A DNA stretch of 64,000 nt from IMG/VR virus record IMGVR_UViG_3300028535_000001; one strand, given 5' to 3'. This document shows, piece by piece, positions 1 through 64,000 of this stretch. How positions within the stretch are numbered: position 1 is the stretch's first letter; every line of letters starts with the position of its first letter. Under the pieces are notes generated by a model. The model worked only from the letters and a program-made list of their open reading frames with translations, made no database searches and was not told where the DNA came from. The stretch comes from a virus. The position numbers and the translations under genes are program-made.

Positions 1-257
1 TTATTGTTATCATCTATAACACTTGCTTTCAACATATCTTGCATTAATGGGTCGTTCATTGTATTTGGATCGTCAATTCTACAACAAGGTAGTAATACAC
101 CTTGATTAGAAACTGCTAAAGCAATTGCGTCTTTAAAACATAAAGGGTCTAACTCAATATCTCCTTTTGCTCTTAATGGTGATTTAGCTCCTAAAGAGTT
201 ATTGATTCTTCTAATATCAGCAGACCTATTAATTCCTCCAATTCTTTTTTTAATCAT
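1..257 (-). CDS. SPASM/twitch-like Fe-S domain protein (partial, runs off window)
   Basis: Manually translated: MIKKRIGG...PLCFKDAIALAVSNQGVLLPCCRID..; C..G.LLPCC is typical of SPASM; start overlaps the stop of the radical SAM gene. Confidence 0.6.
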   Translation of the reverse strand, partial: MIKKRIGGINRSADIRRINNSLGAKSPLRAKGDIELDPLCFKDAIALAVSNQGVLLPCCRIDDPNTMNDPLMQDMLKASVIDDNN

Positions 258-1002
258 CTCCGTTTTTCCTATCAAAACAACCACCCCTTACACACTCCTC
301 AATGGATTGATGTTCGCTATGGTCATTTAATGTACTTTTTGTTTTAGGCTTTAACCAATCATCATCATCTGTCCATCTTGCACTATTAATTATTATAAAA
401 TTAACATCATTATCTTTGGCCATTTTCATTGCTTGCCCAATACTCCTTTCATTATAACTGAATATAATATATTGCCATAATGGTTTTGTGGAAAGATACT
501 TTTTACTTTCTAACATAATCTTAAATAGTTTTTCGCCATCTTGATTTTTTCTATATATTCTACTATCTTCAGGCATGCCATCTATACCAAATATCCAATT
601 TGCTTTAGGGTTTGCTTGAAAGGCATTGATATAATGTTGCATAGGTTTTAAAGATGAAGCTACATGTACTTCAACTTTAGTACCACGTTCTTTTGTGATT
701 TTTAATAATTCGTTTATTTTTGGGTGATGTATTGGGTCTGAATATTGACCACAAAAAGATATTCTTGTAAACCAATCCAATAATTTATTAAATTCAGGTA
801 TTGTTAAATCTCTGCCTGGTACTTTAAGGCCTTTGTATAAGTAACTTCTTTGACGACCACAACGTAAACATTCTAATGGACACCTATGAGATAGATCAAT
901 GTTTAAACGTTTATGTCTTCTATCAAAAAAGGAATTTTCCTTTATTTTGATACCGTGTTCTTTAAAACACATGTCTATCTTTTCTCTATTCGTTTCAATC
1001 AT
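250..1002 (-). CDS. Radical SAM protein
   Basis: CPLECLRC (CxxxCxxC), CGQYSDPIHHP, IFGIDG, WQYIIFSYN motifs. Confidence 0.85.
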   Translation of the reverse strand: MIETNREKIDMCFKEHGIKIKENSFFDRRHKRLNIDLSHRCPLECLRCGRQRSYLYKGLKVPGRDLTIPEFNKLLDWFTRISFCGQYSDPIHHPKINELLKITKERGTKVEVHVASSLKPMQHYINAFQANPKANWIFGIDGMPEDSRIYRKNQDGEKLFKIMLESKKYLSTKPLWQYIIFSYNERSIGQAMKMAKDNDVNFIIINSARWTDDDDWLKPKTKSTLNDHSEHQSIEECVRGGCFDRKNGDD

Positions 1003-1019
1003 AATATAAAACTATTTAG

Positions 1020-1343
1020 TTAAATACTAAAAGATGTTCCACAACCACATGATGATTTAGTATTAGGGTTTTTGAATTGGAAAGAACTACCAAAGATTTC
1101 TTCTTTGTAATCCAACTCCATACCTGCGACATATATTTCAAATAGATTATCTATTACTACTAGATTGTCAACTATAATATCATCTTTAGTTGGTGTCTTT
1201 TCAAATTCGTTTGGTATAAATGACCATTCGTATTCGTGACCTGCACAGCCACCACCTTTTACTTCTAGTCTAACATAATCTACTTTATGTTTTTCTTTTA
1301 AAATATTTAAATGTGCTTTCGCACCTTCCGTTAATGTAATCAT
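1020..1343 (-). CDS. iscA: HesB/IscA-family A-type Fe-S carrier
   Basis: GGGCAG...Y and NPN..SSCGCGTSF signature. Confidence 0.93.
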   Translation of the reverse strand: MITLTEGAKAHLNILKEKHKVDYVRLEVKGGGCAGHEYEWSFIPNEFEKTPTKDDIIVDNLVVIDNLFEIYVAGMELDYKEEIFGSSFQFKNPNTKSSCGCGTSFSI

Positions 1344-1352
1344 AATTTTCCT

Positions 1353-1625
1353 TTAGATAGGCATACCAGTTTGTTTACCTATTTTAGGCTCTTCACCTAA
1401 TATACTTCTATCTTGTTCTGTAGTATTATTTAGGTAAGTTTCATATTGCTCTTTTGTTAAACAATAACATTGACCTACACTAGTAGGATATTTTTTATTA
1501 TACTCTTGACTTATCACCACTGATTGTTGATAACAGTTATCATATGTTTCAAATGGTACTTCGTTGTGTATCGTCTGACAAGCAGTCCCTATACACATCA
1601 TAATAACAAGAAAAAATTCTCCCAT
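1353..1625 (-). CDS. Small exported Cys-containing hypothetical protein
   Basis: Hydrophobic N-terminus, several Cys, AGGA RBS. Confidence 0.6.
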   Translation of the reverse strand: MGEFFLVIMMCIGTACQTIHNEVPFETYDNCYQQSVVISQEYNKKYPTSVGQCYCLTKEQYETYLNNTTEQDRSILGEEPKIGKQTGMPI

Positions 1626-1653
1626 TTTTCGTTCCTCCTAGAACTATCGGAAC

Positions 1654-1962
1654 TTAATTCCGATTTTTTTTACTTAACTCACCTTCATATTGCGCTAATA
1701 GCTTTTTACAGATACCGTACCAATAGATACCCGAGTCTCTTAGCATTTCATTGGAAGATCGTAGACGTTCCAACTTGCGTTCTAAAACATCAAGACGGAC
1801 CTTTGTTAATTTCTTCGTGCCATTATGTAAATGTTCAAGAGTCATAATTATATTATCAATGTCTGTACACGTATAATTCGGTACCTTCGGTGCCTTCTTC
1901 TTAAATGCCAACAAAGCATACTTAATATCGTGATATGTTACTTTGTTATTTTTATGCTCCAC
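1654..1962 (-). CDS. Hypothetical protein
   Basis: ORF with AAGGAG RBS, in line with neighbours. Confidence 0.65.
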   Translation of the reverse strand: MEHKNNKVTYHDIKYALLAFKKKAPKVPNYTCTDIDNIIMTLEHLHNGTKKLTKVRLDVLERKLERLRSSNEMLRDSGIYWYGICKKLLAQYEGELSKKNRN

Positions 1963-2241
1963 TATATCTCCTTACAATTTATTTTTTTATTAATAAATCA
2001 CGTCAGAAATATTAGATATAGAATGAAATAGTTGGTAAATACCAACACTTATATTTATAAAAGATTAGTGTAAAAAGTGAAAATTGTTTTTGCGATTAGT
2101 AATCAATGACCGATCAGTGTCCGGCCTATAGGGCTTTGGAGCCTTCCTTGAAACTCAACACCGTTATATATGTTTTGTAAGATTTATAGGCCTAGTGTCT
2201 AATAGAATAATAATAACAAGTTAATACTCCTAAATACTTGT

Positions 2242-2802
2242 ATGAAATGGATGACCAACGATAAACCAAAGAGTTGTCCTGATAGTAATAATCATTTTAA
2301 ATACCAGAAAGAATCTGATCCTTTATACTACCAGGAACATAACGCCTTTAATGACGAAGAAATAAAACGTATAATAGAATGTGAGAAAACCGATCCTTGG
2401 TTACTTGAAAGATTATACCACTATATGAATAAAGCTAATGATAAAGGTTGGCATTACAGTATAGATGGTGAACAAATACAATTACATAATTATAAACCAG
2501 GTAATCAATACATGTGGCATAGAGACGGAATATGTGGCCACAATAGTGTAATAAAGAACCTTGCTGATCCATTACATAATCTTACAAGAAAAATATCAAT
2601 GACTATATTACTTAATGAACCATCTGAATTTACAGGTGGTAAGTTTCAAATAAAGAAACATGATATAGAAGACTTTACAATAGATATGAAAAAGGGAACT
2701 GTTATTGTATTCCCTGCTTGGTTAGGCCATAGGGTAACACCTATAGAGACCGGCGAAAGACATAGTTTGCCTGTGTTCTTTTATGGAAGACCCTTTATTT
2801 AA
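2242..2802 (+). CDS. 2OG-Fe(II) oxygenase (prolyl-hydroxylase-like)
   Basis: WHRD (HxD), RKISMTILLN, FTGG, H-RVTP..GERHSL. Confidence 0.9.
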   Translation: MKWMTNDKPKSCPDSNNHFKYQKESDPLYYQEHNAFNDEEIKRIIECEKTDPWLLERLYHYMNKANDKGWHYSIDGEQIQLHNYKPGNQYMWHRDGICGHNSVIKNLADPLHNLTRKISMTILLNEPSEFTGGKFQIKKHDIEDFTIDMKKGTVIVFPAWLGHRVTPIETGERHSLPVFFYGRPFI

Positions 2803-3266
2803 GACTTCAACCAAATAATAAAGAAACCTACAATGCTTGCAATCCAGGTCATCCATATATCTTCATAGATAAAGATAGTGTCTAAAGAAGTAATAATAAT
2901 AGGGATAGAAATACTGTTATAATGGCCAATATCCCACAAATATAATATATCTTATTTGCCAGGCTTTTCATTGTTCCACATAATCAGTAAAGCTAATACT
3001 AATAAAAAAGGAAGACTTATCAATAATAAATTTATAGTTAAATCCATTAACATAATCATATACTATTTATGTGATAAAGTCAATGCTCCAATACGTGACG
3101 TTCCGTAGATCAACTTACAGTTGAGGCCTGCTTATCCGGCCACCGGCAATCCTGGAGGAAAAAAATAAGATAAAGGATAATGCTAATGATTGTTATTGCA
3201 AATATAGATTAAACCTGGTGGACCCAGGATCAATAGCGCTGGCATATATGAAAAATTTTATTGAGT

Positions 3267-4538
3267 TTAAGGATTAAGGTCTATCGTAGCCCCTCTATGT
3301 GTTACTGCGCCTGTTGTGTTAGATGTCTTTGTGCCGGCCACATCTTCTTGTTTATTACCTTCTACTAATATTGTGTAATTGCCTCCCACTTTAACATTGT
3401 AATCGCCACCTGCATTTACATTAATTCGGCCATCTTTGGTTACCATATTAATATCACCTTGATCTACTTGTATGTTTATGTTGGCGTTCTTGCCTACATG
3501 TATATCGTAATTGTTTTCTTCTTCGCCATCTTTGTTAATGAATATTTTGTGGCGGCCATTAATAGTAATATCGGAGTTTCCTTTTATATTAGTATTGTGA
3601 GTGCCGGCGATTAACTGATAATTATCGTTGGCCACTTTGGTCACCAGGTCTCCGTTGTTGGTCATTTCATAAGAAGTACCAGAAGTGTGGCGTTCATGTA
3701 TTCGGTAATAATTTGTTCTTACCTCTTCGCCGTCAATAATTTCTATTGTATATGAATCATCAAACTCTTTTATATGGCCTGACTCGGATTCAAACACGTG
3801 GTTATATGGGTAAACGGCATTGTAAGTGTGAGGTGTTATTTCTTCTCCTTCTTCGGATAAAACACCAAGGCCATCGTATTGTATTTTAGGTTCTGACCAA
3901 GAAGTACTATCAGAGGCCAGTATTTCCGATCCATCGGCCGCCGTGAGTAAATCAAAATCGGCCGTTGCAATAGAAACCCAACCTTCGCCAGGTTTATTTT
4001 TATCTAAACGATTTAAAACCCTGGCCGTTAAACTGCCGTGTTCTAATTCTGTATTATGGACTGCGAGTCTATTTGTATCAGTCTCGTTAATGTTGCGAGG
4101 ATATACCGACTTGTGGTAATTGTCATCATCTTCGTTATCGGCTCCGTAATCCTCAATGGCCTTATCTTCAATATCTTCCTCTGATCTCCTAATTGGGTCA
4201 TTAAATCCTACGTCAGGATTGCCATAATATTTCGGTTTACCTGGCAAACTCCCACAAACGACAGGCTCCTGGTGGCCACTGTCACGGAAATATCCCCATA
4301 CCCAACTGCCTTCAACTAAAAAACTCGGTGAAGTCCCAAGGCCAGAAATACCTGGACTCTGCGTAGACAACATCACTGTCGCCCACGGTAAATCGGCCGT
4401 TGTTAATAAACTTTTATTTTCTGTATGAAAACCTAAACACCTTACTCTAAGCCGGCCTGTTTTAATTGGGTCGTGCCTGTCCTCTACGACACCACAAAAC
4501 CATGTAAACTCTGTATTCTTTCCTATAAATTTGGCCAT
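3267..4538 (-). CDS. gp5: Baseplate hub/spike protein gp5 (OB-fold plus beta-helix, no lysozyme domain)
   Basis: WFCGVVEDRHDP..GRLRVRCLG, DLPWA, YPYNHVFESESGH.EFDD, ERHTSGT, C-terminal beta-helix repeats ending IDLNP. Confidence 0.92.
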   Translation of the reverse strand: MAKFIGKNTEFTWFCGVVEDRHDPIKTGRLRVRCLGFHTENKSLLTTADLPWATVMLSTQSPGISGLGTSPSFLVEGSWVWGYFRDSGHQEPVVCGSLPGKPKYYGNPDVGFNDPIRRSEEDIEDKAIEDYGADNEDDDNYHKSVYPRNINETDTNRLAVHNTELEHGSLTARVLNRLDKNKPGEGWVSIATADFDLLTAADGSEILASDSTSWSEPKIQYDGLGVLSEEGEEITPHTYNAVYPYNHVFESESGHIKEFDDSYTIEIIDGEEVRTNYYRIHERHTSGTSYEMTNNGDLVTKVANDNYQLIAGTHNTNIKGNSDITINGRHKIFINKDGEEENNYDIHVGKNANINIQVDQGDINMVTKDGRINVNAGGDYNVKVGGNYTILVEGNKQEDVAGTKTSNTTGAVTHRGATIDLNP

Positions 4539-4595
4539 TGTCTTAAATATTTTCCGATATATGTTTGTTTTTAATCTCTACACTATACGTCATTT

Positions 4596-4862
4596 TTACC
4601 TATTAACTTTATCCTTACGCAAATGGCCTTTATTCTTTACGTGGTCTCTATAGGCCTGCGTATTCTTATTTATTAGTGTGTTATAACCTTTCCCAATGGA
4701 ATAGGCATGCGCTAGCATGACTTTAGCTATTGGCCTACCTCTGATTGCCAGTGAGTTGTGTATTCTCTGTGACCATGAAAGTGTTTTAACAAAGGCCGCC
4801 TTGAGAATAAGGTCTATGTGTCTATAAGGGTTGTTCTCTTTATTATACATTGTCATATTCAT
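4596..4862 (-). CDS. Hypothetical protein
   Basis: AAGGA RBS; lies inside the GGCC-rich zone. Confidence 0.45.
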   Translation of the reverse strand: MNMTMYNKENNPYRHIDLILKAAFVKTLSWSQRIHNSLAIRGRPIAKVMLAHAYSIGKGYNTLINKNTQAYRDHVKNKGHLRKDKVNR

Positions 4863-4990
4863 TGTTCCTTAATCTTGTCTTTAATATGTTATGGTCAAAT
4901 CCTCTCGTCATGGCCTCTTATATGGCCTCCGTTAGTATATCTATCGTCAAAGCGAGCGGAGCGGTCGGAAATTTCGGAGATTCTCTAAGC

Positions 4991-6481
4991 CTATGAGAGT
5001 ACACTTGGTGGACCTCCTTTATTTGCTTCAGTTATTATTGCGTCATCTAAATCATATTGTAATACGTTGATGGCCTCGGCGTTTTCCCTACCTGTAAAGG
5101 TATCTATTTCCTCCTCTGGATATGGAACCCTTACGGCGTCCTTCATACACGTAATCGCCATTGTGTGATTATCTTTAGTAGTATCTATTTTATGTCGTAT
5201 GTTCTTAACCAGGTAGCGTCCAGACATATAGGGATCGTTATCTAAAGGGTTATCAGCACCTGCCGGTTCGTATGACGGAATCTCTAATGCAACTACATCA
5301 CCAGCGGACAATCCTGTGAATCCTCTTGCTGTGAGTGCTACCTGCATTGAGGCGAAAGCCAACTTTTGTGATAATCTTTTGGCCATTGTAGTACCTTTTG
5401 GAACACCTTCAAAATCATCATGTATTTTGGTTGTTGTAGATTTCATAAATGTACGAGTCTCTGCATAATCACTAAATTGGTTACCATGATAGTTTATCAC
5501 TGGCGCCATTGATTTAGTATCTGTTTTACCACCACTGCCATCATGCTCTGTATGGTGTGATTTTTCAAAGTCCAAATTGTAATCATAATCATGTATTGTA
5601 TATGTTTTATCCATTAAATCGTGTGCAATAGTTCTACTTGCAAATACACCATTCCTTAAATTCTGTATTGTGTCATATTGGTTCATTATTTGAAAATTAT
5701 CCACTATCTGCATTTCTTGTATGATATTGGTTACACCAGTACCACCTTTAACTGACCTTGGTTTCTTTTCAAATCGTGCAACAGCAGGTCTAGCCGCTCC
5801 ATCTGTAATCGCCAACATATTTTCTAAACTTCTAAATCTATATCCTGTACTGTCTTCATAGAAAAAATAACCAGCATTATTATATCTACCTGATTCAGCT
5901 GAGTTTCCTAAACTTTGAATAAATTCAAATGGCCTTAATCCTGTTGGCACATACTTACGAGCACCTTTCGTTTCTTCTAATATTAATGTCTTATTGGATT
6001 CTATATCACGTCTGAATATATCCAGTACCATTTGATCTATAGTACCTGTCATAGATCGGTAGATTTTCTTTGTCTCGTTTGTTAATATTTCTTTAGAGGC
6101 AAAATTTAAAACATACATTTGTGTTCTTGGAGCAAGTTCTCGTCTGGCTGATATTTTATATATGTACATAGGGTGGCCGGTCACCGATGTGAAATCAAAA
6201 CCTTTTGCAATACCAGGTGTATTCAGTTTAAATTCTATTCGTTCAAACCCGGTAAGAGGTAAGTGATTGGGAACATTTTGGTTATCTACCACTACTACAT
6301 TACCTGATAGGCCTTTAGTAAATATATCCTCGTATATATTGATTTCTAGTACTTGTGATCTGATACTAATTTTTTTTGGATTACTACCACCTTCAGCAGA
6401 TATATAAGATATTAATTGTATATCTGATAAGGAAAATTGGCCAGCTTTTGTTAATGTGTCAGCGTTTATTTGATCGTACAT
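4991..6481 (-). CDS. Baseplate hub protein (gp27-like)
   Basis: IYEDIF..LSG, FFYEDSTGYRFRSLE, SGRYLVKNIRHKI; between gp53 and gp5. Confidence 0.75.
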   Translation of the reverse strand: MYDQINADTLTKAGQFSLSDIQLISYISAEGGSNPKKISIRSQVLEINIYEDIFTKGLSGNVVVVDNQNVPNHLPLTGFERIEFKLNTPGIAKGFDFTSVTGHPMYIYKISARRELAPRTQMYVLNFASKEILTNETKKIYRSMTGTIDQMVLDIFRRDIESNKTLILEETKGARKYVPTGLRPFEFIQSLGNSAESGRYNNAGYFFYEDSTGYRFRSLENMLAITDGAARPAVARFEKKPRSVKGGTGVTNIIQEMQIVDNFQIMNQYDTIQNLRNGVFASRTIAHDLMDKTYTIHDYDYNLDFEKSHHTEHDGSGGKTDTKSMAPVINYHGNQFSDYAETRTFMKSTTTKIHDDFEGVPKGTTMAKRLSQKLAFASMQVALTARGFTGLSAGDVVALEIPSYEPAGADNPLDNDPYMSGRYLVKNIRHKIDTTKDNHTMAITCMKDAVRVPYPEEEIDTFTGRENAEAINVLQYDLDDAIITEANKGGPPSVLS

Positions 6482-6483
6482 AA

Positions 6484-7008
6484 TTATTCATTTATCAATT
6501 TGTCAAATTCTTCTAATAATACAGGCAAGAAACCTGGGTTTAGTAATTTGATTTTTCTTCTTTGATCTTGTATTCTTTGTTCATATTCTCTATTAGAAAC
6601 TGATTGAGCACCAGACTCATTACTGTTTACCTCTATCATATGTGAATAATCGTTTGATTTGGTTGGACCACTTGATTGTACCTTTTCATAATGATGTATT
6701 GCGTCTGGATTGGAATACTTTGTGTCAACAAAGGATTCAAATGCTCTGAAATCTAAAGGCCAATCATAAAAACCATCGTGACCAGCATTTGTCATTAATA
6801 TAACCCAATGATATTGAGGATCACCAAAATGTTTCATTGCTGTATCTTCAGGTCTTTCACCATTTGGTACATCATACTCTTGGTATAAACTTGCCTCGTT
6901 AATTATCTTATCTCTGATTTTAACTCGTTTGAATATATCGGTAACCTGTTTGTATGTAATATTATCGTTAGAATATTTGCCTTTTGGAAACTTTTCAAAA
7001 TATGCCAT
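6484..7008 (-). CDS. gp53: Baseplate wedge protein gp53
   Basis: YF..FP, GERPEDTA..HFGDPQYHWVILM, WPL, HHYE, RKIKLL. Confidence 0.9.
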   Translation of the reverse strand: MAYFEKFPKGKYSNDNITYKQVTDIFKRVKIRDKIINEASLYQEYDVPNGERPEDTAMKHFGDPQYHWVILMTNAGHDGFYDWPLDFRAFESFVDTKYSNPDAIHHYEKVQSSGPTKSNDYSHMIEVNSNESGAQSVSNREYEQRIQDQRRKIKLLNPGFLPVLLEEFDKLINE

Positions 7009-7009
7009 A

Positions 7010-8179
7010 TTAGAATCCCTCCGCTACAGTATGTTTAGTCATAATTTCTGTTTCACCAAACTCTAAATCCATTTTAATAATAGTTGGCGGTGCGCCTTTT
7101 TCATCTGGTATTAATGATGATACAACACCTTCGGGTGCATAATCAATATTACATGATTTTAAAACACAGCGGCTAACTCTTGGTATATATGAGTTTTCAC
7201 TTTCTCTGTACATATATGTTATTTGAAATTCAGATGGTGTTATGAAATATCCTCCTTGAAGACCATTTGATTGTTCAGGTAACATATGAAATCTTAACAA
7301 TTGTAAAATTTTGTGTACTTGGTCTTTCTCTGACTCATCTTTTGGTGCAAATATAAATGGAAAATTAAATGATCTAAATGGCACAGATTGGAATATCATT
7401 TCTAAATTTTGGTTCTTTGCTTGACCTAATGCTTTGTCTAATGTTTGTCTAGCATTTTCAAAACCTGGTATTATACCAATAGCCCCAAATCCAGCTGACT
7501 TCATTACTTCACCAATCAGTTGACCGCCTTTTTTACCAGCTGTTTTTATTTTATCTATCCAACCAGTTTGATTCATAACAGAACCAATAGCTTGGCCTAA
7601 ATCACCTGCTAAACCTGTTTGTGTATCTTCATAACCCACACTGTAATTAAATTTCATTGACTCTGCTGGCGTATATAATATAATACTATCTGAAATATAA
7701 TTATGCGTATCACCTGTTTTGGATACTAGACCAGAAGATGTTGATCTTAATCTGCTGGATTGGGATATGCCATTTCTTTTTATGTTTGCTATTCTAGTTC
7801 TACTGCCTTTGGGTTTATGGCGAGCTTCAAAACCAGATAGTGTTTTACCACCATCTAATTGTCCATTCTGAAAAGTCTGTTGTTTAAATTTGGATGATTT
7901 GTGAGATACAATATCAAATATAATATAATGGCCGGCACCTAAATTAGATGTTTCATTTGGATAGTATACTGTACCATATTGATATGGATTATTTATAGAC
8001 TCCATATGTGATAATGGACCTGTTGTTCCTATCTCTAACGGCGATTTGTTTAATAGTTTGGCTGCCACTTTGGTTGTTTGACCAGATGAGGCAAAGGATA
8101 ATTTACTAGCAATTGCGCCAGAAACCATGTTACCTATTTTACCTTTAACTATGTTTTTGATCTTGTTTGTCCAAGCCAT
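7010..8179 (-). CDS. gp48: Baseplate tail-tube cap gp48 (start revised to MAWTNK)
   Basis: LEMIFQSVPFRSFNFPFIFAPK, PSEFQI, CVLKSCNIDYAP, LEFGETE; AAGGA RBS and late promoter upstream of 8179. Confidence 0.85.
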   Translation of the reverse strand: MAWTNKIKNIVKGKIGNMVSGAIASKLSFASSGQTTKVAAKLLNKSPLEIGTTGPLSHMESINNPYQYGTVYYPNETSNLGAGHYIIFDIVSHKSSKFKQQTFQNGQLDGGKTLSGFEARHKPKGSRTRIANIKRNGISQSSRLRSTSSGLVSKTGDTHNYISDSIILYTPAESMKFNYSVGYEDTQTGLAGDLGQAIGSVMNQTGWIDKIKTAGKKGGQLIGEVMKSAGFGAIGIIPGFENARQTLDKALGQAKNQNLEMIFQSVPFRSFNFPFIFAPKDESEKDQVHKILQLLRFHMLPEQSNGLQGGYFITPSEFQITYMYRESENSYIPRVSRCVLKSCNIDYAPEGVVSSLIPDEKGAPPTIIKMDLEFGETEIMTKHTVAEGF

Positions 8180-8219
8180 ATTTACTTCCTTTATATATAC
8201 TGGTATATTTATAACGGAT

Positions 8220-8648
8220 ATGAAGAAATCTTTTAAAGGATTATATAAACCAGAGAACCCCAAAAAATATGTTGGTGATGTAAAGAATATAATATACCGT
8301 TCTCTTTTAGAGAGACGTATGATGGTGTATTTAGATAATAGTCACAATATAGAACATTGGGCTAGTGAAGAATTGCCTATTAGATATTATAGTCCCATTG
8401 ATAATAAATGGCATAGATACTTTCCAGATTTTGTAGCAAAGACAACTAAAGGTAATAGGGTAGTAATTGAAGTTAAACCATCACGCCAATGTGTTCCACC
8501 TAAAAAACCAACTAGCAGAAAAACTAAATCTTATATGAGAGAGTCTCTTGAATATATCAGAAATAAGGCTAAATGGCAAGCCGCTACCAAATATTGTAAA
8601 ACTCAAGGTGCTGAATTTAAAATTATTACTGAAAAGGATTTAACCTAA
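8220..8648 (+). CDS. gp4: Head completion nuclease gp4 (start revised to MKKSFKG)
   Basis: KG.YKPENPKKY.GD, YRSLLER, W.SEE, HRYFPDF, IEVKP, N.AKW.AA, KIITE. Confidence 0.92.
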   Translation: MKKSFKGLYKPENPKKYVGDVKNIIYRSLLERRMMVYLDNSHNIEHWASEELPIRYYSPIDNKWHRYFPDFVAKTTKGNRVVIEVKPSRQCVPPKKPTSRKTKSYMRESLEYIRNKAKWQAATKYCKTQGAEFKIITEKDLT

Positions 8649-10117
8649 TCTGTCCAACGACTATCCGAAGTATCTATTATAGTTCCATCTTTTGAATCAT
8701 CTACAACACTAATATTTGCATTTGAAGCTTGACTGTTATCAGTAACTACGTTATTAAAAATGCTTGTATCAATACCTTTTTTTGCTAAATAATCGTTATT
8801 AGCTAAATTCAAAGCCTCAAATTCTGCTACAGCGTCTTTTTGCGCTTTCTTGTCTTCATAAAATTTTTTATTGCTGTTATATGCCAAAGGAACAGTAACT
8901 TCCAGTCCTTTATCAGCCTTATCCATTTCATCTTTGATTGTAGGTATTTTTCCAGCTGTTGCTGTAGACATTAAATCCATTTCTAAATCTGCTATCTTTG
9001 CCGTTAGTTTTGCTATCTTTTCAGGATCTTGGTCATCGGACCAGAAACCACTACCTGGAGCTGATTTAGATTTTTCATCTGCTAATTTATTTTGTAGTTT
9101 TTTAAGTTCATCTGATTTTGCTGCTTCACCTTCCTCATCTACTAAACCTAATTTTCTACCTAACCATGAATATTTGAACCAATCCATCAATTTTTTGAAG
9201 AATTGCCCAATTGCTTTTATCTTTGTTGCAACAAAAACAATAGCAGCAATTACCAATGCAAATTTAGCAATCAATATTAATCTAGCAAGTGAGAAAAAAC
9301 CACCTATTGCTTTTAAACCTTTCCAAAGACCTTTAAATGCTTTTAAGAATATACCACCAGTTAAGAAATTAACTAGTTCTACTGAACCCTTACCTGTATC
9401 TTTCATCATATTAAAAGCTTCACCTATAGCATGAAAAGGTTCCATGAAAGCCATTTTTAATTGATCTAAAAACATAGGCAATCCTTTAGATTTTTGTCCT
9501 GTGTTGGCAGTGACGTTAAGTGTATCGCCTGAAGTATCTTTATCTTTTTTTAATTTATCTAGTTCTTTTGTATTAGCAACTATTCTATCTTTTGTTGTTT
9601 TCTTTTCTTTATTGGATAAACTATCCCCAACCTGTAATTTTTTTCTATCTCTATCTAATTCTGTTTCTATTTTTGTAATATTCTTTTCTTTTAATTTAAA
9701 TATCTTTTCTTCTTGTCTTATTTGTGATCTAGTTAATACTTCAACCTCTTTGGTCTCTTTATTAACACGTGCAACAATATTTTGTTCTCTTAATTTTGTT
9801 ACAGTCTCCTCTGACTCTCTGGCCTTTGTTTCTCTTTGTATCAATAAATCTGCCAACTCTGTACTGTATTCTCTTAAATCTAGACCTAACTTTTCAACCA
9901 ATTTTTCTAATTTCACAATCACTCTTGTAAAACTATGAACAGGACCTTTCTTCAAATCAACTGTTAACTCATTTATCATTTTAGGTATATTGGGTAGAAT
10001 AGTCTTAGCTGAGGCTGCAATTGAGCTGTTAACCTTTGCCTTTATTATCTGACCTAAACTGTCAATCGCTTGTTGTGTTTGGTCTGTACCTTGGTTTTCT
10101 ACTATTGGTAATGCCAT
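8645..10117 (-). CDS. Probable tape-measure/gp29-like protein
   Basis: Long coiled coil plus amphipathic and hydrophobic segments; downstream of gp26/gp51. Confidence 0.5.
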   Translation of the reverse strand: MALPIVENQGTDQTQQAIDSLGQIIKAKVNSSIAASAKTILPNIPKMINELTVDLKKGPVHSFTRVIVKLEKLVEKLGLDLREYSTELADLLIQRETKARESEETVTKLREQNIVARVNKETKEVEVLTRSQIRQEEKIFKLKEKNITKIETELDRDRKKLQVGDSLSNKEKKTTKDRIVANTKELDKLKKDKDTSGDTLNVTANTGQKSKGLPMFLDQLKMAFMEPFHAIGEAFNMMKDTGKGSVELVNFLTGGIFLKAFKGLWKGLKAIGGFFSLARLILIAKFALVIAAIVFVATKIKAIGQFFKKLMDWFKYSWLGRKLGLVDEEGEAAKSDELKKLQNKLADEKSKSAPGSGFWSDDQDPEKIAKLTAKIADLEMDLMSTATAGKIPTIKDEMDKADKGLEVTVPLAYNSNKKFYEDKKAQKDAVAEFEALNLANNDYLAKKGIDTSIFNNVVTDNSQASNANISVVDDSKDGTIIDTSDSRWTD

Positions 10118-10122
10118 ATTAG

Positions 10123-10482
10123 TTATTTATCTTTACCCTTATCTGATCCTGCATATAATCCGAACCAGGCAGCGCCAGCACCAACAACAACAGAAATTAA
10201 TCCTGATTGTTCCATACTAGGTTGTCCTAATTCCATATACCATATTACACATTTGTATAATAATATAATATACGTTGTTATGAATATTCTAGGGAATATT
10301 CTCCAACTATCTATTGCTCTTGCTAAGTGAATCCATTTTCCATATGGGTTTACGCCTATGTCTCTGATTGAGGTATCCACATCAAGATCAACCCTAATTT
10401 TTTGTTTAGGTTCTTTTACTGCTACAGGTTCTAACTTTTTTTCTATTTTAATTTCTTTAATTTCTTTAATTTCTTCTGACAT
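10123..10482 (-). CDS. Two-TM membrane protein
   Basis: WRIFPRIFITTYIILLY and GLISVVVGAGAAWFGLY segments. Confidence 0.65.
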   Translation of the reverse strand: MSEEIKEIKEIKIEKKLEPVAVKEPKQKIRVDLDVDTSIRDIGVNPYGKWIHLARAIDSWRIFPRIFITTYIILLYKCVIWYMELGQPSMEQSGLISVVVGAGAAWFGLYAGSDKGKDK

Positions 10483-10483
10483 A

Positions 10484-10690
10484 TTATTCCTCCCTTATAA
10501 TATATTTAATTGGATAATCTGATTTAACAACTATCTTTTTTTCAGTTTCTACATTCCAAAAAGCAATATGGTTTGGTTTAATCTCAACAAACTTTTTAAC
10601 TTGTAAAGTTTCTGACTTGCCTTCAAACCAATAAGTTAATTGTGCAGGATGTCCTACAATCCAATACCATATGTTTTTTAGTATGCTCAT
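10484..10690 (-). CDS. Hypothetical protein
   Basis: Coupled ORF (TAATG junction). Confidence 0.6.
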   Translation of the reverse strand: MSILKNIWYWIVGHPAQLTYWFEGKSETLQVKKFVEIKPNHIAFWNVETEKKIVVKSDYPIKYIIREE

Positions 10691-10878
10691 TATTTCTCCC
10701 TTTTTCTTTTTTCATTTTCTTCTTTAATATAATTAATTAACATCGTAACGTAAATATCACGTTCCCATGGTATCATATGTTCAATCTCGGTAATGCTATA
10801 CTTATGATGTTGCATTAACGAAAAGTTTACTTCAAAAAACGCCTCTAGGCTACTATGGGTGAGGCCAATCCGAAAAAA
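10690..10878 (-). CDS. gp51: gp51-like baseplate assembly chaperone frame (first ATG at 10815; frame open back to the slippery site)
   Basis: Manual translation IGLTHSSLEAFFEVNFSLMQHHKYSITEIEHMIPWERDIYVTMLINYIKEENEKRKREK*; MQHHKYS..E.E.M.PWER is the gp51 signature. Confidence 0.85.
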   Translation of the reverse strand, partial: FFRIGLTHSSLEAFFEVNFSLMQHHKYSITEIEHMIPWERDIYVTMLINYIKEENEKRKREK

Positions 10879-11579
10879 TCGTTGAGTCCTTCAAAGGTCA
10901 CTTTACTTTTAACACCTGTCTTTGGATTTGTGACTTCTTGCGTATGTCTCAATCTAGGCATAGTATCAAAAAATTTTCTAATTTTATCAAAAGTACCTTG
11001 TGGCATTTTCTCAAAAAATTCTTTTAATTCTTCTTTAGTAGTATCTACTCCAGGGTACACTTTATCTCCTTCAAAAACTTCGTGTACACAACCTAACATT
11101 AAATCAAATACAGTATCGTAATCAGCGTCCTTTAACGTTTTGCTGTTTATCATTGCCATCGTAGGATATTTGAGAACAACACCCAATTGCCTAGTGTCAT
11201 CAAATACTACTTTGTTTGTATGTCCATCATCTACTTGGACCTCAATCTTTGATATGTCAATTTCAATATCTGTATAAGTTTTCTTATCGTCTGGACATAT
11301 AACTTGAAATTTTGATATTTCACCAACTGACTTTGCTCTTATTTGTAAGAACATATACTCAATGTCAAATGTAGGCAAATTTAAAATATCTATTTTGTTA
11401 AATGTACAAGCACCTAAAACTTGTTTGGTTGCTTCTTGTATTTGTTTTTCTTCACCAGACTCTAGAGCAATCAACATCATTTTTTCTTCTTTTACAAGAA
11501 AAGGTCTAAATTTAACTTTTGTTTCTTGCGAAGGTAATGTCAACTCATAAGTTGGTGTTTCTATTATCGGTAATGCCAT
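10845..11579 (-). CDS. gp26: Baseplate hub assembly protein gp26
   Basis: MALP..TPTYEL.LPS, FRPFLVKEEK, FDIEYMFLQIRAKSVGE, FFDTMP, EGL.DFF. Confidence 0.9.
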   Translation of the reverse strand: MALPIIETPTYELTLPSQETKVKFRPFLVKEEKMMLIALESGEEKQIQEATKQVLGACTFNKIDILNLPTFDIEYMFLQIRAKSVGEISKFQVICPDDKKTYTDIEIDISKIEVQVDDGHTNKVVFDDTRQLGVVLKYPTMAMINSKTLKDADYDTVFDLMLGCVHEVFEGDKVYPGVDTTKEELKEFFEKMPQGTFDKIRKFFDTMPRLRHTQEVTNPKTGVKSKVTFEGLNDFFGLASPIVA

Positions 11580-11597
11580 AATATTATCTCCTTGTTA

Positions 11598-12578
11598 TTA
11601 TATATTTATTGGTGGTAGTTTGAACGGTGGGAACACTCTACCGCCAGTAATTCTACCTAGTGGTGCTCTACGTCTCAAATTGTTCAATACGTCTCTACCT
11701 GCTCGTCTCAATTCTGGTGGAAGTTTACCTAATAAACCTCCAAATAAACCGGACTGTTCTTTTACACTTGGTTTTCCAAATTTAGGTTGACCAAGTTCTA
11801 TGTTGCCTTGTTTGTCTAAAAAGAAATTAATCCAATACATAAATTTAAATGTAACTGTAAATGTTTGTACTGTATTTGAATCATGTGAATAATCTACTTT
11901 ACTAATACTTGTTGGTAAACAATCAAACAATTGTACACCATATGTTATTTCGTCTCTCTCTTGTCTAGACGCAAATGATCCTAACTGATATATTCTCATA
12001 TCTGACACGTAATTTTTATAGTAATTCATATTGAAAGATTTAGTACTGAAAGCGGCACTTTGCCACATTTCAAAATATGATCTTTCTCTCATAAATTTAT
12101 CTGCATAAAACGTTGCTGTAATCTCTGCTGATTTAAAATCAATTGCAACGTGTCTAGTTGGTGTATTACCATGTCTAACTTCTTTGGTAACTATTTCTCT
12201 ATCAGGCATTTCAATAGCACTACAAAATGCTTGAACACGTCTACCGTTTGCTATATGTACTGCATTCATATCTTGAGCTGTAAAAAATGAATCATACGTT
12301 TCATCTGCCATAGATGAAGATACGGAACCTGCTGAACCATCTGGTCCACCACCTAAAGATTTAGGTAACATAAACTCAACATAAAATCTTGCCTTACGAG
12401 CAAAACCTTCTGCCTCATTTACCATAGCCTGCACTCTACCCATTGTAGATTCAGGATTACCACCCATATTTCGTTTTAATCTTTTATCACCTGCCACATT
12501 GTCAAGTGATCTATCTCTCGGTATACCAATTCTAATATCGTATCCGCCTATTCTTTTTCCGCCTCTTAATATCGCCAT
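11598..12578 (-). CDS. Tail tube initiator/gp54-like protein
   Basis: Tube-fold motifs C...EMP, ITATFY.D, YFEMWQ, FTVTF; position next to gp2. Confidence 0.6.
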   Translation of the reverse strand: MAILRGGKRIGGYDIRIGIPRDRSLDNVAGDKRLKRNMGGNPESTMGRVQAMVNEAEGFARKARFYVEFMLPKSLGGGPDGSAGSVSSSMADETYDSFFTAQDMNAVHIANGRRVQAFCSAIEMPDREIVTKEVRHGNTPTRHVAIDFKSAEITATFYADKFMRERSYFEMWQSAAFSTKSFNMNYYKNYVSDMRIYQLGSFASRQERDEITYGVQLFDCLPTSISKVDYSHDSNTVQTFTVTFKFMYWINFFLDKQGNIELGQPKFGKPSVKEQSGLFGGLLGKLPPELRRAGRDVLNNLRRRAPLGRITGGRVFPPFKLPPINI

Positions 12579-13111
12579 TAATATGGTCTCCCTTTTTTAA
12601 ATTGTGCGATTGGTAAATATACTGCTAAAGCAGCCTCATTATAATCAACTCTTAAATATTGACTTCTAGTGTGTGCCCACAAATACTTTTTAATAGCATT
12701 CTTTGTAAGTGGTAACTTTTTAATTCTGTTATAACTGACATCAAATCTATTTTTAGCACTTATCTCTCCTGCTCCATGTATAGCATATCTTTGTAATTGT
12801 GTTAACAAAGTAAATCTTTGGTTTGGTGGTAAATAGTGAAAATTAATACCAGCAAATCCATTCTTTATTGGCTCTAGTGGTAACACTAAAGGAAAAATAT
12901 CATAATATGGTAATGTCTGTTTATATTTAGGATCGTAAACAAATAAATTAAGCCTACCAACACTAGGTCTACCTATCAATTTACCTTGAGCCATTAATCT
13001 TCTTGCTGATATTCTATCGTAAATAGAACCTACAGCTTTCCTATACCATGAGGATGACTTTTGACCACCATCTGCTTTATCAACCAGATTGTCTAAAATG
13101 CTTAATGCCAT
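12578..13111 (-). CDS. gp2: DNA end protector protein gp2
   Basis: YDPKYK.TLPYYD.FPLV, GINFHYL. Confidence 0.9.
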   Translation of the reverse strand: MALSILDNLVDKADGGQKSSSWYRKAVGSIYDRISARRLMAQGKLIGRPSVGRLNLFVYDPKYKQTLPYYDIFPLVLPLEPIKNGFAGINFHYLPPNQRFTLLTQLQRYAIHGAGEISAKNRFDVSYNRIKKLPLTKNAIKKYLWAHTRSQYLRVDYNEAALAVYLPIAQFKKGRPY

Positions 13112-13128
13112 TATGGGTATATTTATAC

Positions 13129-13161
13129 AAAAAAAAGGGCTATTATTGCTAATAGCCCTTT
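13129..13161 (-). terminator. Intrinsic terminator after gp32
   Basis: AAAGGGCTATTA-GCAA-TAATAGCCCTTT followed by a T run on the minus strand. Confidence 0.85.
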
Positions 13162-13191
13162 AAAGTATGTCTAACGGAGGGAATAGTTAGT

Positions 13192-14094
13192 TTACTGATC
13201 GTCCTCGGCTAATTTACTAAAGTAAGATAACGTATCGTCATCATCACTAGCCGCTGGAGCAGTAGGTATTTCACTCATACTTTTCACACTACCAGCTGAT
13301 TTAACGGTTGGCGGGAGCTCATCGTTATCTGCTGTTTTAGTGCTTCTTGTACCTGAAATTACCCTATTCAGTTTCTCTTTGAGTTCATCATAGGACTTAA
13401 AATTGTCAGGTGCTAAGAATGGTTTTAGAGGATATTGTGTAGACCAGATTGCTTTAATCTTGTCATCACCGTCAGCTGTTGCCGACACTGCCTCAAATTC
13501 AGATTTGTCATAGTTCCAATAACCATCAACTTTTCTGATTTTTAGTTTAAAGTTTGCACCTTTCCAAAAATCAAATGGGTTAATTGGTTTCTCATCTTCA
13601 AATGCTGGTTGCATTGCTTCTGTTATCTTATCAAAAATCTTTTTACCAAATTTAAATAAGAACACTTTACCTTCATTCTCTGGATGTTTTGGATCAGATA
13701 CGCATAGAATATTTGAGAAATAAGAAAGTTTTCTTTTTCTTTTTCTAGCAATATCTTTATCACTATCAACACCAGTATTCCACAATCTTGTGTTTTCTTC
13801 GGACACAGGATCCTTTTGGCTTAATGTTGTTAATGAGTTTTCAATATACCAGCCGCCTCTATCTTGGAAGGCATGTGACCAAACTCTCTGCCAAGGTAAA
13901 TCTTCTCCTTGTATAGCAGGTAAAAATCTGATTACTGCATAACCATTACCAGTTTTATCTAGTTCAGGTTTCCAAAATCTGTCGTCTTGGTATTTGTTTT
14001 TGTTTGATTGATCCTCGGAATTGAGGTTCTTTTCAAGTGCTTTAGTAAGTTTGTCAAAGCCACTTGATGATGATTTTAATGCTTCAAAATCCAT
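13192..14094 (-). CDS. gp32: Single-stranded DNA-binding protein gp32
   Basis: DDRFWKP..DKTGNGYAVIRFLP, WYIENS, FGKKIFDKI, NYDKSEF, acidic tail. Confidence 0.96.
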   Translation of the reverse strand: MDFEALKSSSSGFDKLTKALEKNLNSEDQSNKNKYQDDRFWKPELDKTGNGYAVIRFLPAIQGEDLPWQRVWSHAFQDRGGWYIENSLTTLSQKDPVSEENTRLWNTGVDSDKDIARKRKRKLSYFSNILCVSDPKHPENEGKVFLFKFGKKIFDKITEAMQPAFEDEKPINPFDFWKGANFKLKIRKVDGYWNYDKSEFEAVSATADGDDKIKAIWSTQYPLKPFLAPDNFKSYDELKEKLNRVISGTRSTKTADNDELPPTVKSAGSVKSMSEIPTAPAASDDDDTLSYFSKLAEDDQ

Positions 14095-14177
14095 ATTATT
14101 TTCTCCTTTGTATATATTTTCGTATTGTTATATTTGTGTTCCCTATATTATCGGGATCATTATTATTTATAAGTCTT

Positions 14178-14405
14178 TTAAAGGTATTTACCAGTTTTTT
14201 TATCTCTCTTATGTGCTCTACCAGGTTTTAGTAATCTATTCTCACCCTTTGGCCACCTCATTTCAATTTTCAATAAACTTCCATCGGCTTTCAAAATTTG
14301 TATATCGTGTCCATTAGGTTCACTATTATCCCAATATCTAACATAATTGTTAATCTTAATAGTTTTAGTTGGCGTCTTTTTACTCATACCATTTATAATA
14401 CTCAT
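14178..14405 (-). CDS. Hypothetical basic protein
   Basis: ORF directly behind a sigma70-like promoter. Confidence 0.6.
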   Translation of the reverse strand: MSIINGMSKKTPTKTIKINNYVRYWDNSEPNGHDIQILKADGSLLKIEMRWPKGENRLLKPGRAHKRDKKTGKYL

Positions 14406-14414
14406 ATTAGGTGT

Positions 14415-14443
14415 AATATAACATATCCTAGTTATATTGTCAA
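14415..14443 (-). promoter_or_regulatory. sigma70-like early promoter
   Basis: TTGACA-17-TATATT with extended TG. Confidence 0.7.
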
Positions 14444-14450
14444 TGCTCCT

Positions 14451-15344
14451 TTAGCCTGTTAATGTTTCCATAGTAGGATAGTCAATATAGAATACGTTTT
14501 TAAGACCTTCCCACTCTTTTATTGCTCTATCAATGGCGTCATGTCCAACATCAGCCTTTGGATTGACTTTATAAAACGTCACTCCTGGGTTGTTAATCAT
14601 TAATGATTTCCATTGAGTAATCCAATTGTCTGTTGGTACTTGTTGTTGTTCTTTTAAACCATAGTATTTGGTATCTTTGTATATATTGTTTATCAAATCA
14701 TCATTACTAGCCAGATCATGGCCAATTAAAAACAGTTCTAAACTAATTTTATGTTCATTATCATCGGCGTCATTATATAAGTCTGTTGCCTTTGGTTGTT
14801 TTTCTTTTAGTATTGCAATTGCACCAGCAGTAGGACCAGCAGCAAAACCCCAATCTCTTGGTTTCATTATATCGTCAATAGATTGTTCTTTACTATTCAT
14901 GGTACACCAACTGACATCAACAGCAGTATGATTTACATTTTTACTTTCTTGTTTCTTATTCTGTTTTAAAATTTTAACTGCACCTGATATATTAGAACCA
15001 TGCATTACAAACTCTTGGCAATCACCTCTCTCATTTGAGTTAATCAATTTTTGTTCCTTAACAATGGCCATTTCTTCGGCAGTTATTGAGGCGCCTGCAT
15101 TTATAACAGACTCATATATTGGTGCTGGTAATCTTGTCCAACCTCTTAAATATGTTTCATTGTTTTGGCAATAACCACTATTGTATATTTCATGGCAAAT
15201 ACCTGAATCAACTGCAACTAAAACATCTGGTGTAAAATCTCTATATAAGGCATTACAACCATATGTCCTACCTTTTTCTTTTAAATTAGTTAAATTATAA
15301 TTTTTTCGGCTTTCACCATTACCTATAATAAATGCACTAGACAT
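14451..15344 (-). CDS. MAF/DUF115-like (IIGNGES) putative glycosyltransferase-related protein
   Basis: AFIIGNGESR, YGCNALYRD, PDVLVAVD, LIGHD. Confidence 0.55.
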   Translation of the reverse strand: MSSAFIIGNGESRKNYNLTNLKEKGRTYGCNALYRDFTPDVLVAVDSGICHEIYNSGYCQNNETYLRGWTRLPAPIYESVINAGASITAEEMAIVKEQKLINSNERGDCQEFVMHGSNISGAVKILKQNKKQESKNVNHTAVDVSWCTMNSKEQSIDDIMKPRDWGFAAGPTAGAIAILKEKQPKATDLYNDADDNEHKISLELFLIGHDLASNDDLINNIYKDTKYYGLKEQQQVPTDNWITQWKSLMINNPGVTFYKVNPKADVGHDAIDRAIKEWEGLKNVFYIDYPTMETLTG

Positions 15345-15708
15345 AAACTTTTAAAATTCCTATTAATAATACCATCGCTAAACAACTATTTAAAACCATC
15401 AATGCACGGTCATGCCATAGAATACCTACCCATAACCAACCCAATGTACCTATTAAACTTACATATAAATCAACATTATGATAAGCAGTACCAGCGGCTC
15501 TAAAACAAACTGCCGATAATATTAAAATACAACTAAGCCATTTTATATACCATGAAAAATCATGTAAAGGTGTTACCTTACTTAATACTTTTTCTATTTG
15601 TTTTTGTTTAATTTCTTTTTTTTCAATTGTTAAATGTTTCTTTTTCTTTTTAACAATATCTTTCATATCTTTCCATATTCCATCATTTGTCATCTTTTTT
15701 ATCTTCAT
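15337..15708 (-). CDS. Small three-TM membrane protein
   Basis: WYIKW..., GWLWVGILWHDRAL..LN. Confidence 0.65.
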   Translation of the reverse strand: MKIKKMTNDGIWKDMKDIVKKKKKHLTIEKKEIKQKQIEKVLSKVTPLHDFSWYIKWLSCILILSAVCFRAAGTAYHNVDLYVSLIGTLGWLWVGILWHDRALMVLNSCLAMVLLIGILKVYV

Positions 15709-15792
15709 TAATCACATACCACACTAGTGTTAGGATTATTATCATTACTACTATACCTGTTAACAATAGTCCAAAACCATCAGCCGCTGTCA

Positions 15793-16950
15793 TTAAATTC
15801 CTTTCTTCATTACGTTATAAACTATTTTTTTCCAATTATAATGTTGGTCATCTGTATTAACAACAATTACTTGACCTGTTTCCATGTTCATAACTATTTG
15901 TTGACCACCAGCACCGTCCATTGCAAATATAATACTATCTTTCATACCCTTAAATGTCATATGAAACTGACCACCGTATTCGTATGTGGCCTGGTGAGAG
16001 CCTTTATTATAATCTCTTTTAAATCTACTATTTTTGGTAACTCTATTATCGTATATAGTTCTTAAATAATCACCAATACAAGTATCAGAATTAAAATCTT
16101 TAATTATAGTATTAGCTATTCTTAAATAATCTTCACTCTTAGCATAAAAAGAATATCTACTTACGCCTTTATCTACGTCTTGTTTTGACCAAGAAACTTT
16201 GACAAAGTGTACATCATCTTTTACACCAACATGATCTGTAAATATTTCTTTTAATAATTTCTCATAATTATCATAACCAACTTTGTGAATTACATAGTTG
16301 ATAGCAACATGTGTTGACATTGCACTATAATTGTAAGGAGAGTTTTCCTCTTTCTTTTTTGTGCCTTTAAACCACAACATGCTCTCTGCAACAGTTCTTC
16401 TATTGATTTGTTTAGTTTTATTGTCTTTAAAAAAACCATCATTTCTAAATTTCTTTTCACCAATATAGTCTTCGTCACCTGAAGTCATATTTAAAACTTG
16501 CATTAAGTTATTATCTACATATAAAGTATTGTTAATAACAACCCAATCATTTAATTGTTTATTCAAATCAATACCATATTTACAAACAGCATGACCTGTC
16601 ACATATGAAATTAAACTTTTACCCATTGAATTAGATTGAAAAAGACCCTTATTTTCTTTAACATCGTTAGTCCAATTATTTTTATTTACTTTAATCTTAC
16701 CATCTTCAAAAACAATATAAGATATTAAACCAGTTTTATCGTTGTTTTCTAATTGTTTATCAACATAAGTTGTTAATTTATTTTCAACTAACTCTGTTTC
16801 TAATTTTTGATAATCATTTGAACCAGGAGCCGAAAAAGATATACCTTTAAAGTTATGTTCTTGTTGTTTGTGGTCAGCATTAGCAATATTGTTAAGACCC
16901 AACCATAGTAATACGTTGATTGTGATTATTGTTATTAGTAGTTTTTTCAT
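15793..16950 (-). CDS. Exported serine hydrolase, beta-lactamase class C/AmpC-like fold
   Basis: Signal peptide; SMGK (SxxK), LNMTSG, YNYS, DYLRIA, MDGAGGQ. Confidence 0.82.
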   Translation of the reverse strand: MKKLLITIITINVLLWLGLNNIANADHKQQEHNFKGISFSAPGSNDYQKLETELVENKLTTYVDKQLENNDKTGLISYIVFEDGKIKVNKNNWTNDVKENKGLFQSNSMGKSLISYVTGHAVCKYGIDLNKQLNDWVVINNTLYVDNNLMQVLNMTSGDEDYIGEKKFRNDGFFKDNKTKQINRRTVAESMLWFKGTKKKEENSPYNYSAMSTHVAINYVIHKVGYDNYEKLLKEIFTDHVGVKDDVHFVKVSWSKQDVDKGVSRYSFYAKSEDYLRIANTIIKDFNSDTCIGDYLRTIYDNRVTKNSRFKRDYNKGSHQATYEYGGQFHMTFKGMKDSIIFAMDGAGGQQIVMNMETGQVIVVNTDDQHYNWKKIVYNVMKKGI

Positions 16951-16977
16951 AGTGTTTTATCCTTTGTTTATTGTATT

Positions 16978-17006
16978 ATAATAACATATTCCTACTGAAA
17001 AAGCAA
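16978..17006 (-). promoter_or_regulatory. sigma70-like early promoter for the serine hydrolase
   Basis: TTGCTT-17-TATTAT with extended TG; spacer resembles that of the 14415 promoter. Confidence 0.55.
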
Positions 17007-17025
17007 GCTTTTTCTGCTAGAACAT

Positions 17026-17634
17026 TTAGCGAACAAACACGTCCTTTAATGTTAATTTACACTCTGTTTGGTTGAATTTAACGAATTTATTGAATTTTTT
17101 AAGTCTTTTTGAGAGTATAGGCCAAATAAATTTCTCTGAAATCTGTTTGTCCCAACGTTTGGCAAATCCTAGAAAATGGTCTAAAATTACCGTTGTTTGG
17201 AAAGTTATATTTTTCTTAATAAGAAGTTGTAACAACCTTGGATGCTGTCCATTATTGCAACTAAAACCAGAATCAAAAGAAAGAGACCTAGTAGAAAAGT
17301 CATCAGCAATCCGTAAGCAATCGTTTCTAAAATGGTAACTAATACCATCGGTATATTTTTTATAGTTGAGATAAACTTGTTTGCCATCTTTACTTAATAA
17401 ATTACCAACCCATTGCCTGTCATCGTCTAAAAAATTAGCAACGAAGAAGTCTGTTATTTCATATTTATCATAGTGCTTACTTAACTTATGGAAGAAGTAT
17501 CTATCATTACGTTTGGTAAATGTCTCTAATTTACAATTGACCTTACCACCATAATTAAAATAATCATAATTATCTGTTGTAAAATGTAATTTTATTGCCA
17601 GATAAGTTTTAAATACCTCAAATCCATCATGCAT
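17026..17634 (-). CDS. gp59: Helicase loader gp59
   Basis: Y.AIKLHFT..YDYF.Y.GK, F.KR.DRYFF.KL. Confidence 0.88.
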   Translation of the reverse strand: MHDGFEVFKTYLAIKLHFTTDNYDYFNYGGKVNCKLETFTKRNDRYFFHKLSKHYDKYEITDFFVANFLDDDRQWVGNLLSKDGKQVYLNYKKYTDGISYHFRNDCLRIADDFSTRSLSFDSGFSCNNGQHPRLLQLLIKKNITFQTTVILDHFLGFAKRWDKQISEKFIWPILSKRLKKFNKFVKFNQTECKLTLKDVFVR

Positions 17635-17653
17635 ATATTTTTCTCAATTTTTA

Positions 17654-17895
17654 TGCCTGTTTCTGTTGCAAGGTACAGGCAAACCCCGGCTACCTAAGCA
17701 GCCATACGATAACTTTCGTTGTCGTTTATAGTTTTAACAGTACGTTGTTAGCGATTTAACTCCAAATAGTTTTAGTAGCAGTCGAATCTAACTCACCCCC
17801 TTAAAGCACACACGTATGTGTTTTGAATTGGTGGAGGTGGTGGGTACTGCCCCCACGTCCTCACTAGTTATTGTCTATTCTTCAACGTCAAATTC
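17654..17895 (-). ncRNA. ssrA: Two-piece (circularly permuted) tmRNA
   Basis: Acceptor piece ends ...GTGGG-GGCAGTA-CCCAC-CACCTCC-A-CCA at 17829; 28-nt intervening segment; coding piece starts GGGGGTG at 17800 (G3:U70 pair); tag frame ...GAC AAC GAA AGT TAT CGT ATG GCT GCT TAG (17723-17694); outer ends approximate. Confidence 0.92.
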
Positions 17896-17898
17896 CTT

Positions 17899-18129
17899 TT
17901 ATACCGGTAGCGACCCTTGTTTTGGTATGTTTAATAGTTTTAAATTAATGGCCTCTACTTTTAATTTTTCTTTTATCTGTTTATTGATAAATGAGTTTAC
18001 TCTACCTGGATCCAAATCTTTTAATTCACATAAATGTATAATTGCGTCCATGTAGGAAATCTTTTGTTTTCTAACTGTATTCTCAATCTCTTGTGAGAAA
18101 GTCTTTGAGTTCATCTTTATAAGTTCCAT
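17899..18129 (-). CDS. gp33: Late transcription coactivator gp33
   Basis: FS.EIE..V....SYMDAI..LC, LKEKL-like segment with EA..L. Confidence 0.85.
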   Translation of the reverse strand: MELIKMNSKTFSQEIENTVRKQKISYMDAIIHLCELKDLDPGRVNSFINKQIKEKLKVEAINLKLLNIPKQGSLPV

Positions 18130-18131
18130 AA

Positions 18132-18470
18132 TTATTCCCCTAAAGTAGTTCTATCAAATGTATGATACATGATACAGGTTGATTGTCCATTTGGAATATC
18201 TACTGTTGCTACTATCTGATTTTCTTTTGAATAATGAGTTACCATCATAACAGGTTGTCCACTTGGTACGGCACCTGCTCTGCCTAGACTAGCATTCTCT
18301 AATTGAAATCCTCTACGTAATATAAAAGCGTGTACGTAATCTGGCTTACCACAAATAACTGGCATGGTACTAGGTGCTAGATTAGGGTTACCTTCGTAAC
18401 TCTCTGGCACTTTTACCTCTGATAGGACTATTGTACTGAAAAGTACAAATAGGAGGATTAGGTATTTCAT
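18132..18470 (-). CDS. Exported hypothetical protein
   Basis: Signal peptide; TATAAATA at 18501-18508 upstream. Confidence 0.65.
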   Translation of the reverse strand: MKYLILLFVLFSTIVLSEVKVPESYEGNPNLAPSTMPVICGKPDYVHAFILRRGFQLENASLGRAGAVPSGQPVMMVTHYSKENQIVATVDIPNGQSTCIMYHTFDRTTLGE

Positions 18471-19153
18471 TACATCTTTTTTTTATTAAGTTCTTCATAA
18501 TATTTATAAAATCCTTGTATTGCTTTACCTAATTTTTCTTCATATGGTGCTTTTTCTTTTACAAAAGGTACCATTGAGCCATCTTCACCAGCAATTAATA
18601 TTACTAGTTGATCTATTTTTTTCTTAAATAATTCTTCATACATTATTGCATAAGCACATGTTTGTAAGAAATAGTTCTCTATCCAAGATTCTTGTCTTTC
18701 TTTGTTTGCTGTCTTGAAGTCTATTACAGAAAGTTTACCATTATATTCTGCAATACAATCCACTTGACCAGCAACGGTCAACTTATGACTGTACATTATT
18801 GTTTCTAAACAATGTATGTTATTGATCTGATCTACGTATGGTTTGATTAGTCTGAACATACCTAAAGGTAACACACTTCTCTCACTTGGTGTTTCGCCTT
18901 TGATATACTGTTCAATTAATGTATGTGTAGATTTGCCTCGTCTGGCTGCTCGTCTCATTTCCCAATTAGCAACATCTTCACCAATACTATCTCGCCATTT
19001 TTGTAGTTCTTTTTTCTTTTGAATACCAAGTACTGTAGTAATTGACGGATAGTTTTTACCATCTATTTCGTAAAATCTGAATCCATCTATTTTTTTACCT
19101 TTAGTCTTTGGTAAAACGTCTTCATTTAGTTTTATAAATTTAAATTTGCTCAT
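18470..19153 (-). CDS. PD-(D/E)XK exonuclease (Cas4/RecB-like)
   Basis: YPSITTVL, RG...H, AGQVDC, IDFKT, Q..AYA. Confidence 0.88.
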   Translation of the reverse strand: MSKFKFIKLNEDVLPKTKGKKIDGFRFYEIDGKNYPSITTVLGIQKKKELQKWRDSIGEDVANWEMRRAARRGKSTHTLIEQYIKGETPSERSVLPLGMFRLIKPYVDQINNIHCLETIMYSHKLTVAGQVDCIAEYNGKLSVIDFKTANKERQESWIENYFLQTCAYAIMYEELFKKKIDQLVILIAGEDGSMVPFVKEKAPYEEKLGKAIQGFYKYYEELNKKKM

Positions 19154-19162
19154 AATGTACCC

Positions 19163-19191
19163 ACTTTAACATAACCAATGTAAATTGTCAA
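19163..19191 (-). promoter_or_regulatory. sigma70-like early promoter
   Basis: TTGACA-17-TAAAGT with extended TG, about 10 nt before the ATG. Confidence 0.55.
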
Positions 19192-19853
19192 GCCTTAAAC
19201 ACTTCGGAAATTGCCCATTCTCTTTCTTTACACCAGAAACAGGTATTACCACAACCAGTTTCAGGTCCTATACATGAAGTTGTCATGTCTAATAGATCAA
19301 CAATACCTTGGTCTTTGAATTCCTGGACAATAAATCTCTTATCAATCTCTATGAAAGGAGTAGTATGATTTATATCTGCTACTCTTTGATTTTTAGAGAA
19401 GTCTTTACCACCTTTAATACGGAATAACTCACCACCAAATGTTTTCTGAACATCTTCAGGTGGTCCTAATGATGTACCATGATATGTATGGTCAATTATA
19501 CCACTTGCTTCTAATTGTTTAACAAGTGGTCTAATGTAATCTTGTTTAGCACCATTTTTACCACCATCTGTATCAAATATTGTAGATAGAGGCCACTTGA
19601 TTGATACCCTTGGACATCGCTTTCTAATATATGGGATTATTTCTGGTAGACCATTTGAGTCACCTGGTGCCCACATATCATAACCATTAAATGGTTGTAT
19701 CTTTATATTTAAACCTTTTTCTCTAATAGTATTAGCTAAAAGATAACATAACAAAGTACTATCAGCACCACCTGACATGGCGACACCGATAGTTTCTTCA
19801 TTTAAATGTTCAAGGTTTAACTCAATTAATCCAAATTTGTTATCATATTTCAT
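19188..19853 (-). CDS. QueC-like PP-loop ATPase
   Basis: MSGGADST PP-loop; PF...DK; TTSC....GCG.CFWC.ER Cys cluster. Confidence 0.72.
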   Translation of the reverse strand: MKYDNKFGLIELNLEHLNEETIGVAMSGGADSTLLCYLLANTIREKGLNIKIQPFNGYDMWAPGDSNGLPEIIPYIRKRCPRVSIKWPLSTIFDTDGGKNGAKQDYIRPLVKQLEASGIIDHTYHGTSLGPPEDVQKTFGGELFRIKGGKDFSKNQRVADINHTTPFIEIDKRFIVQEFKDQGIVDLLDMTTSCIGPETGCGNTCFWCKEREWAISEVFKA

Positions 19854-19931
19854 ATTTTAAATTGACCTATACAATTGGTAATGGTCGTTAATTAATGCCG
19901 AGGATTCTCTTAATTTGTCTCGGTCCTGCTT

Positions 19932-20399
19932 TCAGCTAGGCTTATATTCTTCATAACAAGTTTTACCTGTACCACTTCTGTAAGCACGTAAAATTTGTTT
20001 TCTATTATCTTCACTCTTATAAGAACAATGTATCCACCCACTGTTAGGTTCTTCTAATTTGTGGTATTCCAAAATCATTTGGTCAAACTCCAAGTTGTCT
20101 GTTATCCACTTACATAATTCAGCGTTAGATAATCCAAAAATTTCAAAATCGGCCGCTTCCCCTTTGGCATGCTGGGAATTTTGTGATGATCCTATTGCCA
20201 CACACAATTCCGGACTACGGTACCCACTTGATACTGTAACCACTTTGCTATAATGATCTCTAACTTTTTGTAATACATTCTCACATAACATTTTTAACTT
20301 ATTAATCTGATCTTCGTTAGGGTTATTATTAATACCCTTACGTTCAGCTGTTTGTGAAGCTGTCAATTCTTTTAAACTAAAGTTACTACTTAATTTCAT
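19932..20399 (-). CDS. Peptidase M15 (D-Ala-D-Ala peptidase/endolysin-like)
   Basis: SSGYRS, SQH..GEAAD, WIHCS. Confidence 0.9.
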   Translation of the reverse strand: MKLSSNFSLKELTASQTAERKGINNNPNEDQINKLKMLCENVLQKVRDHYSKVVTVSSGYRSPELCVAIGSSQNSQHAKGEAADFEIFGLSNAELCKWITDNLEFDQMILEYHKLEEPNSGWIHCSYKSEDNRKQILRAYRSGTGKTCYEEYKPS

Positions 20400-20402
20400 T
20401 AA

Positions 20403-20807
20403 TTATCCTCTTGTTATTTTTAATATCTTCTCAATCTGTGCCTTGATAATTGGACCTCTGTTAGGCCAATGTATGTAAGGTTCAGTTGTTTTACTTAAAT
20501 TATATAAAAAAGGCAATACTATTTTCTCTATATCTTTGAATTTAATTTTAACTGATTCATCTGATATTTCTTTTGTAATAGTATCCTTCTCTGCCACGAT
20601 TTGCATAATTTCGTTCATCATAGATTTTATAGATGAAACATCGTCTTTAACTTTTGAAATTTCTAACGTTGATGATTCAATAGCCTTATTAGTTTCTGTA
20701 GTATCTACAACAGGTACGTCCTGTGTAGGCATTGATGAAACTGGAGTCACTCCCCAATTATCCGTTAGGTCAAAGCCTCTCATATAATCTGGTATATCTT
20801 TTGCCAT
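20403..20807 (-). CDS. Conserved T4-like phage hypothetical protein
   Basis: LPFLYNL.K..EPYIHWPNR. Confidence 0.7.
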   Translation of the reverse strand: MAKDIPDYMRGFDLTDNWGVTPVSSMPTQDVPVVDTTETNKAIESSTLEISKVKDDVSSIKSMMNEIMQIVAEKDTITKEISDESVKIKFKDIEKIVLPFLYNLSKTTEPYIHWPNRGPIIKAQIEKILKITRG

Positions 20808-20808
20808 A

Positions 20809-21126
20809 TTATTTTGCTCCTTTTTTACTTTGTCTTGCTAGGTGTTTTTTGATTACTTTCTTTGTTGCTATATCTTTCGCCGATCTTTTTCCATATCTAT
20901 TTGCTAATTCACTTCCTGGGTGGGCTTCTGCTATACGTGATAGATTATCTTTCCAACCACTATCGTTCTTCATATTAACACCTAAAACACCACCAACTAT
21001 ATTTATGGGTTGTGGTACTTGTGTTATATGCTTATTTTTCTTCATATAAATCTCCATTTCTGCAATGGACATCATTTCTGTAAATTCTTTTTTATTTCTT
21101 TTATTTCTAAACGTGTAAATTGGCAT
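20809..21126 (-). CDS. FmdB-like regulatory protein
   Basis: MPIYTF, GWKDNLSRIAEAHPGS. Confidence 0.6.
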   Translation of the reverse strand: MPIYTFRNKRNKKEFTEMMSIAEMEIYMKKNKHITQVPQPINIVGGVLGVNMKNDSGWKDNLSRIAEAHPGSELANRYGKRSAKDIATKKVIKKHLARQSKKGAK

Positions 21127-21520
21127 TAGCAATCCTTATAATTCTGTTTATTAATTCACCTAATCCATTTTGTCTTTGCATAGTAAGTAATTCTCTTATG
21201 CCTAATGGAACAAAACTATCTACTGTAAGATTGGCAACTTCTTCTACTGGTTGTCCATTAACTATTTCAGTTACCACTTTGGCAGTACCTCTAGTTATGT
21301 GTGCCTCACCATCTATTTGATACATCATACTATTATCTTCTCTCTTTCCACCAATAATCCATAATTTACTAGCACAACCATGTATTCTATTTTCTTCTGT
21401 CTTAACAACTTCTGGTAATGCCTCTACGTCTTTTGCTCTATCTACCAAATATTGTATTCTGTCAATTCCTGTTAATGTCTTTAGATTATCACCAGCTTCT
21501 TTAATTCTTTCAGTTATCAT
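21107..21520 (-). CDS. sufE: SufE Fe-S assembly sulfur acceptor
   Basis: ENRIHGCASKLW, A.ITRG, LGI.ELLT.QR.NGL. Confidence 0.88.
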   Translation of the reverse strand: MITERIKEAGDNLKTLTGIDRIQYLVDRAKDVEALPEVVKTEENRIHGCASKLWIIGGKREDNSMMYQIDGEAHITRGTAKVVTEIVNGQPVEEVANLTVDSFVPLGIRELLTMQRQNGLGELINRIIRIANANLHV

Positions 21521-21719
21521 TATTCTTTAAATCTTCACACTTGCTACTGTCACCTAAACAATCAAAAAATTTCTCCATTGCAGTCAGTTCAGGTTCCTCT
21601 TTATAAAAATCTGGACATCCATCGTCTGTACAATAGTGTTTATTTTTTGTACTACAACCACTTAATAACACAACTGTAATTGTTAATAACATTAAGAATA
21701 AAGTTATATTTCTAAGCAT
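21510..21719 (-). CDS. Small lipoprotein
   Basis: Lipobox LSGC. Confidence 0.6.
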   Translation of the reverse strand: MLRNITLFLMLLTITVVLLSGCSTKNKHYCTDDGCPDFYKEEPELTAMEKFFDCLGDSSKCEDLKNNDN

Positions 21720-21867
21720 AAAATCCTTTAATAACTAATGACATACCAAATTATTCCTTCATCTTTTAAAAATTGTTCTATTTCTGGCCATTGACTTGCT
21801 GGAAAATCATGTACCAACGTATTCTCTCCTACATCTTTGTAAATCACTAACCTCATATATCATGCTA

Positions 21868-22056
21868 CTAATCTGCCCAAAAATTTAAATATATCAACCA
21901 AGGTACTAATATTGGATATACCACGTGTTCTACTATTTCATATAATATTGCTAATGTTAACAGTATTGCCCAAAACTTTGAGTTCTTTGCTTTTTCTGAA
22001 AGTTTGCTAAATATTTTAGAGTGCCATATTCCTATTTTTTTTATTATTGCTTCCAT
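21868..22056 (-). CDS. Small membrane protein
   Basis: Hydrophobic WAILLTLAILYEIVEH. Confidence 0.5.
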   Translation of the reverse strand: MEAIIKKIGIWHSKIFSKLSEKAKNSKFWAILLTLAILYEIVEHVVYPILVPWLIYLNFWAD

Positions 22057-22057
22057 G

Positions 22058-22282
22058 TTATAATGCCTTTCCAAAAGTGCCAATTGGCACTACATCAGAA
22101 TGTAAAGCGCCTGTCTTTCTATTATCGTAATACTTTTTAAATCCCATATCTTCAAAGTAAAATGCTATATCTTCAGCTGGTACTTGGTCTGATACTATAC
22201 AATCATATAGACTTTCATATGAATGTGGATGTGGCCAAGAGTCACATACAACCTTATTTATTTTTTTGTTTTTTCTTTTCAT
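22058..22282 (-). CDS. Hypothetical protein
   Basis: ORF in a run of small genes. Confidence 0.55.
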   Translation of the reverse strand: MKRKNKKINKVVCDSWPHPHSYESLYDCIVSDQVPAEDIAFYFEDMGFKKYYDNRKTGALHSDVVPIGTFGKAL

Positions 22283-22484
22283 TTAGTATCCTTCCATAAT
22301 TAGGCCAACCAAATTTATCCGGCGACTCATCTGTATATCTCCAACGAATAACTCCTGTATCAGGATTTCTTTCGTATATTTTTTCTTTTGTTTCTTTTTT
22401 TACCACTTGAAGTAGCTCCTTTATGTCTTTAACCTTTTTGTAAATTAACTGCCGAAGGTCCTTTTTGACCTTCTTCAACTTCAA
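22254..22484 (-). CDS. Hypothetical protein (true start probably downstream of the csp gene)
   Basis: [14 protein letters not shown] motif; 5' part overlaps the csp gene. Confidence 0.45.
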
Positions 22485-22632
22485 AAGTTATTGCGTCACC
22501 TTCATTTAGTTCTAAACCTGCGTCTTTAACTGCTGAAGTATGTACAAAAACATCTTTTTCATTGTCTTCTCTTGCTATGAAACCGTAACCTTTTGTAGGG
22601 TTAAACCATTTCACTTTTCCTTTTATACTCAT
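22429..22632 (-). CDS. cspA: Cold-shock protein
   Basis: GKVKWFN..KGYGFI (RNP1), DVFVH (RNP2), KGPSAVNL. Confidence 0.95.
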
Positions 22633-22653
22633 CTTATTTTTTTCTCCTTTCCT

Positions 22654-23699
22654 TTAATCTTTTCCCTCAATACTAGTCCCTTTGAAAGGATCATTTTCTG
22701 TATCTCTTTTATCTTCATTAAATTTATCTTGTATTTTTGAATCAACATAAGGAGTCTCAATCTCAATCTCTGCTACATCTTCGTATGTTACCTTAATGTC
22801 TGATAGTCCTTCTCTTAAAATCTTTTCTTCCTCTATTGTATAAGGCCTCTTTTGTTTTATATCCATAACACAATAATTGCTAATAATATAAGAGCATATC
22901 TTGGTACGTGAAATTCTCCAAGTAACCATTTTTTAGCGTCTTTTAAATAATCCATCATTTCCTTTCCTTTTTATTGTTTGTATAGTCTTTACTTTTAAAA
23001 CTTTTACCAGTATTTAAAACTGATCCTTTTCTACCAAATATTTCATTATAATTATCCTTATATTTTTTGGTAGTTATTCTACTTCTACCATCCCATTTAA
23101 ATGTAGTAGATTTTGTTAATCTACCTTTACCTGGCATTTACTTTTTCTCTATTTTTTTACAAGTTTCTGTATCAGCTGGGTGTTCTTTTTCAGTAAACCA
23201 TATGTAAGAATAAACTATATGGTTATCTTTTTCCATACATTTCTTACCAAATGATATTTCTTTTCCAGAACAGGCTGTAATTACAAAAAGTAATAATAAA
23301 AACGTCATTATTTTACCCATAGTATTTTAACTCCTTCTCTTTCATTTTTAATTTTATCAATAATTTCTTTAAACATCGTATCTATTTCCATTACAGTATC
23401 CCATAAAGTACTCATATCAGCATACTGTTTTGATAACATAAACAACATCAATATTATACAAATAGAGTTTAATAATACTGCAATTTTAATAATCATTAAT
23501 GTAAATTTTTATTATACAAATCTTCTCTATTATATTTTTTACACAACTTAACAAATACACCATGCCAAAAGGTCTTAGCCCAATCTTCGGTAGAGTTTTT
23601 ACAAGCTCTAACAGCATTGTTTATAAGTCTTTCAACCTTGTATTTTCCTTCAGTTATTCTTTCTATATCTATCGGTGCCATCATTATACTATACCTCAT
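22654..23699 (-). other. Run of small hypothetical ORFs (about 22654-22866, 22955-23137, 23138-23320, 23308-23496, 23496-23699), one a lipoprotein
   Basis: Tightly coupled minus-strand ORFs; ITAC lipobox in 23138-23320. Confidence 0.55.
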
Positions 23700-24002
23700 T
23701 TACTTATCTTTGTCAAGCCTCGGGTGAGGTGTTACTTTTATTTCTTTACAAACCGCCTCTATTCCTTCATCTAATATTCTGCTTACTTTACAATCGTAAC
23801 CAGTTATCTTTGATAAAGCAACATCGTTGGTTGTAGGCATATCATTAGCCGCTAAAGCCACGTCTACACCTGTTTTTGTAAATGTTATTGTCTTATACGT
23901 TTCATATGTACCTGCACTTGTACCAATCCACGCTGGTAGGGTTCCACACCCATTCAATGCCACGAGCAATAATATTACACTAATTAGTTTTATTCTTATC
24001 AT
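23700..24002 (-). CDS. Lipoprotein
   Basis: Lipobox LNGC. Confidence 0.6.
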   Translation of the reverse strand: MIRIKLISVILLLVALNGCGTLPAWIGTSAGTYETYKTITFTKTGVDVALAANDMPTTNDVALSKITGYDCKVSRILDEGIEAVCKEIKVTPHPRLDKDK

Positions 24003-24909
24003 CTAAATTCACTATTTGGTTTAACTTTAACCTAATCTCATCTGGACTCATATCATAGTCTTTTACCACATTTTTATAACGTTTTAAATACTTATTATTT
24101 CTTATCAATCTGGCTATTTTTCTTTCTAAATTTTCTTTCTTTACAGATAGTGTTAGTTGTTTTTTCATTGATCTTTGTTTCAATGATATATTAGCCGCTA
24201 TCAATAGTAATACTGCTAATGGATCAAATACAAATATTAATACTACTATAACCCACCTAACAGCCTCATCAAAATGGTCTTTTGCCTGTTCTCCATATAT
24301 TAATTCAGCAATATATTTAATAGGTCCTACTTCGGCCTCTATCTTATCTTGTTCTAATGCTAAAACTGATTTTTCAGTTATTAAAATTGCAATCTCATCA
24401 CTTGCACTATAGATTGCCTCATTTAAAAGGTCTCTTTCTTCTTTTTGTGCCTTTCTTTCTTTAAGTCCACGAGTCACATATTCTTTGTCTATATAGACTT
24501 CTAATGCCTTATCTAATAATTCTAATTGTTTTTCTGCTCGTACTACGATTAAATTTTGTTGATTAATTCGTTTATCTAATAATTCTATCTTAATATTATT
24601 ACCAGATATTGGTTTAACTTGATCTAGGTGTGCCTTTGATAGGAAACCAAAGATACCCATAGAGGTTATGAATACTAATACTATAATTGCTATAAACAGA
24701 TATGTTTTTAAAATTCTAGGTATATCTGAGCGCCAATTATGATATAGCCAAGTAGCGGCCACTAATTTACCAACTTCTAAAGCACTACCCATTGCAATAA
24801 TAGGTACAACAGCACCTGCGAATAGAGTTGCCAATCCTACAATAGAATAACCAGCGGCTATTACAGATATAGAAATAGCAGTTATAAATGTTAATAAAAT
24901 TAAGAACAT
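23980..24909 (-). CDS. Multi-TM coiled-coil membrane protein
   Basis: Three N-terminal TMs, SMGIFGFLSKAH, EVGPIKY, FVFDPLAV. Confidence 0.75.
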   Translation of the reverse strand: MFLILLTFITAISISVIAAGYSIVGLATLFAGAVVPIIAMGSALEVGKLVAATWLYHNWRSDIPRILKTYLFIAIIVLVFITSMGIFGFLSKAHLDQVKPISGNNIKIELLDKRINQQNLIVVRAEKQLELLDKALEVYIDKEYVTRGLKERKAQKEERDLLNEAIYSASDEIAILITEKSVLALEQDKIEAEVGPIKYIAELIYGEQAKDHFDEAVRWVIVVLIFVFDPLAVLLLIAANISLKQRSMKKQLTLSVKKENLERKIARLIRNNKYLKRYKNVVKDYDMSPDEIRLKLNQIVNLDDKNKTN

Positions 24910-24910
24910 A

Positions 24911-25483
24911 TTAGTCTCTATAGTCTTTTCTTATCTTTTTAATAATACTTTTAACTTTCCAAAAGTAATCTTTATCAGTAGCATATGCTTCAAGCGTATC
25001 TACCAAATCTAAACTATCTGCACCTGTGGCCAATAGTTCTCTATATTTTTCATATAAAGTATGATTATTTAGAGTTTTAATATAGTGAGCAACACTATCA
25101 CACTCGTGTTGGTATACCTTAACTCCCCATTTTTTAGGATTGTTTGTAGGCAACATGTGTGGTTCTTTTAGATCATAGGTTCTCATACCAAATAGGTTTT
25201 TACCTACTCTAGCAAACCTACTATTTCCCCAACCCGACTCTAGAGCCGCTTGAGCTAATAATAAATCTAAATCCACTTCTACAAGTGTCTTGTCGTAAAA
25301 GTAAACAAAATCTACACATTGATTCACATTTTTTAAAAATTGTTCATTGTTTGTATATTCAAAATTAGGTTGTATTGGCACATCAGCCATTGCTTGTTTC
25401 TTATAAAAGTGTAAAGTAAATACACAAGCTATAACTATTACTACAAACATTAAAGTTCTTCCTATTGTTTTTATTGTTTTCAT
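24911..25483 (-). CDS. Glucosaminidase (GH73, Bax-like) muralytic enzyme
   Basis: AQAALESGWG.SRFA..GKNLFG, YATD..Y; N-terminal TM anchor. Confidence 0.88.
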   Translation of the reverse strand: MKTIKTIGRTLMFVVIVIACVFTLHFYKKQAMADVPIQPNFEYTNNEQFLKNVNQCVDFVYFYDKTLVEVDLDLLLAQAALESGWGNSRFARVGKNLFGMRTYDLKEPHMLPTNNPKKWGVKVYQHECDSVAHYIKTLNNHTLYEKYRELLATGADSLDLVDTLEAYATDKDYFWKVKSIIKKIRKDYRD

Positions 25484-25791
25484 AATTTCCTCGCTATGTA
25501 ATCGTATCCGACCCATTCTAATCCTTCTTCATCTGTAAATGATTCTAATTTAGATTGATATAAAGATAATCCTTCTTTCATTTTTGCAACTTTAGCAAAT
25601 ATAACAGCTGCCTGTTTATCTGTAAAATTATCATACACGTCTTTAGCCCAATTACCAGTGTAATAAGTTTTTGTTGTACCTGGTAGATTTGATGGTTTCT
25701 TCAATTGTTCTAATTGTATCAACGCCTCACCTACTCTGCCTTTCAGGTAAGGGTCAAGTTCTTTCACTTTCCTTCTCGTCATTTCACTCAT
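25480..25791 (-). CDS. Hypothetical protein
   Basis: Coupled ORF. Confidence 0.65.
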   Translation of the reverse strand: MSEMTRRKVKELDPYLKGRVGEALIQLEQLKKPSNLPGTTKTYYTGNWAKDVYDNFTDKQAAVIFAKVAKMKEGLSLYQSKLESFTDEEGLEWVGYDYIARKL

Positions 25792-26222
25792 TATAAATCT
25801 AATCCTATTCTATTTAATTTTGTTCGGTAACTATAAAACAAGGAGTTATGGTTACCAGTATCGCCTTCATTGACCATCTGATATAAATGTACCATTTCGT
25901 GTGCCAAAGTACATGCAAATTCTTTTTTATTAGTGTAGTAAGGTCTCATATGGAGTTGGTATTCTCTAGTTCCACGTCTATCCCAATCATAAGTTAATAC
26001 TTGACCATATATTTTTTCTTTTCTTTGGTGATCTCTGATCTGTTTAATCATTATCTTGTTAAACGGAGATAACTTGTTGTTAAAAATTAGTTCATTTAGC
26101 ATAATAAAATACTTCTTAATATCTTTATAAGTTGTTTTATATTTTCTGGATTTATTTTTAAGGTCTATCTGAATGATCCTTTTAGTTTTGGTGATTCTTG
26201 ACTTTACTGATTTTCTTAACAT
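25791..26222 (-). CDS. SprT-like zinc metalloprotease
   Basis: TLAHEMVHLYQ...H (HExxH). Confidence 0.8.
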   Translation of the reverse strand: MLRKSVKSRITKTKRIIQIDLKNKSRKYKTTYKDIKKYFIMLNELIFNNKLSPFNKIMIKQIRDHQRKEKIYGQVLTYDWDRRGTREYQLHMRPYYTNKKEFACTLAHEMVHLYQMVNEGDTGNHNSLFYSYRTKLNRIGLDL

Positions 26223-26252
26223 ACTTACTTTTTCCTCTGTTTAAGTTAATCA

Positions 26253-26585
26253 TTATATACAATCTTTATCAAGTGCTTTAGTATCTTCCAATAATTTACA
26301 CTTATACTCGTGGTCAGCCTTTAATCTTAATTCTGTCATTACAGAATCTAAAATGTATGGCAAATGTTTCTGTATAACTGAAATCATTTCCAAAGCATAA
26401 AGGTGTCCAAGTCTTTCTAGTTCACTTTCTAGGATAGCCTTGTTGTCAATGTCACTGTTTTTAATAGTTTCTGATATAACATGTCCAATAACTGCGTTAG
26501 TGTAGTCATCTGCCTTTGCTATACTTGATAAACCGAACCATAATGTGCTACAGATTATCAATATTGTCGCTAAAAACTTTTTCAT
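26253..26585 (-). CDS. Exported hypothetical protein
   Basis: Signal peptide MKKFLA...AKA. Confidence 0.65.
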   Translation of the reverse strand: MKKFLATILIICSTLWFGLSSIAKADDYTNAVIGHVISETIKNSDIDNKAILESELERLGHLYALEMISVIQKHLPYILDSVMTELRLKADHEYKCKLLEDTKALDKDCI

Positions 26586-26615
26586 AATATAATATACCTT
26601 TCTTTTTATATATTT

Positions 26616-26644
26616 ATTATATACCAAACCACTAGAATAGTCAA
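26616..26644 (-). promoter_or_regulatory. sigma70-like early promoter
   Basis: TTGACT-17-TATAAT. Confidence 0.75.
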
Positions 26645-26681
26645 GCGAAAAATATATTTAAAAAGCGTGTAAAATAAGGGT

Positions 26682-26715
26682 TTTTTAAGGGTACGGTATG
26701 TCGCACCCTTAAAAA
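26682..26715 (-). terminator. Probable terminator hairpin
   Basis: TTTTTAAGGGT.CG / CG.ACCCTTAAAAA inverted repeat. Confidence 0.55.
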
Positions 26716-26723
26716 GTGAGGTT

Positions 26724-27251
26724 TTAAGTCAATAATTCGTTAAGAATCGACTTGTTTGTCTGTTGCATAAATTCATCTGACCAGTTAAAAGCCTCTTTGA
26801 CCATCTGAGCCGTTAATCCTTTATACATGTTGTTGATTTTTTTGTCTTTGATACCAATCATAACCTCAGCGTCCTTTTCGTGTAAAGATTCTAATAAACC
26901 AAGGAACATCTTTTCTTTATGTAATCTGGTAATTTCTGGATCAGCACCTTTAACAAAGTGCCATAGTTTCTTACTTGCGAATAATAGACTTGTATGTTCT
27001 GTTCCTGCTGGAGCTTCATTTGCTATGTAAGGAGGTCTTCCTTCTGGTAAATCAAACTCTATTTTAGGATCAAATGCAGCCTTAAGCAGGCCTCTCATTG
27101 CTTGGTTGTTGTGTTGTTTTAAGATTGCTATCTTTTTTGGTTTATCTTTAGCATTGTTAATTTCCGTAAAAATCTCGTGGACAGTAGGTTCTCCTGAGCC
27201 TGCTGTTCTGGAAGCCGCCGCTAATGATGGATTTATTTTTGCTATTGCCAT
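26724..27251 (-). CDS. Conserved T4-like hypothetical protein
   Basis: LPEG.PPY, E.MF..LLE.LH..DAE; typical rnh neighbour. Confidence 0.75.
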   Translation of the reverse strand: MAIAKINPSLAAASRTAGSGEPTVHEIFTEINNAKDKPKKIAILKQHNNQAMRGLLKAAFDPKIEFDLPEGRPPYIANEAPAGTEHTSLLFASKKLWHFVKGADPEITRLHKEKMFLGLLESLHEKDAEVMIGIKDKKINNMYKGLTAQMVKEAFNWSDEFMQQTNKSILNELLT

Positions 27252-27272
27252 AATTTATTCTCCATATATATG

Positions 27273-28124
27273 TTAGAAGTCATTTACTTGTTCAATCAAT
27301 GTCTTCAATTTGTTTTTCATAAAGTAATTTAACAGGAGCGACCTGTCTTTAGCTTTATAATTCTTGTAAGTATTTATAATACTTTTTTCTATGTGTTCTG
27401 GTATTTGAGACAAGTCAATTAGTCTCTTATTCCGTTGGTAGTTCTTCTTAATTGATGGTTCTATGTCTAATGATGTTTCTATATCAGTAAACTCAGCCAA
27501 TCTTTTCTTATTAATAGGTCTCTGCCTAACTCCCTTATCTAAAAATATATCATCGGCACTCAATACGTTTGGTACACCGTCTGATCTATCACCCTTAATA
27601 ATCTGTTCATGTAAGAATTGTATAGGGTCTTCGTTTTCACCAATAAAACCTTTTAATATTGGACTGAATTGGTAAACGTCTCCATAATGGTGTAGTTGGA
27701 TAAAATCTTTGTCACCAGATACTATCAAATACTTATCTTCTTCTCTCAATTTTATAAGACTAGCAATAATATCATCTGCCTCTGCTTTGGCAACATGCAT
27801 AACAATATATGGAAAGTTTTCTATTAGTTCATTCTTAATGGTCAACATTATATCAAATATATTGTCCCAATCTGTATCTGAATCTACTCTACCTTTTCGT
27901 CTACCATGTTTATAAAGTGTAAATATTTCTCTACGCCAAGGATTGGGAGCGTCTGAACATAATATCATTTTACCATACTCGTCTCTAAATTTTATATTAA
28001 AACCTCTCAATGAATTTAAAACCATCTGTCTCACCATATCTAAATTAGGTTTAACTTCTGGCTTACCTCTAGTCTGAACCATTAAGTTAGATATTAATAC
28101 TTGATTTAAATCCACTAGTATCAT
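27273..28124 (-). CDS. rnh: RNase H / 5'-3' exonuclease (T4 rnh)
   Basis: MILVDLNQ, YK.GR, EADDII, SGDKDF.QL, GDRSDGVPN. Confidence 0.93.
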   Translation of the reverse strand: MILVDLNQVLISNLMVQTRGKPEVKPNLDMVRQMVLNSLRGFNIKFRDEYGKMILCSDAPNPWRREIFTLYKHGRRKGRVDSDTDWDNIFDIMLTIKNELIENFPYIVMHVAKAEADDIIASLIKLREEDKYLIVSGDKDFIQLHHYGDVYQFSPILKGFIGENEDPIQFLHEQIIKGDRSDGVPNVLSADDIFLDKGVRQRPINKKRLAEFTDIETSLDIEPSIKKNYQRNKRLIDLSQIPEHIEKSIINTYKNYKAKDRSLLLNYFMKNKLKTLIEQVNDF

Positions 28125-28333
28125 TATAGATATTCACTCCAATGTTTTTCTTTAACTAATTTACCTTTTAATTTTGCTCTTAATCTTCCCTTTAATATTT
28201 TTATTCTATACTTTATACCATCAATGGTTGTATGCATCCAACCACAATCGTGTGGTTCAATTTGTTTCTTAAACCATTTGTTTGTATCTTCTAATGTTTC
28301 TATTTGTTTTTGTAATTGTACTTTAGTTGACAT
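28124..28333 (-). CDS. Hypothetical protein
   Basis: GGAG RBS, coupled to rnh. Confidence 0.6.
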   Translation of the reverse strand: MSTKVQLQKQIETLEDTNKWFKKQIEPHDCGWMHTTIDGIKYRIKILKGRLRAKLKGKLVKEKHWSEYL

Positions 28334-28351
28334 AAATCTCCGTTTAAGTTG

Positions 28352-28377
28352 AATGGTGGCGATTTCTCGCCACCATT
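28352..28377 (-). terminator. Hairpin (terminator or processing site)
   Basis: AATGGTGGCGA-GAAA-TCGCCACCATT. Confidence 0.65.
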
Positions 28378-28395
28378 TTATATACTATATGTATA

Positions 28396-28692
28396 TTAGT
28401 TTTTGTAAGCGAAAGGCGTACCATACATTTCTTGTATACCAGCAGCTATAATAGCTTTTGTTGGTGTACCTACTCTGTAAGAAGTACCTTTTGCTCCTTT
28501 GTTGATATAGATCATATTACCTTGTGATCTTAATTTATCAACCATCGCTCTTGGCGATTGAAGGTCAAATCTGTTTCTCAAAATTTTCCAAGATACAGAC
28601 TCACCTCTATTCAAAAGATTTAATACCTTTTGAGTTTTGCTCATAGTAGGTCTTCCGACTCTACCAAAAGCTTTCTTTATAGATTTAAACAT
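28396..28692 (-). CDS. Winged-helix DNA-binding protein
   Basis: KVLNLL..GE.VSW, PRAMVDKLR..G..I, YR.G. Confidence 0.65.
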   Translation of the reverse strand: MFKSIKKAFGRVGRPTMSKTQKVLNLLNRGESVSWKILRNRFDLQSPRAMVDKLRSQGNMIYINKGAKGTSYRVGTPTKAIIAAGIQEMYGTPFAYKN

Positions 28693-28760
28693 TGTTTAAG
28701 TCTCCTTTTTTATTATTCACTATTTTACAACCTGCAAAGGCGATTCCAGTTGGAATTCCG

Positions 28761-29258
28761 TTAATCTTTATCATCATCTGTTTCTTCTGTAAAAAATTGG
28801 TTGGCACCATTTGATAGGTCGTCAACTTCTTCTTTTACCTCTTTACTAAATGGTCTAGTTGGTGTACGTTTAGCTTCTATTACCCTACTATAATCTATTT
28901 TAGCTGATCTATGACCATTCTTTAATTGTTTTATATCTACTAATTTGTCTGTTAAGGAGTGAGACGTATGTTTCATTCCAAAATCTCTGTAGATTAAACC
29001 TCTTAATGTGTCTACCACCATAGCCAAGTCTTTTGTAAATGTTAACTTATCTGTTTTTATGGCCATATCTAGAAAACTGTTTATTAATTTCATAACTATA
29101 TCATCTACAGCAGATTCAATATATTGTTTTGTTTGCTGTTTCTTTAATTGATCGTTAAGTTTGTTTTGAATTTTTTGACTTTGTTGATCTTTACCTACAC
29201 GCCTTACAATTTTATTTGTAGGAAATTGAATAATGTTTTTAATATCGTCATCGCTCAT
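28761..29258 (-). CDS. Hypothetical protein
   Basis: NIIQFP N-terminus; coupled ORF. Confidence 0.7.
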   Translation of the reverse strand: MSDDDIKNIIQFPTNKIVRRVGKDQQSQKIQNKLNDQLKKQQTKQYIESAVDDIVMKLINSFLDMAIKTDKLTFTKDLAMVVDTLRGLIYRDFGMKHTSHSLTDKLVDIKQLKNGHRSAKIDYSRVIEAKRTPTRPFSKEVKEEVDDLSNGANQFFTEETDDDKD

Positions 29259-29566
29259 ATTTTATAAAACGTATATTTAACTGTTAATTCTTCCCACACT
29301 TTTATAGGTCGTTCAGTATATAAAAAATACTTATTATAGTCTTCAACATCTTCACGCCCTAATACACCTCTCACCTTTATACAATTTGGTTTATCACTAT
29401 GATTGATAAAACCACCTAACGGTGTTCTTATAAGTTCATCTTTAACAACTATATGTGATAATCCTAAATTAGTATCTTTCTCAATAAATTTTGTTGTAAA
29501 TATTCCTTGACCCTCTATAGAAGATTTTTGAATTATTAATCCGTCTGGTAATGGTTCATACGTCAT
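29255..29566 (-). CDS. Minimal SET-domain protein
   Basis: S.IEGQGIF, FINHSDKPNC, EELTVKY. Confidence 0.88.
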   Translation of the reverse strand: MTYEPLPDGLIIQKSSIEGQGIFTTKFIEKDTNLGLSHIVVKDELIRTPLGGFINHSDKPNCIKVRGVLGREDVEDYNKYFLYTERPIKVWEELTVKYTFYKI

Positions 29567-29826
29567 TATAGTACATCACCTTTGAAATTTATCTTACCTT
29601 CTTCTACAAAATACTCTAACAGTTGGTTATAACCACCAACTAATTGCTCGTCTATCTTCACCTGTGGCATTGATTTTACTTTTTTACCAATGTCCTTTAA
29701 CATAGCGTCAACAGACGAAAAATCTTCCATCTTTTTTTCTGTGTATTCAAGGCCAAGCTTAGTTAAAAGTTCTTTGGCCTTGGTACAAAAGTGACAATTG
29801 TTTTTACTGTATATTACTATTTTCAT
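29566..29826 (-). CDS. nrdC: Glutaredoxin
   Basis: CHFC, SMPQV, GGY. Confidence 0.88.
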   Translation of the reverse strand: MKIVIYSKNNCHFCTKAKELLTKLGLEYTEKKMEDFSSVDAMLKDIGKKVKSMPQVKIDEQLVGGYNQLLEYFVEEGKINFKGDVL

Positions 29827-30424
29827 TGGATTCTTTCATTAAGTTTTCGTAAGCTACGTCTGCTTTCATCTTAACGTTATAAGAATCTACAGCTTCTGAA
29901 ATAGTGAAATTATACATTTTATTGTATTCACCCATTGGCAATCTTAAGCCAATCCAAGCTCTGTAATATCCATTTTTAGTCATTGTGACATCTTTAGCAA
30001 AGATTTCATAACCTCTAACTGGTGTTTCTTTAATTAAGTTTACTATTGTAGACTCAACCTCTGATACAGTTGTCTTGTTATTATTCTTTCCTAGTTCAGT
30101 TATGAATTGTTTGCTAGACTTATTCATTTCGCCTTTGATAATGTCGGCTAACTCTGCTTTTGCTATCATCATACCTTTTTCTATTGCTAGATTTAAGTCT
30201 GGCGATACAGCAGTACCAACTCCAAAGATACACATTTTATCTTTTTCTTTACCAAATCTTGGCGTGGCACATGCTTTTGATTCAGAAAAATCGGCCATGT
30301 ACCATTTTGGTACTTGATTTAACACTTTGCCTTTTTCTGATTTTATTTGATAATTAGAAGAACAATTGGAAATCAATAGTCCTAATAATACAACTCCTAC
30401 GAGTTTTATCGTTTTTTTCATCAT
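29804..30424 (-). CDS. LPP20-like lipoprotein
   Basis: Lipobox ISNC, VPKWY, GVGTA.S.D, A...AKAELA. Confidence 0.7.
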   Translation of the reverse strand: MMKKTIKLVGVVLLGLLISNCSSNYQIKSEKGKVLNQVPKWYMADFSESKACATPRFGKEKDKMCIFGVGTAVSPDLNLAIEKGMMIAKAELADIIKGEMNKSSKQFITELGKNNNKTTVSEVESTIVNLIKETPVRGYEIFAKDVTMTKNGYYRAWIGLRLPMGEYNKMYNFTISEAVDSYNVKMKADVAYENLMKESNENSNIQ

Positions 30425-30450
30425 ATATTTTAATTTACCTCACTCTTAAT

Positions 30451-30479
30451 AGAATACACCATTTCGCCTAATTTGTCAA
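30451..30479 (-). promoter_or_regulatory. sigma70-like early promoter
   Basis: TTGACA-17-TATTCT. Confidence 0.65.
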
Positions 30480-30566
30480 GTCCCATTTGTACATAGTCCA
30501 AAAACTCACCAGCTGAAATTCCAGTGATTACTACGAATAAGAGAGATAAAATGATTAAGTTTTTAA

Positions 30567-31089
30567 TCATTGTTTTACCTTCCATTCACCGTCCTTATTT
30601 AAACATGTTTTTCCGAACGACTTAAAAACATGATTTTTTCTACTATACCAACGGCAATACTCTGGTGTTGCAACGTCTCTATAGTAAAACTGAGCAAACA
30701 GTTCCCAATAACTAGGACCGTCTACTTTCTTCCTACCATCAGCACATTCAAGGGTTTCTTCTTTTATTATATTATTGCCTTGTTGCTTGATAATAATTTT
30801 TACATAACAATATTGATCGGCGGCATTTTTTGGTTCAATTGTCGTGATCTTATCGTAATAAACCTTACCTTTTTCTTTTTCAACTTGTTCAATCTTCTCT
30901 AATACTTCAATAGTTTTTTCTACTGTAGATGATACTTCTGTAGATGATATTACTTTTACCTCTGATATTGGTAAAACATTGCCTGTTAAATCAGCTGTCA
31001 CTCCTTCAACATCTGATTTTGCAACATCGGTTAACATCAATATAGAAAAGGCCATAATCGTGGCCATTAAAAATTCTTTTTTATTCATT
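30567..31089 (-). CDS. Exported Cys-containing protein
   Basis: Signal peptide; QYCY, LECADG, YCR, TCL..DGEW. Confidence 0.65.
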
Positions 31090-31311
31090 TCTCTCCTTGT
31101 ACATAAAATAACCACCCATAACTATACCTGCAAGGATTATAGTTCTTAATTCTATAGGTGCTGACCAAAATATTTCAAATATTTCTATCAATTTCTATTC
31201 CAATCTAATTTTTGTACTAACGGAATCATTATATTTGGATCCGGAAATACTTTTTTGTTTATTTTGTTAACTGATATAGTTAACCAAACTAACATTGCTA
31301 TTATTACACAC

Positions 31312-31657
31312 TTAGCTAATATGTCTACTTGTTTCGTCATTTGCTCCTAACTTTGTTAATGTATCATTAATTTCATAAAGTTCGTCATTTAAAGTATTTG
31401 TTTCACCTGAAAATTCCATTTCGTCCTTTATTTCATCTTTTCTTTTTTTAAGATTTTGTACTGTTGTATTATTCGCCATAATTTCCTTTATCACTTGCTA
31501 CAAGTTTACATTGTGATTGTATATCTACTATCATATTGTCAACTTCAGCGTCACGCTCTGGTGACTTTGTTTTATTATATTTTGTTTCATATAATCTATC
31601 ACTAATGACTTTTATACCATTAATCTTTTTGCATAGTTCACTTACTTTATGTATCAT
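31312..31657 (-). other. Two small hypothetical ORFs
   Basis: ORFs 31312-31479 and 31469-31657 with RBS. Confidence 0.55.
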
Positions 31658-32133
31658 TGTTTTAACTCCACCCAACGTCCATCTGGTAATTGACAAGCAG
31701 TACCAAATATAACTTCTCTATTAACACCGCCTATACCAATTAATGGCCATCTATTTGTTATATCCACTGTAGCGTCATATTCTTTACACTTAAACGGTCC
31801 TTCCATATAAGATCGTGTAATTTTAATTATGCCTGAATTTCCTGTTTTACTATTATACCAATTAGTATATGAAGAACCATTAATACCATTGTTTAAATGA
31901 TCTACGAATACAGCATTGTGTACATCGTAGTCTGAATTATACATAATTTCTGCACCGGCAAATGCACCAACTAAAGTACAACCAGCGACAACATAGGGAT
32001 CACTTACTCCCATTTCAAGACATGCACCAGTGGTTGTTGTAGCACCTAAAACTGCTCCTACTTGTGATCTATTTGTAGAAGCACAATTTGTAAGTGCTAA
32101 ACCGATTAATAATATTAGTATATTTCTAATCAT
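31654..32133 (-). CDS. 17-kDa surface-antigen-like glycine-zipper lipoprotein
   Basis: Lipobox LTNC, glycine zipper, W.N..TGNSG, C.EY, GTACQ.PDG.W. Confidence 0.8.
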   Translation of the reverse strand: MIRNILILLIGLALTNCASTNRSQVGAVLGATTTTGACLEMGVSDPYVVAGCTLVGAFAGAEIMYNSDYDVHNAVFVDHLNNGINGSSYTNWYNSKTGNSGIIKITRSYMEGPFKCKEYDATVDITNRWPLIGIGGVNREVIFGTACQLPDGRWVELKQ

Positions 32134-32387
32134 TACTGTTTTATATTAAACAATCCTTTTATTTGGTCTATTGTTTTAGCTAATTGAATTTTACCCTTAG
32201 CCCAATTTTCTTTTTGGAACTTTTTAGTTTTTTCAATTTCCATAGACAAGTGATTACCAATCTTCATTGGAACCTCTGAAACTGACTTACCAAATTCTTT
32301 TAGTGTCACTTTAGTGTTCTCATCACTTTTTGCCATAGTTGCTGTCATTAAACCAATTATGGTCATTAACATCATCATTGTTCTCAT
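32133..32387 (-). CDS. Exported hypothetical protein
   Basis: Signal peptide MRTMMM...AKS. Confidence 0.6.
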   Translation of the reverse strand: MRTMMMLMTIIGLMTATMAKSDENTKVTLKEFGKSVSEVPMKIGNHLSMEIEKTKKFQKENWAKGKIQLAKTIDQIKGLFNIKQ

Positions 32388-32558
32388 CTTTCCTCTTTCT
32401 TTGGTTATTATATTTGTTCTCATATAATTAGTTAAACACTTTTATTAAAATTATGGTTTGCATAATTAACAACACAATTGGAAGTATAGTTCTAATTAAT
32501 TCCATTATGTGATTATACTCATCTAATTTTCTTTCTAATTTATTTCTTTTCTTTTTCA

Positions 32559-32945
32559 TTAATACCAATCCCTTTGAATTTTTTCTGTTTTCTTCGTAGT
32601 TGTCAATCCTGATTTAGATTCTCCAAGGTCTGTAGCTTCATGTTCTCTTTTTTCTTGTCCCATTTTTTCTGCATAAGTCATTCCAAATACTGTCTTATAA
32701 AAATGGTCTCTAGGATTTGTTGATCTATAAGCTATCTCTAAATTATCAAAGTTAATATTAACATGTTCATAATAATGTGGTTTGTCTATTTTTAGTTCTT
32801 TATGATCTACACAAAATTTAATTCTATTTGTGAAATAATCGTTTTCTTTGGCGTCTTGGTCTTTTAATTTGGACAAAGCAATGTCTTTTTTCTTTGCCTC
32901 TGCAAATTCTTTGTATAAATTATCTTTATCGTATCTAAAACTCAT
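32559..32945 (-). CDS. Hypothetical early protein
   Basis: Behind the promoter at 32979-33007. Confidence 0.65.
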   Translation of the reverse strand: MSFRYDKDNLYKEFAEAKKKDIALSKLKDQDAKENDYFTNRIKFCVDHKELKIDKPHYYEHVNINFDNLEIAYRSTNPRDHFYKTVFGMTYAEKMGQEKREHEATDLGESKSGLTTTKKTEKIQRDWY

Positions 32946-32978
32946 AGTAATCCTTCCGTTATATTGTTTATTCTCATT

Positions 32979-33007
32979 AGGCTATCAGGAACCCTTGTAA
33001 ATGGCAA
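32979..33007 (-). promoter_or_regulatory. sigma70-like early promoter
   Basis: TTGCCA-17-TAGCCT with extended TG. Confidence 0.55.
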
Positions 33008-33095
33008 CCCTACAAGAAACACTGTATTTACTTGTTTTTTCACTCCTGGAAAGCGCCAGGACACGCCAGGAACGCTTTTTCTCGCTGTCTGCATA

Positions 33096-33320
33096 CTAGA
33101 GTACCCCCTCTCCAAAAGGTAATACTAGCTGTTTCGCAACTTGTGGTTGCACTTTATCTAGTCTATTTCCAAGATTTTTAAGTCTTGCCGGTAACACTTT
33201 AGTTATATTACAATAGGTACAACATACATCTTTTCCAAGTGGTGTTGGATTATGGTAATCCATACCATTATCAATTTCTATTTCGCATATACAACACTTC
33301 ATTTGTTTTTTCGCTTTCAT
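33096..33320 (-). CDS. Zinc-finger hypothetical protein
   Basis: CCIC...HNP.PL....CC..CN...VLPAR. Confidence 0.7.
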   Translation of the reverse strand: MKAKKQMKCCICEIEIDNGMDYHNPTPLGKDVCCTYCNITKVLPARLKNLGNRLDKVQPQVAKQLVLPFGEGVL

Positions 33321-33332
33321 ATTTTACTCCTA

Positions 33333-33524
33333 TTAAAAATCAGTTAGTTCGCCATCAACATTTTGTCTAATATATTCTTCAACTGCCTCAATGTCTTTTT
33401 GATATTCGCCTATCTTCTCATCAATCAGCTTATGTGTTGGTTTAAATACTATATTCTCTGGTAGACTCTTCTTAATCTCTTTTAGGTCTGCAAGTGGTCT
33501 ATCTAAATCGTGACTTGTTGCCAT
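33333..33524 (-). CDS. Hypothetical protein (start revised to MATSHDL)
   Basis: AAGGAG RBS upstream of 33524. Confidence 0.55.
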   Translation of the reverse strand: MATSHDLDRPLADLKEIKKSLPENIVFKPTHKLIDEKIGEYQKDIEAVEEYIRQNVDGELTDF

Positions 33525-33525
33525 A

Positions 33526-33897
33526 TTATTCTCCTTCTTGTGGTTCATATGAAACAGTATTAATCTGAGTCTCCGGATAGCGGCCGGATAATTCACGCTT
33601 ATGGCGAGACTCGCCGTCCTCAAATGGTGTTGTTGCGTCTTCACTACTCATTAATAATATTACATAATGTATAGCTTTTAATAAATCTTTTCTATTTCTA
33701 CCATTTTTCTTACCAAATCTAGCAAGATATTTAATTGCATTGGCTTGGCAAAAATCTTTATCAATACCTACTGATCTTAACAAATCTTGTACCTGAAAAC
33801 CTTCGTCACCTGTAGCGTTAGATACATAATGTTGACCATATGTTGATTTAATGTAATCTGTTATTTCTTTTATAATTTTATCTTCGTTATATTTCAT
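33526..33897 (-). CDS. DUF3310/SaV-like protein (start revised to MKYNEDK)
   Basis: STYGQHY, FCQANAIKYLARFGKK, DLLKAIHY. Confidence 0.8.
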   Translation of the reverse strand: MKYNEDKIIKEITDYIKSTYGQHYVSNATGDEGFQVQDLLRSVGIDKDFCQANAIKYLARFGKKNGRNRKDLLKAIHYVILLMSSEDATTPFEDGESRHKRELSGRYPETQINTVSYEPQEGE

Positions 33898-33908
33898 ATC
33901 CTCTTTCT

Positions 33909-35585
33909 TTACCATTGCCAAATATTCGCTGTCAATATTAAAATTAACATCGCTGGCACAACTATTGTCATTGGCCAAAACTCTAAAAATTGTAGCCAAA
34001 GTGGTGGTTGTTTATTTTGTTTTTTTATATCTCTTTTAATTTCCATAATTAGATTATGAAGTGGTTCGCCTTTTTGAAAATTAGGAAAATCCAAATCACT
34101 CAATAGTTTCACTTGATTATATGCCTCTAATACAGTTGTCTTTTTTAGTTCAACGTTTACAGTTTTCACTATTTACCTAACTGACTTTCTGCTTCTAAAT
34201 TATTTGAAACATCAACATCAGATTCTTCTTTAGTTCCATAAACAACTTTTTCTAAATCGCCTAATGGATCCATTTCTTTTTCTTTTTCAACAACTTCGCC
34301 CTTGTCATTAATGACATCGGTTTCTAAAGCATATGTGTCTAGTTCAACATCGCCATTTTCTTTGGCATTTTCTAAACCATCATAATCGTCATAAACTACT
34401 TTAGCAACATATTCAGTATCACCTGATTCTGTATAGTTGGCGTCTACCATATGTGTTTCAACACCGCCTTTTTCTTCTGCTAAGTCTTTACCTATGTTTG
34501 AATAGTTAATACCTGCGTCTGAAAGCAATGTATCTGCCTCATCTTGGTTTTTCGCTAATACATCTTGCTCTATGCATAATGTATAGTAAGTTTTTTTTCT
34601 GTATAGGTTTTTACCTATATCGTCTTGACCAATATATTGGTCTGTTATATCATGTTTACTCATTATTGTACCTTTCTCCACGCATATTTTGTATTTTTGA
34701 TCTTACTTTTAGTAAGTTTAGGATTATAATCCTTTCTTAATGATTGTCTGGCATATGCTTGACCATAATCATTAAATAAATCTTTATTACCTCTAGCTGT
34801 TTCACCAAATACATCTTCATATGTTTGGTAATATTTCTTTTGACTAATCAACTGTACTTTAGTTGTTTTAGCAAAATTAGAAGCTGTTTCTTTATAATTC
34901 CAATCTAAAAATTTAACAATCTTTAATTTCATATTATCATTAAAGTATTTCTTAAACTTATTAGGTACATTTCTATATACAGTTTCATATGCATAGAAAT
35001 AATCACCTTCTTGTTCTGAATCCATATATTCTCTTAAATAACATACGTTAAAAGTTGTACCGTTAACAACATCACTTAAAGATTTCCCTTCAACAAATAT
35101 AGCTGGATCGCTATTAACAAATTTATCTGGTTTAGTATTCAATTTTAGTACCTCCGTTTTTAGTGTAATCTGCAATTACTTTTCCTGAAATTGCGTCAAC
35201 ATAACAAAATATGTTAGTGTCATTTTTAAAATCATCTATAACTTCATCAATATTGTATTCATCAATACCGATTAAATTGATATTTCCTGCATTTAATATT
35301 AAATTTTTTGCAACTGTTGAATTGTAAACACCAGCTTTGAATTTTGCAAGTATTTTATCTACATTGCTTTCTGCTGTGTCTGTAGCCCATTGTTTTACTT
35401 TACTCATTAGTGTATCCTTTGTTATTATTGGTTAATCCTATCATACTATTTGACGTTTGGCAACTAGTTTTTTTAAGTGGGCTTTCGTTCCTTTCGTTGT
35501 TTTTACTCTGAAAACCACATAAAGGGAAAACTAAAACATTTCTAGAAAGCCCAAAGTTTCCGGTCGCCTTTATTGTGAAATTCAT
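33909..35585 (-). other. Cluster of early hypothetical genes (33909-34169, 34169-34663, 34663-about 35140, 35132-35407, 35400-35585)
   Basis: Coupled ORFs behind tandem early promoters. Confidence 0.6.
35435..35463 (-). promoter_or_regulatory. sigma70-like early promoter
   Basis: TTGCCA-17-TAGGAT with extended TG. Confidence 0.6.
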
Positions 35586-35591
35586 ACTACT

Positions 35592-35619
35592 ATCCTATCA
35601 GTCCTGGCGAGAAAGTCAA
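35592..35619 (-). promoter_or_regulatory. sigma70-like early promoter
   Basis: TTGACT-16-TAGGAT with extended TG and A-rich upstream. Confidence 0.6.
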
Positions 35620-35673
35620 GCACTTTTTTTACTTTTTTTACTAGTATTTACTTGTGTTTGTTCTGGTTTTGTT

Positions 35674-36342
35674 CTATTTCCAGTTGTCTTCAACCCATTT
35701 CTGCTTTGATTCGTGTGGGTTAGGTTTACCATGAAAGACAGCCACTTTTGTGTTTGACTTTCTTTCAAATGTCCACTCTGATTGGTGTATTCTTGGTTTC
35801 TCTCTATCGTACCACTTGTATGAGAAAGTCCAATCGTCTGGCATAATCTTTAGATGTGGTGATTCATGCATAATTAAGCTAATCACCTGTTGATCGCCTT
35901 GGTTTCTACTCATACTGGTTTCATCGTTCTTAAATGATTTCCATATATGTTCAGCTGTGATATTATTGAATTTCATTATACTTGAATTGAAAGATTTACT
36001 ATTAGGATTAAAATCGTTTATGATACCAAAGGTGTCTTCTTTACCAAACAATGCCATATCGTCTATGTTATCTAATATCACTACATCTAAATCAAAGTAT
36101 AAACAAGTACCTTGTAGGTCGGCCTCATGGCTAAAGAGAGTTAATTTATTCCACCAACCATCATATTGGTTAAATGGTAATTTTCTTGTCTCTATATCGT
36201 CAATTATTTTTAGTGAAGGGTGGTTCGTATAACAAATAAACTTAAATGGCATAGAAAGGTTCCTTTTTACCATACTGTATAGTTTATTTACATAGTCTAT
36301 ACTATACTTGTTTCCCCAATATACACATACTATATTAACCAT
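35674..36342 (-). CDS. Glycosyltransferase (GT-A-like)
   Basis: IVCVYWG.KY..YVN.L..M, GWWNKL.LF, YFDLD, NSS, GDQ, FHG.PNP. Confidence 0.8.
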   Translation of the reverse strand: MVNIVCVYWGNKYSIDYVNKLYSMVKRNLSMPFKFICYTNHPSLKIIDDIETRKLPFNQYDGWWNKLTLFSHEADLQGTCLYFDLDVVILDNIDDMALFGKEDTFGIINDFNPNSKSFNSSIMKFNNITAEHIWKSFKNDETSMSRNQGDQQVISLIMHESPHLKIMPDDWTFSYKWYDREKPRIHQSEWTFERKSNTKVAVFHGKPNPHESKQKWVEDNWK

Positions 36343-36952
36343 CTAACAAGTATCTCACACATATTGGAAAATGGTCTTTCATATGTTTTGATATATGATG
36401 TGTTATCACTCTTGTTTCCACTTGAGCATTTTCTTTATTTCTTAAATTACATACCCTAGCAAATGCATATAAACTACCTGACCATATCCACTCGGTCATC
36501 ATACATTGAGGTAATATCATACGTGCCATTTCAGGTGCTATATCGTCTGCTAACATATCATTATACATTTCTTCAGCGTCATTTATTATTTTAGTTATGT
36601 CATAAGGTACTTCTTCATCACTTGAACCTTGTTTAATATTCTTATCAGGACGTTTTCTCCACATAAATGGAATATAAAAATGTGGTTTATCATCTACATA
36701 TCTTCTACTGACTTCGTTCCAAGCCAAACCAACTTGATGTTTAACTAATTGTCTTGCAACAAATATTGGTGCCTTAATTCTAAATGACATTGTAGCGTGA
36801 GCAAATGGTGACCAATGATTGTGTTCTGCCAAATACTTGATTAACTTCTCATCTTTTTCATCAAGTATATCTTTTGTTTTTGCAAAAGAAACTCTAGCAG
36901 CATTCACTACTGATAGGTCACTACCCATTTTATCTATAAGTTCAACGTTCAT
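36335..36952 (-). CDS. thyX: Flavin-dependent thymidylate synthase
   Basis: VVNAARVS, HWSPF, ARQL.KH, NEVSRRY, E.AR..LP, AQ.E. Confidence 0.95.
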   Translation of the reverse strand: MNVELIDKMGSDLSVVNAARVSFAKTKDILDEKDEKLIKYLAEHNHWSPFAHATMSFRIKAPIFVARQLVKHQVGLAWNEVSRRYVDDKPHFYIPFMWRKRPDKNIKQGSSDEEVPYDITKIINDAEEMYNDMLADDIAPEMARMILPQCMMTEWIWSGSLYAFARVCNLRNKENAQVETRVITHHISKHMKDHFPICVRYLLDG

Positions 36953-37715
36953 CTTTAAATTTTTTATATCTCTTTAAAAACTCCTCTGCTAATTTCTCTT
37001 GACCTATTTTGTTAGGGTGTTTATCTAAATCAGATATTTTATGTTTAATATCTAAACAATAACGCAATGTCCATGATTTTTCTTGGTCATAATACTTGTT
37101 AGTAATTACATCACCAGGCCAACCTAGAAAGTTCTTATTCATTCTATTATAATAACCTGTTGATTGTATTAAAGCTTTAAAGTAATCTGCTTTTGCATTT
37201 AAAATTTTACTTCTAAAAGAAAAAAAATTATTTTTTTTTGGATACACCTTGTGATATTGCTCGTGAAATTTTTTGTTTATGTGTGATCTCCATAAGGAGA
37301 TCATTTGAAATTGTACATACGGTACATTAAGATGTCTACATAAATTTTGATATGCAAATTGTAATCTTATAGATTTTAAAACATGATAATCAAGATCACC
37401 TTTTATGTCAAACCAATCATTTCTCCATACCTGTTTCTTGTGAATGGTTTCTGACCAATCACGTCTATGACCTTGTGACCAGGCAGCCACTACTAAACCT
37501 ACTCTTGTACTAAAATTAGTTAAGTAATCTGATATACTACTATAAATTTTTTCATTACCTGCACCTGAAGCTGACAAGTTAACTAAATCCATATTCAATT
37601 CCTTAGCAACTAGTTCTGGCCATTTAGGCCAATTACATTCCAATTCAGGATGAAAAGTAGAAATTAAATCATTAGCTGACCAACTACAACCACTTACTAA
37701 CATTATATTTTTCAT
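36942..37715 (-). CDS. SGNH-like hydrolase/acyltransferase
   Basis: SGCSW, NLS.SGAGN, D.HPN..G. Confidence 0.6.
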   Translation of the reverse strand: MKNIMLVSGCSWSANDLISTFHPELECNWPKWPELVAKELNMDLVNLSASGAGNEKIYSSISDYLTNFSTRVGLVVAAWSQGHRRDWSETIHKKQVWRNDWFDIKGDLDYHVLKSIRLQFAYQNLCRHLNVPYVQFQMISLWRSHINKKFHEQYHKVYPKKNNFFSFRSKILNAKADYFKALIQSTGYYNRMNKNFLGWPGDVITNKYYDQEKSWTLRYCLDIKHKISDLDKHPNKIGQEKLAEEFLKRYKKFKDER

Positions 37716-38542
37716 ATTGTAAATACCTTATTTGGTTGTTTAGATAAAACTTTATAGGCAGTTCCATTTTTCATTTCTTCTATTGTAAATTGGTTGTTTG
37801 CCAATAATTTCATCCACTCATTTACATTATCTTTTGTAGGTTTTAATGGATCATTTATAAATTGAATAAATCTTGTAGATACTGGCCATGCAACGTTTCT
37901 ACCATCACACACAACAGGCACACCTTCTAATATTGAGTCAATAGCTGATAAACTCATATTGGTAATTAAACAATGGCAATCATCTAAATCTTCTTTTATA
38001 TCTTTACCCCACCATTCATTGTTTGGTCTAGGTTTATATCTAATTCTTATATCTCTATTTGTTAATTTTTTTATTTGTGAAATTGCTCTATCTACCCAAT
38101 CTCCTTGAGTCAGATTATTATGTTTATAAGTTACCGTTTCAGAGGAAGGACATATTAGTATATGATCTCCTTCACCACCTTTCCAATTTTCAAATTTAGA
38201 TGGTAGACCTTTTTTTGCTAATTCTTTTAATCTAACATCACCACCTTTTTTTGATCCTTCTAATGTGTGTATCTTACCTTTTACAATTCTAAAGTAAGTT
38301 TTATCGTAATCGTGTATTTTAGGGATAGGGTATCTTGTAATTGGTTGAGTTAAATAACCAACATCAACATAGTACCATTCTTGTCCATGTTTTTCTAGTT
38401 GTTCAATCTTTGATACGTTATCACCACCTAAACCCCAAAAAAAATGTTGGTCTAAACTTGTTTTTGGCCAGCCCTTTTCCAAGGCAGGCCAAATTTCGTG
38501 GGATAAACAATCAATTTTATCCATTCTATGTGTAAAAATCAT
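37712..38542 (-). CDS. Capsule-biosynthesis-like glycosyltransferase
   Basis: YYVDVGY, ILICPSS, IRYKP, MSLSAIDSILEGVP, LA.NQFT..E. Confidence 0.65.
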   Translation of the reverse strand: MIFTHRMDKIDCLSHEIWPALEKGWPKTSLDQHFFWGLGGDNVSKIEQLEKHGQEWYYVDVGYLTQPITRYPIPKIHDYDKTYFRIVKGKIHTLEGSKKGGDVRLKELAKKGLPSKFENWKGGEGDHILICPSSETVTYKHNNLTQGDWVDRAISQIKKLTNRDIRIRYKPRPNNEWWGKDIKEDLDDCHCLITNMSLSAIDSILEGVPVVCDGRNVAWPVSTRFIQFINDPLKPTKDNVNEWMKLLANNQFTIEEMKNGTAYKVLSKQPNKVFTI

Positions 38543-39447
38543 AATAACCTTTTGTGTACCTCGCCACTATTTATCTCACTCATTTTCCATTGTGTATAGG
38601 CCATGTCATATAACCATTGTGTTCTATCTTTCTCTGGCATTACTGTTTCCTCTAACACATCTATATTATGAAAAGACACTGGCCAAGCATGTGATGTTTT
38701 TGATAATGTGATAGTAGGTATACCAGCACAAACTGTTTCTACTAATGCATTACTTGAATATGATATTGCAACTCTAGCATGATCTAGGTCTTTATATAAG
38801 TCTTTACTACTAGATTTATTAAAATCATCACCAACATGTTTACTAAAAATTATATTGTTTCTTACTTTTAAATTTAATAAAGATCGTAAGTTATATCTTA
38901 AAGGAAATCTAGGGTGTAATCTAACCATAATGTCTTCAGCAGTATATTTTGAAATTTTTATTATAATATCTTTTACCCAATTATCATAGTCACTATTTCT
39001 ACTTACTAGATCATTTAAACTGGTGTCTACAGGATTTTGTAATAGTAATAAAATATAATCACCATTTTTCTTCCATGGTTTTATCTCAATGTTTTGTTCT
39101 TTCTGTATCTTCAACCATCTACCTGGTTTACAGTTTTTATTATTAAAATTACCTTTATTGTAAGTATAACAATCTCTACCTACTCTATAATAATAATCTG
39201 GTTTATCTATATTTAAATTCTGTCTAAAGGTTGCTTGTTCTACAACTAATATAGGTTTCTTTTGGTCTAAAATATATCTGTACATATCAGAGTTTATTAT
39301 CTTCATTCTACCTAATATATTTGATTGAATATATGCGTCTGCTTTATGTTTATCTCTATCTTTATATTCTATAAGTTTAAAATCTTCATGTGTAGGGAAA
39401 ACAAAACCAGCCTTGGTGTTAAATGCACCTTTGATACCTATAATCAT
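38539..39447 (-). CDS. Capsule-biosynthesis-like (KpsC/KpsS-type) glycosyltransferase
   Basis: LLLQNP.D, VRLHP, SSNA.VE....GIP, R.QWL...AYTQW...E. Confidence 0.65.
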   Translation of the reverse strand: MIIGIKGAFNTKAGFVFPTHEDFKLIEYKDRDKHKADAYIQSNILGRMKIINSDMYRYILDQKKPILVVEQATFRQNLNIDKPDYYYRVGRDCYTYNKGNFNNKNCKPGRWLKIQKEQNIEIKPWKKNGDYILLLLQNPVDTSLNDLVSRNSDYDNWVKDIIIKISKYTAEDIMVRLHPRFPLRYNLRSLLNLKVRNNIIFSKHVGDDFNKSSSKDLYKDLDHARVAISYSSNALVETVCAGIPTITLSKTSHAWPVSFHNIDVLEETVMPEKDRTQWLYDMAYTQWKMSEINSGEVHKRLL

Positions 39448-40133
39448 AATCTAACCTTTGTTGTTATATCATATAAATGAAACCATTCATCTGCATAATC
39501 TTGATTCTCATAATCTTTATACCAAGGACCACCTAATGTCCAATGGACATTTTTTGCGTCTGGATTATAATTATATTCATTTACTAACCAGTTCCACTCT
39601 AAAGGTATATCACCTATCATATGTTCTCTTTCTAACCATTTAAATTGGTGTAAGTCTAAACCACTTGCCTTGTTAACATATTCAGGTGTTAGTGCTGTAC
39701 ATTGTGAATTGTGAAATAACATTACACTAGACCAGTTCTTTTTAGGAAACGTTAGATTTTTTGCAGCTCTAAATTTTACATCTTGTTTAGGTATATAATC
39801 ATGTTTACAACACATAACAGAATATTTGTATGTAGCATGACCATATAAATCGTAAATATCTGATCTAAACATCATATCACAATCCATATAAACTGACCAG
39901 CCCTTATATTTTGATAGATAAGGTACTAAAAATCTGCTAAATGCAAAGTCTGTTGATTGATTGGATTCTTTTGCTCTTTTAAATTCTCGTAAATTATTTA
40001 AACTTAATGGAGTTATACTTACAGGTCCACTAGCATGTGATCTAATACTTTCAGATAGTATGTGGTATGCTACTGGCTCACCATAATCATATCCTATAAA
40101 AACATTACAAGGAGTTGGTACAATATTAATCAT
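39444..40133 (-). CDS. Glycosyltransferase (GT8-like)
   Basis: VFIGYD, STDFAFSRFLVP, YMDCDM, KNWSSVML, WNWL, H.T.GGPW. Confidence 0.85.
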   Translation of the reverse strand: MINIVPTPCNVFIGYDYGEPVAYHILSESIRSHASGPVSITPLSLNNLREFKRAKESNQSTDFAFSRFLVPYLSKYKGWSVYMDCDMMFRSDIYDLYGHATYKYSVMCCKHDYIPKQDVKFRAAKNLTFPKKNWSSVMLFHNSQCTALTPEYVNKASGLDLHQFKWLEREHMIGDIPLEWNWLVNEYNYNPDAKNVHWTLGGPWYKDYENQDYADEWFHLYDITTKVRL

Positions 40134-40801
40134 AATCTAGATTCTTTACTTTTACCTTTTATCTTTCTTATTCCTTTAGTATGGTCATATACTTTACCTA
40201 AAATTGATCTAGCTTGAACATGACCTACTCTTCCGTCGCCAATATCGTGGTTAATTACACCGTATTTGTCCTCAAATCTCTTTCTAACTACATCAAATAT
40301 CCATGAATCATGTTGTTGTTCTTCTTTAAAAAGTAAATCTTTATCATACATCTTTCTCATATCTGAAGCAAACTGTTTTATAAAACCATGTTTCATATTA
40401 AAATATATAAAACCACACTCACTATAAGTTGGTCTGTTAAGATAAGTTAACATACACTCGTCTCTATGTAAATGTTTTTTAATCCAATTTACATCAATCT
40501 TTTTATAGAACACACTATCGGCGTCTATATACATAATGCTATCGTAATCTTTACTTTCTAAAATTGATTGTGTATATGCATATACTTTATAAGAAAATCT
40601 TACTGCGTCTTTAAGAAAACTTACAGGCATACTTACTTTGTTTCTGTCTACAAATTTTTTAAGTTCTGGTATTTTATCATACATATCAATATCTTCATTG
40701 TATATTTCTAATTCAAATGGCCACTTATACGTTTTTTTGAATCTTCGGGCATATTGTTTGTAGAGATAATTGTTCCATGTACTAACGACTTTTATTTTCA
40801 T
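40130..40801 (-). CDS. Nucleotide-diphospho-sugar transferase-like protein
   Basis: DAVRFSYKV, YIDAD, YSECGF, HDS..FD, DH.KG. Confidence 0.7.
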   Translation of the reverse strand: MKIKVVSTWNNYLYKQYARRFKKTYKWPFELEIYNEDIDMYDKIPELKKFVDRNKVSMPVSFLKDAVRFSYKVYAYTQSILESKDYDSIMYIDADSVFYKKIDVNWIKKHLHRDECMLTYLNRPTYSECGFIYFNMKHGFIKQFASDMRKMYDKDLLFKEEQQHDSWIFDVVRKRFEDKYGVINHDIGDGRVGHVQARSILGKVYDHTKGIRKIKGKSKESRL

Positions 40802-41366
40802 GGCCAACCTTTTGTATATAATAACTATCTACAATATCAGATAAAGGGTTACCACACTTTTCAGTGTCTAATATTTGTTTTAAATCTATTTTGGTTTCTT
40901 TTAGAAAGGATTCATACATCATATCTTTGTCTGCGTTTCCCTTTCCTGTTGCGCCTTTCTTAACAACGCTCGGTACAACTGTATCGTAACTATAACCTTT
41001 GTCTTGTAATCTAAATTTGAGGATTCCACAATTTTCAGCAATTTGAAAAAGACCTTGACCTTTAGAGCCAAACGAGTAGCCTTCAATATAAATTTCTGTA
41101 GGAGTATGTATGGGAGTGAGTATATCAAATACAAAATCTGATATATTTTTGAATCTTTCAATAGGATCAGTCCATGCTTTATGTTCATAACCAATTATAT
41201 TCTCACTTTGTTGACCTTGCCATTTCTTTTTGGTGGTCAGATAATAAAAATTTAATTTACCATCATTTATACAAACAGCTGGACTCGTTAAAGAGTAATC
41301 AATTCCAACTTTCGTGTTCTGCGTCTTCTGGTATATCATTGTCTTCCTGTTCAACCTCATATCCAC
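40782..41366 (-). CDS. RuvC-like Holliday junction resolvase
   Basis: GIDYSL, IEGYS, VKK.ATGKGNADK, D..DSY. Confidence 0.8.
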   Translation of the reverse strand: MDMRLNRKTMIYQKTQNTKVGIDYSLTSPAVCINDGKLNFYYLTTKKKWQGQQSENIIGYEHKAWTDPIERFKNISDFVFDILTPIHTPTEIYIEGYSFGSKGQGLFQIAENCGILKFRLQDKGYSYDTVVPSVVKKGATGKGNADKDMMYESFLKETKIDLKQILDTEKCGNPLSDIVDSYYIQKVGHENKSR

Positions 41367-41466
41367 AGAAAGGACAAGTAAGAGCTTCTAAATCGTTTTT
41401 CTCCTCATCCCATTCTACGGTATATTTAGTCTGACAATTAGAACAATGTTTTGTAACTCTTTCCAT
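41299..41466 (-). CDS. Small zinc-ribbon protein (not in ORF track)
   Basis: MERVTKHCSNC...TCPFCG..., 55 aa, coupled to the nrdB stop. Confidence 0.75.
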   Translation of the reverse strand: MERVTKHCSNCQTKYTVEWDEEKNDLEALTCPFCGYEVEQEDNDIPEDAEHESWN

Positions 41467-42569
41467 TACAGCTTAAATTTTTTAAATTGATTTTTGGTAA
41501 CGTCTTGTTTTATTCCACCAACTACATAAGATTCTATTTCAGTTTCTTGTGGTGCATTTTGATTTGATCTACTGTTTAACCAATGTTCAACCCACGGTAG
41601 TGAGTTTTGTTTTTGTTCGTAAGAAGGAGTTAAACCTATAGCTTTCATACGTCTATTAGCCATGTATTCTATAAATTGGTGTAATAACTTTTCTGATAAA
41701 CCAATCATAGACCCTTTACTGAATAGGTATGTTGCCCAACGTTTCTCATCATGTACTGCGTCATCGTACATTTTATAAACTTCTTTATCACAATCTTTGA
41801 TTACTTTTAACATTTCTTTATCGTTTTCGTAATCTGTCCAATTGTTAATAATTTTTTGTGACATTGCTAAGTGTTGACTTTCATCCCTTGCAATAAAGGA
41901 TATAATTTTAGCAGAGCCTTCTAATTTTTTAAGTTCACCAAATGCAAAACTGCAAGCAAATGATACATAAAATCTTAAACCCTCTAGTATGTTTACCGAA
42001 ATCATAGCCAGATATAATCTTTTCTTTAATTCATACATATCAACTTTATCTGGATTCAAATGCCATCTATGACCCATATCAATTAATTCATCATAGGTTT
42101 TAGTGACATTAGCTGCTCGTTCTTCTATTTTCTTGTCTTCTATTATCGTATCAAATACTTCACTTGGATTTGAATATAAATTTTTAATGATGTATGTATA
42201 AGATCGTGAGTGTATTGTTTCCATGAAATCCCAAGTAATTATACAACTTTCTAATTCTGGTATTGATACTAAAGGTAAAAATGCTAGACAAGGTCCTCTA
42301 CCTTGTACACTATCTAACATAGTTTGATACTTTAAATTAGATGTAAATATAAACTTTTGTCCTTCAGATAAATCCAAGTAATCATTTCTATCTTTCTGTA
42401 AAGATATTTCTTCAGGTCTCCAAAAATAACCAAGTTGTTGTTGGCATAACTTGTCAAATATAGGATATTTCATATTATCATATCTTTGTACAGACAAATC
42501 GGGTCCAAAAAACATTAACTGTTTTGTTGTATCTATTCCTTTTGTTTTATTAAAAACTGTTTTACTCAT
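41466..42569 (-). CDS. nrdB: Ribonucleotide reductase class Ia beta
   Basis: FWRPEE, LDSVQGR, ETIHSRSY, EG.RFY.SF, DESQH, APQETE. Confidence 0.97.
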   Translation of the reverse strand: MSKTVFNKTKGIDTTKQLMFFGPDLSVQRYDNMKYPIFDKLCQQQLGYFWRPEEISLQKDRNDYLDLSEGQKFIFTSNLKYQTMLDSVQGRGPCLAFLPLVSIPELESCIITWDFMETIHSRSYTYIIKNLYSNPSEVFDTIIEDKKIEERAANVTKTYDELIDMGHRWHLNPDKVDMYELKKRLYLAMISVNILEGLRFYVSFACSFAFGELKKLEGSAKIISFIARDESQHLAMSQKIINNWTDYENDKEMLKVIKDCDKEVYKMYDDAVHDEKRWATYLFSKGSMIGLSEKLLHQFIEYMANRRMKAIGLTPSYEQKQNSLPWVEHWLNSRSNQNAPQETEIESYVVGGIKQDVTKNQFKKFKL

Positions 42570-42586
42570 AAAATTTATTTATTATA

Positions 42587-44896
42587 TTAAATATTGCAAC
42601 TATCACAATCTTCCTCTTTGGTTTCCTCTTTAGGTTCTTCAGGTGTGATAGGTGTATCGTAATCTATAGAGTGTTTAGGTTCTTCTATATCTCTTTTACT
42701 ATCGTATGTGTTTTGGTAGTATGATGTTTTCCAACCATACTTATATGTATTTAATAAATCTTCTACCATTACTGAAACAGGTACTTGATTATCTTCAAAA
42801 TGATCTGGATTATAAGACCAGTTACCTGATATAGCTTGGTCAAAGTACTTTTGCATTACTGCGACAACGTTTATATATCCTTCGTTACTAGGCATATCCC
42901 ATAATAACGTATAAAAATTCTTTAATTTATTATATTCAGGTACTATTTGTTTTAATGTACCTTTTTTAGACTTCTTAATTGATAAGTGGTCTCTAGGTGG
43001 TTCAATGCCGTTTGTAGCATTTGAAACCACACTAGAAGACTCGGAAGGCATTTGGGCTGATAGAGTACTATGTCGCAGCCCAAATTCTTTAATATCTGCT
43101 CGTAATTTGTCCCATTTCATTGATAGTTTACGATTTACAATTTCATCAACTTCTTTTTTGTAAGTATCTATTGGTAATATTCCATCTGCGTATTTTGTTC
43201 TATGAAATAATTCACACTTACCTTTTTCTTTTGCAAGTTCATTACTTGTTTGTAATAAGTAAAATTGAAAAGCCTCTGTTAATTTATCTACTTCTCTCCA
43301 AGCACCTTTGTCTTCATATTTGTGTCCAGTTTTTGCTAGATAATGTGCAAGGCCAATATAACCAACACCTAATGATCGTCTTTGTTTGGTAGATATTTCA
43401 GCGGCCTTTACTGGATATTTTTGATGATCTATCATTTCTTCTAATGCTCTTACTGTAAGATCGCATAGTTCTTCCAGTTCAATTGGATCGTTGATCTTAC
43501 CTACATTGATTGCTGATAGAATACATAGTGCAATCTCTCCTGGACCATCTATATGTTGGATAGGAGTGGTTGGGAGTGTGATCTCTTGGCATAGGTTACT
43601 CATAGTCACTATATCTTTAAATGATGAGTGAGTATTGCAATGGTCTATATTCATTATATAAATTCTGCCTGTTTCTGCTCTTTCTTTTAATATGTCAAAG
43701 AATAATTTTTGTGCTGATATTTTTCTTTTATGTACACTTGTTTTTCTTTCTGCTTTTAAATACATATCATCAAATTCTGGTGTTCCCCATACATCATAAA
43801 GTTCTGGTACTTCGTGTGGTGAGAATAGTGTTATTTCTTCTTCATTAATAAATCTTTCATAAAATAATTTTGATAACTGTATAGAATAATCTAATTTTCT
43901 AACTCTGTTATCTTCCGTACCTTTATTATTTTTTAAAACTATAATATCTTCTATTTCTTGGTGCCAAATAGGGAAGTGAACAGTTGCCGAACCTCCACGT
44001 ACTCCGTTTTGAGTACAACACTTAACCGTTGCTTCAAATTTTTTAAGGAAAGGAATAACTCCTGTATGTTGGACTTCTCCCCCTCGGATTCTTGCATTAA
44101 TTCCTCGTACTCTACCTGCGTTGATACCGATACCGGCTCTTTGAGCAACGTAATTTCCAATAGCCATGTCACTACTGAATATGCTAGGTAAAGTATCGTC
44201 AACGTCAACAAGTACACAACTAGCATACTGCTTAATAGGAGTACGAACACCAGCCATAACAGGAGTTGGAATATTAATTTTAAAATTGGATATAGCGTCA
44301 TAATATTTCTTAACATAGGTCATTCTCCTTTGTTTTGAATAATTTTGAAAAAGTGTAGCAGATATTAACATATACATAAATTGAGGAGTTTCAAAAACTT
44401 CTCCACTTGATCTATCTTGTACTAGATACTTGTCAATGACTTGTCTTAAGCCTGCATATGTAAAGGTATTATCTTTGTCATGTGTAATCCAATTCTGCAT
44501 TCTACTAAAATCTTTTTTATCATATTTTTTTAAAATTTCTGGATCGTATACACCTTTTTCAATACACTTCTCTACATGATCGTAGATGTGTGGATGATCC
44601 CATAATCTACCAATAACTTGTTTTCTTAAACTGAACAATAATAGTCTAGCAGCCACGTATTGGTAGTTGGGATTTTCTAGGGAGATTAAATCTGAAGCTG
44701 ACTTGATTAAAATTTGTTGTATATCATTTGTGGTAATACCATCATAAAATTGGAGGCCACTATTCATTTCAACTTGTGAGGCTGATACACCTTTTATATC
44801 TTCACAAGCATACTCAACCATTTCATGTATCTTATCAATATTAAGAGGTTCACTTCCTCTTCCATTTCTTTTTTCAACGTTTATTTTATCAATCAT
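42587..44896 (-). CDS. nrdA: Ribonucleotide reductase class Ia alpha
   Basis: ATP cone, PTP.MAG.RT, ASC, SNLCQE, QMPSESS, C-terminal CDSC. Confidence 0.97.
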   Translation of the reverse strand: MIDKINVEKRNGRGSEPLNIDKIHEMVEYACEDIKGVSASQVEMNSGLQFYDGITTNDIQQILIKSASDLISLENPNYQYVAARLLLFSLRKQVIGRLWDHPHIYDHVEKCIEKGVYDPEILKKYDKKDFSRMQNWITHDKDNTFTYAGLRQVIDKYLVQDRSSGEVFETPQFMYMLISATLFQNYSKQRRMTYVKKYYDAISNFKINIPTPVMAGVRTPIKQYASCVLVDVDDTLPSIFSSDMAIGNYVAQRAGIGINAGRVRGINARIRGGEVQHTGVIPFLKKFEATVKCCTQNGVRGGSATVHFPIWHQEIEDIIVLKNNKGTEDNRVRKLDYSIQLSKLFYERFINEEEITLFSPHEVPELYDVWGTPEFDDMYLKAERKTSVHKRKISAQKLFFDILKERAETGRIYIMNIDHCNTHSSFKDIVTMSNLCQEITLPTTPIQHIDGPGEIALCILSAINVGKINDPIELEELCDLTVRALEEMIDHQKYPVKAAEISTKQRRSLGVGYIGLAHYLAKTGHKYEDKGAWREVDKLTEAFQFYLLQTSNELAKEKGKCELFHRTKYADGILPIDTYKKEVDEIVNRKLSMKWDKLRADIKEFGLRHSTLSAQMPSESSSVVSNATNGIEPPRDHLSIKKSKKGTLKQIVPEYNKLKNFYTLLWDMPSNEGYINVVAVMQKYFDQAISGNWSYNPDHFEDNQVPVSVMVEDLLNTYKYGWKTSYYQNTYDSKRDIEEPKHSIDYDTPITPEEPKEETKEEDCDSCNI

Positions 44897-45894
44897 TTTA
44901 TTTTTTTCCAATGGTTTAATTTAGTGAGAGCACTTAATTGTGAGTAAGTATTCGTCTTTATAATATCTGTAATTTTATTAATTGTAAAGCCACCAAGAAT
45001 CATATCATTAATATCTTTAAATTGTAAATCTTCTGGCCATATAACAATGTTGAAATCAGAATCAATCATCTTATACATGCGATTTATAATTTCTTTATTT
45101 CTTGGTTCGTTGTCAAATATATAGGTTATCCTATTGTTCGGTACTTTGTTATTTAAAGACAAATCGGCACCAGCAGCTGCGATACAATTGCCAATGAACA
45201 ATGAATCAAACGGACCTTCAACTATATATACATGATCTTGAAAATTTAAACGTTCTAATCCAAAAACTTTTTGTTTGTTTTCGTTTAGCTTAATTGTTAA
45301 GTATTTAGGAATATCACGTCCTAAACTACGACCTTGAAAAGCAAATAACTCACCAGTTGTATCGTAAAAAGGAATAATGATCCTATTGTGATCCTTTTGA
45401 GTTTTATATGTATTTGGTTTAACTTTATTAACAAGCTGTTGAAATTTTTCTACATAATATAACTTATCAAAAAATTCTTCAGGTATTTTTCTATCTATTA
45501 AATATTTTTTTGCAACATGTTCATCATCTAAATCTTTAATTACTTTACAATCGTTTAATATATTAATTTTAAATACAGGTTTTTCAAATTTCCAATTTGG
45601 TTCAGGTGTAGATGGTGCTGACCCTTTATATCTTTCTAATAGATATTCTTTGTGTAGTTTAGGGTCTATAAATTTTAAGAAGTTAGTAAAGTTTTGTCCT
45701 TGGCCACAATTATGGCATTTAAAGAACATATCATTTTTTACTCTATAAAAATATGCTCTTGCTTTACTTTTAGATTTTTTAGAATCACCACAATGAGGAC
45801 AACGAAAGTTAAACAGATAGTCTGTTTTCTGTTTAAACTGTTGCAACCTTCCCGATAGTTGATTGATAAATTTTAGATCAATATAAGATGACAT
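44893..45894 (-). CDS. gp61: DNA primase gp61
   Basis: RCPHCGDS, KCHNC, FQGR, VEGPFDS, FDNEPRN, KDIN. Confidence 0.95.
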   Translation of the reverse strand: MSSYIDLKFINQLSGRLQQFKQKTDYLFNFRCPHCGDSKKSKSKARAYFYRVKNDMFFKCHNCGQGQNFTNFLKFIDPKLHKEYLLERYKGSAPSTPEPNWKFEKPVFKINILNDCKVIKDLDDEHVAKKYLIDRKIPEEFFDKLYYVEKFQQLVNKVKPNTYKTQKDHNRIIIPFYDTTGELFAFQGRSLGRDIPKYLTIKLNENKQKVFGLERLNFQDHVYIVEGPFDSLFIGNCIAAAGADLSLNNKVPNNRITYIFDNEPRNKEIINRMYKMIDSDFNIVIWPEDLQFKDINDMILGGFTINKITDIIKTNTYSQLSALTKLNHWKKIK

Positions 45895-45904
45895 AGTAAA
45901 GAAT

Positions 45905-45933
45905 ACTATACACCATTACTATGAAATTGTCAA
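45905..45933 (-). promoter_or_regulatory. sigma70-like promoter for primase-nrdAB
   Basis: TTGACA-17-TATAGT. Confidence 0.7.
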
Positions 45934-45935
45934 GC

Positions 45936-46379
45936 TTAATTGAAAAATGAAAGCAAAGGGAAAAAACCTTTTTTGGATAACATTAAAACCGTTATAGACT
46001 CTACGGCAATAAAGGCACCTATAATAATCCACTTGTACTTTTCTAACATACTAATTCTACCTCTAAATTCGGTTTTTATCTCAATCAGTTCATTTTTTAT
46101 ACGTTTTTCAGATTCTTCTATTTTATCAGAAAGTTCTTTTTCTATACTTATCGTCTCACTGGCTCTTATCTTTAGTTTAGAAAATATCACATCATCTATC
46201 TTTTCCTGGTGTTCAATCTTCTCCTCGTGTACAGCCAGCATAGATTTAATAGAAGATGATACCTCTGTCAACTTATCAATAGCTACATCTAATCTATGTT
46301 GTATATTATTAATCTGTTGTACATCTTTAGTTAATTCTGCTAATTGTACGTGTATTTCTGTGTGGTTATTTTCTGCCAT
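45936..46379 (-). CDS. Coiled-coil protein with C-terminal TM
   Basis: MLAVHEE; LEKYKW plus hydrophobic tail; late promoter at 46401-46408. Confidence 0.7.
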   Translation of the reverse strand: MAENNHTEIHVQLAELTKDVQQINNIQHRLDVAIDKLTEVSSSIKSMLAVHEEKIEHQEKIDDVIFSKLKIRASETISIEKELSDKIEESEKRIKNELIEIKTEFRGRISMLEKYKWIIIGAFIAVESITVLMLSKKGFFPLLSFFN

Positions 46380-46526
46380 AGTGTTTTATTTGTTTATCAA
46401 TATTTATAATAGTTTCAGTTTCACATGCTTTTAAATACGTTAATTTTTGTGAGCAGGTCCACAATACGCACCAACATAAAAAAAACTTTATGAAGGTCCA
46501 AAATATCTTTCTTATCAGACAGCCTC

Positions 46527-48161
46527 CTAAATTGTGTAGATAGATACCATATTAGATTTGCCTTTAACTTTAACCATATCTAATTTCTTCCAATCGTATT
46601 TTGATCTTAGCATTCTGTATGTATCATAACCTACAATTAATGTTGCGTCATAATTTTTACTTACACCTTCTAATCTACTTGCAAGATTAACGGCGTCACC
46701 TAAAACAGAATAATCAAAACGTTGATCTGATCCCATATTACCAACTACAGCAGGACCTGAATTTATTCCTATGCCGATGTTTATCTTAATATCTGGACCA
46801 AAACTATCACTGTCATTTAATTCTTTTAATTTGTTCATCATTTCACATGCCGAGTTAACTGCAAGTGATCTATGATTATGTTGTTGTATTGGAGCATTCC
46901 AAAATGCCATAATACAATCGCCCATGTACTTATCAATAGTACCACCATTTTTCATTATAATGTTTGTCATGGGTGTTAAAAATTTATTTATAACTTTTGT
47001 AAGACCTTGTGGATCAGATTGAAATTTTTCTGAAATAGGAGTAAATCCTCTTATGTCACAAAATAAAAAAGTCATATCTCTTGTATCACCACCTAATTTT
47101 AAAAGTTCAGGATTTTTCTGCAACTTCTTAACCATATCTGGTGCTAGGTAATGTTCAAATTGTTTTTTGATTTGTAATTTTAATCTATTCTCTCTTGCAA
47201 AGTTATTGTATATCAAGTGTGCCCATACTATACTTCCTATTACTGCGATTGATGACCAATCTGTAAGTATCATATGTTTTTGCCATAGATAACCACTTGT
47301 AAGTGCTAAATCAAAATAAAAACCGACTAAAATTGCGGCTGACCAAAATAAGTCAACTCTAGGTAAAACTATTAAAAAGAAACCTAATGTTAATAATAAA
47401 GCAATCCATTCTGCCATAGGTGCCCAATCAGGTCTTTTTATATACTCACCTGATAATAAAGTTTCTGTTGACAAGGCCGCTATTTCGTGTGTGTTCTTTA
47501 AACCATTAGGTGTAAGTACAAAAGTGGAACCATCAAATGTAGCACCTATGAATACTATCTTACCTTTCATAGATGACCAATCTTTATCTGTATAATCTAT
47601 TCTAGGTATTCTATGTCTGAAATCAATCCATATACTATCTTGGTCAGGTATTGGAAACTTGATTATGGATAAAATCTTTTCCGGCACGGAATTATCCAAG
47701 GATAAAATTCGTATAACAGAGTCAACGCCCACTTTCACTTCCACGTTAGCGATAGCGAGAGATTTCCTTTCAATACTCTTTAAGTTCTTAGCTGTACTTG
47801 TTTCAGTTAGAATAACTGGATACTTTGAGATCATCTTCAAAAACATTTCATCACCACCTAGCCTATCTTTGTGAACAAATACTACGTTCAAAAATACTAG
47901 AGCTGCACCATTTTTATATGCATTGATGATAGTACGACCTAATATGTCTCTCTTCCAAGGCCATTGACCTTGTTTCTTTAATGCTTCATTTGATATATCT
48001 AACAACACAAGACTTTTAGACTCATAGTTATCGCCAAGTGTTTGATATAGATCAAAGGTCTTTAGTTGGAGGGTTTGTAAAGGTACTGGATTATATAATT
48101 TTAATCCTAATAGTATTAATACACTTACTATTACTGCCCAAATGGAAGTAAATTTAGTCAT
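46527..48161 (-). CDS. CHASE2-domain class III adenylate cyclase
   Basis: N-terminal TM, GQWPW.R CHASE2 start, three TMs, FCDIRGFT, DKYMGD, GINSG, FDYS..GD.VN.ASRLE; Lys/Asp specificity pair suggests ATP. Confidence 0.92.
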   Translation of the reverse strand: MTKFTSIWAVIVSVLILLGLKLYNPVPLQTLQLKTFDLYQTLGDNYESKSLVLLDISNEALKKQGQWPWKRDILGRTIINAYKNGAALVFLNVVFVHKDRLGGDEMFLKMISKYPVILTETSTAKNLKSIERKSLAIANVEVKVGVDSVIRILSLDNSVPEKILSIIKFPIPDQDSIWIDFRHRIPRIDYTDKDWSSMKGKIVFIGATFDGSTFVLTPNGLKNTHEIAALSTETLLSGEYIKRPDWAPMAEWIALLLTLGFFLIVLPRVDLFWSAAILVGFYFDLALTSGYLWQKHMILTDWSSIAVIGSIVWAHLIYNNFARENRLKLQIKKQFEHYLAPDMVKKLQKNPELLKLGGDTRDMTFLFCDIRGFTPISEKFQSDPQGLTKVINKFLTPMTNIIMKNGGTIDKYMGDCIMAFWNAPIQQHNHRSLAVNSACEMMNKLKELNDSDSFGPDIKINIGIGINSGPAVVGNMGSDQRFDYSVLGDAVNLASRLEGVSKNYDATLIVGYDTYRMLRSKYDWKKLDMVKVKGKSNMVSIYTI

Positions 48162-48168
48162 ATCATAT

Positions 48169-50319
48169 TTAGTCCGTTTGAATGATTGTGATATTGTTTT
48201 GAGTAGAGCTGCTACCTACATCAAGGTGTTGTGCTTCAGTATCTTGTAAAATCTGTATGTCTGCCTCTTTACTAGTTTCAGTTTTTACATAAGCTCTATG
48301 ATTGTCGTTGTATCTATTTAATATTGTGTAATCACCAGACGTTGAGGCAGTTGCGTTAAAGTCGTTATCTAACGTTGATACTCTTCCTGTAGAAGTAATA
48401 CTTGTTGACACACCACCACTTGTTGTAGTTAAGGTTTGAGTTACATCTCCAGTACTATAATTTAAAACTTCACCACTAGCAGTTACTTGCGTTTCTGAAC
48501 CACTATTATCAACCCACTCCGTACCACAACTTGATTGAGCATTGTCCCAATAGTATCCATAATTTAAACAATCTTCTTTATCATAACTTGCTAATAACAA
48601 TTCTAATTCTGCGTCTATGTCATAGTTATCTTCAAAATCATACTCATCTTCCCAATTAGACTCATCATCTTCATTATTGTAATCGTAACCTGTATACCAC
48701 CAATCATACACGGCGTCCCAATATATGTCCCAATCTGCCCACTCCCAATCAGTTATGTAAGTCTTCTTTAAGTCTTTCATCTTCCAAGGTTTAGGTTGGT
48801 TATCACACATCTTATAGTTTGGCCACGATCCACACCAACCATATAATTTACCCCATATCTCTTTTGATTCTTTAGTCCAACTATCGTTAGTTACTTTTAA
48901 AGTCCAATCATCTTTGTACCAGTCATTTAAATAATCAACATAATCTTGGTTACACCAATAGTCTTCGTAACCATTGTACTCACAATAGTTTTGTACAGTT
49001 AATGTTGGAGGTCCACCTTGGTTTTTGTATTCTGCATTGTTATAGTAGTCATCATCTAAAGCAAAATCTTCCCAAGTATATCCTTCAACTGTAGTTGCTT
49101 CTGTTTCATCTTTTGTATCTTCAACAACATCTTGTTCATCTACATCAACATTCCAAGAAGTTAAACCATAGTCTTCTAATAGATCATTATACTTGTCCGA
49201 ATATTCGTCCCAATCTACAGCGTCCCAATCAATAGTATCCCAATCAATAGTATCCCAGGTACAATCTGAACAACCAATAGCGTCAAAGTATGCTTGATCC
49301 ATTTCTGCATACATTTTCTTTGCGTCATCCCAATCCATAGTTTGCTCACCTTCGGCATCCCAAACTGAAATCTGGTTGTCTTCATCTATATAACCCCAAT
49401 CTTTTAAATCATCTTCCCAAGAATCATAATAAGATGTATCAACTTCTTCTACTTCAACTAAAGTATTTTCTTCTGCTGATTTTGTTTCAATCATTGTATC
49501 TGCTTCACTAGAAGATAAATCTGTACCAACAATTGTATTACTATCTTCTACTATACTTGCTTCTTCATTAATTAAAGCCTCTTCCATTTCTTGTGCTTCT
49601 TGTTCGTCTTTAGACATTTCAGATTTTGAATCTATATCACCAAAATGTTTTGCTGTATCTTCTTTAATTTCATCTTCAAATTCATCTAACTCAATAATGT
49701 CTGACTTATTAGTCTCTATCTTTGGAGGAGTTGGTGTTAAGTCGTTTGATACAACTGTCACTGAATTGTAAGCGTTAGTTATTGTTTGAGAACCTGCGTC
49801 ATTGGAGACCGTTACCGACCCTACTGCACCATCACTATCTGGTAGTAAGGTAATTGTAACCTCACCACTAGTGTCAACTGTTCCTGAAAAGGCAGTACCT
49901 TGTACTGTAATTGAGGCAAATCCAGCATTGATGTTAACTTCACCACCTAAATTAGATACCTGTCCTGATTCATATGTAAATGTACCAACGTTAACTGATA
50001 TGTTCATTGCCAATTCAATTGGTACAACCGATGTATCAAAAGCAAACTCATCAATTATTAATTCTGTATTTGGTCCCATTGTAAATTTAGTATTATCAAG
50101 GTAATGAATAATCATACCACCATCTTCACCAGTTTGGAGGAAATCGTTCATCTGCAACTCATAACCCATTGCTGTATTTTGAGTTTCTCCTTCTCTTTCG
50201 TTCCAAGTAGTACCCATTTGGCCTATGACTTCGCCAACTTTAGGACTTGTTATTTGTGATGATGAAATACTAGTACAGAAAAGTACCAGAAAGGTAATAA
50301 AAAATAAAATTCTTTTCAT
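48169..50319 (-). CDS. Exported FecR-domain protein with long acidic W/D/Y-rich region and curlin-like C-terminus
   Basis: Signal peptide; D.LQTG, F.MGPNT.L.IDEF, V.GT.F FecR motifs; C-terminal IQILQD and NNITIIQTD. Confidence 0.75.
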   Translation of the reverse strand: MKRILFFITFLVLFCTSISSSQITSPKVGEVIGQMGTTWNEREGETQNTAMGYELQMNDFLQTGEDGGMIIHYLDNTKFTMGPNTELIIDEFAFDTSVVPIELAMNISVNVGTFTYESGQVSNLGGEVNINAGFASITVQGTAFSGTVDTSGEVTITLLPDSDGAVGSVTVSNDAGSQTITNAYNSVTVVSNDLTPTPPKIETNKSDIIELDEFEDEIKEDTAKHFGDIDSKSEMSKDEQEAQEMEEALINEEASIVEDSNTIVGTDLSSSEADTMIETKSAEENTLVEVEEVDTSYYDSWEDDLKDWGYIDEDNQISVWDAEGEQTMDWDDAKKMYAEMDQAYFDAIGCSDCTWDTIDWDTIDWDAVDWDEYSDKYNDLLEDYGLTSWNVDVDEQDVVEDTKDETEATTVEGYTWEDFALDDDYYNNAEYKNQGGPPTLTVQNYCEYNGYEDYWCNQDYVDYLNDWYKDDWTLKVTNDSWTKESKEIWGKLYGWCGSWPNYKMCDNQPKPWKMKDLKKTYITDWEWADWDIYWDAVYDWWYTGYDYNNEDDESNWEDEYDFEDNYDIDAELELLLASYDKEDCLNYGYYWDNAQSSCGTEWVDNSGSETQVTASGEVLNYSTGDVTQTLTTTSGGVSTSITSTGRVSTLDNDFNATASTSGDYTILNRYNDNHRAYVKTETSKEADIQILQDTEAQHLDVGSSSTQNNITIIQTD
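49208..49258 (-). repeat. 15-bp tandem repeat encoding WDTID/WDAVD
   Basis: TCCCAATCAATAGTA repeated; protein WDTIDWDTIDWDAVDWD. Confidence 0.75.
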
Positions 50320-50321
50320 TT

Positions 50322-59605: not shown

Positions 59606-60034
59606 CTACACTAACTTAGCGTAGACTTTTGATGTTCCTGTTTTTAATGTTTCGTACTTGACTTCCATTTTAAGGCCGCCCTCTTTTTTATGAGATATAC
59701 CATCATCATTTATATCAGAACCATCTACATCTTTACCAAATCTTCCACCATGTTGTCTTACTTCTGCTGTAACTGTTCCGTTATCACCTTCCATATTAAC
59801 AGGACTAACTTCTAGACCTATTTGGGATAACTTTGTTCTTAACTCATCAACTGCAAAAGCAGGTTTTAAATATTCTCTCTCACCAATTGCTCCTACAAAT
59901 GCATTAACTCTTTTTAATACATCAGGATCATGTATGTTGTGAACACCGATAGCGCCGTCTTCTACGGCATTAACTTCAGGAGTTCCAACACCAGGTGCCA
60001 ACTTCTCGTTTAAGTACTTCTTAAATGTTTTCAT
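59606..60034 (-). CDS. Probable virion protein (start revised to MKTFKKYL)
   Basis: MKTFK.YL.E N-terminus typical of T4-like head-targeted proteins. Confidence 0.6.
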   Translation of the reverse strand: MKTFKKYLNEKLAPGVGTPEVNAVEDGAIGVHNIHDPDVLKRVNAFVGAIGEREYLKPAFAVDELRTKLSQIGLEVSPVNMEGDNGTVTAEVRQHGGRFGKDVDGSDINDDGISHKKEGGLKMEVKYETLKTGTSKVYAKLV

Positions 60035-60144
60035 CTTTTGTTTCTTCCTTTTTATCTGTTTCTTTAGTTGATGTTTCAACAGGTTTTTTATCTGCTAATA
60101 CATCTTCCTCAAAATCTTTTAAATCTTCTTCTTTTATAAATGAT

Positions 60145-60375
60145 TTAAATTTCTTCATTTGTTTTTACCTTATTCAAACTTTCATATCCACTTTCTTGTG
60201 GGTTTGCTTTTTTCAATAGTTTTTCTGTTTGTTGTATAGCACCATTGATTGCATTTAAATTTGCTTTCATTTGGCCAACATTCAACTCAACTTGTTTAAT
60301 TTTAGCGGAAAGATCATTAAATTCTTTAATTAATAATTCCTTTTCCTCTGTTAATACTTTTTCATCAATTACCAT
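60145..60375 (-). CDS. Coiled-coil hypothetical protein
   Basis: AGGAG RBS; NLNAINGAIQ. Confidence 0.65.
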   Translation of the reverse strand: MVIDEKVLTEEKELLIKEFNDLSAKIKQVELNVGQMKANLNAINGAIQQTEKLLKKANPQESGYESLNKVKTNEEI

Positions 60376-60399
60376 AATATATCTCCTATTAATTATATA

Positions 60400-60861
60400 T
60401 TAAGCTACTACGTGACCACTACCGCCAATTACATACCAAAAACTAGACTTGTACATCATAGTTACTGACTCACCTGGAGCATTTAATGTAACCGTTGTAC
60501 CTTGTTTAAAGTTTGCTGGTGTTATTGCCACTGCATTTGTTCCACCTGTAGACGAATTTAAAATTGTTTTAACTTGTCCATCTGTAGAAGCAGCCGCTAA
60601 TGAGGTTGGTGCTGTGTTTGAAGTAGCGTCAACCAATGTCACAGCTGTTGTTAAGTTCGCCGCTTGAGACGAGCCACTTGCTGTTATTGTTTGTGCTGTT
60701 TGTTTAAGAGCTATCCAACTTGGAATATTGTTGAATACATCTTCAGCTGATATTTTTTTGTTAATAGGTGTACCACTTGGGTCATCAATTACGTGAAATA
60801 AATCTGCTGTATCTAGAGCGTTACCTAAATCGGTAAGCTGTGTTACTTTTTTGTCTGCCAT
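60400..60861 (-). CDS. Virion structural/fibre-like protein
   Basis: MADKKVTQLT.L, D....PINKKI; A/T/S-rich; DGQ.KTI. Confidence 0.65.
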   Translation of the reverse strand: MADKKVTQLTDLGNALDTADLFHVIDDPSGTPINKKISAEDVFNNIPSWIALKQTAQTITASGSSQAANLTTAVTLVDATSNTAPTSLAAASTDGQVKTILNSSTGGTNAVAITPANFKQGTTVTLNAPGESVTMMYKSSFWYVIGGSGHVVA

Positions 60862-60930
60862 TTTTTCTCCTTTTAAAACCCTTTTCGGGAATGCTACTGT
60901 AGGTAATTGCCTACATCAATTATTATATTA

Positions 60931-60956
60931 TATAGGTGTCCTTTCGGACACCTATA
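60931..60956 (-). terminator. Perfect GAAA-tetraloop hairpin
   Basis: TATAGGTGTCC-GAAA-GGACACCTATA. Confidence 0.7.
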
Positions 60957-60983
60957 ATTCTTTTAGACTATGTATTAAACGTC

Positions 60984-61382
60984 TTATTCTGTAAATACAG
61001 CTTCTTCACCTGATTGAGGTGTGTTAGTTATATCAACAGCTTCACCGGCACCATCGTTGATAGTTCCACCATTTAGGTCTATTGCGTTAGCCCCTATAGT
61101 CAATTTATCGCCTGGTGTTTGATCGGTATCCATAGTATCTGTGTCTGCACCGTAAATTGTTGAAAACTGAAGTTCATCACCAGTGCTATCCTTCCACACC
61201 ATTTGAGCTGTTCTTCCAACACCATCACCCCAGTCACCACCAGCATTATCGTTAATTAAATTTAATATTGGTGATCCTGTTACTGTAACGTCTTCGTCAA
61301 ATAATACGTAAGCATTAACTGTTCCACCGCTAAGTGTAACTGTTCTATCTGTTCCAAATTTTATGCTAGTTATATTAGCCAT
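60984..61382 (-). CDS. Ig-like virion protein (paralog of 61528-62100)
   Basis: FDEDVTVTGSP, LTIGANAIDLNGGTI. Confidence 0.65.
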   Translation of the reverse strand: MANITSIKFGTDRTVTLSGGTVNAYVLFDEDVTVTGSPILNLINDNAGGDWGDGVGRTAQMVWKDSTGDELQFSTIYGADTDTMDTDQTPGDKLTIGANAIDLNGGTINDGAGEAVDITNTPQSGEEAVFTE

Positions 61383-61527
61383 TGTTTTTCTCCTTTTAAT
61401 TGTTTTTTTATAAGCTTATAATATAAAGTTCTACACTTTACAATTAAATTGTTAAACGTAGAAGAGCTCCTTCTAGTTAGAGACCATTGGTATACGTATA
61501 CCAATTGTAGTCAAATCTGTTTATTTA

Positions 61528-62100
61528 TTAAGCAACAACCGTTAATGATCCAGCAGCTGTACCTATACCAGCAGAGCTAGTAATAGTAGAGTTAGTGGAT
61601 GTATTTCTATCCTTAACTGTACCGCCGTTTAAGTTCATTGCGTTTGCGCCTACTGTTAATACATCGTTAGCAGCTGTGGCAGCGTTGCCAGCAGGTATTA
61701 CCAATGCAAAAACTAGTTCGTTTGTATCTGTACCACTAGCATAAGCTAGGTTGTGAGGTCCACGGCCTGAGCCAGTACCTTGGTTTCCATTTTGTACTGC
61801 AACATATGGAGCACCTGTTACTGTCACGTCTTCGTTAAATCTAACTCTGACAGACATAGAGTAACCTGCTGATTTATCAGCAGTTGTTGTAATCCATTCT
61901 ATTTCAGTTATGTCAGCAGACCCCATAGCCGTAGCTAATTGTCCCACTGAAACTAAAACTTCTGGTGTTGCATTTGTATTGTCATTTCCTGACCATACAG
62001 AACCCGCTTCTCTAACCCAGCCTGAAGCAGTAGCGTATACTTCCTTCTTCTCAGCCTCGGTCAAATTTTTGGGCTTAATATCGTTTCCCCATAAAGACAT
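61528..62100 (-). CDS. Ig-like virion protein
   Basis: MSLWG; FNEDVTVTGAP, YASG..TNELVF, LNGGTVKD; late promoter upstream. Confidence 0.7.
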   Translation of the reverse strand: MSLWGNDIKPKNLTEAEKKEVYATASGWVREAGSVWSGNDNTNATPEVLVSVGQLATAMGSADITEIEWITTTADKSAGYSMSVRVRFNEDVTVTGAPYVAVQNGNQGTGSGRGPHNLAYASGTDTNELVFALVIPAGNAATAANDVLTVGANAMNLNGGTVKDRNTSTNSTITSSAGIGTAAGSLTVVA

Positions 62101-62147
62101 AATTCTCTCCTTTAAATTTAAATTTACTTTATTGTTATAACTTATAC

Positions 62148-62155
62148 TATTTATA
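62148..62155 (-). promoter_or_regulatory. T4-type late promoter TATAAATA
   Basis: Exact motif; other copies at 2052, 8206, 13120, 14164, 18501, 27371, 46401, 52836 and 53191. Confidence 0.75.
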
Positions 62156-62166
62156 AGAAAAGTAGA

Positions 62167-62652
62167 CTAGAAACCTAATGACTTTAACTGTCGGATTGTG
62201 TTTGTAGTTGTAGTATGGTAGATTCCTATACCACCTCTTTGTGTGAATTGGTCTACGTTTTTCTTAAAATCATCTATTAATACAGCAGGTTGGCCTTGTG
62301 ACTTTGCGAAACTCTGCTTTTGTATTCGTCTTACCAAGTTAATTCTGTTCATGTTGGATACGCCAACATTTTTTTTTAACCATTTTATTTTACCTGGTTT
62401 ACAATTAGGATCATTTGGTGAATAAGCAGATAAGATATGTGGTTTATACCTTGATATAAAACTCCATAACTGTCTACCTCCAGGCATCCAAGGCATATCT
62501 GACCAAAATTTAGGAGTTTTTTTAATTATATTCCAATGTTTATCTGAATCAGATTGATTAAATGTAGTTCCTGTTGCCTTCTTAGCAGCAGTCATAAAAT
62601 CTGCAATGACACCGTCCATGTCACAATATATTCTAGGTAGTTGTTTTGCCAT
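62167..62652 (-). CDS. HAD-family 5'(3')-deoxyribonucleotidase-like protein
   Basis: IYCDMDGVIADF, ILSA, GK.KW, LIDD...N. Confidence 0.85.
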   Translation of the reverse strand: MAKQLPRIYCDMDGVIADFMTAAKKATGTTFNQSDSDKHWNIIKKTPKFWSDMPWMPGGRQLWSFISRYKPHILSAYSPNDPNCKPGKIKWLKKNVGVSNMNRINLVRRIQKQSFAKSQGQPAVLIDDFKKNVDQFTQRGGIGIYHTTTTNTIRQLKSLGF

Positions 62653-62669
62653 AGCAATACTTAACCTTT

Positions 62670-63377
62670 TTAAAATGAGTGATTTATTTTTGGATTCATT
62701 TCAACAGGAGATTTTGGTTCGCCAGTCATAGTTTTACCTTTTGGGTTAGCTAATTTCTTATCTCTCTCTGTTGTATCTAAAGGCACATTAGATGGCATGG
62801 CTTCTGTATCAGTTTTAACTGTACGTTTAACCATAGCTTCAGTCTTCATTTTATCTCTTAAATGTTTGTATGCAATACCAACTGATAAAGGAACTTCTCC
62901 TGTTTCTTTATTAGGCATTGGCTTAACAGCCTTATGTTTTTCATTTTCTAATTTCTGTTTTAATAATTCAACTTGACCTTTAAGTTTAATCATATCGGCT
63001 TCAGTTCCACCTTCTTTACTATCGCCACCATCTTTAAGTGCTCTAATCTTAGCGATCTTAACACCAGGTTTATTATCTTTTGCTATTGGTGGTATTTTTT
63101 TACTGTCTTCCGTTTTAAAATACTTAGCGTCTTGTTCTAATTTTTCTGTAGTTTCAGCCGCCTTTTTCCAATCAACATTTTCTTTAACTGTTTGTTTACT
63201 GTCAATCTTACTAAAGAACTCTGTCTTTTCTTTAGGCGTCATAGCACCAACACCGGCTCTACCAGTTTTGTCCAATTCTTTTTTGAACATTTCTTTATAA
63301 CCAGATTCGTTTGTGTGGATATTCATTTGTTTTGCCATATCCTCTAAACTGTTTGGTTTATTTTTTAAATAACTCAT
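62670..63377 (-). CDS. Charged low-complexity protein, probable head internal protein
   Basis: K/E-rich; PN.ETGEVPL.VG.A. Confidence 0.55.
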   Translation of the reverse strand: MSYLKNKPNSLEDMAKQMNIHTNESGYKEMFKKELDKTGRAGVGAMTPKEKTEFFSKIDSKQTVKENVDWKKAAETTEKLEQDAKYFKTEDSKKIPPIAKDNKPGVKIAKIRALKDGGDSKEGGTEADMIKLKGQVELLKQKLENEKHKAVKPMPNKETGEVPLSVGIAYKHLRDKMKTEAMVKRTVKTDTEAMPSNVPLDTTERDKKLANPKGKTMTGEPKSPVEMNPKINHSF

Positions 63378-64000
63378 TAATTTTTATCTCCTCTTTTGTG
63401 TTTTAGCCATAATCTTTCTTTAATAGGTGAAGTATTTCTACCCATTTTATCTATTTTAAAACCTTTAGCTCTTAATTTTTGTGCCTTGTTTTGTATATCT
63501 TGTAAAGTTTCTCCATCTTCAAAGCCAGCATGTTTACCATACTTATCACTATAAGAAATTCTAAAATCTGATTTGCCTTCTTCTAATTCTTTTCCTTTAG
63601 GTTCATGTTCTGCTTTTCTCATGTAGTTTCTTTTCATAGCGGCCTTCATTGCTTTTTTCCATACACTACCTTTTTTAGATGATGTATTAGCACCATCTTT
63701 TTCTTCTAATTCTTTTCCTTTAGGTTCAACTTCACTTTTTAATTTTTTAAATGTTTTATCTCCATGATAACCGCCAGAAGCTTTTCTTGCACCCCAAATT
63801 TCCTCTATTGATTCATTGGCTCTTTTCAATGCCTTAGCAACACTTGGATGATTTGCTAAACCTTTTGCAAGTTTTTCAATTGCCTTATAAGCACCTGAAT
63901 AATTACCACCTTTGTATCTAGGGTCATTTAATATACCAAATGCCATCTTGATTTGTTTGTCAGTATATTCTACTAGAGTTTCTTCTGTAGCAATTTTTTT
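63377..64000 (-). CDS. Large modular head/internal protein (5'-truncated by the window)
   Basis: Frame open to the window edge; repeated EPKGKELEE. Confidence 0.55.
   Translation of the reverse strand, partial: KKIATEETLVEYTDKQIKMAFGILNDPRYKGGNYSGAYKAIEKLAKGLANHPSVAKALKRANESIEEIWGARKASGGYHGDKTFKKLKSEVEPKGKELEEKDGANTSSKKGSVWKKAMKAAMKRNYMRKAEHEPKGKELEEGKSDFRISYSDKYGKHAGFEDGETLQDIQNKAQKLRAKGFKIDKMGRNTSPIKERLWLKHKRGDKN

Follow-up and report, generated by a model that had tools for sequence, protein, structure and literature searches.

Local excesses of a 4-bp palindromic, methylation-type site acting as a regional signal are known from the GATC clusters of phage P1 pac and E. coli oriC (Dam/SeqA), which measure 160-250 bp, have a known methylase and recognising proteins, and lie in non-coding DNA or in pacA. 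P1 pac itself is compact, about 160 bp, with methylase sites on either side of the point where the terminase cuts, and lies within or next to the terminase gene. A short methylation-site word may also become over-represented without functional selection, as in the Dcm/Vsr word bias of E. coli, which is genome-wide, involves a C5 methylase together with Vsr and concerns T:G mismatches only. The tetranucleotide GGCC is known to undergo Dnd phosphorothioation (PMC6435447) as well as N4-cytosine methylation; the orphan methylase M.Ssp6803II of the cyanobacterium Synechocystis (regulatory GGm4CC) acts genome-wide at about 38,000 sites, with no local clustering described, and illustrates that transcription, replication and repair can all be affected when GGCC serves as an epigenetic signal (PMC6560206). 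In phage T4, a cis-acting feature overlies a baseplate gene: oriE (rep_origin at 79355, within gene 5 at 77959-79686) has the antisense early genes repEA/repEB, an early promoter that yields a primer RNA antisense to gene 5, and 12-nt direct repeats (iterons). Six iteron copies follow one another every 24 nt, all within about 170 nt of the part of gene 5 that encodes the beta-helix, and no role of theirs in origin function has been proven (PMC3016281).

The window analysed here, a 64,000-nt stretch of the IMG/VR virus record IMGVR_UViG_3300028535_000001, carries over its own gene 5 an array of about 25 H-GGCC-D sites that is clade-specific and actively maintained. The sites are spaced at about one per 80 bp across about 1.9 kb and kept at the level of double-stranded DNA. 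As in T4 oriE, repeated short elements are retained on the same baseplate gene of a T4-type genome despite coding constraint and at a position conserved in relatives (PMC3016281), but the repeated element is a 4-bp palindrome rather than a 12-nt direct repeat and the zone includes the flanks of the gene. Compared with P1 pac and oriC, the island is much longer, occupies largely silent positions of a structural gene, and no methylase or recogniser was found for it; unlike the genome-wide targets of M.Ssp6803II and Dcm/Vsr, it is local. A literature search found no paper describing this island.

The GGCC island over gp5

The sequence-only reading had counted about 25 GGCC sites in about 1.95 kb; there are exactly 25, from 3125 to 5072, and the individual coordinates agree as well. 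The density of the island is 12.8/kb, compared with 1.19/kb (about 1.2/kb) for the 74 sites in the remaining 62 kb, the whole 64-kb window having 99. This clustering has a Poisson p of 1e-17, and when 99 sites were placed randomly in 5000 runs, no 1951-nt window held more than 15. GGCC is the most enriched 4-mer of the island (11.5x vs the rest of the window) and exceeds local-composition expectation 5-8x (3.2 and 4.9 sites expected from mononucleotide and dinucleotide frequencies), whereas the other palindromes of two G and two C show no enrichment there (CCGG 5, GCGC 3, CGCG 0). Local GC is 0.39-0.40 as compared with 0.32 in the remaining window, and GC3 and CpG are both elevated. The tailing of density proposed for either side is present, though weak (Table 1); the downstream tail spans a 2OG-Fe(II) oxygenase gene on the plus strand and small ORFs on the minus strand.

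Table 1. Coordinates of the GGCC island and of the genes and elements beneath or beside it.
Feature	Position	Strand	Details
GGCC island	3125..5075	.	25 sites; gaps of 81 nt on average and 198 nt at most
Downstream weak tail	2123..2924	.	5 GGCC in 0.8 kb
DNA past gp5 stop	3100..3266	.	Final two sites of the island, 3125 and 3138
Conserved 17-mer CTATAWWTGCAATAACA	3191..3207	-	Single copy in the window, 50-75 nt past gp5 stop
gp5 baseplate hub / cell-puncturing spike, 423 aa	3267..4538	-	Pfam Gp5_OB 2.8e-19; PHROG 430
Recombinant patch inside gp5	3400..4100	.	~700 nt, L003-like in L004-like backbone
orf88, small basic ORF in the gap between hub gene and gp5	4596..4862	-	4 GGCC, 4/8 opportunities
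orf496-orf88 intergenic DNA	4863..4990	.	Two GGCC, 12 nt apart (4912, 4924)
orf496, gp27-like baseplate hub / tail protein	4991..6481	-	PHROG 350 1.4e-77; PHROG 196 baseplate hub
Upstream weak tail	5381..6758	.	6 GGCC in 1.4 kb; orf496 and gp53

The gp5 protein is composed of an OB domain and a C-terminal beta-helix, and lacks the lysozyme domain. Upstream, orf88 has no Pfam or PHROG match, and the ORFs found at its position show no recognisable homology between subclades, the gap being GGCC-rich in all of them. Only the last ~400 nt of orf496 (4991-5400) fall within the GC3/GGCC island, GC3 dropping from 0.36 to 0.21 near 5400, inside the gene. Non-coding island DNA is not denser in GGCC than coding island DNA, and an Rfam scan of positions 1-9000 gave no RNA family match.

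Silent codon choice and the transcript

It had been claimed that protein sequence alone cannot explain the cluster, and a correction for codon use had been proposed as a check. The claim was borne out: non-coding DNA is included, and gp5 contains 16 sites vs 4.6±1.7 in synonymous shuffles that leave the protein unchanged and keep to the codon usage of the gene itself (n=1000, none reaching 16). The gene uses 16 of its 22 synonymous opportunities for GGCC (73%), against 56/930 (6%) in the rest of the window, a background of 84 ORFs (Fisher p 1e-14), with the orf496 hub gene using 6/34 (z 2.2). Nine of the gp5 sites lie in the frame xxG|GCC (x-Ala) and seven in GGC|Cxx (Gly-x), and they are formed by GGC before a C-starting codon, by a G-ending codon before GCC, or by CGN instead of AGA following Gly; where the flanks are non-coding or hypervariable, GGCC is written directly in the sequence. 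As the array is made mostly by silent codon choices, something acts on this DNA. GGCC is the sole 4-mer outlier in members of the clade (z 5-6), outgroups having no outlying 4-mer. An apparent CATG excess in L040-L044, considered as motif switching in other clades, vanishes under codon shuffles.

Action of GGCC in the gp5 mRNA, whether through structure, as a motif for binding or cleavage, or via codon pairs, would be in line with the location of most sites in one late operon, over orf88 and gp5, and with a codon shift centred on Gly GGC and Ala GCC, but is highly improbable. Codon preference alone predicts no more than the 4.6 sites of the shuffles, and gp5 mRNA does not fold to a lower minimum energy than synonymous shuffles do (z about -1, two lineages). 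The late transcription unit (~5 kb) begins ~3 kb upstream, at 8206-8213; no late promoter was found at the island edge, and the island covers just the final 2 kb of the unit. Because its edge lies inside the hub gene and its extent does not match the transcription unit, the island is read as a regional, DNA-level feature. Moreover, sites are also found past the stop codon of gp5 and, weakly, in a gene of opposite orientation, and a perfect palindrome with a symmetric flank rule (see below) points to duplex DNA.

Recurrence and maintenance in related phages

When related genomes were checked, as the sequence-only reading had advised, the enrichment recurred at the gp5 loci of relatives. The island is found in a well-supported clade of pelagimyophage gp5 loci, consisting of IMG/VR contigs and, weakly, the cultured Mosig EXVC030M, which grows on Pelagibacter HTCC1062 and has 6 sites; the members are T4-like ocean phages of SAR11 bacteria. 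The weak island of Mosig and its absence from the clade member L007 indicate that the island is dispensable or replaceable. Lineages of the clade use 38-74% of their opportunities compared with 0-11% in outgroups, and the span of the island is steady among them (1.83-2.14 kb). Four-fold silent-site identity between subclades is 0.23-0.40, i.e. saturated, and the island is still present, so that each lineage maintains it and does not merely inherit it. The non-homologous, hypervariable 450-nt gap upstream of gp5 carries GGCC at 9.4/kb and the downstream DNA at 5.4/kb, compared with 0.86/kb in the far flanks; relatives also bear GGCC downstream of the gp5 stop, at differing positions. Of the earlier proposal of a cis-acting zone, the DNA-level zone is thus upheld by the shuffle nulls, the non-coding and non-homologous DNA, the crossed gene boundaries and the saturated lineages, whereas the specific functions suggested for it fare weakly.

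The higher GC of the island and the mosaic nature of gp5 alleles could also be taken as the compositional trace of a GC-richer gp5 cassette gained by horizontal transfer, or as the mark of a chimeric assembly. This explanation is already refuted, as far as sequence data allow: the identical sequence was assembled independently in >20 metagenomes, words of the same composition are not enriched, and the island persists in each lineage despite saturated silent sites. In addition, the gp5 tree is concordant with neighbouring genes, which rank the relatives as gp5 does, showing that gp5 was not imported. Contigs with an identical gp5 protein are ~100% identical to the window and offer too few SNPs for population use.

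Site pattern and the search for a recognising factor

The island sites are evenly spaced (CV 0.58 vs 0.94 under random placement, p 0.002) and every one of them reads H-GGCC-D, with never a G on the 5' side nor a C on the 3' side. Across the clade, 7/318 GGCC sites have a 5' G or a 3' C, compared with 16/61 in outgroups, this per-lineage comparison of GGSCC avoidance being one of simple counts; in the whole 64 kb, GGSCC (GGGCC/GGCCC) is missing altogether (0 vs 19±5 expected) and GGWCC is normal. No extended consensus was found past the H/D flank rule. Helical phasing was rejected, since site positions show no significant period, and GC skew is uninformative because gene orientation dominates it.

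A short palindrome with a flank rule is typical of restriction/modification enzymes and of symmetric DNA-binding dimers, which makes a zone for a GGCC-specific protein the most likely reading. The maintained array would then be a zone that a putative GGCC-specific factor recognises, perhaps one of replication origin or recombination in the manner of T4 oriE; we assign this reading a probability of roughly 0.4. The zone may load or mark the DNA for a putative DNA-acting protein of phage or host. Among the readings that fit, a protein-binding array is still the most general.

A search of phage and host for a GGCC methyltransferase had been suggested; on the phage side it yielded none in the window, the complete Mosig genome or two IMG/VR contigs. 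In the latter two sets there was no match to PF00145, PF01555, PF02086 (thus no homologue of M.Ssp6803II), Vsr (PF03852), TGT/DpdA or D12; a regular-expression scan found no methylase motifs in the window ORFs, Pfam searches over ~55 kb of the window gave no GGCC-recognising enzyme, and no restriction gene was found in the phage sequences searched. The small ORF upstream of gp5 was rejected as a GGCC-recognising protein, having neither homology across subclades nor a Pfam/PHROG match. On the host side, GANTC is the sole methylation reported in SAR11 methylomes (PMC9516812, PMC12570018) and SAR11 genomes are reported to be almost without restriction-modification systems (PMC7029224, PMC9516812). 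A marine metagenome study detected a GGCC methylation motif only in viral genomes, which implies that GGCC-recognising factors exist in marine viruses; its supplement has no GGCC entry (PMC9516812).

These marine viral motifs, the Dnd and N4-cytosine methylase precedents, the restriction/modification-type footprint and the missing GGSCC would all fit a defence zone, in which the sites are targeted by a restriction-, phosphorothioation- or modification-type system of the host or a competitor and the zone must be modified, is nicked or broken in a programmed manner, or serves as a decoy. Phages under restriction pressure lose target sites, however, and GGCC shows no genome-wide depletion: 63 sites remain in 57 kb outside the island (~1.8x mononucleotide expectation), opportunities are near saturation locally, and it is the sub-word GGSCC that is fully avoided. 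We know of nothing that a phage would plausibly gain from crowding targets into an essential structural gene and, with no cognate enzyme found, a role in defence is improbable. More improbable still is that the island is a programmed nick/break zone cut by a putative GGCC-specific nuclease or nickase of host or phage. T4-type phages require DNA ends and nicks, both for initiating recombination-dependent replication and for loading the sliding clamp that activates late promoters; such cuts could provide these ends and nicks, and the island would be an origin or enhancer made of restriction-type sites and put into a structural gene via silent codons.

Comparison with T4 oriE and P1 pac

As to what the zone does, there is about one chance in four that it marks a replication-origin or recombination-initiation zone at the T4 oriE position. 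The origin first proposed from the sequence gains from this positional precedent, the island being centred on gp5 (Pfam Gp5_OB) as an oriE-type location within gene 5 requires, but the T4 iterons have no counterpart and the antisense rep genes no clear one. No direct-repeat family comparable to the iterons occurs at 2800-5400, ORFs antisense to gp5 reach just 40-58 aa, and the sole sigma70-like promoter reading antisense into gp5 (TTGCCA-17-CATAAT, 2956-2984, plus strand) is not conserved in L001/L003. T4 gene 5 itself shows no GC3 rise.

A methylation-gated packaging site, suggested earlier with the GATC cluster of P1 pac as a model, would likewise be a cluster of a short palindromic methylation-type site, and a conserved single-copy 17-mer lies at the downstream end of the island. 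In most relatives this 17-mer resembles a late promoter (TATAAATG), reading TATATTTG in the window; it is present with one mismatch in the islandless L007 and diverged in the island-bearing L009/L010, and is therefore separable from the island. The island is ~12x the length of P1 pac (~1.9 kb vs ~160 bp) and belongs to the baseplate module, where it has the gp27-like gene on one side and accessory genes on the other, well away from any terminase gene. T4-type phages, moreover, package by headful without a unique pac site. As the cognate methylase was also not found (window ORF motifs, Mosig, two IMG/VR contigs), the packaging proposal would seem very unlikely.

Recombination at gp5 and possible biased repair

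The main rival to the recognition zone, though unlikely in its own right, is a recombination hot spot at gp5 where heteroduplex repair is biased to G/C and particularly to GGCC, the sites being functionless products of a very-short-patch-like activity tied to a GGCC-specific enzyme and acting between co-infecting variants. Recombination within gp5 is directly shown by the L003-like patch (95-99% identity across ~700 nt), both flanks of which are 97-99% identical to L004 at the nucleotide level, and gp5 and its upstream gap are hypervariable. Disregard of gene borders and the weak tails on either side are also consistent with biased repair, as are the preference for GGC and GCC codons even where GGCC cannot form and the failure to find a functional GGCC-recognising protein; in the wider clade including HTVC008M, gp5 GC3 is elevated without GGCC excess, fitting generic GC-biased conversion. 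However, a GGCC-specific repair enzyme would still be required, whereas Vsr and C5 methylases are absent from the searched phage sequences and SAR11 is reported nearly without restriction-modification (PMC7029224, PMC9516812). Very-short-patch repair converts T:G to C:G only, and the alternative states of island codons in outgroups (GGA/GGG to GGC, GCA to GCC) also need transversions. The deamination-product words are not clearly depleted in gp5, using 1/35 (GGTC) and 6/30 (GACC) of their opportunities, both small counts. Finally, an over-representation of GGCC without functional selection is conceivable by analogy with Dcm/Vsr, but the known Dcm/Vsr effect is genome-wide and not local, and biased repair does not predict the even spacing or the constant 1.9-kb span.

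Pelagimyophages and cyanomyophages are among the most abundant oceanic T4-type viruses and, to our knowledge, no replication origin, packaging signal or other cis-acting DNA element has been mapped in them. The island is a conserved DNA-level signal of measurable strength, with 73% of silent opportunities used over a 6% background. Recognition of the array by a protein would make it a rare several-kb cis-element written via synonymous sites of an essential gene, and would imply a new GGCC-specific factor in hosts thought nearly free of restriction-modification; if biased repair is true, the island would show with unusual clarity how biased gene conversion in a virus can be sequence-specific. 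Either outcome bears on the interpretation of codon usage and 'GC islands' in phage genomes.

Other GGCC groupings were also noted. A second cluster in the window, at 37.1-38.7 kb, is accounted for by codon composition (z about 0), and close GGCC pairs elsewhere (Mosig, contig G001) are isolated, hairpin-like GGCC-N5-GGCC sites.

The GGCC island at gp5

The window (64 kb, GC 0.32) derives from a T4-like pelagimyophage whose nearest cultured relative is Pelagibacter phage Mosig EXVC030M (gp5 protein identity 47%), and contains 99 GGCC sites. Of these, 25 lie at 3125-5072, forming an island with a density of 12.8/kb against 1.19/kb in the remainder of the window (Poisson p 1e-17); a recount returned the same 25 positions as the sequence-only reading, and when 99 sites were placed at random the maximum within any 1951-nt window was 15. 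GGCC was the most enriched of the 256 4-mers of the island region (11.5x), with 3.2 (mononucleotide) or 4.9 (first-order composition) sites expected. Palindromes of the same composition remained low there (CCGG 5, GCGC 3, CGCG 0), so that the local GC of 0.39-0.40 does not have the power to explain the cluster. The island sites are spaced more regularly than random (CV 0.58 vs 0.94, p 0.002), and five of six relatives likewise had a CV lower than random, nominally significant in four; no helical periodicity of GGCC positions was found in the island, which spans 1.83-2.14 kb across all lineages. The identical gp5 protein occurs on at least 23 contigs of independent marine metagenomes, and the six of these that were fetched show ~100% identity to the window across 9-14 kb, which rules out an assembly artefact as the origin of the window sequence.

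The island takes up just the final 2 kb of a late transcription unit ~5 kb long and has no late promoter at its edge. GC3 is raised along with the island (0.31-0.40 vs ~0.20), the rise stopping at ~5400, within orf496. The gp5 mRNA showed no extra folding stability relative to synonymous shuffles (z about -1), and an Rfam search gave no matches.

Features of the window, with use of GGCC opportunities (codon junctions where the protein sequence permits GGCC) where counted
Feature	Position	Strand	Opportunities used	Remarks
Late promoter	8206-8213	minus		TATAAATA
Tail-tube-cap-like gene, then gp53	downstream of late promoter 8206-8213	minus	1/9 (gp53)	
orf496	4991-6481	minus	6/34	gp27-like hub gene
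orf88	4596-4862	minus	4/8	small basic ORF
gp5	3267-4538	minus	16/22 (73%)	OB domain and beta-helix, without lysozyme domain
Other window ORFs			56/930 (6%)	84 ORFs scanned in all
17-mer	3191-3207			CTATAWWTGCAATAACA
Sigma70-like promoter	3083-3055	minus		TTGACT-17-TATGAT, ahead of both small hydrophobic ORFs
Small hydrophobic ORF	2952-3053	minus		33 aa
Small hydrophobic ORF	2799-2939	minus		46 aa
PD-(D/E)XK exonuclease	18470-19153	minus		PHROG 298, 9e-67
QueC-like PP-loop protein	19188-19853	minus		weak; Pfam QueC, 5.5e-5
SET-domain protein	29255-29566	minus		103 aa; JGI Pfam call

Codon choice and regional extent

Within gp5, nine of the 16 sites are read as xxG|GCC (x-Ala) and seven as GGC|Cxx (Gly-x), and they are made with the genome-rare codons ACG, GCG, CTG and GTG, together with CGN replacing AGA. 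When codons were permuted within gp5, preserving both the protein and its own codon usage, the shuffles yielded 4.6±1.7 GGCC, none of 1000 reached 16, and GGCC was the top 4-mer under this null (z 6.0). The enrichment claimed in the sequence-only reading thus withstood correction for codon use as well as for local GC. Opportunity use in gp5 far exceeds the window background (Fisher p 1e-14), and Gly before a codon starting with C is GGC in 7/7 cases. The accompanying codon shift is confined mainly to the Gly, Ala and Arg families, with GGC rising from 0.11 to 0.46, GCC from 0.11 to 0.65, and AGA dropping from 0.75 to 0.29 as CGN and AGG gain; no shift is seen in the codons for Lys, Glu, Asn, Asp, Phe and Ile.

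The excess extends beyond gp5. The gap of ~450 nt between the hub gene and gp5, which carries a small ORF without recognisable homology between subclades, holds 9.4 GGCC/kb in members of the island-bearing clade vs 0.86/kb in the far flanks (p 2e-24), and the first 250 nt past the gp5 stop hold 5.4/kb (p 2e-6), with outgroups having approximately zero GGCC in both stretches. The island is accordingly read as a regional, DNA-level feature.

Maintenance of the island in relatives

Comparison with gp5 at 80 IMG/VR loci placed the window in an 11-row clade of the maximum-likelihood gp5 tree (support 100/99), comprising the window, the loci L003, L004/5, L006, L008/9, L012, L013 and L007, and Mosig. 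The enrichment was thus also present in related genomes, with a GGCC excess in gp5 of all clade members (6-17 sites, z 2.1-6.6) except L007, which has a single site. No excess was found in gp5 of the sister clade or more distant groups, and cultured HTVC008M uses 0/19 opportunities.

Four-fold silent sites are only 23-40% identical between subclades and hence saturated, yet GGCC is written at 38-74% of the opportunities available to each clade lineage, indicating that the island is kept in place by each lineage. Sharing of GGCC at common positions is at the level predicted by independent high per-site use. Conserved residue pairs are encoded as GGC-CGN, ACG-GCC and YTG-GCC in the clade vs GGG-CGT, GGA-CGC and TTG-GCT in outgroups, and the silent position next to GGCC at such pairs varies freely. 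The identity ranks of gp53 and orf496 broadly match those of gp5, which argues against import of gp5; an inherited or transferred leftover is ruled out by these matching ranks and the silent-site saturation. The island is genuine, departs strongly from randomness, and some ongoing force conserves it. No published description of it was found in a literature search.

A raised gp5 GC3 without GGCC excess was observed in most of a wider pelagimyophage clade (0.39-0.48 vs ~0.2 in neighbouring genes), namely in L007, L017, L018, L020, L025/26, L028, L032/33 and HTVC008M (L093), with L019 and L021-L024 as exceptions lacking the rise. This general GC3 island predates, and is distinct from, the GGCC-specific signal.

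Flank rule and candidate recognising proteins

None of the 99 window sites has a 5' G or a 3' C. GGSCC (GGGCC/GGCCC) is absent from either strand of the window vs 19±5 in dinucleotide shuffles, with GGWCC at normal levels (40 vs 32). Exceptions number 7/318 in non-redundant clade loci, 16/61 in outgroups and 13/23 in T4, and from their rarity in the clade the unit recognised looks like H-GGCC-D (H, not G; D, not C). The rule is specific to the clade and holds window-wide, beyond the island; patterns of this kind are typically left by sequence-specific DNA enzymes. On the plus strand of the window, GGGG (0 vs ~20) and CGCG (0 vs ~41) are missing relative to base composition, and CCCC occurs 34 times; such strong word avoidance may hint at restriction-type pressure. 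Isolated, short-hairpin-like GGCC-N5-GGCC sequences (GGCCTWYGTGGCC) occur outside the island at 9472, 63473 and 94009 in Mosig and at 7059 in contig G001.

The GGCC methyltransferase that the sequence-only reading had proposed to look for was not recovered in phage: C5, N4/N6 and D12-class methylases, Vsr and TGT/DpdA were absent from the complete Mosig genome and two IMG/VR contigs, window ORFs contained no methylase motifs, and Pfam calls over ~55 kb of the window included no methylase, Vsr or TGT. In published marine methylomes, SAR11 methylation is reported at GANTC only and the GGCC motif was found in viral genomes only (PMC9516812, PMC12570018). A cyanobacterial orphan methylase generates GGm4CC, with regulatory effects (PMC6560206). 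The window also encodes a QueC-like protein adjoined by an exonuclease gene beside gp59, and, among the early genes, a SET-domain protein, the fold being that of protein lysine methyltransferases.

Recombination, known systems and proposed role

The window gp5 is a mosaic, with 97-99% identity to L004 on either side of a patch at ~4100-3400 that is 95-99% identical to L003 and just 37-58% to L004. Co-circulating lineages do swap short patches in the gp5 module. The main rival explanation draws on such exchange and holds that sequence-specific biased repair at a recombination hot spot could have produced the GGCC sites. By an approximate manual count, some 15 of the 80 IMG/VR contigs start inside gp5 or at most 400 nt upstream, in keeping with high microdiversity of the locus. 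The gp5 middle domain (3670-4180), at the position of the T4 lysozyme domain, has at least two very different alleles on 97-99% identical backbones.

On the preferred reading, the island is a DNA-level array of H-GGCC-D sites serving a putative GGCC-specific factor, and its likeliest role, proposed with modest confidence, would be that of an origin or recombination-initiation zone. That cis-acting DNA can be superimposed on this gene has a genuine precedent in T4 oriE, whose annotation lies within gene 5 together with the antisense early genes repEA and repEB; the stretch coding for the T4 beta-helix contains six 12-nt iterons with 24-nt spacing (PMC3016281). However, the defining features of oriE are absent at the window island, and T4 gene 5 shows no GC3 rise, unlike the window gp5. 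P1 pac and oriC are likewise known clusters of 4-bp methylation sites, but they are ~10x shorter than the island and their methylases are known; the methylation-gated packaging (pac) site suggested in the sequence-only reading is therefore unlikely.

DNA downstream of gp5

The 17-mer, present once in the window, is conserved 50-75 nt past the gp5 stop and reads in most relatives as a late promoter (TATAAATG); the conserved extension found after this promoter-like sequence is lacking at other window late promoters. A copy with one mismatch occurs in the island-less L007, and the island-bearing loci L009/L010 have a diverged version; the 17-mer is thus separable from the island. In Mosig (L081, 21118-21134), the late-promoter-like 17-mer after gp5 faces annotated genes on the opposite strand, so that the late RNA made from it would be non-coding or antisense. 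Between gp5 and the 2OG-oxygenase gene, a 464-nt 'non-coding' stretch contains two small hydrophobic ORFs, conserved in L001-L005, and 2799-3083 looks like an early membrane-peptide cassette. In the island-less sister clade (L017, L019, L026, L032), another conserved non-coding element, TA(C)ATAAGGGATCTGTT..GAYATAGA, is located 60-110 nt past the gp5 stop.

Follow-up and report, generated by a model that had tools for sequence, protein, structure and literature searches.

A probable programmed -1 frameshift in the tail assembly chaperone gene of a pelagimyophage-like T4-type phage

We ask whether the single gp26-like gene of an uncultured ocean T4-like phage gives rise to one protein or to two. 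To our knowledge, T4-type phages have long seemed to stand apart from the other long-tailed phages, in which a frameshifted tail chaperone is nearly universal. [quoted passage not shown] The gene studied here is located in a 64,000-nt stretch of DNA (IMG/VR record IMGVR_UViG_3300028535_000001), which was analysed as a whole and is referred to as the window. A preliminary description of this DNA proposed that a probable programmed -1 frameshift fuses gp26 to a gp51-like sequence, in the manner of the G/GT tail chaperones of phage lambda. The sequence comparisons reported below indicate that, very probably, one gene makes proteins of 244 and 296 residues via a one-base backward slip on TTTTTTC. 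The features of the locus are the following:

10845-11579, minus strand: gp26-like short-form gene (TAC-N), a 244-aa ORF in the 0 frame with a strong AAGGAG ribosome-binding site
10878-10872, minus strand: slippery heptamer T_TTT_TTC at codons D234-F235-F236, in X_XXY_YYZ phase
10872-10690, minus strand: -1 frame extension of 60 codons plus stop, the gp51 or TAC-NC equivalent
10893-10891, minus strand: TGA closing the -1 frame four codons 5' of the heptamer
10815-10690, minus strand: gp51-like 41-aa ORF as a gene caller would report it, covering the last two thirds of the extension only
10865-10841, minus strand: candidate hairpin GCCUC-N15-GAGGC, 6 nt 3' of the heptamer, unproven
11598-12578, minus strand: gp54-like baseplate tail-tube initiator (tube fold), the upstream neighbour
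8645-10117, minus strand: 490-aa tape-measure candidate, named from position and composition, two small ORFs past the chaperone pair

Every gene of the chaperone part of the window is carried by the minus strand. On this strand the end of the 244-aa ORF reads AAC GAT TTT TTC GGA TTG, and the short form terminates in N-D-F-F-G-L-A-S-P-I-V-A followed by a stop, with D-F-F encoded by GAT TTT TTC. The 0-frame stop (TAG, 10847-10845) lies eight codons past the heptamer. The -1 frame is open from 10890 and runs for 66 codons to a TAA at 10692-10690, and the heptamer is located within the 46-nt overlap of the two frames. Translation of the -1 frame gives RTQRFF-RIGLTHSSLEAFFEVNFSL-MQHHKYS..., and a slip on the heptamer would yield a protein of 236 + 60 = 296 residues, joined after F236. 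The preliminary description had placed a canonical T TTT TTC heptamer at the end of gp26, with coordinates, sequence and translation that are correct to the base, and the gp51-like continuation of the -1 frame translates as it had given. Among window ORFs of 150 aa or more, TTTTTTC is found in phase just 3 times in 16,187 codon positions. Because of this rarity and of the placement inside the 46-nt overlap, a chance origin of the heptamer is unlikely. Further in-phase T_TTT_TTC sequences occur at 9299 and 5867 (both minus strand), in long minus-strand ORFs, one of them inside the 490-aa tape-measure candidate.

From 79 loci belonging to the window's own family (protein identity 60-88 %), 52 unique sequences were obtained, and their nucleotide variation was analysed. 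Up to the heptamer, substitutions fall on wobble positions of the 0 frame; from the first codon past the heptamer, they fall on wobble positions of the -1 frame. The heptamer marks the exact point at which purifying selection leaves the 0 frame and acts on the -1 frame. Upstream (5') of it, the -1 frame of the relatives is interrupted by stops at many positions, and downstream (3') of it, before any start codon occurs, R, I, L, H, S, L, E and A show no variation. When 46 distinct extensions are aligned, 13 residues ahead of the first Met are the same in all.

The -1 frame lacks an evident start of its own. None of the 25 codons from its opening to ATG 10815 is an ATG, GTG or TTG, and ATG 10815, the first such codon, comes 21 codons past the slip site. 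No Shine-Dalgarno-like motif is found in the 25 bases upstream of this ATG, unlike most neighbouring genes, which have AAGGAG- or GGGAG-type sites. In 24 of the 52 unique relatives an Ile or Leu codon stands in place of this ATG, and the position of the first ATG varies from 4 to 45 codons past the slip site across all loci; a conserved start belonging to gp51 itself was looked for and is absent. The -1 codons that precede the ATG are conserved with no start codon and are therefore out of reach of ordinary initiation. In the structure prediction the extension is helical (pLDDT 75.6), helix 1 begins before the Met of ATG 10815, and this Met falls mid-helix. Likewise, the 41-aa ORF taken from ATG 10815 scores 67 bits against phrog_634 (positions 76-115 only), and the score rises to 98 bits with the pre-ATG sequence included; the match of the extended -1 frame has the two slip-site Phe as its first residues. 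The view that the gp51-like sequence begins before an ATG with no evident ribosome-binding site is thus borne out. Longer in-frame fusions among close relatives of the extension amount to only 3 fragments, on short contigs.

Next, we compared the two reading frames with the genes of T4. The 244-aa protein belongs to the T4_baseplate family PF12322 (3e-65, 220 bits against a cut-off of 24.5, profile positions 1-218 of 219) and matches phrog_150, 'baseplate hub', at 2e-70. The -1 extension matches phrog_634, the gp51 family, at 1e-27 and the tail of phrog_150 at 3e-7. In T4, PF12322 is present in both gp26 and gp51, over the first ~200 residues of each. The extra C-terminal part of T4 gp51 matches phrog_634 (residues 147-246) and also the tail of phrog_150. 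In the alignment, T4 gp26 stops at the G-L-x-E-F-F motif, where the codons are TTC TTT and form no heptamer, and T4 gp51 continues in frame through the junction, with D-V-F-K-L-L-V-N-P-D-E-I-F opposite D-F-F-R-I-G-L-T-H-S-S-L-E. By sequence, T4 gp26 and gp51 are paralogues that match the short and the long form respectively. T4 genes 26 and 51 are separate, as the preliminary description had noted, and are divergently transcribed.

The window holds a single PF12322 gene with an overlapping -1 extension, and the T4-style encoding of short and long forms by two genes is not found in it. The likeness to T4 therefore lies in the family (PF12322), in the phrog_634 extension and in the short/long pair; the difference is that T4 has two paralogous genes with no heptamer, whereas the phage described here has one gene with an overlap and would need recoding. 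On the basis of the gp26 and gp51 alignments, the single gene of the window would encode by recoding what T4 encodes as two paralogues.

If the heptamer is functional, it is expected in relatives, and its conservation was the check that the preliminary description had put forward. Among close relatives (complete viral-contig loci, 60-88 % protein identity), 78 of 78 have the identical in-phase heptamer with the -1 offset. Across the 52 unique relatives the entropy of the heptamer is zero, wobble bases included. More distant phage records (21-51 % identity) have the identical heptamer, phase and -1 offset in 13 of 14 cases: Pelagibacter phage Mosig, five cyanophages (including P-TIM68, Sf-CH11, P-SSM4 and MA01), Pseudomonas phage Astolliot, Aeromonas phages Ah1 and phiWae14, Vibrio phages 6E35.1a and V07, Stenotrophomonas phage Moby and Rhizobium phage LG08. 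The distance from the heptamer to the 0-frame stop is 2-10 codons in the distant phages, and the small ORF is invariably in the -1 frame. A C invariably follows the T run, even where the next residue is Leu and not Arg. Heptamer conservation together with the frame switch of selection supports the proposed fusion of gp26 to gp51, as far as sequence can carry it.

The exception is Vibrio phage D509 (OZ195733.1, ~2070-2100), which has CTT TTC AAG and a TAATG stop/start overlap; this lineage may use translational coupling or a single-tRNA slip instead. In D509 the ATG of TAATG is in frame with the gp51-like extension. A contig sharing 99 % identity with Stenotrophomonas phage Moby (IMGVR_UViG_2974778117_000001, ~1440-1460) has T5 and not T6, so that what follows the run is read in the third frame; an error in sequencing the homopolymer is the most likely cause, and natural run-length variation is conceivable. 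In Astolliot and Synechococcus phage MA01 the 0-frame stop (TAA and TAG, respectively) follows directly after the heptamer, and the short form ends exactly at D-F-F. In other phages the 0-frame tail has 1-8 residues and is predicted to be disordered.

Wider searches were also performed. A search of 1.8 billion cluster representatives returned 4,299 relatives, and nearly all of the best 150 of these 4,299 end at the FF motif. When further loci were sought with Vibrio and Stenotrophomonas phage proteins, 0 and 2 were recovered, respectively, and a megablast search of the 4 kb around the site against cultured phages gave no match.

Could the gp51-like part instead be a separate small protein that needs no recoding, initiated at ATG 10815 or by termination-reinitiation once ribosomes have reached the gp26 stop? 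A small ORF of its own is what gene callers predict and GenBank records list, and coupling is conceivable in the cyanophages, where the ATG comes 2-5 nt past the gp26 stop, and in the D509 lineage with its TAATG. Against this stand the 25 start-less codons before ATG 10815, of which 13 are invariant in amino acid with silent variation, and an ATG that has no Shine-Dalgarno sequence and is not conserved. A separate small protein would also leave unexplained the invariance of the heptamer down to its wobble bases and, likewise, the full-length fusion in T4 gp51, and we regard it as highly improbable. Still less credible is a decaying or mis-assembled gene, that is, a pseudogene or a single long gene split by a homopolymer sequencing error. 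Homopolymer runs are error-prone and one related contig (the Moby-like one) differs by one T, but the same T6 and two-frame layout recurs in the genomes of cultured phages and in ~90 assemblies made independently from many samples, and the endings at the FF motif among the best 150 cluster representatives point the same way; we give this reading next to no weight.

The same 296-aa protein would be made by transcriptional slippage, in which RNA polymerase adds an extra U in the U6 run of some transcripts. The site is a homopolymer run and the product (D-F-F-R-I) is identical, so the two mechanisms are inseparable by sequence analysis. Furthermore, the T5 of the Moby-like contig implies that the run is length-unstable at some level, or prone to sequencing error. 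The title of Vladimirov et al. 2022 could also be taken in favour of polymerase slippage. Efficient polymerase slippage usually needs a run of about nine, and the six U's of this site are short for it. In ~90 loci the run is never longer and the phase is always X_XXY_YYZ. Moreover, the C is kept after the run even at Arg to Leu replacements, where TTA or TTG would lengthen the run. The passage of the PRFect paper (PMC10885494) on this subject, which reads the title of Vladimirov 2022 as meaning separate short and long genes, also counts against polymerase slippage. We consider transcriptional slippage improbable and, judging from sequence and structural models, a programmed -1 ribosomal frameshift in the tail assembly chaperone gene of this pelagimyophage-like T4-type phage highly likely.

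Candidate stimulators of the slip were sought on both sides of the heptamer. The hairpin at 10865-10841 is invariant in the window's family despite rare codons (CTC 2.8 %, AGC 3.4 %). Compared with shuffled sequences its stability gives z -0.11, and RNAalifold returns 12 pairs with no compensatory change. The 60 nt past the heptamer give z = +0.86. Among the distant phages no common downstream structure was found: each folds differently (z -3.4 to +1.0) and the hairpin is not conserved. Since the hairpin is no stabler than shuffled sequence, shows no covariation and has no counterpart structure common to the distant phages, we do not claim a stimulator. An upstream Shine-Dalgarno-like stimulator (GAAGGA or GGAGGG, 7-9 nt upstream, seen by eye in several distant phages) was considered and rejected, its positions being variable in the window's family. 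A search of Rfam with 10600-11000 gave no match at E up to 1.

We then analysed the fold of the short form. The AlphaFold2 model has a pLDDT of 92.8 and a pTM of 0.87, and residues 239-244, the 0-frame tail, are disordered in it. Comparison with 48,161 chains using VIA-align ranked the HK97 TAC 2ob9 (Z 7.6), 3fgx (Z 7.5) and YqbN 3klu (Z 6.8) as the top three, values that are moderate, being below 8, in a range for which the tool warns that common arrangements can be reflected. Each of the three aligns over 84-85 residues, on model residues 1-89, and the fourth-ranked chain has Z 4.3. Foldseek against the PDB returned nothing at E up to 0.001 (2ob9 is at rank 43, E 2.8), and a sequence-profile search of solved structures gave nothing meaningful. 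The aligned part covers most of each chain of HK97 2ob9, B. subtilis prophage YqbN 3klu and 3fgx; the differences are an identity of 6-12 % only and the lack of a counterpart for model residues 90-238. The three matches form a coherent group, and the N-terminal residues 1-89 model as a tail-assembly-chaperone fold. This predicted fold, with the T4 gp26/gp51 paralogues as short and long forms, agrees with the likeness to G/GT that had been proposed.

The genes around the pair were annotated as well. The upstream gene (11598-12578) matches phrog_45 at 1e-31 and PF06841 weakly, and its homologue in Mosig is annotated as baseplate tail tube initiator. The 490-aa ORF has no match in Pfam, and BLASTP against T4 gp29 gives E 0.4. 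Its language-model features are near T4_Tape_measure clusters (score 0.93, a lead only). Position, tape-measure-like composition and this lead make the 490-aa ORF a candidate tape-measure gene. Between the chaperone pair and this ORF lie two small ORFs, at 10484-10690 and 10123-10482 (both minus strand). The pair had initially been placed between a tube-fold gene and the tape-measure candidate. Upstream of it the gp54-like tube-fold gene is found; on the downstream side the two small ORFs separate the pair from the 490-aa candidate, which is near and not adjacent. The ORF at 10484-10690 encodes 68 aa with no family match; the one at 10123-10482 encodes 119 aa with a hydrophobic C-terminal half and matches phrog_10198 (function unknown) at 4.5e-21. 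Mosig has two small ORFs at the corresponding place. On the opposite strand, a 173-aa ORF (8127-8648, plus strand) lies between the gp48-like gene and the tape-measure candidate and contains a TnsA-like endonuclease N-terminal domain (PF08722, 4e-20). Probably this ORF encodes a nuclease of mobile or homing type that was inserted into the tail module.

Compared with lambda gpG/gpGT, the locus has the same shared N-terminal part, an in-phase heptamer in a short overlap and a second frame with no start, and its gene comes after a tube-fold gene and before a tape-measure candidate. It differs in the heptamer (U_UUU_UUC here versus G_GGA_AAG in lambda), in a short form of ~240 aa with extra domains beyond the ~90-residue TAC fold, and in having no detectable sequence similarity to the lambda genes. 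Here, in addition, two small ORFs precede the tape-measure candidate, and the partners would be T4-type hub proteins.

From these observations we propose the following sequence of events. Ribosomes would initiate at 11579 and translate the gp26-like domain, until tRNA-Phe occupies UUU in the P site and UUC in the A site of U_UUU_UUC. Most ribosomes would continue and stop eight codons on, giving the 244-aa short form, and a minority would re-pair one base back and read CGG AUU GGC... for 60 codons, giving the 296-aa long form. The helical C-terminal extension of the long form would be the gp51-specific part. By analogy with lambda gpG/gpGT, the tape-measure protein may be coated by both forms while hub and tube are initiated, the extension may dock the complex to a tube or hub protein, and neither form would stay in the virion. 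We infer the ribosomal nature of the slip, its efficiency and the binding partners of the two forms; for the latter two, lambda G/GT serves as the guide.

How much of this has been described before? [quoted passage not shown] The corresponding passage of PMC12846349 credits Vladimirov et al. 2022 with poly-T -1 frameshift signals in the TAC-N genes of T4-like phages. In a review of the T4 tail (PMC3004832), gp26 and gp51 appear only under the hub assembly chaperones, with no mention of frameshifting. Going by these citing passages, the principle of a frameshifted T4-like chaperone appears to have been published before, in 2022, and the present locus is a well-supported, unannotated case of a known principle. 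It is unlikely that the 2022 paper is confined to the T4 two-gene solution and a poly-T pointer, and that the invariant rare GC-rich block (GCCUC...AGCCUAGAGGC) would be an undescribed stimulator or regulator of the slip. If this were true, the origin of the long form in single-gene relatives would lie beyond the 2022 paper, and the U_UUU_UUC slip would still be undemonstrated across the pelagiphages, cyanophages and Vibrio, Aeromonas, Pseudomonas, Stenotrophomonas and Rhizobium phages.

A joined CDS is annotated in none of the 14 examined GenBank records with a single gp26-like gene. In these records, and by gene callers, a 'gp51' of 40-60 residues with an arbitrary start is split off, or the sequence is unannotated. 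As the join is never annotated, the long form would be absent from protein databases for thousands of marine phage genomes. Given that the principle has apparently been published, the value of the locus lies in annotation and in a well-defined experimental target, and not in a new mechanism. For the T4-type phages, it offers a clear instance of what looks like the ancestral state, a single frameshifted gene; T4 genes 26 and 51 have the appearance of a duplicated version of it in which both forms are hard-wired.
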